Below, piece by piece: positions 1-64,000 of a stretch of DNA of 64,000 bases. Numbering within the stretch: position 1 is the first letter of the stretch; every line of letters begins with the position of its first letter. The DNA comes from Escherichia coli (GTDB lineage: Bacteria; Pseudomonadota; Gammaproteobacteria; Enterobacterales; Enterobacteriaceae). Both the position numbers and the translations under genes were made by a program. The notes beneath the pieces were generated by a model. That model had not been told where the DNA came from. It searched no databases and saw only the letters and a list, made by a program, of their open reading frames with translations. Location of the stretch: NCBI RefSeq assembly GCF_044647545.1, contig NZ_CP172818.1; one strand, given 5' to 3'.

Positions 1-506
1 TATCGGGAAACCAGGCTCCCGCTCTGGTAGCAATTTCCTTTGTGGTTGTTTTCCTGTGCCTTGCTGCACTCTATGAAAGCTGGTCAATTCCTGTCTCGGT
101 TATGTTGGTCGTGCCGTTAGGGATTGTCGGCGTGCTACTAGCGGCGACACTCTTTAATCAAAAAAATGACGTCTACTTTATGGTGGGCTTGCTAACGACA
201 ATTGGCTTGTCGGCTAAAAACGCTATTTTGATTGTTGAGTTCGCTAAAGATCTCATGGAAAAAGAGGGTAAAGGTGTTGTTGAAGCGACACTAATGGCAG
301 TACGTATGCGTCTGCGTCCTATCCTGATGACCTCTCTCGCCTTTATTCTCGGCGTATTACCGCTAGCTATCAGTAACGGTGCCGGCAGTGGCGCGCAGAA
401 CGCAGTGGGTATCGGGGTAATGGGCGGGATGGTTTCTGCAACGTTGCTGGCAATCTTCTTCGTGCCGGTGTTCTTTGTGGTGATCCGCCGTTGCTTTAAA
501 GGATAA
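1..506 (+). CDS. acrF: RND multidrug efflux permease AcrF, C-terminal part (5' end lies outside window)
   Basis: ORF reads in from the window edge to a stop at 506; hydrophobic RND C-terminal TM segments; position upstream of yhdV-yhdW as in E. coli. Confidence 0.75.
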
Positions 507-758
507 ATCAGAAACATAAAGGCACTTTCGGGTGCCTTTATTATTTTCAGTGAAACCCATAAAAATTAATAAGATATTCTTCTTCTCACTCTTTAAAAAC
601 TTTCTATAGTTCCCGCTCCCTTCACTATTTTTACAATTCACATAATTTGTCATTATTCATTCCGCAAGATTTATAACCTCCGGTGATAAAATGGCATTCA
701 GCTCGTTAATAAGAGAGTTAACTTATTAAGCGTTAGCGTTTATTACTGAGGTAACACC

Positions 759-980
759 ATGAAAAGATTAATTCCTGTGGCATTGCTCACCGCATTGCTG
801 GCGGGCTGTGCTCACGATTCGCCCTGCGTTCCGGTTTATGATGATCAGGGTCGACTGGTTCACACCAATACCTGTATGAAAGGCACGACTCAGGATAACT
901 GGGAAACGGCTGGGGCTATTGCTGGCGGGGCAGCAGCTGTTGCTGGCCTGACGATGGGGATCATCGCTCTGTCGAAATAA
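759..980 (+). CDS. yhdV: small lipoprotein YhdV
   Basis: 73 aa ORF with lipoprotein signal (LLAGC lipobox) and Gly/Ala-rich C-terminus; synteny. Confidence 0.75.
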   Translation: MKRLIPVALLTALLAGCAHDSPCVPVYDDQGRLVHTNTCMKGTTQDNWETAGAIAGGAAAVAGLTMGIIALSK

Positions 981-1410
981 CTGAACAGGGCGCGGAGTAC
1001 CGCGCTCTGTTTAACGATACAGTATCTCTCCATAAGATAAAATATTGCTATATTCTGCTGGGTAATTCCCTGCTGATTTAGCATGTTATATCGCGTTATT
1101 TCGCTGCTTTCGAAATAACGCATCAATTTAATTTTCACACTTCCTACCAGAAATATACTCACGCTAACAATCATTATTCTGCTTAGTAAAAAATGTGTGA
1201 ATATTTTGCGCCAAAATGTGGCGCATGTTTCATTTTCGCACCATTGCGGGGCGCTGTTTTTATTATTTCCTGTCTACACTCAGCTTATTGCGACGCGAAA
1301 TCGTGCGCAAAAGCTGGCACTACTTTTGCTTATAAGAGGATGGCCACAGACAGGTAAAAGACGTTTCCCAAACGTCCTATAACGATAATTTTCGCCTCAC
1401 AGGAAGCATT

Positions 1411-2436
1411 ATGAAAAAGATGATGATAGCCACACTGGCTGCCGCCAGCGTGCTGCTTGCCGTTGCAAATCAGGCGCATGCTGGCGCGACGCTTGATGCC
1501 GTTCAGAAAAAAGGTTTTGTGCAATGCGGGATCAGTGATGGATTACCTGGGTTCTCTTATGCCGATGCTGACGGTAAGTTTTCAGGTATTGATGTAGATG
1601 TTTGTCGTGGTGTTGCGGCAGCTGTATTTGGTGACGACACGAAAGTGAAATATACCCCGCTCACTGCAAAAGAACGCTTCACGGCTTTACAGTCAGGGGA
1701 GGTGGATTTGCTCTCCCGTAATACGACCTGGACTTCATCTCGCGATGCCGGGATGGGAATGGCATTTACCGGCGTCACTTATTACGACGGCATTGGCTTC
1801 CTGACTCACGATAAAGCGGGACTAAAAAGCGCGAAAGAACTGGATGGCGCTACCGTCTGTATTCAGGCGGGTACTGATACCGAACTCAACGTTGCCGATT
1901 ACTTTAAGGCAAACAATATGAAGTACACACCAGTGACTTTCGATCGCTCTGACGAATCAGCGAAGGCACTGGAATCTGGTCGCTGCGATACGCTGGCCTC
2001 GGATCAATCACAACTGTATGCCCTGCGCATCAAATTAAGCAACCCGGCTGAATGGATTGTCTTACCGGAAGTTATCTCCAAAGAACCGCTTGGGCCGGTA
2101 GTTCGTCGTGGCGATGATGAATGGTTCTCGATTGTACGCTGGACGCTTTTCGCCATGCTGAATGCTGAAGAGATGGGCATCAATTCCCAGAACGTCGATG
2201 AAAAAGCGGCTAATCCGGCAACGCCTGATATGGCACATCTGCTGGGTAAAGAAGGCGATTACGGCAAGGATCTGAAGCTGGATAATAAATGGGCTTACAA
2301 CATCATCAAACAGGTGGGTAACTACTCGGAAATTTTTGAGCGTAACGTAGGTTCAGAAAGCCCGCTGAAAATTAAACGTGGGCAAAATAATCTCTGGAAT
2401 AACGGCGGAATTCAGTACGCGCCGCCCGTGCGTTAA
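1411..2436 (+). CDS. yhdW: amino-acid ABC transporter periplasmic substrate-binding protein
   Basis: 341 aa ORF with signal peptide, first gene of a four-gene ABC transporter cluster; intact here. Confidence 0.85.
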   Translation: MKKMMIATLAAASVLLAVANQAHAGATLDAVQKKGFVQCGISDGLPGFSYADADGKFSGIDVDVCRGVAAAVFGDDTKVKYTPLTAKERFTALQSGEVDLLSRNTTWTSSRDAGMGMAFTGVTYYDGIGFLTHDKAGLKSAKELDGATVCIQAGTDTELNVADYFKANNMKYTPVTFDRSDESAKALESGRCDTLASDQSQLYALRIKLSNPAEWIVLPEVISKEPLGPVVRRGDDEWFSIVRWTLFAMLNAEEMGINSQNVDEKAANPATPDMAHLLGKEGDYGKDLKLDNKWAYNIIKQVGNYSEIFERNVGSESPLKIKRGQNNLWNNGGIQYAPPVR

Positions 2437-2503
2437 GTCGGTGTGAGGTAACGAGCGTCGCTACGGCGGCGCTCTCTTCAGCGTTATGCTTTCCGAGGTT
2501 TCT

Positions 2504-3685
2504 ATGTCTCATCGCCGCTCAACCGTTAAAGGCTCACTCTCCTTTGCCAACCCTACGGTTCGCGCCTGGTTATTCCAGATCCTTGCCGTTGTTGCTGTTG
2601 TTGGCATTGTTGGTTGGCTATTTCACAACACTGTGACGAATCTCAGTAATCGTGGCATTACTTCAGGTTTTGCCTTTCTGGATCGCGGCGCTGGCTTCGG
2701 TATTGTCCAGCATTTGATCGATTACCAGCAGGGTGATACCTACGGACGCGTTTTCATTGTTGGCTTACTCAATACGCTACTGGTTTCTGCATTGTGTATT
2801 GTATTCGCTTCTGTTCTGGGCTTCTTTATCGGTCTGGCGCGACTTTCGGATAACTGGCTGCTACGAAAGCTTTCCACAATTTATATTGAGATCTTCCGTA
2901 ATATTCCGCCGCTGCTGCAAATCTTCTTCTGGTACTTTGCCGTGTTGCGCAATTTGCCCGGACCACGCCAGGCAGTGAGTGCGTTTGAGCTGGCCTTTTT
3001 GAGCAATCGTGGGCTTTATATTCCGTCGCCGCAGCTGGGAGACGGATTTATTGCATTTATCCTGACTGTTGTTATTGCTATAGCCCTTTCTGTTGGACTA
3101 TTCCGTTTTAATAAAACGTACCAGATAAAGACCGGACAATTGCGCCGAACCTGGCCGGTCGCCGTTATGTTGATCATAGGTTTGCCTTTACTGGCGCAAT
3201 GGCTTTTTGGCGCAGCACTACACTGGGATGTTCCAGCCCTACGAGGCTTTAACTTCCGTGGCGGGATGGTTTTAATTCCTGAACTGGCAGCCTTAACGCT
3301 GGCACTTTCGGTTTATACCTCTGCATTTATCGCCGAGATTATCCGCGCTGGGATCCAGGCAGTGCCTTATGGTCAACATGAAGCGGCACGGTCACTGGGA
3401 TTACCCAACCCGGTTACGCTACGCCAGGTCATTATTCCCCAGGCACTGCGAGTGATTATTCCGCCGTTAACCAGCCAGTATCTCAACATCGTCAAAAACT
3501 CCTCTCTTGCCGCCGCTATTGGCTATCCGGATATGGTTTCGCTGTTTGCTGGCACCGTGCTGAACCAGACGGGGCAAGCCATCGAGACGATAGCCATGAC
3601 CATGTCGGTCTATCTGATTATCAGCCTGACTATCTCGCTGCTGATGAATATCTATAACCGCCGCATCGCGATCGTTGAACGCTAA
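2504..3685 (+). CDS. yhdX: amino-acid ABC transporter permease
   Basis: Polytopic membrane ORF; track ORF starts at 2486, likely start at MSHRR (2504). Confidence 0.85.
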   Translation: MSHRRSTVKGSLSFANPTVRAWLFQILAVVAVVGIVGWLFHNTVTNLSNRGITSGFAFLDRGAGFGIVQHLIDYQQGDTYGRVFIVGLLNTLLVSALCIVFASVLGFFIGLARLSDNWLLRKLSTIYIEIFRNIPPLLQIFFWYFAVLRNLPGPRQAVSAFELAFLSNRGLYIPSPQLGDGFIAFILTVVIAIALSVGLFRFNKTYQIKTGQLRRTWPVAVMLIIGLPLLAQWLFGAALHWDVPALRGFNFRGGMVLIPELAALTLALSVYTSAFIAEIIRAGIQAVPYGQHEAARSLGLPNPVTLRQVIIPQALRVIIPPLTSQYLNIVKNSSLAAAIGYPDMVSLFAGTVLNQTGQAIETIAMTMSVYLIISLTISLLMNIYNRRIAIVER

Positions 3686-3691
3686 GGAGTC

Positions 3692-4798
3692 ATGATGACA
3701 AAAGTATTGCTGTCTCATCCCCCGCGCCCGGCGAGCCATAACTCAAGCCGCGCGATGGTGTGGGTGCGAAAAAATCTATTCTCCAGCTGGAGCAATAGCC
3801 TGCTGACTATTGGCTGCATATGGTTGATGTGGGAACTGATCCCACCGTTGCTGAACTGGGCATTTTTGCAGGCTAACTGGGTTGGCTCAACGCGTGCCGA
3901 CTGCACAAAAGCCGGTGCCTGTTGGGTCTTCATCCACGAACGATTTGGTCAGTTTATGTATGGGCTTTACCCACACGACCAACGCTGGCGAATTAACCTG
4001 GCATTACTGATTGGGCTTGTATCGATCGCACCAATGTTCTGGAAAATACTCCCGCATCGCGGTCGCTATATTGCGGTATGGGCGGTGATTTACCCACTGA
4101 TTGTCTGGTGGCTGATGTATGGCGGGTTTCTTGGTCTTGAGCGGGTTGAAACCCGGCAATGGGGCGGGCTGACGCTAACTTTAATTATTGCATCAGTTGG
4201 GATTGCGGGGGCGCTGCCGTGGGGGATCTTACTGGCGTTAGGTCGCCGCTCCCATATGCCGATTGTGCGTATCTTATCGGTCATTTTTATCGAGTTCTGG
4301 CGCGGTGTACCGCTGATTACCGTTCTGTTTATGTCTTCGGTCATGCTGCCGTTGTTTATGGCAGAAGGCACCAGTATCGACAAATTGATCCGCGCGCTGG
4401 TTGGCGTGATCCTGTTTCAGTCAGCATATGTTGCGGAAGTCGTGCGAGGCGGATTACAGGCGCTGCCTAAAGGGCAATATGAAGCGGCAGAGTCGCTGGC
4501 GTTGGGTTACTGGAAAACCCAGGGGCTGGTTATTCTGCCACAGGCGTTGAAGCTGGTGATTCCTGGGCTGGTAAATACCATCATCGCACTTTTCAAAGAT
4601 ACCAGCCTGGTGATCATCATCGGGTTGTTCGATCTTTTCAGTAGCGTTCAGCAGGCAACCGTTGATCCCGCCTGGTTGGGTATGTCGACGGAAGGGTATG
4701 TTTTCGCAGCACTGATCTACTGGATCTTCTGTTTCAGCATGTCACGTTATAGCCAACATCTGGAAAAACGTTTTAACACCGGGCGTACACCGCATTGA
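3692..4798 (+). CDS. yhdY: amino-acid ABC transporter permease
   Basis: 368 aa polytopic membrane ORF immediately downstream of yhdX. Confidence 0.85.
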
Positions 4799-4805
4799 GG
4801 ACACT

Positions 4806-5564
4806 ATGAGCCAAATTTTACTGCAACCTGCTAACGCGATGATTACGCTGGAAAACGTCAATAAATGGTATGGGCAATTCCATGTTTTGAAAAATATAAA
4901 TTTAACCGTGCAACCGGGAGAACGGATCGTTCTGTGTGGCCCTTCTGGTTCCGGTAAATCGACAACCATTCGTTGTATTAATCATCTGGAAGAACACCAA
5001 CAGGGACGGATCGTGGTAGATGGCATCGAGCTTAACGAAGATATTCGCAATATTGAGCGCGTCAGGCAGGAAGTGGGAATGGTCTTTCAGCATTTCAATC
5101 TCTTCCCTCATCTGACCGTTCTACAGAACTGTACCCTGGCACCGATTTGGGTACGCAAGATGCCAAAGAAAGAGGCAGAAGCTCTGGCGATGCATTACCT
5201 TGAGCGGGTGAGAATTGCCGAACATGCGCATAAGTTTCCCGGACAGATTTCAGGTGGTCAGCAGCAACGCGTTGCCATTGCGCGTTCGCTGTGTATGAAG
5301 CCGAAAATTATGTTATTTGATGAGCCAACGTCGGCGCTCGATCCTGAGATGGTGAAAGAGGTGCTGGATACGATGATTGGGCTGGCGCAGTCGGGTATGA
5401 CAATGCTGTGTGTAACACATGAGATGGGGTTTGCACGAACCGTCGCTGACCGGGTGATTTTTATGGATCGTGGGGAAATAGTGGAGCAAGCTGCACCGGA
5501 TGAGTTTTTTGCGCATCCTAAGTCAGAGCGTACGAGGGCATTTTTATCGCAGGTGATCCATTAA
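4806..5564 (+). CDS. yhdZ: amino-acid ABC transporter ATP-binding protein
   Basis: Walker [13 protein letters not shown] signature LSGGQQQR, Walker [12 protein letters not shown]. Confidence 0.9.
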
Positions 5565-5585
5565 TTGAATGTTAGTTCGAAAAGC

Positions 5586-5620
5586 AAAAAGGCCATCCTT
5601 TCGGATGGCTTTGTTGATTT
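5586..5620. terminator. bidirectional intrinsic terminator (yhdZ on plus strand, rrnD operon on minus strand)
   Basis: GC stem gccatcc-tttc-ggatggc flanked by T-runs on both strands, between yhdZ stop and the 3' end of rrfF. Confidence 0.65.
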
Positions 5621-5621
5621 G

Positions 5622-5741
5622 ATGTCTGGCAGTTCCCTACTCTCGCATGGGGAGACCCCACACTACCATCGGCGCTACGGCGTTTCACTTCTGAGTTCGG
5701 CATGGGGTCAGGTGGGACCACCGCGCTACTGCCGCCAGACA
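5622..5741 (-). rRNA. rrfF: 5S ribosomal RNA, distal copy of rrnD operon
   Basis: 120 nt match (reverse complement) to enterobacterial 5S rRNA; second 5S copy downstream of thrV. Confidence 0.95.
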
Positions 5742-5778
5742 AATTCTTTTCTAATCTGCCGAACTTTAACCTAAAAAG

Positions 5779-5854
5779 TGGTGCTGATACCCAGAGTCGA
5801 ACTGGGGACCTCACCCTTACCAAGGGTGCGCTCTACCAACTGAGCCATATCAGC
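5779..5854 (-). tRNA. thrV: tRNA-Thr (anticodon GGU)
   Basis: 76 nt cloverleaf sequence with CCA end and GGT anticodon, reverse complement, between the two 5S genes. Confidence 0.95.
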
Positions 5855-5866
5855 ACGCTAAATTTG

Positions 5867-5986
5867 ATGCCTGGCAGTTCCCTACTCTCGCATGGGGAGA
5901 CCCCACACTACCATCGGCGCTACGGCGTTTCACTTCTGAGTTCGGCATGGGGTCAGGTGGGACCACCGCGCTAAGGCCGCCAGGCA
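5867..5986 (-). rRNA. rrfD: 5S ribosomal RNA
   Basis: 120 nt match to 5S rRNA; differs from rrfF at 4 positions. Confidence 0.95.
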
Positions 5987-6078
5987 AATTCTGTTTTATC
6001 AGACCGCTTCTGCGTTCTGATTTAATCTGTATCAGGCTGAAAATCTTCTCTCTTCCGCCAAAACATCTTCGGCGTTGT

Positions 6079-8982
<2,904 letters not shown>

Positions 8983-9165
8983 TCACAACCCGAAGATGTT
9001 TCTTTCGACTCATCATCGTGTTGCGAAAATTTGAGAGACTCACGAACAACTTTCGTTGTTCAGTGTTTCAATTTTCAGCTTGATCCAGATTTTTAAAGAG
9101 CAAAACTTCGCAGTGAACCTTTGCAGGTACACTCTGAAGTATTTTTTATTTAATCACTACAGAGA

Positions 9166-9241
9166 TGGTGGAGCTATGCGGGATCGAACCGCAGACCTCC
9201 TGCGTGCAAAGCAGGCGCTCTCCCAGCTGAGCTATAGCCCC
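9166..9241 (-). tRNA. alaU: tRNA-Ala (anticodon UGC), 16S-23S spacer
   Basis: 76 nt exact tRNA-Ala sequence (GGGGCTATAGCTCAG...) in reverse complement. Confidence 0.95.
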
Positions 9242-9283
9242 ATAACATGTAGTTAAAACCTCTTCAAATTTGCGGTGCAAATT

Positions 9284-9360
<77 letters not shown>

Positions 9361-9428
9361 GTAGAGGTTTTACTGCTCATTTTCATCAGACAATCTGTGT
9401 GAGCACTGCAAAGTACGCTTCTTTAAGG

Positions 9429-10970
<1,542 letters not shown>

Positions 10971-11101
10971 AAAAGTTTGATGCTCAAAGAATTAAACTTC
11001 GTAATGAATTACGTGTTCACTCTTGAGACTTGGTATTCATTTTTCGTCTTGCGACGTTAAGAATCCGTATCTTCGAGTGCCCACACAGATTGTCTGATAA
11101 A

Positions 11102-11114
11102 TTGTTAAAGAGCA
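11102..11114 (-). promoter_or_regulatory. boxA antitermination element of rrn leader
   Basis: Reverse complement TGCTCTTTAACAA matches the rrn boxA consensus, in the 16S leader. Confidence 0.7.
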
Positions 11115-11154
11115 GTTGCGACGCTGCTTTCAGCTCACTGTCGCGAGGTGGCGT

Positions 11155-11182
11155 ATATTACGCTTTCCTCTTTCAGAGTCAA
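11155..11182 (-). promoter_or_regulatory. rrnD P2 promoter (-35 TTGACT, 16 bp spacer, -10 TAATAT)
   Basis: Sigma70 hexamers on minus strand with GC-rich discriminator, upstream of boxA and 16S. Confidence 0.7.
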
Positions 11183-11262
11183 CCCTGAATTTCAGGATTT
11201 TTTCTCTTCGTTGTTCCGACCATCTTGTGAAGTGTTTCACATTGTCGTCTCAACGGAGGCGC

Positions 11263-11290
11263 ATTATAGGGATCCCATTTTTTTGCACAA
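11263..11290 (-). promoter_or_regulatory. rrnD P1 promoter (-35 TTGTGC, 16 bp spacer, -10 TATAAT, GCGC discriminator)
   Basis: Minus strand reads CTTGTGCAAAAAAATGGGATCCCTATAATGCGCCTCC, typical rrn P1 architecture. Confidence 0.75.
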
Positions 11291-11400
11291 GTACTTTTTT
11301 GATCTTTTTTTCTGTTTGTTGTTTTTTCACCCTTTTTGCTGCATTTGCACACAAAACGGTGCTTTTTTGCATACTAAAAGACTTGCACAAGGCCAATAAT
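11291..11400 (-). promoter_or_regulatory. AT-rich UP element / probable Fis-binding upstream activating region of rrnD P1
   Basis: A/T tracts immediately upstream of P1 -35; inferred from known rrn promoter architecture. Confidence 0.45.
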
Positions 11401-11442
11401 GCACCCAAAGTCATTAGTAAATCATTTATTGTTGAGGTAAGT

Positions 11443-11997
11443 ATGTCTGATGTTTTACGCCCATACCGCGATCTTTTTCCACAAATCGGTCAGCGCGTAA
11501 TGATCGACGATAGTAGTGTAGTGATCGGTGACGTTCGTTTGGCTGATGATGTGGGGATCTGGCCACTCGTTGTGATTCGTGGTGATGTACATTATGTACA
11601 GATTGGAGCACGCACCAATATCCAGGATGGCAGTATGTTGCATGTCACCCATAAGTCCTCATACAACCCAGATGGCAACCCATTAACCATTGGCGAAGAT
11701 GTCACTGTTGGTCATAAGGTGATGCTCCACGGCTGTACCATTGGCAATCGAGTGTTGGTTGGGATGGCATCAATTTTACTTGATGGTGCAATAGTAGAAG
11801 ATGATGTGATGATTGGTGCGGGTAGCCTGGTCCCACAAAATAAACGGCTGAAGAGCGGATATCTGTATCTCGGTAGCCCCGTCAAACAGATCCGCCCGTT
11901 AAGTGATGAAGAGAAGGCTGGGTTACGCTATTCCGCAAATAACTACGTGAAATGGAAGGACGAATATCTGGATCAAGGTAACCAGACCCAACCTTGA
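11443..11997 (+). CDS. yrdA: hexapeptide-repeat (gamma carbonic anhydrase-like) protein YrdA
   Basis: 184 aa ORF from ATG 11443 with left-handed beta-helix hexapeptide repeats; the track ORF (11116) over-extends 5' into the rrnD promoter. Confidence 0.85.
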   Translation: MSDVLRPYRDLFPQIGQRVMIDDSSVVIGDVRLADDVGIWPLVVIRGDVHYVQIGARTNIQDGSMLHVTHKSSYNPDGNPLTIGEDVTVGHKVMLHGCTIGNRVLVGMASILLDGAIVEDDVMIGAGSLVPQNKRLKSGYLYLGSPVKQIRPLSDEEKAGLRYSANNYVKWKDEYLDQGNQTQP

Positions 11998-12230
11998 TCA
12001 TCTTCACTTTGTTCCTGAATTAAGTTTTCTGCTTCTTCTTCCAGGTCCCAGCGATGCTGACGAAAACTCGCTAACCACTGTTCTGGCGTATCTCCTGCAA
12101 AGCGGTTCGCCAGACTCTCTCCAGTAATAGCGCAAGTGAGCTGCATACCATTTACAAGAGCGGGAAAACAAACGCATTTTTTACTCTCGTTCCACTCTTC
12201 CCTGTCCGGAAACTGGATGGCCTGATTCAC
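11973..12230 (-). CDS. yrdB: DUF1488 family small protein YrdB
   Basis: 85 aa ORF, synteny immediately downstream of aroE. Confidence 0.75.
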
Positions 12231-13045
12231 GCGGACAACTCCTCCTGCAATTGCTTTATAACTGGTTCTATGTCAGGCAGAACACCGTGCCAGAGAAGAA
12301 AGGCATGAGCTGCCTGTGCCACCAGCATCCCCAATCCATCCGCATTACGCTTTGAACCTCGCAGCTCACACCATGCCAGAAAAGGTGTTTTTCCTTTCTG
12401 ATAGAACATGTCATAGCAACACATGCCTGAATGAATGAGCGATGCCGGGATCGCGGGAATATCACCACTGATGCCACTGGATGTTGCATTAATAATGAGA
12501 TCGAACTCATGCCCCTCCAGTTCGTCCATACCCAACGCCTGAATACTGCCCGTGTGCGCAAACAATTTAGCCAACTCTTCCGCGCGGGATACCGTCCGAT
12601 TAGTGATTGTCACCGCGCAGTCCAGAGAAAGGAGTGGAAGTAATACACCACGAGACGCCCCACCAGCGCCGATGAGTAGAATACGTAAACCAGGGCGGAT
12701 AAAAGACAGACGTTCCAGATCGCTTAACAAGCCTACGCCATCGGTATTGTCACCCAGCAGGCGTCCATCTTCTAACCGCTTGAGGGTATTAACAGCACCA
12801 GCCAACGCTGCCCGTTCAGTAAGTTCATCAGCTCTGGCAAAGGCCTCTTCTTTAAAAGGCACCGTCACATTCGCTCCTTTACCACCAGCACTAAAGAAAG
12901 CGTTCAGTGTGTTAATGAAATCATTGATAGGTGCCAGCACGCGCCCATAGGGATGTTCAATATTCAATTGCTGAGCAAATTGCTGATGAATGAATGGCGA
13001 TTTGCTGTGGGCTATTGGATTACCAAAAACAGCATAGTTTTCCAT
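12227..13045 (-). CDS. aroE: shikimate dehydrogenase
   Basis: N-terminus [17 protein letters not shown], Rossmann GAGGASRG motif; start chosen at the internal ATG of the track ORF. Confidence 0.9.
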
Positions 13046-13049
13046 TATG

Positions 13050-13622
13050 TTACCCCTGTCGAAACAGTTCACCCGTCAGGGCATCGCGGATTTCTGAAGG
13101 ATTTAAACGCCCTCCCGTTTCACCAGGCACAACCGGGAACGCTGCGCCAAATTGTGCGCGAACTTCGTCTACTGTTCGACAAGGCGGCAATCCACTCAAG
13201 TTGGCACTGGTAGAAACCAGCGGTTTACCATAAGCCTGGCACAAAGCAACCACCAACGGATGGTCGGTGACTCGTACAGCAAGCGAATCAAAGCGGCCCG
13301 TCAACCAGCGCGGTGTTGTCGCAGGCGCGGGAAAGACAAAGGTGACGGGACCTGGCCAGCGAGAAAAAATGGTTTCACGCTGCGCATCAGTCAGCATGCA
13401 GTCATCAATATAGGGTTTAAGCTGCTCGTAATTTGCCGCGATTAAAATCAGCCCCTTATCAACCGGACGCTGTTTTAACTCCAACAGTCTCATCACTGCT
13501 GTTTCGCTATCAGGATCGCACCCGACACCGAAAACGGCTTCCGTGGGATAGGCGATGACACGTTCTTCATTGAGGACATCTATCGCAGCTGCGATAGCGT
13601 CTCCTTGCAGGTTATTATTCAC
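13050..13622 (-). CDS. tsaC: L-threonylcarbamoyladenylate synthase (t6A37), YrdC/Sua5 family
   Basis: YrdC fold signature; probable GTG start at 13622 inside the longer track ORF. Confidence 0.85.
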
Positions 13623-13626
13623 GTTA

Positions 13627-14169
13627 TTATTCCGCCGAAACCGGCTTTCCACATTGTTTACTGGCACAAAAGTGTTTTACACCCTGCGCGGTTTTCTTTT
13701 CGATGAGTAGCGGATAATGACACTCAGGGCATTCTCCGGCTATAGGTTTGAAGTTAATGGCAAATTGACACTCCGGGTAGCGATCACAGGAATGAAATGT
13801 TTTGCCATAACGGGAGCGGCGCTGGACCAGATGGCCCGTCCGACATTGGGGACATGTAATTGCTGTTTCGTCCGGTTTATCGATAAGTTCGGTATGTTCG
13901 CATTCAGGATAGTTACTGCAACCAACAAACATACCAAAGCGCCCCTGGCGTAAGACCAGATTTGCGCCGCATGCAGGGCAAATCTGTCCCTCCAGAACTT
14001 TGACGATATGTCCATCCGCTGAAGATTTCAGAGGACGGACGTAGTCACACGCCGGATACTGTGAGCATCCAAGAAACGGACCGTGTTTCCCGGATCGAAT
14101 AACCAGTTCAGCCCCGCACTTTGGGCAGGACTCATTATTACGCACCGTGAACAGTGCTGATTTCGCCAT
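13627..14169 (-). CDS. yrdD: topoisomerase-type C4 zinc-ribbon DNA-binding protein YrdD
   Basis: 180 aa with repeated CxxC...CxxC zinc-ribbon units. Confidence 0.8.
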
Positions 14170-14197
14170 AACAACTTATGCTGAATTAAAGAAATGA

Positions 14198-14671
14198 TTA
14201 ATGCAGCATACCTTCATTCACTTCAAAGAGTAATTCTTCCATTTGCTGGTACGCATTTTCGCAGCCCGGAATATTGAACAACACCATCAGGATTACCCAT
14301 TTCAGGTCTTCCAGGTCGAACTCTGCGGTATCCAGCGCGAGCACTCGCTCTATCACCATTTCACGGGTTTCAAGGTTAAGCACCTGAATTTGCTCAAGGA
14401 AAAGCAGAAAACCACGACAGCTGGCATCCAGCCTTTCACACTCTTCAGGGGTATAAATACGCATGGAGAGTGGATCAGAGGCCAGTTGCATCGGTTCTGC
14501 CAGTCCTTCCTGATAATCCGCAAGCTTTTCCAGCCAAAGCAGGGCATTGTAGATATCTTCTCGATCAAATCCTGCGTCGGTAAGATCCTGTTCAAGTTTG
14601 TCTTGATCCACACGCAACTCAGCTTCTGTGTGAATATAGGTTTCAAACAAATACATTAGTACGTCGAACAT
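14198..14671 (-). CDS. smg: Smg protein (DUF494)
   Basis: 157 aa acidic protein, conserved partner downstream of dprA. Confidence 0.85.
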
Positions 14672-15767
14672 GGCATGCCCTCCTCAATCGGACATAGCCG
14701 CCGGGTACAGCTGCGATCCATCCTGCTAACTCCAGTTCGAGTAGTTGAGTTACTACCTCTGGCACAGGTTGGCCGGCACGTTCAGCGACGACGTCAACAG
14801 GTGTTACCTCATCTCCTACGTTAGCCAGGAGCTCAGGAAATGGCAATGCCACGTCTTCCTGATCTGGTGAATAAAATGAATTTTCAGGGGCGTCTGGCAA
14901 CCAGTGCAATCCAAATTGCAAGTTTTCCAGAATTTCTTCCGGTTCCGTCACAAGAATCGCACCTTGTTTTATTAACCAGTGAGGCCCTTCGCTTCCCGGA
15001 TTCCCTAATGGACCCGGCAAGGCAAAAACTTCACGCCCCTGCTCAAGCGCACAACGTGCTGTCACCAGCGAACCACTGCGCAAAGCCGCTTCCACCACCA
15101 GTACACCTTTACTTAGACCACTGATAATGCGATTTCTTCGTGGGAAATTGTAAGCAAGGGGAGGAACATCAAGGGGAAATTCCGAGACGAGAGCACCACC
15201 CTGTTCAAGTAGACTGGCAGCCAGTGGAGCATGGCGGCGGGGATGAATAGTATTAAGTCCATTCCCCAATACAGCAATGCTGACGCCATTTACCTGTAAG
15301 GCCGCTTTATGCGCCACACCATCGATTCCACGCGCCAGTCCACTCGTAATTGTCACTCCACGCGTCGCCAGAGTTTCGCAAAATAATCGTCCCCATCGCT
15401 CGCCATACCATGAATGCGCCCGACTCCCCACTACGGCAAGCTGAAATGAATGCAACGCGTGCAGTTCTCCTTCAACAAACAGTGTGCCGGGGTAATCTGT
15501 CGTCGCCAGAAGTTGAGGAGGATAAAATTCGCTGTCCGCAGAGATTAAATGATGGTTGGGTTGCTCCAACCAACAAAGTGAGCTTTCGATACTCTTTCGC
15601 GGAAATGAAAGAAAGCGTTGTGCCTGCCGCAATGTAAGCCCTGTTTGCTGCAATACAACCGCATCAATATGCGACTGTTTTGCCAGCCAGTGAGCTATAC
15701 GGACCATATCATCGCCGTACAAGCTGCTGACGCTCATTAAACGCAGCCAAATTTCTGTATCGACCAT
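14643..15767 (-). CDS. dprA: DNA processing protein DprA (Smf)
   Basis: 374 aa, Rossmann-like DprA domain; 3' end overlaps smg start by 29 nt. Confidence 0.85.
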
Positions 15768-15896
15768 CCTTATCTCCCTGCCATAAGCAGCCTTAGCAAT
15801 CTTTGCGATTGGTCAGTGATGCTGTCAATCAGAGGGGGATTTGTCTAGAATAGAAGAAATAATCTTTCTAACTCCTGAACACATCTCTGGAGATTT

Positions 15897-16406
15897 ATGT
15901 CAGTTTTGCAAGTGTTACATATTCCGGACGAGCGGCTTCGCAAAGTTGCTAAACCGGTAGAAGAAGTGAATGCAGAAATTCAGCGTATCGTCGATGATAT
16001 GTTCGAGACGATGTACGCAGAAGAAGGTATTGGCCTGGCGGCAACCCAGGTCGATATCCATCAACGTATCATTGTTATTGATGTTTCGGAAAACCGTGAC
16101 GAACGGCTGGTGTTAATCAATCCGGAGCTTTTAGAAAAAAGCGGCGAAACAGGCATTGAAGAAGGATGCCTGTCGATCCCTGAACAACGTGCTTTAGTGC
16201 CACGCGCAGAGAAAGTTAAAATTCGCGCCCTGGACCGCGACGGTAAACCATTTGAACTGGAAGCAGAGGGTCTGTTAGCCATCTGTATTCAGCATGAGAT
16301 GGATCACCTGGTCGGCAAACTGTTTATGGATTATCTGTCACCGCTGAAACAACAACGTATTCGTCAGAAAGTTGAAAAACTGGATCGTCTGAAAGCCCGG
16401 GCTTAA
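15897..16406 (+). CDS. def: peptide deformylase
   Basis: 169 aa with motifs [19 protein letters not shown]. Confidence 0.95.
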
Positions 16407-16420
16407 GGATAAGAACTAAC

Positions 16421-17368
16421 GTGTCAGAATCACTACGTATTATTTTTGCGGGTACACCTGACTTTGCAGCGCGTCATCTCGACGCGCTGTTGTCTTCTGG
16501 TCATAACGTCGTTGGCGTGTTCACCCAGCCAGACCGACCGGCAGGACGCGGTAAAAAACTGATGCCCAGCCCGGTTAAAGTTCTGGCTGAGGAAAAAGGT
16601 CTGCCCGTTTTTCAACCTGTTTCCCTGCGTCCACAAGAAAACCAGCAACTGGTCGCCGATCTACAGGCTGATGTTATGGTTGTCGTCGCCTATGGCTTAA
16701 TTCTGCCTAAAGCAGTGTTGGAGATGCCGCGTCTTGGCTGTATCAACGTTCATGGTTCACTGCTGCCGCGCTGGCGCGGTGCCGCGCCAATCCAACGTTC
16801 GCTGTGGGCGGGCGATGCAGAAACCGGCGTAACCATTATGCAAATGGATATTGGTTTAGACACCGGTGACATGCTCTATAAGCTCTCCTGCCCGATTACC
16901 GCAGAAGATACCAGTGGTACGCTGTACGACAAACTGGCAGAGCTTGGCCCACAAGGGCTTATTACTACGTTGAAACAACTGGCAGACGGCACGGCGAAAC
17001 CAGAAGTTCAGGACGAAACTCTCGTCACTTACGCTGAAAAATTGAGTAAAGAAGAAGCGCGTATTGACTGGTCGCTTTCGGCGGCACAGCTTGAACGCTG
17101 CATTCGCGCTTTTAATCCATGGCCAATGAGCTGGCTGGAAATTGAAGGCCAGCCTGTTAAGGTCTGGAAAGCGTCGGTCATTGATACGGTGACAAAGTCT
17201 GCGCCAGGAACAATCCTTGAAGCCAGCAAACAAGGCATTCAGGTCGCGACCGGTGATGGCATCCTGAATCTGCTCTCGTTGCAACCTGCGGGTAAGAAAG
17301 CGATGAGCGCACAAGACCTCCTGAATTCTCGTCGGGAATGGTTTGTTCCGGGCAACCGTCTGGCCTGA
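16421..17368 (+). CDS. fmt: methionyl-tRNA formyltransferase
   Basis: 315 aa, N-terminus [16 protein letters not shown], directly downstream of def. Confidence 0.95.
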
Positions 17369-17413
17369 TAGTCCACTCTTCTAAGCCCGGTCTTGCCGGG
17401 CATTTTTATACTT

Positions 17414-18703
17414 ATGAAAAAACAACGTAATTTACGTAGCATGGCGGCCCAGGCCGTTGAACAAGTCGTCGAGCAAGGGCAATCATTAAGCAACATTCTG
17501 CCACCGCTCCAGCAAAAAGTTTCTGATAAAGACAAAGCACTTCTTCAAGAGTTGTGCTTTGGCGTACTGCGTACGCTTTCACAGTTAGACTGGCTGATTA
17601 ATAAGCTAATGGCCCGTCCGATGACAGGCAAACAGCGTACTGTTCATTACCTGATTATGGTTGGTTTGTATCAACTGCTTTATACCCGCATTCCACCTCA
17701 TGCCGCGCTGGCTGAAACGGTTGAAGGCGCAGTTGCAATTAAGCGCCCGCAACTTAAGGGATTGATTAACGGTGTATTACGTCAGTTCCAGCGTCAGCAA
17801 GATGAGTTATTAGCCGAGTTTAATGCCAGTGATGCACGTTATCTGCATCCTTCCTGGTTGCTGAAGCGTCTGCAAAAGGCGTATCCCGAGCAGTGGCAAT
17901 CCATCGTCGAAGCCAATAACCAGCGTCCGCCAATGTGGCTGCGCGTTAATCGTACGCATCATTCCCGCGACAGCTGGCTTGCATTGCTGGATGAAGCAGG
18001 AATGAAAGGTTTCCCGCATGCGGATTACCCTGATGCTGTACAGCTGGAAACACCTGCACCTGTTCATGCGCTACCCGGTTTTGAAGAAGGATGGGTTACC
18101 GTTCAGGATGCTTCAGCACAAGGTTGCATGACCTGGCTTGCTCCACAAAATGGTGAACACATTCTGGATCTTTGCGCTGCCCCCGGCGGTAAAACAACGC
18201 ATATTCTTGAGGTTGCTCCAGAGGCGCAAGTTCTGGCGGTCGATATTGATGAGCAGCGCCTCTCTCGCGTTTACGACAATTTAAAACGCCTTGGTATGAA
18301 GGCAACCGTGAAACAAGGTGATGGCCGTTACCCTTCCCAATGGTGTGGCGAGCAACAGTTTGATCGCATTTTATTAGATGCGCCTTGTTCAGCAACCGGT
18401 GTGATTCGTCGCCATCCGGATATTAAATGGTTACGTCGCGATCGCGATATCCCGGAACTCGCGCAATTGCAGTCTGAAATTCTCGACGCCATTTGGCCGC
18501 ATTTAAAATCCGGTGGAACCCTGGTCTATGCCACCTGTTCAGTGTTACCGGAAGAGAATAGCCTGCAGATTAAAGCCTTTTTGCAACGTACCGCTGATGC
18601 CGAACTTTGCGAAACAGGAACACCAGAGCAACCGGGTAAACAAAATCTGCCTGGTGCCGAAGAGGGCGACGGCTTCTTTTACGCTAAGCTAATCAAAAAG
18701 TGA
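17414..18703 (+). CDS. rsmB: 16S rRNA (cytosine967-C5)-methyltransferase RsmB (Sun)
   Basis: NusB-like N-domain plus SAM methyltransferase domain ([10 protein letters not shown]); start at MKKQRNL inside the track ORF. Confidence 0.9.
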
Positions 18704-18724
18704 TGAGATAACGGGTCGCGACTG

Positions 18725-20101
18725 ATGAAAATTATCATTCTGGGTGCCGGCCAGGTTGGCGGCACACTGGCGGAAAACCTGGTTGGCGAGAACAACGATA
18801 TCACTGTTGTCGATACCAACGGTGAGCGTCTGCGGACCTTGCAGGATAAATTTGACCTGCGAGTCGTGCAGGGGCATGGCTCTCATCCACGCGTATTGCG
18901 GGAGGCAGGTGCCGACGACGCCGATATGCTGGTTGCTGTAACCAGTTCAGATGAAACCAATATGGTTGCCTGCCAGGTAGCCTACTCACTTTTCAACACC
19001 CCTAATCGCATCGCTCGTATCCGCTCACCAGACTACGTGCGCGATGCCGATAAGCTATTTCATTCAGATGCTGTACCGATTGATCATCTGATCGCACCAG
19101 AGCAGTTGGTTATCGATAATATTTACCGACTGATTGAGTATCCCGGCGCATTGCAGGTGGTAAACTTCGCTGAGGGTAAAGTCAGCCTGGCTGTGGTTAA
19201 AGCCTATTACGGCGGCCCGCTGATTGGTAATGCACTTTCGACCATGCGCGAACATATGCCACATATCGATACTCGTGTGGCAGCAATTTTCCGCCATGAT
19301 CGCCCCATTCGTCCGCAAGGTTCGACCATTGTTGAAGCTGGTGATGAAGTGTTCTTTATTGCCGCTTCACAGCATATCCGCGCGGTGATGAGTGAATTAC
19401 AGCGACTGGAAAAACCGTATAAGCGGATCATGCTGGTTGGTGGTGGTAATATCGGTGCAGGGCTGGCGCGTCGTCTGGAAAAAGATTACAGCGTCAAACT
19501 CATCGAACGTAATCAGCAGCGCGCTGCCGAACTGGCGGAAAAGTTGCAGAATACGATCGTCTTTTTTGGTGATGCGTCGGATCAAGAACTGCTGGCCGAA
19601 GAACATATCGATCAAGTTGATCTGTTTATTGCTGTCACCAACGATGACGAAGCCAATATCATGTCCGCCATGCTTGCCAAACGTATGGGTGCGAAAAAGG
19701 TGATGGTATTGATCCAGCGTCGCGCTTATGTGGATCTGGTTCAGGGGAGCGTGATCGATATTGCGATTTCACCGCAACAAGCAACTATTTCTGCGTTGCT
19801 TAGCCATGTGCGAAAAGCTGATATTGTTGGTGTTTCCTCACTGCGCCGCGGCGTAGCAGAAGCTATTGAAGCCGTTGCTCACGGTGATGAAAGCACCTCA
19901 CGCGTTGTCGGCAGAGTCATTGATGAAATCAAGCTACCGCCAGGAACGATTATTGGAGCGGTGGTACGTGGAAACGACGTGATGATTGCCAATGACAATC
20001 TGCGCATTGAGCAAGGCGATCACGTAATTATGTTCCTCACAGATAAAAAGTTTATTACCGACGTCGAAAGACTGTTCCAGCCAAGTCCTTTCTTCTTGTA
20101 A
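18725..20101 (+). CDS. trkA: Trk potassium uptake protein TrkA (two NAD-binding domains)
   Basis: 458 aa, two Rossmann GxGxxG repeats ([16 protein letters not shown]). Confidence 0.95.
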
Positions 20102-20230
20102 TTAATAAGGCGTCTAATGACGCCTTATTATTTCCCTTTGATTATCAAGGATTAATTAAATTCATTCCTGGCAGGAAAATGGCTTAACATTTGTTAGACT
20201 TATGGTTGTCGGCTTCATAGGGAGAATAAC

Positions 20231-20641
20231 ATGAGCATTATTAAAGAATTTCGCGAATTTGCGATGCGCGGGAACGTGGTGGATTTGGCGGTGGGTGTCA
20301 TTATCGGTGCGGCATTCGGGAAGATTGTATCTTCACTGGTTGCCGATATCATCATGCCACCTCTGGGCTTATTAATTGGCGGGATCGACTTTAAACAGTT
20401 TGCTGTCACGCTACGCGATGCGCAGGGGGATATCCCTGCTGTTGTGATGCATTACGGTGTCTTCATTCAAAACGTCTTTGATTTTCTGATTGTGGCCTTT
20501 GCCATCTTTATGGCGATTAAGCTAATCAACAAACTGAATCGGAAAAAAGAAGAACCAGCAGCCGCACCTGCACCAACTAAAGAAGAAGTATTACTGACAG
20601 AAATTCGTGATTTGCTGAAAGAGCAGAATAACCGCTCTTAA
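20231..20641 (+). CDS. mscL: large-conductance mechanosensitive channel
   Basis: 136 aa, N-terminus [26 protein letters not shown]. Confidence 0.95.
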
Positions 20642-20856
20642 CAAGCGCCTGAAAGCAGAAGGCCAGTGGTAAAAAAGTGATTTACTTTCTTGCCACTGGC
20701 CTCCCAGTTCCCCCGATTGCCATGTTTTCCTTTTCGCATGTAACTGCCTTTCCCTTTCTTATTTTTCTCTACTCGCTGTCGGAATAAGGGATCATGTAGT
20801 AATGCTTCTATCGCATTATCCTTTATCTGCCCTTTAGTATGCTGATATCGGCTCAT
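20638..20856 (-). CDS. arfA: alternative ribosome-rescue factor A
   Basis: 72 aa basic protein ([25 protein letters not shown]...), convergent with mscL; contains 3' hairpin. Confidence 0.85.
20661..20701. promoter_or_regulatory. stem-loop inside arfA 3' coding region (RNase III site producing non-stop arfA mRNA); likely also mscL terminator
   Basis: 9 bp perfect stem ggccagtgg / ccactggcc with 23 nt loop. Confidence 0.6.
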
Positions 20857-20911
20857 AAAAACTCCAGTTGGTTATTTAACGGCGCGAGTGTAATCCTGCC
20901 AGTGCAAAAAA

Positions 20912-21337
20912 TCAACAGCCACTCTTAACGCCACTCGCTCCTTGTTCAAGAGCTTCAAGAATCGAGCAATAAACACTGCTATGGGCGGTCCCACAACAGG
21001 CATCGTTAAGGCGTTGCAAGGAACGCTGCATACTCTGCAACTCGGCTATCCGTGCTTCGACTTCCTGCAATCTTTCCTGCACAATGCCTTTTGACTCCTG
21101 ACAGGTATGGTGTTCAGGATCGATACGGATCGACAGCAACTCGCGGATCGACTCCAGACTGAAACCAAGTTGTCTGGCATGGCGGATAAATTTCAATCGC
21201 TGGAGATCGCTTTCGGTATACAGGCGAAACCCACCTTCGGTGCGTACTTCATGCTCCATCATCTGCTGCTTTTCGTAATAACGAATCGTGTCGGGCGTAA
21301 CTTCTGCCAGTTTTGCCAACTCACCAATGCGATACAT
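20912..21337 (-). CDS. zntR: MerR-family Zn(II)-responsive transcriptional regulator
   Basis: 141 aa, MerR HTH N-terminus, C-terminal Cys/His metal-binding residues. Confidence 0.9.
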   Translation of the reverse strand: MYRIGELAKLAEVTPDTIRYYEKQQMMEHEVRTEGGFRLYTESDLQRLKFIRHARQLGFSLESIRELLSIRIDPEHHTCQESKGIVQERLQEVEARIAELQSMQRSLQRLNDACCGTAHSSVYCSILEALEQGASGVKSGC

Positions 21338-21347
21338 AAATTATCTC

Positions 21348-21716
21348 TCAGTTGTCATTAATTTTATTCAGAAGCTTATCAGCATATTCGCCACGTAAAA
21401 ATTCAGTGCTCAAACCTGCTTGCCGCAGTTTCAACTCCAGTAAAGACAACTGACGGCTAACCTCTTGATATTGCTGGTCATCCTGACGGATACCTTTGAG
21501 AATATCCAGAAGCTGAATTGCTTCCTTGCGCTGCTCAAGTTCTGGCGGTAAACAACCAGCATTTTTTAACAAGCGATAGCCAGCACGCAGTTCCGGCGGT
21601 ACGTGTGAATCATCATCCAGAATTAATGGCTCACCAATGCCTGGGAGATTATCAAACTCACCTTTAGCTTGTGCTTCAGTAATATGGCGCTCTGCCCACT
21701 GGTCAAGTAACCACAT
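21348..21716 (-). CDS. yhdN: DUF1992 protein YhdN
   Basis: 122 aa ORF, synteny between zntR and rplQ. Confidence 0.8.
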   Translation of the reverse strand: MWLLDQWAERHITEAQAKGEFDNLPGIGEPLILDDDSHVPPELRAGYRLLKNAGCLPPELEQRKEAIQLLDILKGIRQDDQQYQEVSRQLSLLELKLRQAGLSTEFLRGEYADKLLNKINDN

Positions 21717-21781
21717 AAATACTCCAGGGGATGAACAAAAAGAGTACAGCTATTGTAGATAAGTGGGGATACTATGGGTAT

Positions 21782-21809
21782 AAAAAAACCCGCCGGGGCG
21801 GGTTTTTTT
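21782..21809 (-). terminator. intrinsic terminator of the alpha operon (downstream of rplQ)
   Basis: Stem cccgccggggcggg followed by T-run on minus strand, just after rplQ stop. Confidence 0.75.
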
Positions 21810-21822
21810 ACGTTGCTTCAGA

Positions 21823-22230
<408 letters not shown>

Positions 22231-22246
22231 TTAACCTGTGATCCGG

Positions 22247-23236
22247 TTACTCGTCAGCGATGCTTGCCGGTGGCCAGTTTTCCAGGCGCATGCCCAGAGA
22301 CAGTCCACGGGAAGCCAGCACGTCTTTAATCTCAGTAAGAGATTTTTTACCAAGGTTAGGCGTTTTAAGGAGCTCAACCTCGGTACGCTGTACCAGATCA
22401 CCGATATAGTGGATAGCTTCTGCTTTAAGGCAGTTAGCAGAGCGGACAGTCAATTCCAGATCGTCAACAGGGCGCAGCAGGATCGGATCGAACTCTGGTT
22501 TCTCTTCTTTCACTTCAGGCTGACGTACATCACGTAAGTCAACGAAAGCTTCCAGTTGTTCAGCCAGAATGGTTGCCGCACGACGAATCGCCTCTTCAGG
22601 ATCGATTGTGCCGTTGGTTTCCATTTCGATGACCAGCTTGTCCAGGTCGGTACGCTGTTCTACACGCGCTGCTTCAACATTGTAGGCAATACGCTCCACA
22701 GGGCTGTAGCATGCGTCGACCAGCAGACGGCCGATTGGGCGCTCATCTTCTTCCGAATGAATTCGGGTAGAAGCCGGCACATAACCACGACCGCGCTGAA
22801 CTTTGATACGCATGCTAATAGACGCGTTCTCATCGGTCAGGTGGCAGATCACGTGCTGCGGCTTGACGATTTCGACATCACCGTCGTGGGTGATATCGGC
22901 TGCAGTCACAGGGCCAATGCCAGATTTATTCAAGGTAAGAATAACTTCATCTTTGCCCTGAACTCTCACCGCCAGCCCTTTCAGGTTGAGCAGGATTTCC
23001 AGGATATCTTCCTGAACGCCTTCTTTGGTGCTGTACTCATGTAGTACACCATCAATCTCAACCTCGGTCACCGCGCAACCCGGCATCGATGAGAGCAGAA
23101 TACGGCGCAGTGCGTTACCCAGAGTATGGCCAAAGCCACGCTCTAAAGGCTCAAGGGTCACCTTGGCGTGCGTCGAACTCACTTGCTCGATATCAACCAG
23201 GCGCGGTTTTAGAAACTCTGTCACAGAACCCTGCAT
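22247..23236 (-). CDS. rpoA: DNA-directed RNA polymerase subunit alpha
   Basis: 329 aa, [18 protein letters not shown]... Confidence 0.95.
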
Positions 23237-23261
23237 TGTGTCCTCTCTTTGGTACTAAGCT

Positions 23262-24308
<1,047 letters not shown>

Positions 24309-24321
24309 TCAATCACCCCGA

Positions 24322-26304
<1,983 letters not shown>

Positions 26305-26311
26305 CTGCTAC

Positions 26312-27445
<1,134 letters not shown>

Positions 27446-27450
27446 CTACC

Positions 27451-28758
<1,308 letters not shown>

Positions 28759-28785
28759 TTACTCCCGTGATTCAATTGGTGACAA

Positions 28786-29094
<309 letters not shown>

Positions 29095-29105
29095 GTAACC
29101 CTACC

Positions 29106-32449
<3,344 letters not shown>

Positions 32450-32454
32450 CTACC

Positions 32455-32736
<282 letters not shown>

Positions 32737-32749
32737 TTATCCTCTAAAA

Positions 32750-35145
<2,396 letters not shown>

Positions 35146-35165
35146 TCAATCGCTCAATGACCTGA

Positions 35166-35660
<495 letters not shown>

Positions 35661-35799
35661 CTGGGGGGGCGGGCCGCGCCGCGCGGGGGCGCTTGTTCGC
35701 CCTCTCTGCACGGCTGGTGTCCGGCAGTTCGGCCCGTCTCTGGTCGGTTTTTCTGGGTGAAAGGTGGCGGCCGCGCGATTTACGCGTGCCCGCCCCCCC

Positions 35800-36204
35800 C
35801 CCCTTACTCTGGTCAGGTCTTTTGTTCTATCATGGGAGTTTGGGCTAATCGATTCCCCTGATCGGTTTAGCCGATGCGTTATGGGGGGCGATTATTGGTT
35901 ACGGCACATTCGCTGTCATTTACTGGGGGTATCGCATTCTGCGTCATAAAGAAGGATTAGGCTATGGTGATGTGAAGTTTCTCGCCGCCCCCTTGGTGCC
36001 TGGCATACATCCTATCGACTGGTTTTCCTTGCTGCCTTCATTGCTTGCCGAGCCGTAGTTCATTGGTCTGCTCATGAGAGGAAAAGAGTCATTAAAAAAT
36101 CTCCCGCTGCCGTTGTGGGAGCATCTTCTGCGCGAACTGACGGGTTTCGTTGTAGGCTGGGATAGTTATGCTGGCAGGCCGTTAATCTTTAACTTTTATT
36201 TGTG
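35800..36204 (+). pseudogene. gspO: 3' remnant of a type II secretion / type IV prepilin peptidase gene (gspO-like), frameshifted
   Basis: Translation gives PLLWSGLLFYHG, then after a stop ...IGYGTFAVIYWGYRILRHKEGLGYGDVKFLAA, then a frame change before a C-terminal PLPLWEHLL stretch; no start codon or 5' half; the 3' end overlaps the convergent bfr stop. Confidence 0.6.
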
Positions 36205-36658
36205 ATTGCAGGTAATTTTGTAGACCGATTTTACCGATGAGATCCAGCTCAGTTTCGAGCCAGTCAATATGACCTTCTTCATCGGCAAGGATCTCGATCA
36301 TCATATCACGGCTAACATAGTCATGAACGCTGTCGGCATACGCGATAGCCTCACGGAGATCCTTAGCGCCTTCCAGTTCTAATCGCAGGTCGGATTGCAG
36401 CATCTCCTCGACATCTTCACCAATCCCCAGTTTGCCTAAATCCTGTAAGTTGGGGATTCCTTCTAAAAACAAAATACGCTCGATATATTTATCAGCGTGT
36501 TTCATCTCATCGATAGATTCATGGTATTCGACGTCATTGAGACGCATCAGGCCCCAGTTTTTAAACATCCGGGCATGGAGAAAATACTGATTGATTGCGA
36601 CAAGCTCATTTCCCAATAGTTTATTGAGATAATTTATGATTTTAACATCACCTTTCAT
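36182..36658 (-). CDS. bfr: bacterioferritin
   Basis: 158 aa from [32 protein letters not shown]; ferroxidase-site residues; the track ORF has a 7-codon 5' extension. Confidence 0.9.
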
Positions 36659-36729
36659 TTTTAGTCCCTCCGCTTCCACTATTAGAGCGTAGATGGGGCT
36701 AGCGGGATGTCAAAAAATAAGCGTGGGCT

Positions 36730-36924
36730 TCAGGCAATCTCTTTAAATTCTGGCATCTGCATCAACTCGTCCTGCATCACTTCGCGCGCGGCGCGAATGC
36801 ACTTACCGCATTGATTTCCCACAGGAATAAACTTACGCAATTGTTGGAAAGATTGCGGATGAAACTGACGTACTGCCTGGCGAATTTTTTTGTCACTTAC
36901 ACCATTACACAAACAAACGTACAT
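36730..36924 (-). CDS. bfd: bacterioferritin-associated ferredoxin
   Basis: 64 aa, MYVCLCNGVSDKKIRQAV..., Cys ligands for a 2Fe-2S cluster. Confidence 0.9.
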   Translation of the reverse strand: MYVCLCNGVSDKKIRQAVRQFHPQSFQQLRKFIPVGNQCGKCIRAAREVMQDELMQMPEFKEIA

Positions 36925-36944
36925 GATTGCTCCCGTTCAAATTC

Positions 36945-36985
36945 TGCGCAAAGTGTAAATGAGAATGGTTATGATTACAATAGCA
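36945..36985 (-). promoter_or_regulatory. putative Fur box / promoter region upstream of bfd-bfr
   Basis: Minus strand reads tgtaatcataaccattctcatt, resembling the GATAATGATAATCATTATC Fur consensus; by eye only. Confidence 0.3.
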
Positions 36986-37030
36986 CAATTTTATTTGCGC
37001 CATAGTTCAGCGAGGAACGACAAAACGGGC

Positions 37031-37051
37031 AAAAAGGGCGCCGAAGCGCCC
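37031..37051 (-). terminator. intrinsic terminator downstream of tufA (end of str operon)
   Basis: Minus strand GGGCGC-TTCG-GCGCCC hairpin followed by TTTTT, about 30 nt after tufA stop. Confidence 0.75.
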
Positions 37052-37080
37052 TTTTCAATTCAAAACTAATTAACGAGTAA

Positions 37081-38322
<1,242 letters not shown>

Positions 38323-38335
38323 TTAACCCTTAGGC

Positions 38336-40462
<2,127 letters not shown>

Positions 40463-40546
40463 TTATCTTTTAGGCGTTCAATTTAAGTAGCCCAAAGCGG
40501 GCTGCTTACTGGAAGCGCCCGCCTGGTGACTAAAACTCCGAAGGGA

Positions 40547-41587
<1,041 letters not shown>

Positions 41588-41613
41588 TCAAGAAATATAC
41601 AACGATCCCGCCA

Positions 41614-41901
41614 TCACCAGGCCATCTGGCTGGAGTGCTTAACCGTAAGTCTGACGAAATCAGTATAGTCAATGGGAATGATGTCGTTCGAAATTCGACC
41701 AGTCAAACCGCGGGCAATAAGGTCTTCGTTCAGGGCATAGACCTTAATGGGGGCATTACGCAGACTTTCAAGGTAGCAGTTACCGTCAACTCCGGCAGTT
41801 ACGCCATCTTGCAATAATAGCAGTTCGTCGCCTTCACTGAGCAGACGCAGCAGCGCAGCAAAATCCGTCAGCCAGGGTGAACGATGTAATGTATGCAGCA
41901 T
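41614..41901 (-). CDS. tusB: tRNA 2-thiouridine synthesis sulfur relay protein TusB
   Basis: 95 aa, DsrH-like; synteny tusD-tusC-tusB upstream of rpsL. Confidence 0.85.
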
Positions 41902-41908
41902 AAACGCC

Positions 41909-42267
41909 TCAAAACCTCAAAATAACATCGTAGTTGGCGAGTTCGCGGCGTAAGGCATCTGCTTCGAGCGGCGTGGCTTCGACAACAAAGGGTGTCTGCG
42001 GATCTAACCCGCGTTCGCGCAGTGAAGCCGCACAAACCCAGCACTGTTCAATGTCGTACAGACCCAACAATTTAAAAGTGGCAATGTAATCACGCGCCAG
42101 CACTGCATCGGGCTTTTGTCCTGGCAGCAGCTGAAAAACGCCATCAGCTATAAAGAAGACAGCCAGATCGTCAGTTAATGCGGAAGTTGCCAGTAAAGCA
42201 TCTAAACCTTCCCGGCCTGCAGCTGTACCATGAGGCGCAGTAGAAAAAACAAACGCAATTCGTTTCA

Positions 42268-42268
<1 letters not shown>
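41909..42268 (-). CDS. tusC: sulfur relay protein TusC
   Basis: 119 aa DsrF-like. Confidence 0.85.
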
Positions 42269-43376
<1,108 letters not shown>

Positions 43377-43503
43377 GAAAAAAAACACTCCTTTTCAGGA
43401 GCCTGTCGTTAACTTTTCAGGGCAGGCTCATTAATGATGCGGGTAACTAAATTAATACAGCGGAGGTTCCGCTTTCCAGCACTAATTATATCCGGCCTGT
43501 AAT

Positions 43504-43532
43504 AAAAAAACCGCCGCCTGGTCAGGCGGCGG
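43504..43532 (-). terminator. intrinsic terminator downstream of fkpA
   Basis: Minus strand stem CCGCCGCCTGAC/CAGGCGGCGG followed by a T-run. Confidence 0.75.
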
Positions 43533-43542
43533 TTCTTAATGC

Positions 43543-44355
43543 TTATTTTTTAGCAGAATCTGCGGCTTTCGCATCAGCTTCCGGCTTTGCATCAGCCTTC
43601 GGCGCTGGTTTCACATCCAGCAGCTCTACGTCAAACACCAGGGTAGAATTCGGTGGAATCCCCGGAACACCCGCTTTGCCGTAAGCCAGTTCTGGTGGAA
43701 TAACCAGTTTGATCTTACCGCCTTTCTTGATGTTCTTCAGACCTTCTGTCCAACCCGGGATAACACCGTCCAGACGGAAAGAGAGCGGTTCACCACGGGT
43801 GTAAGAGTTGTCGAACTCTTTACCGTCGATCAGCGTACCTTTGTAGTTCACGACAACAGTATCGCTGTCTTTCGGTGCTTCGCCTTTACCGGCTTCTACT
43901 ACCTGATAAACCAGACCAGTTGAAGAGGTTTTCACACCTTTCTCTTTGGCAAATTTCTCGCGGTACTCTTTACCTTTCGCTTCGTTATCTGCCGCGTCTT
44001 TTTCCATCTTCGCCTGAGCAGAAGACTTCACGCGAGCTTCGAATGCTTGCAGTGTCTGTTCGATCTCTTGGTCGGAGAGTTTGCTCTTATCAGCAAATGC
44101 ATCCTGAACACCAGCGATCAGCTGATCTTTATCCAGTTTGATGCCCAGTTTTTCTTGTTCTTTAAGAGAGTTTTCCATGTAACGACCCAGCGAAGCACCC
44201 AATGCATAAGCTGATTTCTGATCGTCATTTTTGAACGCTGCTTTGCTGTCAGCAGTTGTAGCAGGTTTTGCAGCTTCAGCAGCAAAAGTGATTGGTGCAT
44301 GCAGGGCAACGGCCATTGTGGTCGCCAGCAGCGTTACTTTAAACAGTGATTTCAT
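43543..44355 (-). CDS. fkpA: periplasmic FKBP-type peptidyl-prolyl cis-trans isomerase FkpA
   Basis: 270 aa with signal peptide and FKBP domain, Lys/Ala-rich C-terminus. Confidence 0.9.
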   Translation of the reverse strand: MKSLFKVTLLATTMAVALHAPITFAAEAAKPATTADSKAAFKNDDQKSAYALGASLGRYMENSLKEQEKLGIKLDKDQLIAGVQDAFADKSKLSDQEIEQTLQAFEARVKSSAQAKMEKDAADNEAKGKEYREKFAKEKGVKTSSTGLVYQVVEAGKGEAPKDSDTVVVNYKGTLIDGKEFDNSYTRGEPLSFRLDGVIPGWTEGLKNIKKGGKIKLVIPPELAYGKAGVPGIPPNSTLVFDVELLDVKPAPKADAKPEADAKAADSAKK

Positions 44356-44575
44356 CCATATCTCCAGGATCGGGGCATCTCACCCCAGGGTTAACTATTA
44401 TCAGAAGGGTACTATAAAGCGTTGTCGAACAAATCTACATACAGACACGCCCTATTATCATCTATTTTCAGACTCTTTTTGTTTAAATTAGTTTCGATGA
44501 CCGCGAAATGAGTGCTGTCTCGGGCAGCAAAGTTAAGTAGAATCCGCGGCGACCATTCGACAAAAGAGGTGAATC

Positions 44576-44794
44576 ATGCAGGATTTATCATTGGAAGCAC
44601 GCCTGGCAGAGCTGGAGAGCCGATTGGCTTTTCAGGAAATCACCATTGAAGAACTGAACGTCACGGTGACCGCTCATGAAATGGAGATGGCGAAACTGCG
44701 CGATCATCTGCGTCTGCTGACCGAGAAGCTAAAAGCCAGCCAGCCGTCGAACATCGCGTCGCAGGCTGAAGAAACGCCACCGCCACATTATTGA
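44576..44794 (+). CDS. slyX: SlyX family protein
   Basis: 72 aa coiled-coil protein, [28 protein letters not shown]. Confidence 0.85.
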
Positions 44795-44805
44795 GGCGTA
44801 AAAAA

Positions 44806-44827
44806 AGCGGGGATTCCCCCGCTTTTT
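44806..44827. terminator. bidirectional intrinsic terminator between convergent slyX and slyD
   Basis: Perfect stem gcggggattcccccgc with A-run upstream and T-run downstream. Confidence 0.8.
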
Positions 44828-44843
44828 TGTCACTTTTTCGGTA

Positions 44844-45434
44844 TTAGTGGCAACCGCAACCGCCGTTACCTTTACCGCCGCAGCAGCCTTCGCCACCGTG
44901 TTCATGACCGTGATCGTGGCCATGACCACCGCAGCAACCGTCGTGGTCGTGATCGTGGTGATGATCGTGTGCACCGTGAACGTGGCCATGAGCCAGTTCT
45001 TCTTCAGTCGCTTCGCGAATCGCCACAACTTCAACGTTGAATTTCAGGTTCTGACCGGCCAGCATGTGGTTACCATCAACCACGACGTGATCGTCTTCAA
45101 CCGCAGTGATTTCAACCGGTACCGGACCCTGGTCGGTTTCAGCCAGGAAACGCATACCTACCTGCAGTTCATCAACGCCCATAAATACGTCTTTAGGAAC
45201 GCGTTGCACCAGGTTTTCGTCGTACTGACCGTAAGCGTCGTTCGCGCCAACAGCGACATCAAATTTGTCGCCAACTTCGTGACCTTCCAGCGCCGTTTCC
45301 AGGCCAGAGATCAGGGAACCGTGACCATGCAGGTAGTCCAGCGGCGCACTCACCGGAGACTCATCAACCAACACACCGTCTTCTGTACGTACCTGATAGG
45401 CCAGGCTGACCACCAGGTCTTTTGCTACTTTCAT
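44844..45434 (-). CDS. slyD: FKBP-type peptidyl-prolyl isomerase / metallochaperone SlyD
   Basis: 196 aa, MKVAKDLVVSLAYQVRTEDGVLVDESPVSAPLDYLHGHGSLISGLE, His/Cys/Gly-rich C-terminal tail. Confidence 0.95.
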   Translation of the reverse strand: MKVAKDLVVSLAYQVRTEDGVLVDESPVSAPLDYLHGHGSLISGLETALEGHEVGDKFDVAVGANDAYGQYDENLVQRVPKDVFMGVDELQVGMRFLAETDQGPVPVEITAVEDDHVVVDGNHMLAGQNLKFNVEVVAIREATEEELAHGHVHGAHDHHHDHDHDGCCGGHGHDHGHEHGGEGCCGGKGNGGCGCH

Positions 45435-45528
45435 GATATCTCCTGAGCATGGGAAGAATAGTGGCGCAGATTGTAGCGGAATTCTGCAGCCGTGTACTCA
45501 CTAGCTTAAAAAAACTCGGCGCATATCG

Positions 45529-45729
45529 CTAGTCCGGATGAAAAATCCCGATCACTTGCTCATCTTTGCGAACGTGATCGCGGGCTTCTTTGTCTGCTTC
45601 TCGCATCTGATGTCCGCACTTAACACATTCAACAATATCAATATTATTTTCGCGCCACATCGCCATTGAATCCTGCGCCTGACAGGCCGGGCATTTTGCC
45701 CCCGCAATAAAACGTTTTCGGATTGCCAT
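45529..45729 (-). CDS. yheV: zinc-ribbon small protein YheV
   Basis: 66 aa with CPACQ...CVKCGH zinc-ribbon pattern. Confidence 0.8.
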   Translation of the reverse strand: MAIRKRFIAGAKCPACQAQDSMAMWRENNIDIVECVKCGHQMREADKEARDHVRKDEQVIGIFHPD

Positions 45730-45738
45730 CTTTACCCT

Positions 45739-47544
45739 CTACTCAAATTCATCCCAGCCGTCCAGCTGGCGTCGTTCTTGTTGCATTTCACGCTGGAAAA
45801 TCTCTTCCAGTTCGCGTCGGGCTTCCCTGGCGCGAGAAATTTGTACGGTATCGGCATGCATTGGGATGAGCTCTCGCAACATCCGCATATCCAGGCGACG
45901 AAAATGCAGCTGCGCCCGCTGTGCCTGATGCGGATGCATGCCAAGCGTGACCAGCGTCTTGCGTCCCAGCTCTAACGCACTGGAGAATGTCTCACGAGAA
46001 AACTGCGTCACCCCTGCCTGTAATAACTCATGCGCCTCCACACGTCCGCGCGCTCGCGCAAGAATATGTAAATGCGGAAAGTGCTGCTGGCATATTTCCA
46101 CCAGTTTCATGGTGTCTTCCGGCTCGTTACAGGTAATGACGATAGACTCAGCGGCCTCTGCACCCGCAGAACGTAAAAGATCTACCTGCGTGGCGTCGCC
46201 GTAATAAACTTTGTAGCCATATTTACGCATCAGGTTAACGGCGCTGATATCCCGCTCCAGCACGGTAATGCGCATTTTATTTGCCATCAGCAAACGACCA
46301 ATCACCTGACCAAAACGCCCAAAGCCCACGACAATGACCTGCGGTTTATCATCGTTGACCCATGGTTTTTCGTCTTCTTCTTCCGGTCCGTTAAACTGGC
46401 GGGATAGCCATTTATCTACCAGCTTCATCAGCAGCGGCGTGGTCATCATGGAAAGCGTCACCGTCACCAGCAACAGCGCCATCTGGTCGCCCTGAAATAA
46501 GCGTTGTGAAGAAGCGGTAGAAAAGAGCACAAAGGCAAACTCACCGCCCTGACTCAACACGCCAGCAAACTGCATCCGCTCTGAGCTACGCACGCCATAC
46601 AATCGCGCCAGCAGATACAGCACGAGAATTTTCACCGCCACCAGCACAACCACACTTATCACTACCCACAACAGATGGGTATAAAGCACCCCGAGGTTGA
46701 GTGACATGCCGACAGAGATAAAGAACAAACCGAGCAGCAAGCCTTTGAAGGGATCGATAGCCGTTTCCAGTTCATGGCGATATTCACTTTCCGCCAGTAG
46801 CACACCCGCAATAAACGTACCGAGCGCCATCGACAACCCCAGCGCATCCATAAACAATGCGGAACCCAACACCAGCAGCAGCGTCGCGGCGGTGAACACT
46901 TCCCGCACACCAGAAGCTGCAATAAAACGGAATACCGGACGCAGTAAATAGCGCCCGCCAATCAGCATGCCGACAAACGCCAGCACCTTCATGCCGATCT
47001 TCATCCAGTCGAAATGTTCGTCTGCCGAACCCGCCAACAACGGCACTAACGCCAGTGCCGGGATCACCGCCAGATCCTGAAACAGCAGAACCGAAAAACC
47101 TAGCTGCCCGGATTCGCTGCGATTCATCCCTTTCTCACGCATCAGTTGCAACGCCATTGCGGTTGAGGACATCGCAAGGCCAATACCACCGACCACCGCC
47201 GCCTGCCATGAGAAATGGGTCAGCATCAATAATCCCGCCAGCAACGCCGCGCTTAACAGCACCTGTGCCGCACCTACGCCAAAAATCGAACGCCGCAATT
47301 GCCAAAGCTTGGAGGGATTCAACTCCAGGCCGATGATAAACATCAGGAACACCACGCCGAGTTCCGAAAAGTGGAGGATCTCATCGACGTCGCTAATAAA
47401 ACCCAGCCCCCACGGGCCAATAGCAATCCCTGCCAGCAAATATCCCAACACAGCGCCAATCCCCAGCCGCGATGCCAGCGGCACCGCAGCCACCGCCGCG
47501 AAGAGAAACAGCACTCCTGCGAGTAAAAAATCGGAACCTTCCAT
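45739..47544 (-). CDS. kefB: glutathione-regulated potassium-efflux system protein KefB
   Basis: 601 aa, CPA2 antiporter membrane domain plus C-terminal KTN/RCK domain. Confidence 0.9.
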
Positions 47545-48098
47545 CAGCGGCCTCCTGGAGACAGCGGATTTGCCAGCCAGTCACCGTAGGCTCTGGCGTG
47601 GCTCGCCAGCTCCTGTGCGCTTTGCCGTCTCGCCCAGTAAATAATGATGGGACTTAACCAATGCATCCGGCACATGCCCGCCGCCAGTTCAAAGGGGCGC
47701 AGCACATCGCTCATCGGGTAGCGATTCAAGGCGTCATAACGGTAAGCACTTTCCGGCTCGCCGGTGGTAATCACGCTACGCCAGTACTTTCCCGCCAGTT
47801 GGTTTCCTCCCGGCCCGCTGGCAAAACCACGGCTTAATACCCGGTCCAGCCACTCTTTCAGTAGCGCCGGGCAGCTATAGGTATAAAGAGGATGCTGAAA
47901 GACAATCACCTCGTGCTCGCGCAGTAATGCCTGCTCTCGGGGGATATCAATAAAAAAATCGGGATAGTGCGCGTAAAGGTCGTGCACGGTAACATTGCTG
48001 AGCTGCGTAGCCGGTTTAAGCAGTACCCGGTTTGCCACCGAGTCCTGAGATTCCGGATGGGCATACAGCAGCAAAACTTTCGCTGGCTGAGACATCAT
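47544..48098 (-). CDS. kefG: KefB ancillary protein KefG (flavodoxin-like quinone oxidoreductase fold)
   Basis: 184 aa, [24 protein letters not shown]; stop overlaps kefB start. Confidence 0.9.
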
Positions 48099-48225
48099 CC
48101 CCCTCCCGGTATGGTTTTTGTGTATAGTCGCTGTTTTGGGCTACCATTGCGCCCGGTGCGGCAGCTCGCCCATACATTACATTATCATAATGATAAGTTA
48201 ACATAGTCTGAACATACGGCGCCTT

Positions 48226-50139
48226 ATGATTGTTTTCTCCTCGTTACAAATTCGTCGCGGCGTGCGCGTCCTGCTGGATAATGCCACCGCCACCATCAAC
48301 CCCGGGCAGAAAGTCGGCCTGGTGGGTAAAAACGGCTGTGGTAAATCTACCCTGCTGGCATTGCTGAAAAATGAAATCAGCGCCGACGGCGGCAGCTACA
48401 CCTTTCCGGGAAGCTGGCAACTGGCGTGGGTGAATCAGGAAACACCAGCGCTACCGCAAGCGGCGCTGGAATATGTCATTGACGGCGACCGTGAATATCG
48501 TCAACTGGAAGCGCAGCTACACGACGCCAACGAACGTAACGACGGGCACGCCATCGCCACTATTCATGGCAAGCTGGATGCTATTGACGCATGGAGTATT
48601 CGCTCCCGTGCCGCCAGCCTGCTGCACGGCCTCGGTTTCAGCAATGAACAACTGGAGCGCCCGGTAAGTGATTTCTCCGGTGGCTGGCGTATGCGTCTTA
48701 ACCTTGCCCAGGCGCTGATTTGCCGTTCAGACTTGCTGCTGCTCGACGAACCGACTAACCACCTCGATCTCGATGCCGTTATCTGGCTGGAAAAATGGCT
48801 GAAGAGCTATCAGGGCACGCTGATCCTGATCTCTCACGACCGCGACTTCCTCGATCCGATCGTTGATAAAATTATTCATATCGAACAACAAAGCATGTTC
48901 GAGTACACCGGCAACTACAGTTCGTTTGAAGTACAGCGCGCCACCCGTTTGGCGCAGCAACAAGCGATGTATGAAAGCCAGCAGGAACGCGTGGCGCATC
49001 TGCAAAGTTATATCGACCGTTTCCGTGCCAAAGCCACCAAAGCGAAGCAGGCCCAGAGCCGTATTAAGATGCTGGAGCGTATGGAGCTGATTGCCCCGGC
49101 GCACGTCGACAACCCGTTCCGCTTTAGCTTCCGCGCGCCGGAAAGCCTGCCTAATCCGTTATTAAAGATGGAAAAAGTCAGCGCAGGCTATGGTGATCGC
49201 ATTATTCTCGACTCGATTAAACTGAATCTGGTCCCCGGCTCGCGCATTGGTCTGCTAGGCCGCAACGGCGCGGGTAAATCGACATTAATCAAACTGTTAG
49301 CCGGTGAACTTGCGCCAGTCAGCGGTGAAATTGGTCTGGCGAAAGGGATCAAGCTCGGCTACTTCGCCCAGCATCAACTTGAATACCTGCGCGCCGACGA
49401 ATCGCCTATTCAACATCTGGCACGTTTAGCGCCGCAGGAGCTGGAACAAAAACTGCGTGATTACCTCGGCGGCTTTGGTTTCCAGGGCGATAAAGTAACC
49501 GAAGAAACGCGCCGCTTTTCCGGTGGGGAAAAAGCCCGCCTGGTGCTGGCATTAATCGTCTGGCAGCGTCCGAATCTGCTGCTGCTCGACGAACCGACTA
49601 ACCACCTTGACCTCGACATGCGTCAGGCACTCACTGAAGCATTAATCGAGTTCGAAGGCGCGCTGGTTGTCGTTTCGCACGACCGTCATTTGCTGCGTTC
49701 CACCACTGACGATCTCTACCTGGTTCACGATCGTAAAGTCGAACCGTTCGACGGCGATCTGGAAGATTATCAACAGTGGTTGAGCGACGTACAAAAGCAG
49801 GAAAACCAGGCCGACGAAGCGCCAAAAGAGAACGCGAACAGCGCCCAGGCACGTAAAGATCAGAAACGTCGGGAAGCGGAGCTGCGTGCGCAAACCCAGC
49901 CACTGCGTAAAGAGATTGCCCGTCTGGAAAAAGAGATGGAGAAGCTGAACGCGCAACTGGCGCAGGCGGAAGAGAAACTCGGCGACAGCGAACTGTACGA
50001 TCAAAGCCGTAAAGCGGAGTTGACCGCCTGCCTGCAACAGCAAGCCAGCGCCAAATCCGGCCTGGAAGAGTGCGAAATGGCGTGGCTGGAAGCCCAGGAG
50101 CAGCTTGAGCAGATGCTGCTGGAAGGCCAAAGCAACTGA
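48226..50139 (+). CDS. yheS: ABC-F family ATPase (translation-associated)
   Basis: 637 aa with two ABC cassettes (GKNGCGKST, GRNGAGKST) and C-terminal coiled coil, no TM domain. Confidence 0.9.
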   Translation: MIVFSSLQIRRGVRVLLDNATATINPGQKVGLVGKNGCGKSTLLALLKNEISADGGSYTFPGSWQLAWVNQETPALPQAALEYVIDGDREYRQLEAQLHDANERNDGHAIATIHGKLDAIDAWSIRSRAASLLHGLGFSNEQLERPVSDFSGGWRMRLNLAQALICRSDLLLLDEPTNHLDLDAVIWLEKWLKSYQGTLILISHDRDFLDPIVDKIIHIEQQSMFEYTGNYSSFEVQRATRLAQQQAMYESQQERVAHLQSYIDRFRAKATKAKQAQSRIKMLERMELIAPAHVDNPFRFSFRAPESLPNPLLKMEKVSAGYGDRIILDSIKLNLVPGSRIGLLGRNGAGKSTLIKLLAGELAPVSGEIGLAKGIKLGYFAQHQLEYLRADESPIQHLARLAPQELEQKLRDYLGGFGFQGDKVTEETRRFSGGEKARLVLALIVWQRPNLLLLDEPTNHLDLDMRQALTEALIEFEGALVVVSHDRHLLRSTTDDLYLVHDRKVEPFDGDLEDYQQWLSDVQKQENQADEAPKENANSAQARKDQKRREAELRAQTQPLRKEIARLEKEMEKLNAQLAQAEEKLGDSELYDQSRKAELTACLQQQASAKSGLEECEMAWLEAQEQLEQMLLEGQSN

Positions 50140-51161
50140 TGGCGCAGATAACAACGACCGATGCCAATGAATTTAGCAGCAGTGCTGAATTCTCCCCTAT
50201 GCGCGGCTTTAGCAATTGTCATCTACAAACCATGCTGCCGCGTCTGTTCCGTCGCAAGGTGAAATTCACCCCGTACTGGCAGCGGCTGGAGTTGCCCGAC
50301 GGCGATTTTGTCGATCTCGCGTGGAGTGAAGATCCTGCACAGGCGCGGCATAAACCGCGTTTAGTCGTGTTTCACGGGCTCGAAGGCAGTCTCAATAGCC
50401 CTTACGCCCACGGTCTGGTTGAGGCGGCGCAAAAGCGTGGCTGGCTGGGCGTGGTGATGCATTTTCGCGGATGCAGCGGTGAACCAAACCGTATGAACCG
50501 CATTTACCATTCGGGCGAAACCGAAGACGCTAGCTGGTTTTTACGCTGGCTGCAACGCGAATTTGGTCATGCGCCAACGGCTGCCGTCGGCTATTCGCTC
50601 GGCGGTAATATGCTGGCCTGTTTGCTGGCAAAAGAAGGTACTGATCTCCCGATTGATGCGGCGGTGATTGTCTCTGCGCCGTTTATGCTGGAGGCCTGTA
50701 GTTACCATATGGAAAAGGGCTTTTCCCGCATTTATCAGCGTTACTTGCTGAACCTGTTAAAAGCCAATGCCGCGCGCAAGCTGGCAGCCTACCCCGGAAC
50801 ACTGCCGATTAATCTCGCGCAGTTAAAATCGGTACGTCGCATCCGTGAATTTGACGATCTCATCACCGCCAGAATTCACGGCTACGCTGACGCTATCGAC
50901 TATTATCGTCAGTGTAGCGCCATGCCGATGCTGAACCAGATCGCCAAACCGACGCTGATTATTCACGCCAAAGACGATCCGTTTATGGATCATCAGGTGA
51001 TCCCGAAACCGGAAAGTCTCCCCCCGCAGGTGGAGTATCAACTGACTGAACATGGCGGTCATGTTGGCTTTATTGGCGGTACGTTACTTCATCCGCAAAT
51101 GTGGCTGGAGTCACGCATTCCTGACTGGTTAACAACGTATCTGGAGGCGAAATCATGTTGA
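50139..51161 (+). CDS. yheT: alpha/beta-hydrolase fold protein YheT
   Basis: 340 aa, GYSLGGN nucleophile elbow; start overlaps yheS stop. Confidence 0.85.
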
Positions 51162-51373
51162 TTCCGTGGCAAGACCTCTCCCCCGAAACGCTGGAAAATT
51201 TAATTGAAAGCTTTGTGTTACGTGAAGGCACCGATTATGGTGAACATGAGCGTACACTTGAACAGAAAGTCGCCGACGTCAAACGCCAGCTACAGTGCGG
51301 AGAAGCGGTGCTGGTATGGTCGGAGCTGCACGAAACGGTCAATATCATGCCGCGCAGTCAGTTTCGCGAATAA
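51155..51373 (+). CDS. yheU: UPF0270 small protein YheU
   Basis: 72 aa [35 protein letters not shown]. Confidence 0.8.
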
Positions 51374-51426
51374 CCTGCAACCGTCGGCGGACGAGATAAT
51401 AATGATAGCTAAGTCATGGAGTTACT

Positions 51427-52296
51427 ATGTCTGCCAAACATCCGGTCATTGCGGTAACAGGATCCAGCGGCGCGGGGACCACCACCACCAGCCTCGCGTT
51501 TCGTAAAATATTCGCGCAGTTAAATCTGCATGCAGCCGAGGTGGAAGGTGACAGTTTTCACCGTTACACCCGCCCGGAAATGGACATGGCGATCCGCAAA
51601 GCGCGCGACGCCGGGCGGCATATCAGCTACTTCGGCCCCGAAGCGAACGACTTCGGCCTGCTGGAACAAACCTTCATTGAATACGGTCAGAGCGGCAAAG
51701 GGAAATCTCGCAAATATCTGCATACCTACGACGAAGCCGTACCGTGGAATCAGGTACCGGGGACATTCACCCCATGGCAACCTTTACCGGAACCCACTGA
51801 TGTACTGTTTTATGAAGGTTTACACGGCGGCGTCGTCACGCCACAGCATAACGTTGCGCAGCATGTGGATTTACTGGTCGGCGTGGTGCCTATCGTTAAC
51901 CTTGAGTGGATTCAAAAATTGATCCGCGACACCAGCGAGCGCGGGCACTCACGAGAAGCAGTGATGGACTCAGTAGTGCGCTCAATGGAAGACTATATCA
52001 ACTACATCACACCGCAGTTTTCCCGCACCCATCTTAACTTCCAGCGCGTTCCCACCGTCGACACCTCAAACCCGTTCGCGGCAAAAGGTATCCCGTCGCT
52101 GGATGAAAGCTTTGTGGTGATCCATTTTCGTAATCTGGAAGGGATCGATTTCCCCTGGCTGCTGGCGATGTTGCAGGGCTCATTCATTTCCCACATCAAT
52201 ACGTTAGTGGTGCCCGGCGGCAAAATGGGTCTGGCAATGGAATTAATTATGCTGCCGCTGGTGCAACGATTGATGGAAGGAAAGAAAATCGAGTAA
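51427..52296 (+). CDS. prkB: phosphoribulokinase-family protein
   Basis: 289 aa, P-loop GSSGAGTTT, PRK/uridine kinase family. Confidence 0.85.
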   Translation: MSAKHPVIAVTGSSGAGTTTTSLAFRKIFAQLNLHAAEVEGDSFHRYTRPEMDMAIRKARDAGRHISYFGPEANDFGLLEQTFIEYGQSGKGKSRKYLHTYDEAVPWNQVPGTFTPWQPLPEPTDVLFYEGLHGGVVTPQHNVAQHVDLLVGVVPIVNLEWIQKLIRDTSERGHSREAVMDSVVRSMEDYINYITPQFSRTHLNFQRVPTVDTSNPFAAKGIPSLDESFVVIHFRNLEGIDFPWLLAMLQGSFISHINTLVVPGGKMGLAMELIMLPLVQRLMEGKKIE

Positions 52297-52350
52297 CTCT
52301 GCTATTACGCCGGATAAAATACTATCCGGCTTCACAACGGGATAGTTAAA

Positions 52351-52755
52351 TCACGCGGCAACCACTTCATACGAGTGAGTAATATTCACCGCTTTTTCCA
52401 GCATCAACGCCACTGAACAATATTTCTCAGCAGAGAGATCAACCGCACGCGCAACCGCTGCGTCTTTCAGGTCGCGACCGGTGACGATAAAATGCAGATT
52501 AATGTGCGTAAACAGGCGTGGTGCCTCTTCGCGGCGTTCAGAGGTCAATTTTACTTCACAATCGACCACATCCTGACGCCCTTTTTGCAGGATAGAAACC
52601 ACATCGATGGCACTGCAACCCCCCGCCGCCATCAACACCATTTCCATCGGACTTGGTGCTTTATCGCCTGAGTTGCCGTCCATTAAAATCTGGTGACCAG
52701 AGGCGGATTCGCCCAGAAAAGTTAACCCTTCGACCCACTTCACTCGCGCTTGCAT
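52351..52755 (-). CDS. yhfA: OsmC/Ohr-family protein YhfA
   Basis: 134 aa OsmC-like, divergent from crp. Confidence 0.85.
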   Translation of the reverse strand: MQARVKWVEGLTFLGESASGHQILMDGNSGDKAPSPMEMVLMAAGGCSAIDVVSILQKGRQDVVDCEVKLTSERREEAPRLFTHINLHFIVTGRDLKDAAVARAVDLSAEKYCSVALMLEKAVNITHSYEVVAA

Positions 52756-53056
52756 TTTTGCTACTCCACTGCGTCAATTTTCCTGACAGAGTACGCGTAC
52801 TAACCAAATCGCGCAACGGAAGGCGACCTGGGTCATGCTGAAGCGAGACACCAGGAGACACAAAGCGAAAGCTATGCTAAAACAGTCAGGATGCTACAGT
52901 AATACATTGATGTACTGCATGTATGCAAAGGACGTCACATTACCGTGCAGTACAGTTGATAGCCCCTTCCCAGGTAGCGGGAAGCATATTTCGGCAATCC
53001 AGAGACAGCGGCGTTATCTGGCTCTGGAGAAAGCTTATAACAGAGGATAACCGCGC
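52756..53056. promoter_or_regulatory. crp promoter region (divergent from yhfA)
   Basis: 300 bp divergent intergenic region upstream of crp; individual sites not mapped. Confidence 0.4.
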
Positions 53057-53689
53057 ATGGTGCTTGGCAAACCGCAAACAGACCCGACTCTCGAATGGTT
53101 CTTGTCTCATTGCCACATTCATAAGTACCCATCCAAGAGCACGCTTATTCACCAGGGTGAAAAAGCGGAAACGCTGTACTACATCGTTAAAGGCTCTGTG
53201 GCAGTGCTGATCAAAGACGAAGAGGGTAAAGAAATGATCCTCTCCTATCTGAATCAGGGTGATTTTATTGGCGAACTGGGCCTGTTTGAAGAGGGCCAGG
53301 AACGTAGCGCATGGGTACGTGCGAAAACCGCCTGTGAAGTGGCTGAAATTTCGTACAAAAAATTTCGCCAATTGATTCAGGTAAACCCGGACATTCTGAT
53401 GCGTCTGTCTGCACAGATGGCGCGTCGTCTGCAAGTCACTTCAGAGAAAGTGGGCAACCTGGCGTTCCTCGACGTGACGGGCCGCATTGCACAGACTCTG
53501 CTGAACCTGGCAAAACAACCAGATGCTATGACTCACCCGGACGGTATGCAAATCAAAATTACCCGTCAGGAAATCGGTCAGATTGTCGGCTGTTCTCGTG
53601 AAACCGTGGGACGCATTCTGAAGATGCTGGAAGATCAGAACCTGATCTCCGCACACGGTAAAACCATCGTCGTTTACGGCACTCGTTAA
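53057..53689 (+). CDS. crp: cAMP receptor protein (catabolite activator protein)
   Basis: 210 aa, [50 protein letters not shown]... with C-terminal HTH. Confidence 0.97.
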
Positions 53690-53727
53690 TCCCGTCGGAG
53701 TGGCGCGTTACCTGGTAGCGCGCCATT

Positions 53728-55830
53728 TTGTTTCCCCCGATGTGGCGCAGACTGATTTATCACCCCGATATTAACTATGCACTGCGACAAACGCTGGTGC
53801 TATGTTTGCCCGTGGCCGTTGGGTTAATGCTTGGCGAATTACGATTCGGTCTGCTCTTCTCCCTCGTTCCTGCCTGTTGCAATATTGCGGGCCTTGATAC
53901 GCCTCATAAACGTTTTTTCAAACGCTTAATCATTGGTGCGTCGCTGTTTGCCACCTGTAGCTTGCTGACACAGCTACTACTGGCAAGAGATGTTCCTCTG
54001 CCCTTTTTGCTGACCGGATTAACGCTGGTACTTGGCGTCACTGCTGAGCTGGGGCCATTGCACGCAAAATTGCTTCCCGCATCGCTGCTCGCCGCCATTT
54101 TTACCCTCAGTCTGGCGGGATACATGCCGGTCTGGGAACCGTTGCTCATCTATGCGCTGGGCACTTTGTGGTACGGATTGTTTAACTGGTTTTGGTTCTG
54201 GATCTGGCGCGAACAACCGCTACGCGAGTCACTAAGTCTGCTGTACCGTGAACTGGCAGATTACTGTGAAGCCAAATACAGCCTGCTTACCCAGCACACC
54301 GACCCTGAAAAAGCGCTGCCACCGCTGCTGGTGCGCCAGCAAAAAGCGGTCGATTTAATTACTCAGTGCTATCAGCAAATGCATATGCTTTCCGCGCAAA
54401 ATAATACCGATTACAAGCGGATGCTGCGTATTTTCCAGGAGGCGCTGGATTTGCAGGAACATATTTCGGTCAGTTTGCATCAGCCGGAAGAGGTGCAAAA
54501 GCTGGTCGAGCGTAGCCATGCGGAAGAAGTTATCCGCTGGAATGCGCAAACCGTCGCCGCTCGCCTGCGCGTGCTGGCTGATGACATTCTTTACCATCGC
54601 CTGCCAACGCGTTTTACGATGGAAAAGCAAATTGGCGCACTGGAAAAAATCGCCCGCCAACACCCGGATAATCCGGTTGGGCAATTCTGCTACTGGCATT
54701 TCAGCCGCATTGCCCGCGTGCTGCGCACCCAAAAACCGCTCTATGCCCGTGACTTACTGGCCGATAAACAGCGGCGAATGCCGTTACTTCCGGCGCTGAA
54801 AAGTTATCTGTCACTAAAGTCTCCGGCGCTACGCAATGCCGGACGACTCAGTGTGATGTTAAGCGTTGCCAGCCTGATGGGCACCGCACTGCATCTGCCG
54901 AAGTCGTACTGGATCCTGATGACGGTATTGCTGGTGACGCAAAATGGCTATGGCGCAACCCGTCTGAGGATTGTGAATCGCTCCGTGGGAACCGTGGTCG
55001 GGTTAATCATTGCGGGCGTGGCGCTGCACTTTAAAATTCCCGAAGGTTACACCCTGACCTTGATGCTGATTACCACCCTCGCCAGCTACCTGATATTGCG
55101 CAAAAACTACGGCTGGGCGACGGTCGGTTTTACCATTACCGCAGTGTATACCCTGCAACTGTTGTGGCTGAACGGTGAGCAGTACATCCTTCCGCGTCTT
55201 ATCGATACCATTATTGGTTGTTTAATTGCTTTCGGTGGTACTGTCTGGCTGTGGCCGCAGTGGCAGAGCGGGTTATTGCGTAAGAACGCCCATGACGCTT
55301 TAGAAGCCTATCAGGACGCGATTCGCTTGATTCTGAGCGAGGACCCGCAACCTACGCCACTGGCCTGGCAGCGAATGCGGGTAAATCAGGCGCATAATAC
55401 TCTGTATAACTCATTGAATCAGGCGATGCAGGAACCGGCGTTTAACAGCCATTATCTGGCAGATATGAAACTGTGGGTAACGCACAGCCAGTTTATTGTT
55501 GAGCATATTAATGCCATGACCACGCTGGCGCGGGAACACCGGGCATTGCCACCGGAACTGGCACAAGAGTATTTACAGTCTTGTGAAATCGCCATTCAGC
55601 GTTGTCAGCAGCGACTGGAGTATGATGAACCGGGTAGTTCTGGCGATGCCAATATCATGGATGCGCCGGAGATGCAGCCGCACGAAGGCGCGGCAGGTAC
55701 GCTGGAGCAGCATTTACAGCGGGTTATTGGTCATCTGAACACCATGCACACCATTTCGTCGATGGCATGGCGTCAGCGACCGCATCACGGGATTTGGCTG
55801 AGTCGCAAGTTGCGGGATTCGAAGGCGTAA
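53728..55830 (+). CDS. yhfK: inner membrane protein YhfK (FUSC/aromatic acid exporter-like)
   Basis: 700 aa polytopic membrane protein downstream of crp. Confidence 0.85.
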   Translation: MFPPMWRRLIYHPDINYALRQTLVLCLPVAVGLMLGELRFGLLFSLVPACCNIAGLDTPHKRFFKRLIIGASLFATCSLLTQLLLARDVPLPFLLTGLTLVLGVTAELGPLHAKLLPASLLAAIFTLSLAGYMPVWEPLLIYALGTLWYGLFNWFWFWIWREQPLRESLSLLYRELADYCEAKYSLLTQHTDPEKALPPLLVRQQKAVDLITQCYQQMHMLSAQNNTDYKRMLRIFQEALDLQEHISVSLHQPEEVQKLVERSHAEEVIRWNAQTVAARLRVLADDILYHRLPTRFTMEKQIGALEKIARQHPDNPVGQFCYWHFSRIARVLRTQKPLYARDLLADKQRRMPLLPALKSYLSLKSPALRNAGRLSVMLSVASLMGTALHLPKSYWILMTVLLVTQNGYGATRLRIVNRSVGTVVGLIIAGVALHFKIPEGYTLTLMLITTLASYLILRKNYGWATVGFTITAVYTLQLLWLNGEQYILPRLIDTIIGCLIAFGGTVWLWPQWQSGLLRKNAHDALEAYQDAIRLILSEDPQPTPLAWQRMRVNQAHNTLYNSLNQAMQEPAFNSHYLADMKLWVTHSQFIVEHINAMTTLAREHRALPPELAQEYLQSCEIAIQRCQQRLEYDEPGSSGDANIMDAPEMQPHEGAAGTLEQHLQRVIGHLNTMHTISSMAWRQRPHHGIWLSRKLRDSKA

Positions 55831-55892
55831 TGCAGGCTAAACCATCGGATACAGCGTTCACGCCGCATCCGACATCTTTTGCCTGATGCGTC

Positions 55893-57131
<1,239 letters not shown>

Positions 57132-57201
57132 TTACGCATAAACCAATGTGAAATTATAATCACAAAATATGCATAAAAAATCACTTAATAGCAATCAGAA
57201 A

Positions 57202-57765
57202 TCAGCGATGCAGGAAATTAGCCAGCAGTTGATGTCCTTGTTCGCTGAGAATACTTTCTGGATGGAACTGCACACCTTCCAGATCCCACTGGCGATGGCG
57301 AATCCCCATAATCTCGCGGGTTTCGCTCCAGGCCGTCACTTCAAAGCACGCTGGTAATGAGTTAGGTTCCACCACCAGCGAATGGTAGCGTGTCACGGTA
57401 AGTGGATTTGCCAGCCCCCGAAATACGCCCTCACCGCTATGTGTAATCGGCGAGGTTTTGCCGTGCATGACCTTTGCGGCGCGCACAACTTTGCCACCAA
57501 ATGCCTGCGCCATTGCCTGATGACCGAGGCAAACGCCAAGAATCGGCAAGCACCCGACATAGTGGCGAATAACGTCAAGGGAGATCCCGGCTTCATCTGG
57601 CGTACAGGGGCCGGGTGAGATGACAATTTTTTGTGGTTTAAGGGCGTCGATATCCGCCAGCGTCAACGCATCGTTGCGCTTAACCAGCACATCCGCCCCC
57701 AGTTCACAAAAGTACTGGTAGAGGTTCCAGGTAAAAGAATCGTAGTTATCAATAAGCAGGATCAT
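57202..57765 (-). CDS. pabA: aminodeoxychorismate synthase component II (glutamine amidotransferase)
   Basis: 187 aa, [19 protein letters not shown], catalytic GVCLGHQ. Confidence 0.9.
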
Positions 57766-57796
57766 GGCGGCTCCGGTACGAAAGAACCGCGCTATT

Positions 57797-58399
57797 TTAC
57801 TCAGATTCCCCGGCTTCGCTTACCACTTTGCTAAATATCATCTGCAGTGCGGTGAGATCCCCCATTGCCCCACTCTGATTTGCCTGATTCCAGGCCTCTT
57901 TTTCGATACCCTGCCAGCTCAGTTGGTAGCCCGCATGAATCGCTAGTTGCTCGAAGAAGATCCGCTGTGCCAGACCACTTCCCACCCGGAAGGGATGCAG
58001 CACGTTGATTTCACAATAGTAATGCGCCAGCCGCTCGACGAACTTCGCTTTCTTCAGGCCAACCAGATAACCTTCTTCCTCCAGATCCTGCATCAGGGCA
58101 TTGCCCTCTTTTTCGATATAAGCAAAGTGGCAGAACGGCGTATCTCCCTGATAAATATCGACTTCGCGCAGTTGCCCCGCCCAGTCGAAAATATCCTGAT
58201 ACAGCTGGCGATGGATAGTGCGCAAATGCGGTAAACCGCGCACCAGCGGACCAAGCTCAATGGTCGCAGCACGTAGCGCCGTCATTTCGTAAGCGGCCTG
58301 TTCCAGCCGCTGCTGCTGGCGGATGTTCAGCCGGTTACGCATGATATCAAGGCCTGGATAAAGATACGGATCGCGCCCTTCGCCGAATTTATCGCTCAT
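57797..58399 (-). CDS. fic: Fic-family protein (putative adenylyltransferase / FicT toxin)
   Basis: 200 aa Fic fold; active-site motif reads [12 protein letters not shown]. Confidence 0.85.
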
Positions 58400-58556
58400 A
58401 GTGCCCCCTCAGCGCTTCAAGACGCGCTAAAGCCTCTGCGGCAGTAAGAGTGACTAAAGGCATCTCGACGCCTTCAAGACGGCGACTGGCCTGGAAATTA
58501 CGATTACGCTGAAGCTCCCAGAGACGGGACTTTTGCTTATCGGTGAGTTTCTTCAC
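58389..58556 (-). CDS. yhfG: small protein YhfG (putative FicA antitoxin partner of Fic)
   Basis: 55-codon ORF from GTG ([35 protein letters not shown]...), stop overlaps fic start; hand-translated, below track cutoff. Confidence 0.65.
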
Positions 58557-58660
58557 TTGATGCCTCCCTGAACGTGTCCATTTGCCACAAGTATAAGCGG
58601 CAAATCCGGGTTACGCCGGGAGAGCAGAAGCGCGGGCAAGATTGCCCGCGCGAGAAATCA

Positions 58661-59242
<582 letters not shown>

Positions 59243-59503
59243 TTAACAAACAGAGCAGAAAAAAAGCAAGTGAAGAGATTCTAAATAGCCTTCAAGAACA
59301 AGGCCATCCCTTTACCTAATTTTACGTATCTGAAATATATGTAACCTGACGGTCACTTTTTATTCCGTGATCAAAATCACCTCTTAAAATGCAATTTAGC
59401 AACCGATTGCAATAAAACATTTAATCAGATCACAAAATCGCCTAAAATCGCCCGCTCGCGGCATAGCCCGCTATGCCATTTTATTTTTGAACGCAGGCCA
59501 ATC

Positions 59504-60685
59504 ATGACTAACAGCAATCGCATCAAGCTCACATGGATTAGCTTTCTTTCCTACGCACTGACCGGTGCGTTGGTTATTGTCACCGGGATGGTGATGGGAA
59601 ATATCGCCGATTATTTCAATCTGCCTGTTTCCAGTATGAGTAATACCTTCACCTTCCTCAACGCCGGCATTTTAATCTCTATCTTCCTCAACGCCTGGCT
59701 GATGGAAATCGTCCCGTTGAAAACGCAGTTACGTTTTGGCTTTCTCCTGATGGTGCTGGCGGTTGCCGGTTTGATGTTCAGCCACAGCCTGGCACTGTTC
59801 TCGGCGGCGATGTTCATTCTCGGGGTGGTCAGCGGCATCACCATGTCGATTGGTACATTCCTGGTAACACAAATGTATGAAGGACGTCAGCGCGGTTCAC
59901 GCCTGTTATTTACCGACTCCTTCTTCAGTATGGCCGGGATGATTTTCCCAATGATCGCCGCGTTTCTGCTGGCGCGCAGCATTGAGTGGTACTGGGTTTA
60001 TGCCTGCATCGGGCTGGTGTACGTCGCTATCTTTATTCTGACCTTCGGCTGTGAGTTCCCGGCGCTGGGTAAACATGCGCCAAAAACGGACGCTCCGGTA
60101 GCGAAAGAAAAATGGGGGATCGGCGTGCTGTTTCTCTCCATTGCGGCACTGTGCTACATCCTCGGTCAGTTAGGTTTTATCTCCTGGGTGCCTGAGTATG
60201 CCAAAGGCCTGGGCATGAGCCTGAACGACGCGGGCACGCTGGTGAGTAACTTCTGGATGTCATACATGGTCGGCATGTGGGCGTTCAGCTTTATTCTTCG
60301 CTTCTTTGATTTGCAACGCATTCTGACCGTACTGGCTGGTCTGGCTGCGATTCTGATGTACGTCTTTAACACCGGAACACCGGCACATATGGCGTGGTCA
60401 ATTCTCGCCCTGGGCTTCTTCTCCAGCGCGATCTATACCACCATCATCACTTTGGGTTCACAGCAGACAAAAGTACCGTCGCCAAAACTGGTTAACTTTG
60501 TCCTGACCTGCGGGACCATCGGTACTATGTTGACCTTTGTGGTTACCGGCCCGATTGTTGAACATAGCGGTCCGCAGGCGGCGCTGCTGACGGCAAACGG
60601 TCTGTACGCTGTCGTCTTTGTGATGTGCTTCCTGTTAGGTTTCGTCAGCCGTCACCGTCAGCATAACACCCTGACCTCTCATTAA
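59504..60685 (+). CDS. tsgA: MFS-family transporter TsgA
   Basis: 393 aa, 12-TM major facilitator pattern. Confidence 0.85.
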
Positions 60686-60874
60686 TTGCTCATGCCGGGC
60701 GGCACTATCGTCGTCCGGCCTTTTCCTCTCTTACCGCGCTACGTACATCTATTTCTATAAACCCGCTCAATTTGTCTGTTTTTTGTACAAACATGAAATG
60801 TCAGACAATTCCGTGACTTAAGAAAATTTATACAAATCAGCAACATACCTCTTAAGGAGTATATAAAGGTGAAT

Positions 60875-60888
60875 TTGATTTACATCAA
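60875..60888 (+). promoter_or_regulatory. FNR binding site of the nirB promoter
   Basis: TTGATTTACATCAA matches the FNR consensus TTGAT-N4-ATCAA, about 70 bp upstream of nirB. Confidence 0.75.
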
Positions 60889-60946
60889 TAAGCGGGGTTG
60901 CTGAATCGTTAAGGTAGGCGGTAATAGAAAAGAAATCGAGGCAAAA

Positions 60947-63490
60947 ATGAGCAAAGTCAGACTCGCAATTATCGGTAACGGTATGGTCGGCCATCGCTTT
61001 ATCGAAGATCTTCTTGATAAATCTGATGCGGCCAACTTTGATATTACCGTTTTCTGTGAAGAACCGCGCATCGCTTATGACCGCGTACACCTCTCGTCTT
61101 ACTTCTCTCACCACACCGCCGAAGAGCTGTCGCTGGTGCGCGAAGGCTTCTACGAGAAACACGGCATCAAAGTTCTGGTCGGCGAACGCGCTATCACCAT
61201 CAACCGTCAGGAGAAGGTGATTCACTCCAGCGCCGGGCGCACCGTTTTTTATGACAAGCTGATCATGGCGACCGGTTCCTACCCGTGGATCCCGCCAATC
61301 AAAGGTTCTGATACTCAGGACTGCTTTGTCTATCGCACTATTGAAGACCTCAACGCCATTGAATCCTGCGCCCGTCGCAGCAAACGCGGTGCCGTTGTTG
61401 GTGGCGGCCTGTTAGGTCTGGAAGCCGCTGGCGCGCTGAAAAACTTAGGTATTGAAACCCACGTTATCGAATTTGCCCCTATGCTGATGGCGGAACAGCT
61501 TGATCAGATGGGTGGCGAGCAGCTGCGTCGCAAAATCGAAAGTATGGGCGTGCGCGTTCACACCAGCAAAAACACCCTTGAGATTGTGCAGGAAGGTGTC
61601 GAAGCGCGTAAAACCATGCGTTTTGCCGACGGCAGCGAGCTGGAAGTCGACTTTATCGTCTTCTCAACCGGTATCCGTCCGCGCGATAAGCTGGCAACCC
61701 AGTGTGGTCTGGACGTTGCTCCGCGTGGGGGTATTGTCATCAATGATTCCTGCCAGACTTCCGATCCGGATATCTACGCCATCGGTGAATGCGCAAGCTG
61801 GAACAACCGTGTATTTGGTCTGGTAGCACCTGGCTACAAAATGGCGCAGGTCGCCGTTGACCATATTCTTGGTAGCGAAAACGCCTTTGAAGGTGCTGAC
61901 CTTAGCGCCAAGTTGAAACTGCTGGGCGTAGACGTAGGTGGTATTGGTGATGCGCACGGTCGCACGCCTGGCGCACGTAGCTACGTTTACCTCGACGAAA
62001 GCAAAGAGATCTACAAACGCCTTATTGTCAGCGAAGACAACAAAACCCTGCTCGGTGCGGTACTGGTGGGCGATACCAGCGACTACGGCAACCTGCTGCA
62101 ACTGGTGCTGAACGCTATCGAGCTGCCGGAAAACCCGGATTCTCTGATTCTGCCGGCGCACTCTGGTAGCGGTAAGCCGTCTATCGGTGTTGATAAACTG
62201 CCGGACAGCGCGCAAATCTGCTCCTGCTTCGACGTCACCAAAGGCGACCTGATTGCTGCTATCAACAAAGGCTGCCACACCGTTGCGGCGCTGAAAGCTG
62301 AAACCAAAGCGGGTACTGGCTGCGGTGGCTGTATCCCGCTGGTCACTCAGGTACTGAACGCGGAACTGGCGAAGCAGGGCATCGAAGTTAACAACAACCT
62401 GTGCGAACACTTTGCTTATTCGCGTCAGGAACTGTTCCATTTAATCCGCGTTGAAGGCATTAAAACCTTCGAAGAACTGCTGGCGAAACACGGCAAAGGC
62501 TACGGTTGTGAAGTTTGTAAACCGACCGTCGGTTCGCTGCTGGCCTCCTGCTGGAACGAATACATTCTGAAGCCGGAACATACTCCGCTGCAGGATTCAA
62601 ACGACAACTTCCTCGCTAACATCCAGAAAGACGGCACCTACTCGGTGATCCCGCGTTCTCCGGGCGGTGAAATCACCCCGGAAGGGCTGATGGCAGTAGG
62701 TCGTATCGCGCGTGAATTTAATCTCTACACCAAAATCACCGGCTCCCAGCGCCTGGCGATGTTTGGCGCACAGAAAGACGATCTGCCGGAGATCTGGCGT
62801 CAGCTGATTGAAGCCGGCTTCGAAACCGGTCATGCCTATGCGAAAGCACTGCGTATGGCGAAAACCTGCGTGGGTAGCACCTGGTGCCGCTACGGCGTTG
62901 GCGATAGCGTCGGCCTCGGCGTGGAACTGGAAAACCGCTACAAAGGCATCCGTACTCCGCACAAAATGAAGTTTGGTGTCTCCGGCTGTACCCGTGAATG
63001 TTCAGAAGCTCAGGGTAAGGACGTGGGTATCATCGCCACCGAAAAAGGCTGGAACCTCTACGTTTGTGGTAACGGCGGCATGAAACCGCGTCATGCGGAT
63101 CTGCTGGCGGCGGATATCGATCGCGAAACGCTGATCAAATATCTCGACCGCTTCATGATGTTCTACATCCGTACTGCCGACAAACTGACGCGTACCGCGC
63201 CGTGGTTAGAAAACCTTGAAGGCGGCATCGATTACCTGAAAGCGGTGATCATTGACGACAAACTGGGGCTGAACGCACATCTGGAAGAAGAGATGGCGCG
63301 CCTGCGTGAAGCGGTAGTATGTGAGTGGACTGAGACGGTCAATACACCGTCCGCGCAGACTCGCTTCAAACACTTCATCAACAGCGACAAGCGTGACCCG
63401 AACGTGCAGATGGTGCCAGAGCGCGAACAGCACCGTCCGGCAACGCCGTATGAACGTATCCCGGTAACTCTGGTGGAGGACAACGCATGA
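60947..63490 (+). CDS. nirB: NADH-dependent nitrite reductase large subunit
   Basis: 847 aa, FAD/NAD-binding domains, siroheme/4Fe-4S Cys cluster motifs. Confidence 0.95.
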   Translation: MSKVRLAIIGNGMVGHRFIEDLLDKSDAANFDITVFCEEPRIAYDRVHLSSYFSHHTAEELSLVREGFYEKHGIKVLVGERAITINRQEKVIHSSAGRTVFYDKLIMATGSYPWIPPIKGSDTQDCFVYRTIEDLNAIESCARRSKRGAVVGGGLLGLEAAGALKNLGIETHVIEFAPMLMAEQLDQMGGEQLRRKIESMGVRVHTSKNTLEIVQEGVEARKTMRFADGSELEVDFIVFSTGIRPRDKLATQCGLDVAPRGGIVINDSCQTSDPDIYAIGECASWNNRVFGLVAPGYKMAQVAVDHILGSENAFEGADLSAKLKLLGVDVGGIGDAHGRTPGARSYVYLDESKEIYKRLIVSEDNKTLLGAVLVGDTSDYGNLLQLVLNAIELPENPDSLILPAHSGSGKPSIGVDKLPDSAQICSCFDVTKGDLIAAINKGCHTVAALKAETKAGTGCGGCIPLVTQVLNAELAKQGIEVNNNLCEHFAYSRQELFHLIRVEGIKTFEELLAKHGKGYGCEVCKPTVGSLLASCWNEYILKPEHTPLQDSNDNFLANIQKDGTYSVIPRSPGGEITPEGLMAVGRIAREFNLYTKITGSQRLAMFGAQKDDLPEIWRQLIEAGFETGHAYAKALRMAKTCVGSTWCRYGVGDSVGLGVELENRYKGIRTPHKMKFGVSGCTRECSEAQGKDVGIIATEKGWNLYVCGNGGMKPRHADLLAADIDRETLIKYLDRFMMFYIRTADKLTRTAPWLENLEGGIDYLKAVIIDDKLGLNAHLEEEMARLREAVVCEWTETVNTPSAQTRFKHFINSDKRDPNVQMVPEREQHRPATPYERIPVTLVEDNA

Positions 63491-63813
63491 GCCAGTGGAA
63501 AGACATCTGCAAAATCGATGACATCCTGCCTGAAACCGGCGTCTGCGCGCTGTTAGGTGACGAGCAGGTAGCAATTTTCCGCCCGTATCACAGCGACCAG
63601 GTGTTTGCGATCAGCAACATCGACCCGTTCTTCGAGTCCAGCGTGCTGTCACGCGGGCTGATTGCGGAACACCAGGGCGAGCTGTGGGTCGCCAGCCCGC
63701 TGAAAAAACAGCGTTTTCGCTTAAGCGACGGCTTGTGCATGGAAGACGAACAGTTTTCCGTCAAGCATTACGACGCGCGAGTGAAAGACGGCGTGGTGCA
63801 GCTACGCGGTTAA
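63487..63813 (+). CDS. nirD: nitrite reductase small subunit
   Basis: 108 aa Rieske-like fold, start overlaps nirB stop. Confidence 0.9.
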   Translation: MSQWKDICKIDDILPETGVCALLGDEQVAIFRPYHSDQVFAISNIDPFFESSVLSRGLIAEHQGELWVASPLKKQRFRLSDGLCMEDEQFSVKHYDARVKDGVVQLRG

Positions 63814-63937
63814 TGTTTTAACGGGAGGCACAATGCCTCCCCTTTTTGCATGGTCCTGTAATAACCTTGGTATATTGCAGGACATTTTTTAAACTTTTTG
63901 TTTTATTTTTTGTTTTTATTTTTTAAAGGATAATCAA

Positions 63938-64000
63938 ATGTTTACAGACACTATTAATAAGTGTGCGGCTAACGCTGCGCGCATTGCACGCCTGTCGGCA
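63938..64000 (+). CDS. nirC: nitrite transporter NirC, N-terminal 21 codons (truncated by window end)
   Basis: ATG at 63938 with MFTDTINKCAANAARIARLSA, expected third gene of the nir operon. Confidence 0.6.
   Translation, partial: MFTDTINKCAANAARIARLSA

What the first reader, a model, noticed from the sequence alone, without database searches (positions are those of the whole stretch)
44847..44960. SlyD C-terminal tail encoded by a repetitive GC-rich His/Cys/Gly codon tract
The last 40 or so codons of slyD (HGHVHGAHDHHHDHDHDGCCGGHGHDHGHEHGGEGCCGGKGNGGCGCH) form a low-complexity, repeat-rich DNA tract. Such tracts are prone to slippage and vary in length between strains, which affects nickel-binding capacity.
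Basis: partly seen in the sequence, partly recalled or inferred. Interest (0 to 1): 0.2.

Follow-up and report, generated by a model that had tools for sequence, protein, structure and literature searches.

The report
SlyD nickel-binding tail, rarely length-variable
This is the well-known histidine/cysteine-rich nickel-binding tail of the E. coli chaperone SlyD; its repetitive codons do occasionally gain or lose whole codons by slippage, but more than 99% of E. coli genomes keep exactly the same 196-residue protein, so the finding is ordinary.

Summary
slyD lies at 44844-45434 on the minus strand and encodes 196 aa. Its last 48 codons (44847-44990) give exactly the quoted His/Cys/Gly/Asp-rich string. 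The tract is 62-63% G+C against 51% for the window. It holds many short in-frame direct repeats but no real tandem array.

The protein is identical to E. coli K-12 SlyD (PDB 2KFW, NCBIfam equivalog). Its tail is the known disordered domain that binds nickel for hydrogenase maturation.

Among 5,425 complete E. coli genomes, about 40 (0.7%, a lower bound) carry a tail of different length: 183, 192, 194, 201 or 209 aa. Every variant is an in-frame deletion or duplication bounded by 5-11-nt direct repeats. These include a reciprocal pair of -39 and +39 nt, and the same protein change produced by different DNA deletions. So slippage is real and recurrent.

All 98 evenly sampled genomes had the 591-nt gene. 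Fourteen distinct full-length alleles had no amino-acid change in the tail, although synonymous diversity there was about four times that of the rest of the gene. The tail is under purifying selection and is not a contingency locus. An effect of these variants on nickel capacity is inferred, not tested.

The parts
44844..45434 (-). slyD coding sequence (196 codons plus TAA stop): FKBP-type peptidyl-prolyl isomerase, chaperone and nickel metallochaperone SlyD
   Evidence: ORF. NCBIfam equivalog NF008008 scores 426.8 bits (cutoff 174) over residues 1-196. Pfam FKBP_C matches. PDB 2KFW matches over 1-196 with 438.8 bits. Annotated slyD in 5,425 E. coli genomes.
44847..44990 (-). C-terminal metal-binding tail, codons 149-196 (HGHVHG...GCGCH): 15 His, 6 Cys, 16 Gly, 7 Asp/Glu
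   Evidence: Literature on the identical protein describes an unstructured tail that binds up to 7 Ni(II) (PMC7055735, read).
44976..44990 (-). HGHVH (codons 149-153), the conserved HGHXH single-metal site at the start of the tail
   Evidence: The motif is present in 132 of 137 retrieved homologues. It is described as the Ni/Zn site retained in SlyD155 and in Thermus SlyD (PMC7055735).
44935..44969 (-). His/Asp-rich core (gene nt 466-500; D157-D165, GAT CAY CAC CAC GAT CAC GAC CAC GAC). Most natural in-frame indels map here: -6, -6, -6, -12, -12 and +15 nt.
   Evidence: Alignment of variant alleles; probe hits.
44948..44958 (-). First copy of the 11-nt direct repeat CCACGATCACG (gene nt 477-487)
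   Evidence: It bounds the 39-nt deletion (183 aa) and the reciprocal 39-nt duplication (209 aa).
44909..44919 (-). Second copy of the 11-nt direct repeat CCACGATCACG (gene nt 516-526), 39 nt downstream of the first
44850..44861 (-). GGTTGC x 2 tandem (codons 192-195, G-C-G-C). Loss of one unit gives the 194-aa '-GC' allele.
   Evidence: loci L004-L006 carry the same 6-nt loss on three different synonymous-SNP backgrounds.
44801..44828 (.). Hairpin AAAAAAGCGGGG-ATTC-CCCCGCTTTTTT between the convergent genes slyX (+) and slyD (-), with an A-run and a T-run on either side; probably a bidirectional intrinsic terminator
   Evidence: A 1-nt length difference among strains maps here.

Best explanation
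The tract encodes the intrinsically disordered C-terminal metal-binding domain of SlyD. SlyD is the E. coli FKBP-type prolyl isomerase and chaperone that stores Ni(II) and supplies it, through HypB, to [NiFe]-hydrogenase maturation.

The domain is built from a few ligand residues (His, Cys, Asp) and Gly spacers. Its codons therefore form many short direct repeats of 5-11 nt at in-frame spacings.

Misalignment between these repeats during replication (slippage, or short-homology deletion and duplication) occasionally removes or duplicates whole codons. This yields functional-looking in-frame alleles of 183-209 aa.

Purifying selection on the protein keeps the 196-aa form in more than 99% of E. 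coli. Over longer times the same process, together with substitutions, has made tail length and sequence differ between genera.

Shown here: the gene's identity, the repeat structure, the existence, junctions and frequency of the indel alleles, and conservation of the tail's amino-acid sequence.

Inferred: replication slippage as the molecular event, and functional consequences for nickel capacity.
For: Identity. The protein matches NF008008 and is full-length identical in alignment extent to PDB 2KFW. It sits in the fkpA-slyX-slyD-yheV-kefB neighbourhood.

Function. For this exact protein the literature reports up to 7 Ni(II) per protein, a tail required for hydrogenase activation and for Ni release from HypB, and a tail that varies among species (PMC7055735; PMC11198818).

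Indel alleles.
- -39 nt, between the 11-nt repeats.
- +39 nt, the reciprocal product, in strain ERP001.
- +15 nt tandem duplication.
- -6 nt, GGTTGC, on three SNP backgrounds.
- Three different -6 nt and two different -12 nt deletions in the His/Asp core.
- Further alleles among database proteins.
- The '-HD' protein WP_000861331.1 arises from two different DNA deletions: GATCAC lost in E2348/69 and MIN6, GACCAC lost in PEC422.

Frequency. A scan with 120 junction probes hit 55 of 5,426 genomes; 39 are true variants and 16 are normal alleles aligned with a gap. One further genome carries the +15 allele. Eleven variants were verified by annotated CDS length.

Constraint. The 14 distinct full-length alleles showed 11 synonymous and no nonsynonymous polymorphisms in the tail.
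Against: The slippage event itself was not observed. Junctions in direct repeats are also expected from RecA-independent recombination between short repeats.

The 0.7% figure is a lower bound. The probes cover only events with at least 5 nt of microhomology and length up to 63 nt. They detected 90% of synthetic products. Five duplication events in the His/Asp core are masked by BLAST's low-complexity filter.

Several of the 40 genomes are re-sequenced copies of one strain (E2348/69 x 4, EC0026B x 5), so independent events are far fewer than 40.

Some variants occur on hundreds of contigs: 693 for one 192-aa allele, 454 for the other, and 113 for a Shigella dysenteriae allele. They are therefore not all strongly deleterious.
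Confidence: 0.87

Rival explanations
1. The tract is a contingency-type hypermutable locus: its length changes often between and within strains and so tunes nickel-binding capacity adaptively. This is the strong form of the reader's reading.
For: Several independent in-frame alleles exist, with 11-19 His and 4-8 Cys. The same changes recur on different backgrounds. Some alleles are fixed in successful lineages: Shigella dysenteriae, EPEC E2348/69, and a clade sharing the -HD/A155E allele that includes two urinary isolates from Taiwan.
Against: There is no long perfect simple-sequence repeat: TRF scores are 33 and 44, and the longest exact repeat is 11 nt. About 99.3% of complete genomes have the 591-nt gene. 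Four assemblies of E2348/69 and five EC0026B derivatives each show the same allele, so it is stable within a strain. Codon order is no more repetitive than synonymous permutations.
Confidence: 0.07
2. The length variants are sequencing or assembly artefacts in a low-complexity, G+C-rich region, and real E. coli tails are invariant.
For: Frameshifted 214-215-aa forms ending in FFTPQ or FFTSQ occur mostly on single short metagenomic contigs and could well be errors.
Against: All catalogued length variants are in frame and bounded by repeats. They occur in closed genomes with annotated intact CDSs. They are reproduced in independent assemblies of the same strain (E2348/69 x 4). They are seen on 26-693 contigs each in an independent collection, except the 209-aa allele, which is on 3.
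Confidence: 0.03
3. The length variants were acquired by homologous recombination from other Enterobacteriaceae with different tails, not generated in situ.
For: Tails differ in length among genera: Citrobacter 198, Klebsiella 192/197, Serratia 190-202. Tail SNPs show reticulation, with 8 of 21 site pairs failing the four-gamete test.
Against: Each variant equals an E. coli allele minus or plus a contiguous block of E. coli sequence. Flanks and body are E. coli (body protein identical). None carries the diagnostic substitutions of Salmonella, Citrobacter or Klebsiella tails.
Confidence: 0.03

Closest known systems
E. coli K-12 SlyD (b3349; UniProt SLYD_ECOLI; PDB 2KFW full length, 2K8I residues 1-165 plus tag)
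   Same: The 196-aa protein sequence is identical. It has the same three-part architecture (FKBP domain, IF chaperone insert, disordered His/Cys tail) and the same genomic neighbourhood.
   Different: There are only synonymous DNA differences: 9 in 591 nt against a K-12 derivative, 7 of them in the tail.
SlyD orthologues of other Enterobacterales (Salmonella, Citrobacter, Klebsiella, Serratia, Yersinia, Erwinia)
   Same: The FKBP/IF body is conserved. The tail starts with HGHVHG, and 84 of 112 cluster representatives end in GCGCH. Most have at least one CC pair.
   Different: Tail length ranges from about 25 to about 56 aa, with other arrangements of the His/Asp/Gly blocks. Salmonella shows a parallel -12 nt allele (P0152).
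Other histidine-rich nickel-handling proteins: H. pylori Hpn and Hpn-like, His-rich stretches of some HypB proteins, K. aerogenes UreE tail
   Same: These are low-complexity His-rich segments that bind several Ni(II) ions and are thought to store or buffer nickel (PMC7055735). Hpn-like fragments from two H. pylori strains have been compared for nickel binding (PMC8704837, abstract).
   Different: They are unrelated proteins. The SlyD tail also uses Cys pairs and is attached to a chaperone/PPIase. The UreE tail is dispensable, whereas the SlyD tail is needed for hydrogenase maturation (PMC7055735).
Simple-sequence contingency loci of bacterial pathogens (phase-variable genes with long homopolymer or short-unit tandem tracts)
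   Same: Length changes arise by strand misalignment at repeated DNA inside a coding region.
   Different: Here the repeats are short and imperfect, the changes are in frame rather than on/off frameshifts, variants are rare (0.7% of genomes), and they are stable within strains.

Membership tests
SlyD (FKBP-type PPIase / metallochaperone; NCBIfam NF008008 equivalog) | Full-length match to the curated equivalog model above its cutoff | tested here: met
   426.8 bits against a cutoff of 174, covering residues 1-196 of 196.
SlyD (FKBP-type PPIase / metallochaperone; NCBIfam NF008008 equivalog) | FKBP_C catalytic domain interrupted by the insert-in-flap (IF) chaperone domain | tested here: met
   Pfam PF00254 matches residues 4-78. 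Full-length alignment to the solved E. coli SlyD 2KFW and to 2K8I and 8G01. Protein sequence identical to SLYD_ECOLI.
SlyD (FKBP-type PPIase / metallochaperone; NCBIfam NF008008 equivalog) | C-terminal His/Cys/Asp-rich tail beginning with the HGHXH site | tested here: met
   Codons 149-196 hold 15 His, 6 Cys and 7 Asp/Glu.
SlyD (FKBP-type PPIase / metallochaperone; NCBIfam NF008008 equivalog) | Conserved enterobacterial context fkpA - slyX - slyD - yheV - kefB | tested here: met
   ORFs; annotated neighbours in 20+ E. coli records.
SlyD (FKBP-type PPIase / metallochaperone; NCBIfam NF008008 equivalog) | Binds several Ni(II) ions and supports [NiFe]-hydrogenase maturation | not testable with these tools
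   Reported for the identical protein (up to 7 Ni; PMC7055735). Not measured for the natural length variants.
Contingency / phase-variable simple-sequence locus | Long, near-perfect tandem array of a short unit within the gene | tested here: not met
   TRF finds only 3.3 copies of a 6-mer (85% match) and 2.4 copies of a 12-mer, scores 33 and 44. The longest exact repeat is 11 nt.
Contingency / phase-variable simple-sequence locus | Frequent length differences among and within closely related strains | tested here: not met
   About 40 of 5,425 complete genomes vary. No variant appeared among 98 evenly spaced samples apart from the lowest-ranked record. Replicate assemblies of one strain carry the same allele.
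Repeat-mediated in-frame indel hotspot (slippage-prone coding low-complexity region) | Indel junctions fall in direct repeats; reciprocal deletion and duplication occur; the same event recurs on different haplotypes | tested here: met
   -39 and +39 nt between the same 11-nt repeats. The GGTTGC loss occurs on three SNP backgrounds. The -HD protein arises from two different 6-nt deletions.

The most novel reading that the evidence does not exclude
The tail acts as a slowly evolving 'capacity dial'. Recurrent repeat-mediated in-frame indels (183-209 aa; 11-19 His, 4-8 Cys) would be retained, not just tolerated, in particular lineages because they retune nickel or zinc buffering or hydrogenase maturation. 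Candidate lineages are Shigella dysenteriae, EPEC E2348/69, and a clade sharing the -HD/A155E allele that includes two urinary isolates from Taiwan. Relatedly, the roughly 4-fold excess of synonymous diversity and the four-gamete failures inside the 144-nt tail might reflect template switching between its quasi-repeats rather than ordinary mutation and recombination.
Probability: 0.1. Interest if true: 0.35.

Novelty: already known. Interest (0 to 1): 0.15.

Why it matters
It matters little beyond housekeeping. The gene, its tail and the tail's role in nickel handling are textbook knowledge.

The modest new information is quantitative. In E. coli the tail is almost invariant at the protein level, yet it has produced at least 13 natural in-frame length alleles at short direct repeats.

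These alleles form a ready-made natural series (183, 192, 194, 201, 209 aa) for testing how ligand number relates to nickel capacity and hydrogenase maturation.

They also bear on IMAC work, where SlyD is a common contaminant: E2348/69, NCTC9038 and other strains carry shorter tails.

Tried and rejected
1. Tandem Repeats Finder and the repeat finder found only weak arrays, so 'tandem repeat tract' was rejected as a description.

2. I tested whether codon choice avoids or enhances DNA repeats. Synonymous-codon permutation showed no difference, so this was rejected.

3. I tried reading length variation from BLAST identity bands and evenly spaced rows. This cannot show the bottom of the ranking. 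It gives only an upper bound of about 3%.

4. The first junction-probe designs failed. Sorted concatenation and fixed spacers created 28-mers found in normal alleles, giving false hits. This was fixed with adaptive spacers. A one-base error in my reconstruction of the L001 background was found and corrected.

5. BLAST's low-complexity filter masks probes for five duplications in the His/Asp core, including the known +15-nt allele. I replaced that probe with a direct search using locus L002.

6. Sixteen of the 55 probe hits were normal alleles aligned with a 3- or 6-nt gap, or substitution variants. They were rejected after comparing alignment spans and checking annotation.

7. Literature searches for slyD with 'slippage', or with 'in-frame deletion' and 'histidine-rich', found nothing on natural tail-length variation.

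8. The antisense ORF 44847-45446 (+, 199 aa) and the alternative-frame ORF 44729-45034 (-, 101 aa) were treated as by-products of the codon composition, not as genes.

Full report
WHAT IS THERE

The window carries an ORF at 44844..45434 on the minus strand (196 codons, ATG start, TAA stop). That string spans 44847-44990.

Neighbouring ORFs are fkpA (43543-44355, -), slyX (44576-44794, +), yheV (45529-45729, -) and kefB (45739-47544, -). The same names are annotated in related records.

The protein scores 426.8 bits against the NCBIfam equivalog NF008008 (cutoff 174) over its whole length. It contains Pfam FKBP_C. It aligns end to end with the solved E. coli SlyD structure 2KFW. An exact look-up shows the sequence is SLYD_ECOLI.

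IS THE TRACT UNUSUAL?

Yes in composition, only moderately in repeat structure.
- The 48 residues are 16 Gly, 15 His, 6 Cys, 5 Asp and 2 Glu.
- G+C is 0.62-0.63 against 0.53 for the rest of the gene and 0.51 for the window. Only 0.3% of 144-nt windows reach that value.
- Tandem Repeats Finder reports only two weak arrays, with scores 33 and 44.
- The longest exact direct repeat is 11 nt, CCACGATCACG, with copies 39 nt apart.
- The tract has 11 pairs of in-frame repeated 8-mers, against a mean of 0.34 and a maximum of 6 in 444 other windows.
- Permuting synonymous codons among positions of the same amino acid gives the same repeat statistics (p about 0.5 on four allele backgrounds).

The DNA repetitiveness is therefore a passive consequence of the peptide sequence.

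KNOWN FUNCTION

This comes from the literature, not from tests here. SlyD is an FKBP-type prolyl isomerase with an inserted chaperone (IF) domain. In E. coli it also has an unstructured C-terminal tail rich in His, Cys, Asp and Glu.
- The tail binds up to 7 Ni(II) ions.
- Nickel binding reversibly inhibits the isomerase.
- The tail is thought to store nickel and feed it to [NiFe]-hydrogenase assembly through HypB.
- The tail is required for hydrogenase activation. The truncation SlyD155 binds one Ni at His149/151/153 and is inactive in vivo.
- The tail is 'variable among SlyDs' of different species.
(PMC7055735; PMC11198818.)

DOES THE TAIL VARY AMONG E. COLI STRAINS?

Sampling. slyD is present once in 5,425 of 5,426 complete genomes. 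In 39 records taken at even steps through the whole-gene ranking, the match spans exactly 591 nt. In 59 evenly spaced records of a tail-centred query, the span is 220 or 221 nt. That 1-nt difference lies in the intergenic hairpin.

The first variant. The only exception was the lowest-ranked record, NZ_LR536431.1. Its slyD is 552 nt. It has a clean 39-nt deletion with both ends in the 11-nt repeat, which removes DHDHDGCCGGHGH.

Variants in the protein collection. The large protein collection then showed further E. coli alleles. A 201-aa form carries a 15-nt tandem duplication that adds HHDHD. A 194-aa form has lost one GGTTGC of a two-copy tandem. That loss occurs on three different synonymous-SNP backgrounds.

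Design of the junction-probe scan. To count such alleles among complete genomes, I built junction probes. For every in-frame pair of direct repeats of at least 5 nt in 17 allele backgrounds, I wrote the predicted deletion and duplication junctions. At most 27 nt on each side was contiguous with a normal allele, so megablast (28-nt words) cannot seed on normal alleles. Locally the 120-probe query gave no hit on any normal background. It detected 877 of 971 synthetic products.

Result of the scan. Against the 5,426 genomes it hit 55. Mapping the hits to probes and checking 14 representatives by annotated CDS length gave 39 true variants:

| Change | Genomes | Product |
|---|---|---|
| -39 nt | 4 | 183 aa |
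| +39 nt | 1 | 209 aa |
| -6 nt, GACCAC-type | 13 | 194 aa |
| -6 nt, GATCAC-type | 5 | 194 aa |
| -6 nt, CACCAC | 1 | 194 aa |
| -12 nt, AHDHDHDG tail | 12 | 192 aa |
| -12 nt, AHDHHHDG tail | 3 | 192 aa |

The other 16 hits were normal-length alleles aligned with a gap or carrying a substitution. The +15-nt allele's probe is masked by the low-complexity filter. A direct search with that allele found exactly one genome.

Total. About 40 of 5,425 genomes vary (0.7%). This is a lower bound given the probe limits, and it is inflated by replicate assemblies (E2348/69 x 4, EC0026B x 5). In an independent collection the same proteins are seen on 3-693 contigs each. Further alleles exist there, including a 192-aa form in Shigella dysenteriae and a parallel -12-nt allele in Salmonella.

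WHAT THE VARIANTS SAY ABOUT MECHANISM

- All are in frame, and each junction examined at the DNA level lies in a short direct repeat.
- Both reciprocal products of the 39-nt repeat pair exist.
- The same '-HD' protein arises from two different 6-nt deletions.
- The GGTTGC loss sits on three haplotypes.

This is the signature of recurrent strand misalignment at short repeats. The event itself is inferred, not observed.

SELECTION

Among 17 full-length alleles (14 distinct DNA sequences) there are 21 polymorphic sites.
- The tail has 11 polymorphic sites in 144 nt, all synonymous.
- The body has 10 in 444 nt, one of them nonsynonymous.
- Of 17 normal-length (591-nt) alleles checked by annotation, 14 encode the same protein accession despite up to 2.2% DNA divergence.

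The tail's amino-acid sequence and length are therefore strongly conserved within the species. Length variants look like rare, mostly young, tolerated mutations. This is not a contingency locus.

Between genera, tails range from about 25 to about 56 residues. They keep the HGHVHG start and usually the GCGCH end.

VERDICT

Slippage-type length variants exist and change the number of ligand residues (11-19 His and 4-8 Cys, against 15 and 6). They are rare, however, and their effect on nickel binding is untested. Interest is low.

SIDE OBSERVATION LEFT UNEXPLAINED

Synonymous diversity is about four times higher in the tail than in the body. pS is 0.139 against 0.036 in alleles chosen without reference to the tail. 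Gly codons are polymorphic in 6 of 16 tail positions against 0 of 13 in the body. Eight of 21 pairs of informative sites fail the four-gamete test.

Noticed in passing
window 44847-44990 compared with 44991-45434: Synonymous diversity among E. coli alleles is about 4-fold higher in the tail than in the rest of slyD (pS 0.126-0.139 against 0.035-0.036). Gly codons are polymorphic in 6 of 16 tail positions and 0 of 13 body positions. Eight of 21 pairs of informative sites within the 144 nt fail the four-gamete test. The cause is unknown: weaker codon selection, conversion between quasi-repeats, or a recombination mosaic.
   Followed up: partly
window 44801-44828: A perfect 12-bp hairpin (AAAAAAGCGGGG / CCCCGCTTTTTT, 4-nt loop) lies between the convergent genes slyX and slyD, flanked by an A-run and a T-run. 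It looks like a shared bidirectional intrinsic terminator. Its G-run differs by 1 nt among strains (spans of 220 or 221 nt).
   Followed up: partly
window 44729-45034 (-), alternative frame of the slyD tail; proteins P0012, P0046, P0072, P0106: Frameshifted SlyD forms of 214 aa, ending ...[12 protein letters not shown], occur in databases with the shift at several different points in the tail. They read through the alternative-frame ORF that runs across the terminator. P0012 is from a 4.99-Mb NCBI E. coli contig; most of the others are from short metagenomic contigs. They may be real out-of-frame slippage products or sequencing errors.
   Followed up: no
window 44847-45446 (+): A 199-aa antisense ORF mirrors slyD almost exactly. 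It is most likely a stop-free antisense frame produced by the gene's codon composition, not a gene.
   Followed up: no
L024 (E. coli ERP001, NZ_CP063214.1), slyD at 122-751: This is the longest natural allele seen, at 209 aa. A 39-nt duplication gives a third GCCGG block (8 Cys, 19 His). It is seen on only 3 contigs in the large collection.
   Followed up: partly
proteins P0144 (Shigella dysenteriae, 192 aa) and P0152 (Salmonella enterica, 192 aa): A 12-nt loss in the tail appears fixed in Shigella dysenteriae (113 contigs). An analogous loss of DHGH occurs in a Salmonella serovar. Parallel tail shortening therefore occurs outside typical E. coli.
   Followed up: no
summary (E. coli genome collection): One of the 5,426 complete E. 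coli genomes has no slyD match at all. In one other genome the match is on a record labelled as a plasmid.
   Followed up: no
L026 (strain J6), L027 (EF7-18-51), L032/L035 (EC1515, EC974); proteins P0123, P0127: Rare amino-acid substitutions within the tail exist: G171D, C195S, A155E, G-to-S (293 contigs) and H-to-Q. The ligand residues themselves are therefore occasionally altered as well.
   Followed up: no

Follow-up and report, generated by a model that had tools for sequence, protein, structure and literature searches.

A degenerate FIC motif in the yhfG-fic (EcFicA-EcFicT) locus of Escherichia coli is the normal allele of the species

[quoted passage not shown] In the window analysed here, a 64,000-nucleotide stretch of E. 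coli DNA (contig NZ_CP172818.1 of assembly GCF_044647545.1), positions 57797-58556 enclose exactly two open reading frames, both on the minus strand: yhfG (58389..58556), which starts with GTG and encodes a 55-amino-acid Fic partner of the FicA type (EcFicA), and fic (57797..58399), which starts with ATG and encodes a 200-amino-acid FIC-domain protein (EcFicT). The yhfG stop and the fic start overlap by 11 nt (58389..58399, minus strand), where the plus strand reads ttatcgctcat and the coding strand, ATGAGCGATAA, contains both the fic ATG and the yhfG TAA. This overlap, which an earlier note on this DNA had described correctly together with the 55-codon yhfG, suggests translational coupling of the two genes. 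Neither gene is a chance reading frame, since the Pfam and NCBIfam scores of both exceed the respective cut-offs: Fic scores 52.7 bits against PF02661 (Fic/DOC; cut-off 24, E=8e-14, residues 58-152) and 429.5 bits against the equivalog NF007672 (cut-off 181), and for YhfG the scores are 85.6 bits with PF10832 (cut-off 22.6, E=2e-24) and 124.8 bits with NF007573 (cut-off 77). The PF02661 match, above the gathering score, places Fic in the FIC domain superfamily; the match of Fic to the VbhT equivalog NF045983 is partial, at 137.6 bits against a cut-off of 800.

The neighbours in the window are argD, pabA, ppiA and tsgA, and the annotation of K-12 MG1655 (b3359-b3364) has the same argD-pabA-fic-yhfG-ppiA-tsgA order. 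The K-12 annotation also contains an 18-codon gene, yrfJ (b4820; 4133-4186 of the locus extract), which is co-oriented with argD, overlaps its 5′ end and corresponds to about 57068-57121 of the window. Downstream of fic, a highly conserved 31-nt spacer (57766..57796, minus strand), with GGAG preceding the next ATG, leads into pabA (57202..57765, minus strand), identified by its reading frame and the K-12 annotation as aminodeoxychorismate synthase subunit 2; the aligned 56-nt stretch 57755-57810, which includes the spacer, has a mean column identity of 90% across four genera. Accordingly placed, pabA is a probable member of the operon, and the conservation of the spacer is consistent with its co-transcription with yhfG-fic. 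With respect to a connection between fic and PABA or folate (Komano 1991), the literature search yielded a secondary citation only.

On the other side of the pair, a Shine-Dalgarno sequence, AGGGAGG (58563..58569, minus strand), lies 6 nt upstream of the yhfG GTG, and the block CAGGGAGG is invariant in the four genera. Further upstream is a 22-nt block (TTGCCGCTTATACTTGTGGCAA / TTGCYGCTTATACTTGTGGCAA; 58582..58603, minus strand) with a -10-like hexamer, TATACT, at 58595..58590; the block is kept in E. coli, Salmonella, Klebsiella and Leclercia with one C/T difference (TTGCYGC), whereas its flanks diverge. It emerged from the four-genus alignment and not from promoter prediction: a scan of 57100-59500 for sigma-70 promoters and terminators returned nothing upstream of yhfG, and its hits lay within coding regions, the promoter hits being at chance level. 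Given this conservation and the regulon table of a transcriptome study in which yhfG-fic is RpoS-dependent (PMC2907692), we infer that the TATACT block is a candidate sigma-S-dependent promoter of yhfG-fic. Between the block and ppiA, directly after the ppiA stop, lies a GC-rich hairpin (gcgcgggcaa gattgcccgcgc; 58630..58651, minus strand), the stem of which is preserved with changed bases in Salmonella, Klebsiella and Leclercia and which the scan left uncalled because it lacks a T-run. Probably the hairpin sets ppiA apart from yhfG as a terminator or attenuator of ppiA; termination may be leaky, or the element may serve RNA stability.

The feature that drew attention to the locus is the FIC signature at Fic residues 135-146 (57962..57997, minus strand), delineated by translation and by column comparison with the characterised FicT enzymes Fic-1 and VbhT. 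In this segment His135, Phe137, Gly140, Gly142 and Arg146 (R2) are kept, and the acidic residue has become Val139, the Asn has become Ser141 and R1 has become Leu143, so that the protein lacks the canonical Fic AMP-transferase signature HxFx[D/E]GNGRxxR. The same columns of the residue-by-residue alignment hold HPFREGNGRAQR in Fic-1 (8WT0) and HPFREGNGRTLR in VbhT (3ZCB). Because these are alignments to characterised FicT enzymes, the changes E to V, N to S and R1 to L are real replacements at homologous positions, as the earlier note had read them from the motif.

The partner protein carries a motif that the earlier note had not mentioned, namely the inhibitory-helix motif SRRLEG at YhfG residues 24-29 (58470..58487, minus strand), which matches the regular expression [S/T]xxxE[G/N] perfectly. 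A small upstream gene that encodes such a helix is the hallmark of class I Fic (FicTA) systems, and yhfG conforms to it. In Salmonella, Klebsiella and Leclercia the motif is either SRRLEG or SRLLEG, with S24, E28 and G29 conserved. [quoted passage not shown] The Fic chains of PDB entries 5JFZ and 5JFF, which are titled 'Probable adenosine monophosphate-protein transferase fic' and are accompanied by 'YhfG', match the Fic of the window with E=1e-133 and have an identical motif, and YhfG matches 5JFF_B with E=1.5e-29; the crystallised proteins are near-identical to those of the window, with 1-3 native substitutions per chain in addition to the engineered mutations. Thus YhfG is EcFicA, co-crystallised with Fic, and the FicT/FicA layout proposed in the earlier note holds. 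One of the native differences is at Fic codon 27 (58319-58321): the 5JFF and 5JFZ constructs have His27, and the window, the MG1655 RefSeq sequence and strain FDN-4 have Arg27. Salmonella also has His at this position, and the crystallised sequence disagrees with the current K-12 reference.

Comparison within the species indicates that the motif is ordinary for E. coli. The Fic proteins of the window and of K-12 MG1655 (b3361) share the motif and are set apart by a single residue, 116, which is K in the former and E in the latter; between YhfG and its K-12 counterpart (b3362) there are two differences, both C-terminal (A48E and G51S). Of 5426 complete E. coli genomes, 5425 contain the 760-nt region, 5423 of them at full length, and 5427 of the 5428 placements are on chromosomes, with one on a plasmid; the annotation among the matches listed is fic and yhfG. 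Identity to the window allele over the 760 nt is at least 99% in 62 of the 5425 genomes and 95-99% in 5303, the best match being strain FDAARGOS_497 (100%). Since only these 62 genomes reach 99%, the lineage to which the window belongs is a minority one within E. coli. An exact match to the 60 nt that surround the motif occurs in 2828 genomes; a megablast search with the same 60 nt matched 4134 of 5426 genomes and was excluded as a presence count, its shortfall being due, we think, to the requirement for an exact 28-nt word.

Divergent alleles that were sampled, those of FDN-4 and SCU-306, have the same motif. Strain N96 (NZ_CM169999.1) has the variant HPFRAGSGLAQR, a conservative V139A change; the position after R0 thus varies within E. 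coli among small hydrophobic residues, with no reversion to an acidic one. In strain MS 21-1 (NZ_CP146670.1; locus extract 215-3233), the IS21-like element ISEc10 (istA/istB) splits fic and leaves yhfG intact. This natural insertion shows that fic is dispensable, and the survival of an orphaned 'antitoxin' yhfG in the natural knock-out fits a gene that is dispensable and not addictive.

The same state extends well beyond E. coli. The 120 nearest clusters at 90% identity, which are 79-100% identical to Fic and whose named sources are Escherichia, Salmonella, Citrobacter, Klebsiella and Leclercia, all have HPFR[V/L/I/F]G[S/N]G[L/M/I][A/V]QR except for two single-residue variants; the canonical motif is found in none of the 120, and His135 is invariant in all of them. 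An exhaustive HMMER search against 50%-identity representatives covered the more distant relatives: 112 of the best 150 have the canonical HxFx[D/E]GNGRxxR, and the degenerate motif occurs only in the clade of the query or in fragments thereof. To judge from these sequences, the degenerate motif is wild type throughout the Escherichia/Salmonella/Citrobacter/Klebsiella/Leclercia clade and no mutation peculiar to the strain of the window.

Alignment of 113 clade members with the 112 canonical relatives yields the group-specific replacements E36A, F67Y, Y71F, K84Q, T79E and D55G, together with E/D139 to L/I/V/F and R143 to L/M/I; 110 of the 200 residues, including H135, G140, G142 and R146, are at least 99% invariant among the 113 clade members. 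Positions 36, 67, 71, 139 and 143 agree with the published analysis of specificity-determining positions, in which clade-specific residues cluster around the active-site groove (PMC5033356). All the residues that characterise the EcFicT-like subgroup 3 are present in the Fic of the window (A36, T40, Y67, F71, E79, Y83 and a hydrophobic residue in place of both R1 and D/E), and so is the synteny of this subgroup, with ppiA and pabA flanks and a ficA homolog upstream.

One of the group-specific positions has a history of its own. Gly55 (codon at 58235-58237) is the site of the classical fic-1 mutation, G55R, and is invariant in the EcFicT-like clade; the window has the wild-type glycine and not the fic-1 allele. 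In the 112 canonical relatives this position is Asp in 89 and Asn in 10, so that the fic-1 site is itself a clade-specific position. The adjacent Arg54 is Phe or Tyr in the canonical relatives.

Fusions of the two genes were also encountered. In-frame YhfG::Fic reading frames of 252 and 233 amino acids, with both PF10832 and PF02661, occur in short-read assemblies and originate from small deletions across the 11-nt overlap; the 252-residue form represents 15 member sequences. Such a fusion would convert the class I layout, with a separate antitoxin, into a class II-like layout with an N-terminal inhibitory helix, and these frames could be artefacts of assembly or gene calling. Moreover, a Logan contig from an enteric bacterium (ERR4228981_3458, 1011-1613) has a syntenic ppiA-[fusion]-pabA arrangement in which approximately 25 N-terminal YhfG residues are joined to Fic from about residue 35, the product being 68% identical to the Fic of the window. 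Its inhibitory motif is degraded to SSRLDI, and its Fic motif, HPFFVGSGRAQR, retains R1 and lacks the acidic residue and the Asn. It is possibly an intermediate or a variant state, seen on this one contig.

Both gene order and substitution pattern indicate a stable chromosomal locus. The loci of Salmonella, Klebsiella and Leclercia have the same tsgA-ppiA-yhfG-fic-pabA-argD order, the 11-nt overlap (2844-3011 / 3001-3603 in locus-extract coordinates, the same geometry in the three other genera) and a fic-pabA gap of 31-32 nt. The mobility and patchy distribution typical of type II toxin-antitoxin modules were not seen in E. coli, Salmonella, Klebsiella and Leclercia, where the position between ppiA and pabA is fixed; the locus is inherited vertically in a fixed context, unlike mobile toxin-antitoxin modules. 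Nei-Gojobori counts for E. coli against Salmonella, Klebsiella and Leclercia gave pN 0.08-0.13 and pS 0.63-0.73 for fic (dN/dS about 0.04-0.10), pN 0.09-0.13 and pS 0.61-0.71 for pabA (dN/dS 0.05-0.08), and pN 0.12-0.17 and pS 0.54-0.82 for yhfG (dN/dS about 0.04-0.20, with two saturated pairs undefined), all dN/dS values being rough because synonymous sites are saturated between genera; fic falls within a range similar to that of pabA. These counts clearly point to purifying selection on the fic-yhfG pair and not to decay, and rule out decay under relaxed selection.

The published record on the E. coli protein anticipates most of this. Stanger, Harms, Dehio and Schirmer (PLoS One, 2016; PMC5033356) renamed fic and yhfG ecficT and ecficA, solved the structure of the complex, and described EcFicT-like proteins as an enterobacterial subgroup, inherited vertically, with canonical AMP-transferases as its ancestors. 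In their account, ATP binding is probably blocked by Leu at R1 together with the hydrophobic residue that follows R0; no auto- or target-adenylylation by EcFicT was shown, even with the inhibition motif mutated (E28G antitoxin); a conserved hydrophobic groove points to an undiscovered substrate; fic knock-outs are viable like the wild type; and EcFicT is termed 'toxin-like' (PMC5033356). Lu et al. (Front Microbiol, 2020; PMC7479194) subsequently tested purified EcFic (b3361) on E. coli GyrB and ParE with 32P-alpha-ATP; EcGyrB with EcFic gave no signal even after 13 h of exposure, and EcFic is not among the proteins reported to modify ParE. In a review that cites Harms 2015, expression of EcFicT is stated to inhibit the growth of E. 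coli (PMC10886550). The mechanism of the fic-1 phenotype was still called 'elusive' in a paper of June 2026 (PMC13327609).

Thus the degenerate motif, its conservation and the structure with YhfG, as well as the lack of AMPylation, which was found again in 2020, were already known from 2016, and the observation is correct but not new, because the motif is the published wild-type state of a non-AMPylating protein. The earlier note had left two possibilities side by side, a catalytically altered or inactive enzyme and the normal allele of the species, and both apply: the K-12 motif is identical, all but three of the 5426 genomes have a full-length locus and 5JFF and 5JFZ have the same motif, and the reference protein is devoid of AMPylation in both studies. 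It had further held that the motif would be unremarkable if a reference E. coli Fic carried it and had documented activity. Such a reference Fic exists, which makes the finding unremarkable as a discovery, but what is documented is the absence of AMPylation instead of an activity. The alignment with K-12 Fic and FicT toxins that it had called for, when run, placed the protein one residue from K-12 and confirmed the replacements in the motif; this comparison and the proposed assay of GyrB/ParE AMPylation are already covered by published work, and on the proposed growth test the literature offers the review's statement of growth inhibition by EcFicT.

Taken together, the locus is very probably an ordinary, vertically inherited yhfG-fic (EcFicA-EcFicT) pair that encodes a former FicT protein, now non-AMPylating, which may still be a working enzyme with an altered substrate or at least a ligand binder; essentially no evidence speaks against the identification of yhfG-fic itself. 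Fic descends from class I FicT AMP-transferase toxins and has undergone three losses, those of R1, which holds the ATP beta-phosphate, of the acidic Mg2+ ligand and, in about half of the clade, of the central Asn. These losses would account for the lack of GyrB/ParE AMPylation, the absence of which is shown in the literature. Retained are His135 as the catalytic residue, the anion nest of glycines, R2 (Arg146) and the clade-specific pocket residues A36, T40, Y67, F71, V139 and L143, and YhfG, as the crystal structures of near-identical proteins show, still clamps the site with Glu28 paired to Arg146. Fic could then be an enzyme or a ligand-binding protein for a substrate other than ATP, restrained or assisted by YhfG. 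Its synthesis may be largely confined to stationary phase and driven by a sigma-S-dependent promoter, with pabA on the same transcript.

We lean slightly towards a working enzyme with a non-ATP substrate, a proposal that rests on conservation. An active enzyme appears likelier than an inert binder because there is no variation in the general-base His, in the anion nest or in R2, the pocket is specific to the clade and the blocking motif of the partner is intact. Two points weigh against this explanation, namely the viability of knock-outs (PMC5033356) and the natural insertion of an IS21-family element into fic in one strain.

A quite possible, if less probable, reading is that Fic is a dead pseudoenzyme kept for binding or scaffolding, for example of a former FicT target that it no longer modifies, with YhfG as a structural partner. 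Two laboratories found no activity, three residues that bind nucleotide or metal are gone, knock-outs are viable, and strong purifying selection suits binding as well as catalysis. However, the 120 clade sequences show no change in His135, in the anion nest of glycines or in R2, although the fold does not need them, the clade-specific residues are arranged around the active-site groove, and the retention in YhfG of the exact S..EG motif that blocks an active site is hard to explain without something to block.

Conceivably, though with considerable doubt, the pair might be no toxin-antitoxin system at all but an obligate two-subunit enzyme in which Glu28 is catalytic: a dedicated hydrolase or 'eraser' of a phosphodiester-linked protein modification that has shed the ancestral transferase residues, or else a transferase with a non-nucleotide donor that uses the clade-specific hydrophobic groove. 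Such proposals are tenable because H135, R146, S24, E28 and G29 are under purifying selection and R1 and the D/E residue are gone; if true, stationary phase would be the time of action of the complex, whose genes would be expressed along with pabA. The more specific form of the first proposal, an unlikely one, holds by analogy that YhfG-Fic is an obligate two-subunit eraser of AMP or a related phosphodiester-linked group that would have lost its transferase function. Its model is the Fic-1-AntF complex (E=8e-49 to Fic), found in 2026 to be a deAMPylase that requires AntF E28 and complex formation. The lost R1, and in part the Asn, serve the ATP beta- and gamma-phosphates, which are absent from a deAMPylation substrate, and H135, R146, S24 and E28 are all conserved; furthermore, vertical inheritance suits a housekeeping role better than an addiction module. 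On the other hand, deAMPylation by Fic-1-AntF depends on a divalent metal and Fic has Val139 in place of the acidic residue, and no writer enzyme for such a mark was identified at the locus.

The conventional FicT/FicA reading, in which the toxin AMPylates GyrB/ParE and growth stops upon loss of YhfG, is very improbable. The layout, overlap, inhibitory motif and complex all match FicTA modules, the VbhT model gives its partial match of 137.6 bits, and the review statement on growth inhibition (PMC10886550, citing Harms 2015) points the same way; yet the equivalog score is far under the cut-off of 800, neither the acidic residue nor Asn nor R1 is present in the motif, two independent studies are without GyrB/ParE AMPylation, and inheritance is strictly vertical in a fixed context, so a GyrB/ParE-AMPylating toxin of the conventional kind is essentially excluded. 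A strain-specific loss-of-function allele, pseudogene or decaying gene, for which solely the departure from the textbook motif speaks, is dismissed by the comparison with K-12, FDN-4, SCU-306 (all identical in the motif) and N96, by the genome census, in which 2828 genomes have the exact 60 nt and 5423 of 5426 a full-length locus, and by the dN/dS of fic, about 0.04-0.10.

Behind the locus stands an old and real question, that of the substrate, target and physiological role of the founding member of the FIC family, and the filamentation caused by fic-1 (G55R) has been a puzzle for about 40 years. The window adds no new handle on the function of E. coli Fic and has little weight as a hit of a sequence scan.

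Parallels are offered by FIC proteins with a different chemistry. In Doc, the signature retains a basic pair (NKR) where the Fic of the window has SGL. [quoted passage not shown] The Fic of the window, in contrast to both, has Leu at R1 and neither an acidic residue nor Lys after R0, and an alternative signature of the Doc or AnkX type is ruled out because its motif matches neither. VbhT/VbhA of Bartonella schoenbuchensis (3SHG, 3ZC7, 3ZCB) shares the FIC fold and the antitoxin embrace with the pair of the window, and VbhT aligns to Fic residues 5-185 with E=2e-32; unlike Fic, it has the canonical HPFREGNGRTLR, is a proven GyrB/ParE-AMPylating toxin, is plasmid-borne and has a BID secretion domain. 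Closer is Fic-1/AntF of Pseudomonas bijieensis 2P24 (8WT0), where the partner is likewise encoded upstream of a class I Fic that equals the Fic of the window in length, aligns to its residues 1-196 (E=8e-49) and in which the S24/E28-R146 geometry of AntF is the same. Fic-1 differs in its canonical HPFREGNGRAQR and AMPylates Tyr111 of GyrB as well as ParE, the Fic-1-AntF complex carrying out deAMPylation, whereas in the Fic of the window the three key residues are V, S and L, and AMPylation is absent. Finally, EcFicT/EcFicA (K-12 b3361/b3362; 5JFF, 5JFZ; PMC5033356) is the same locus as that of the window: both have the motif, A36, T40, Y67, F71, V139, L143, wild-type G55, the overlap of 11 nt and the same neighbours, and the difference is allelic only.
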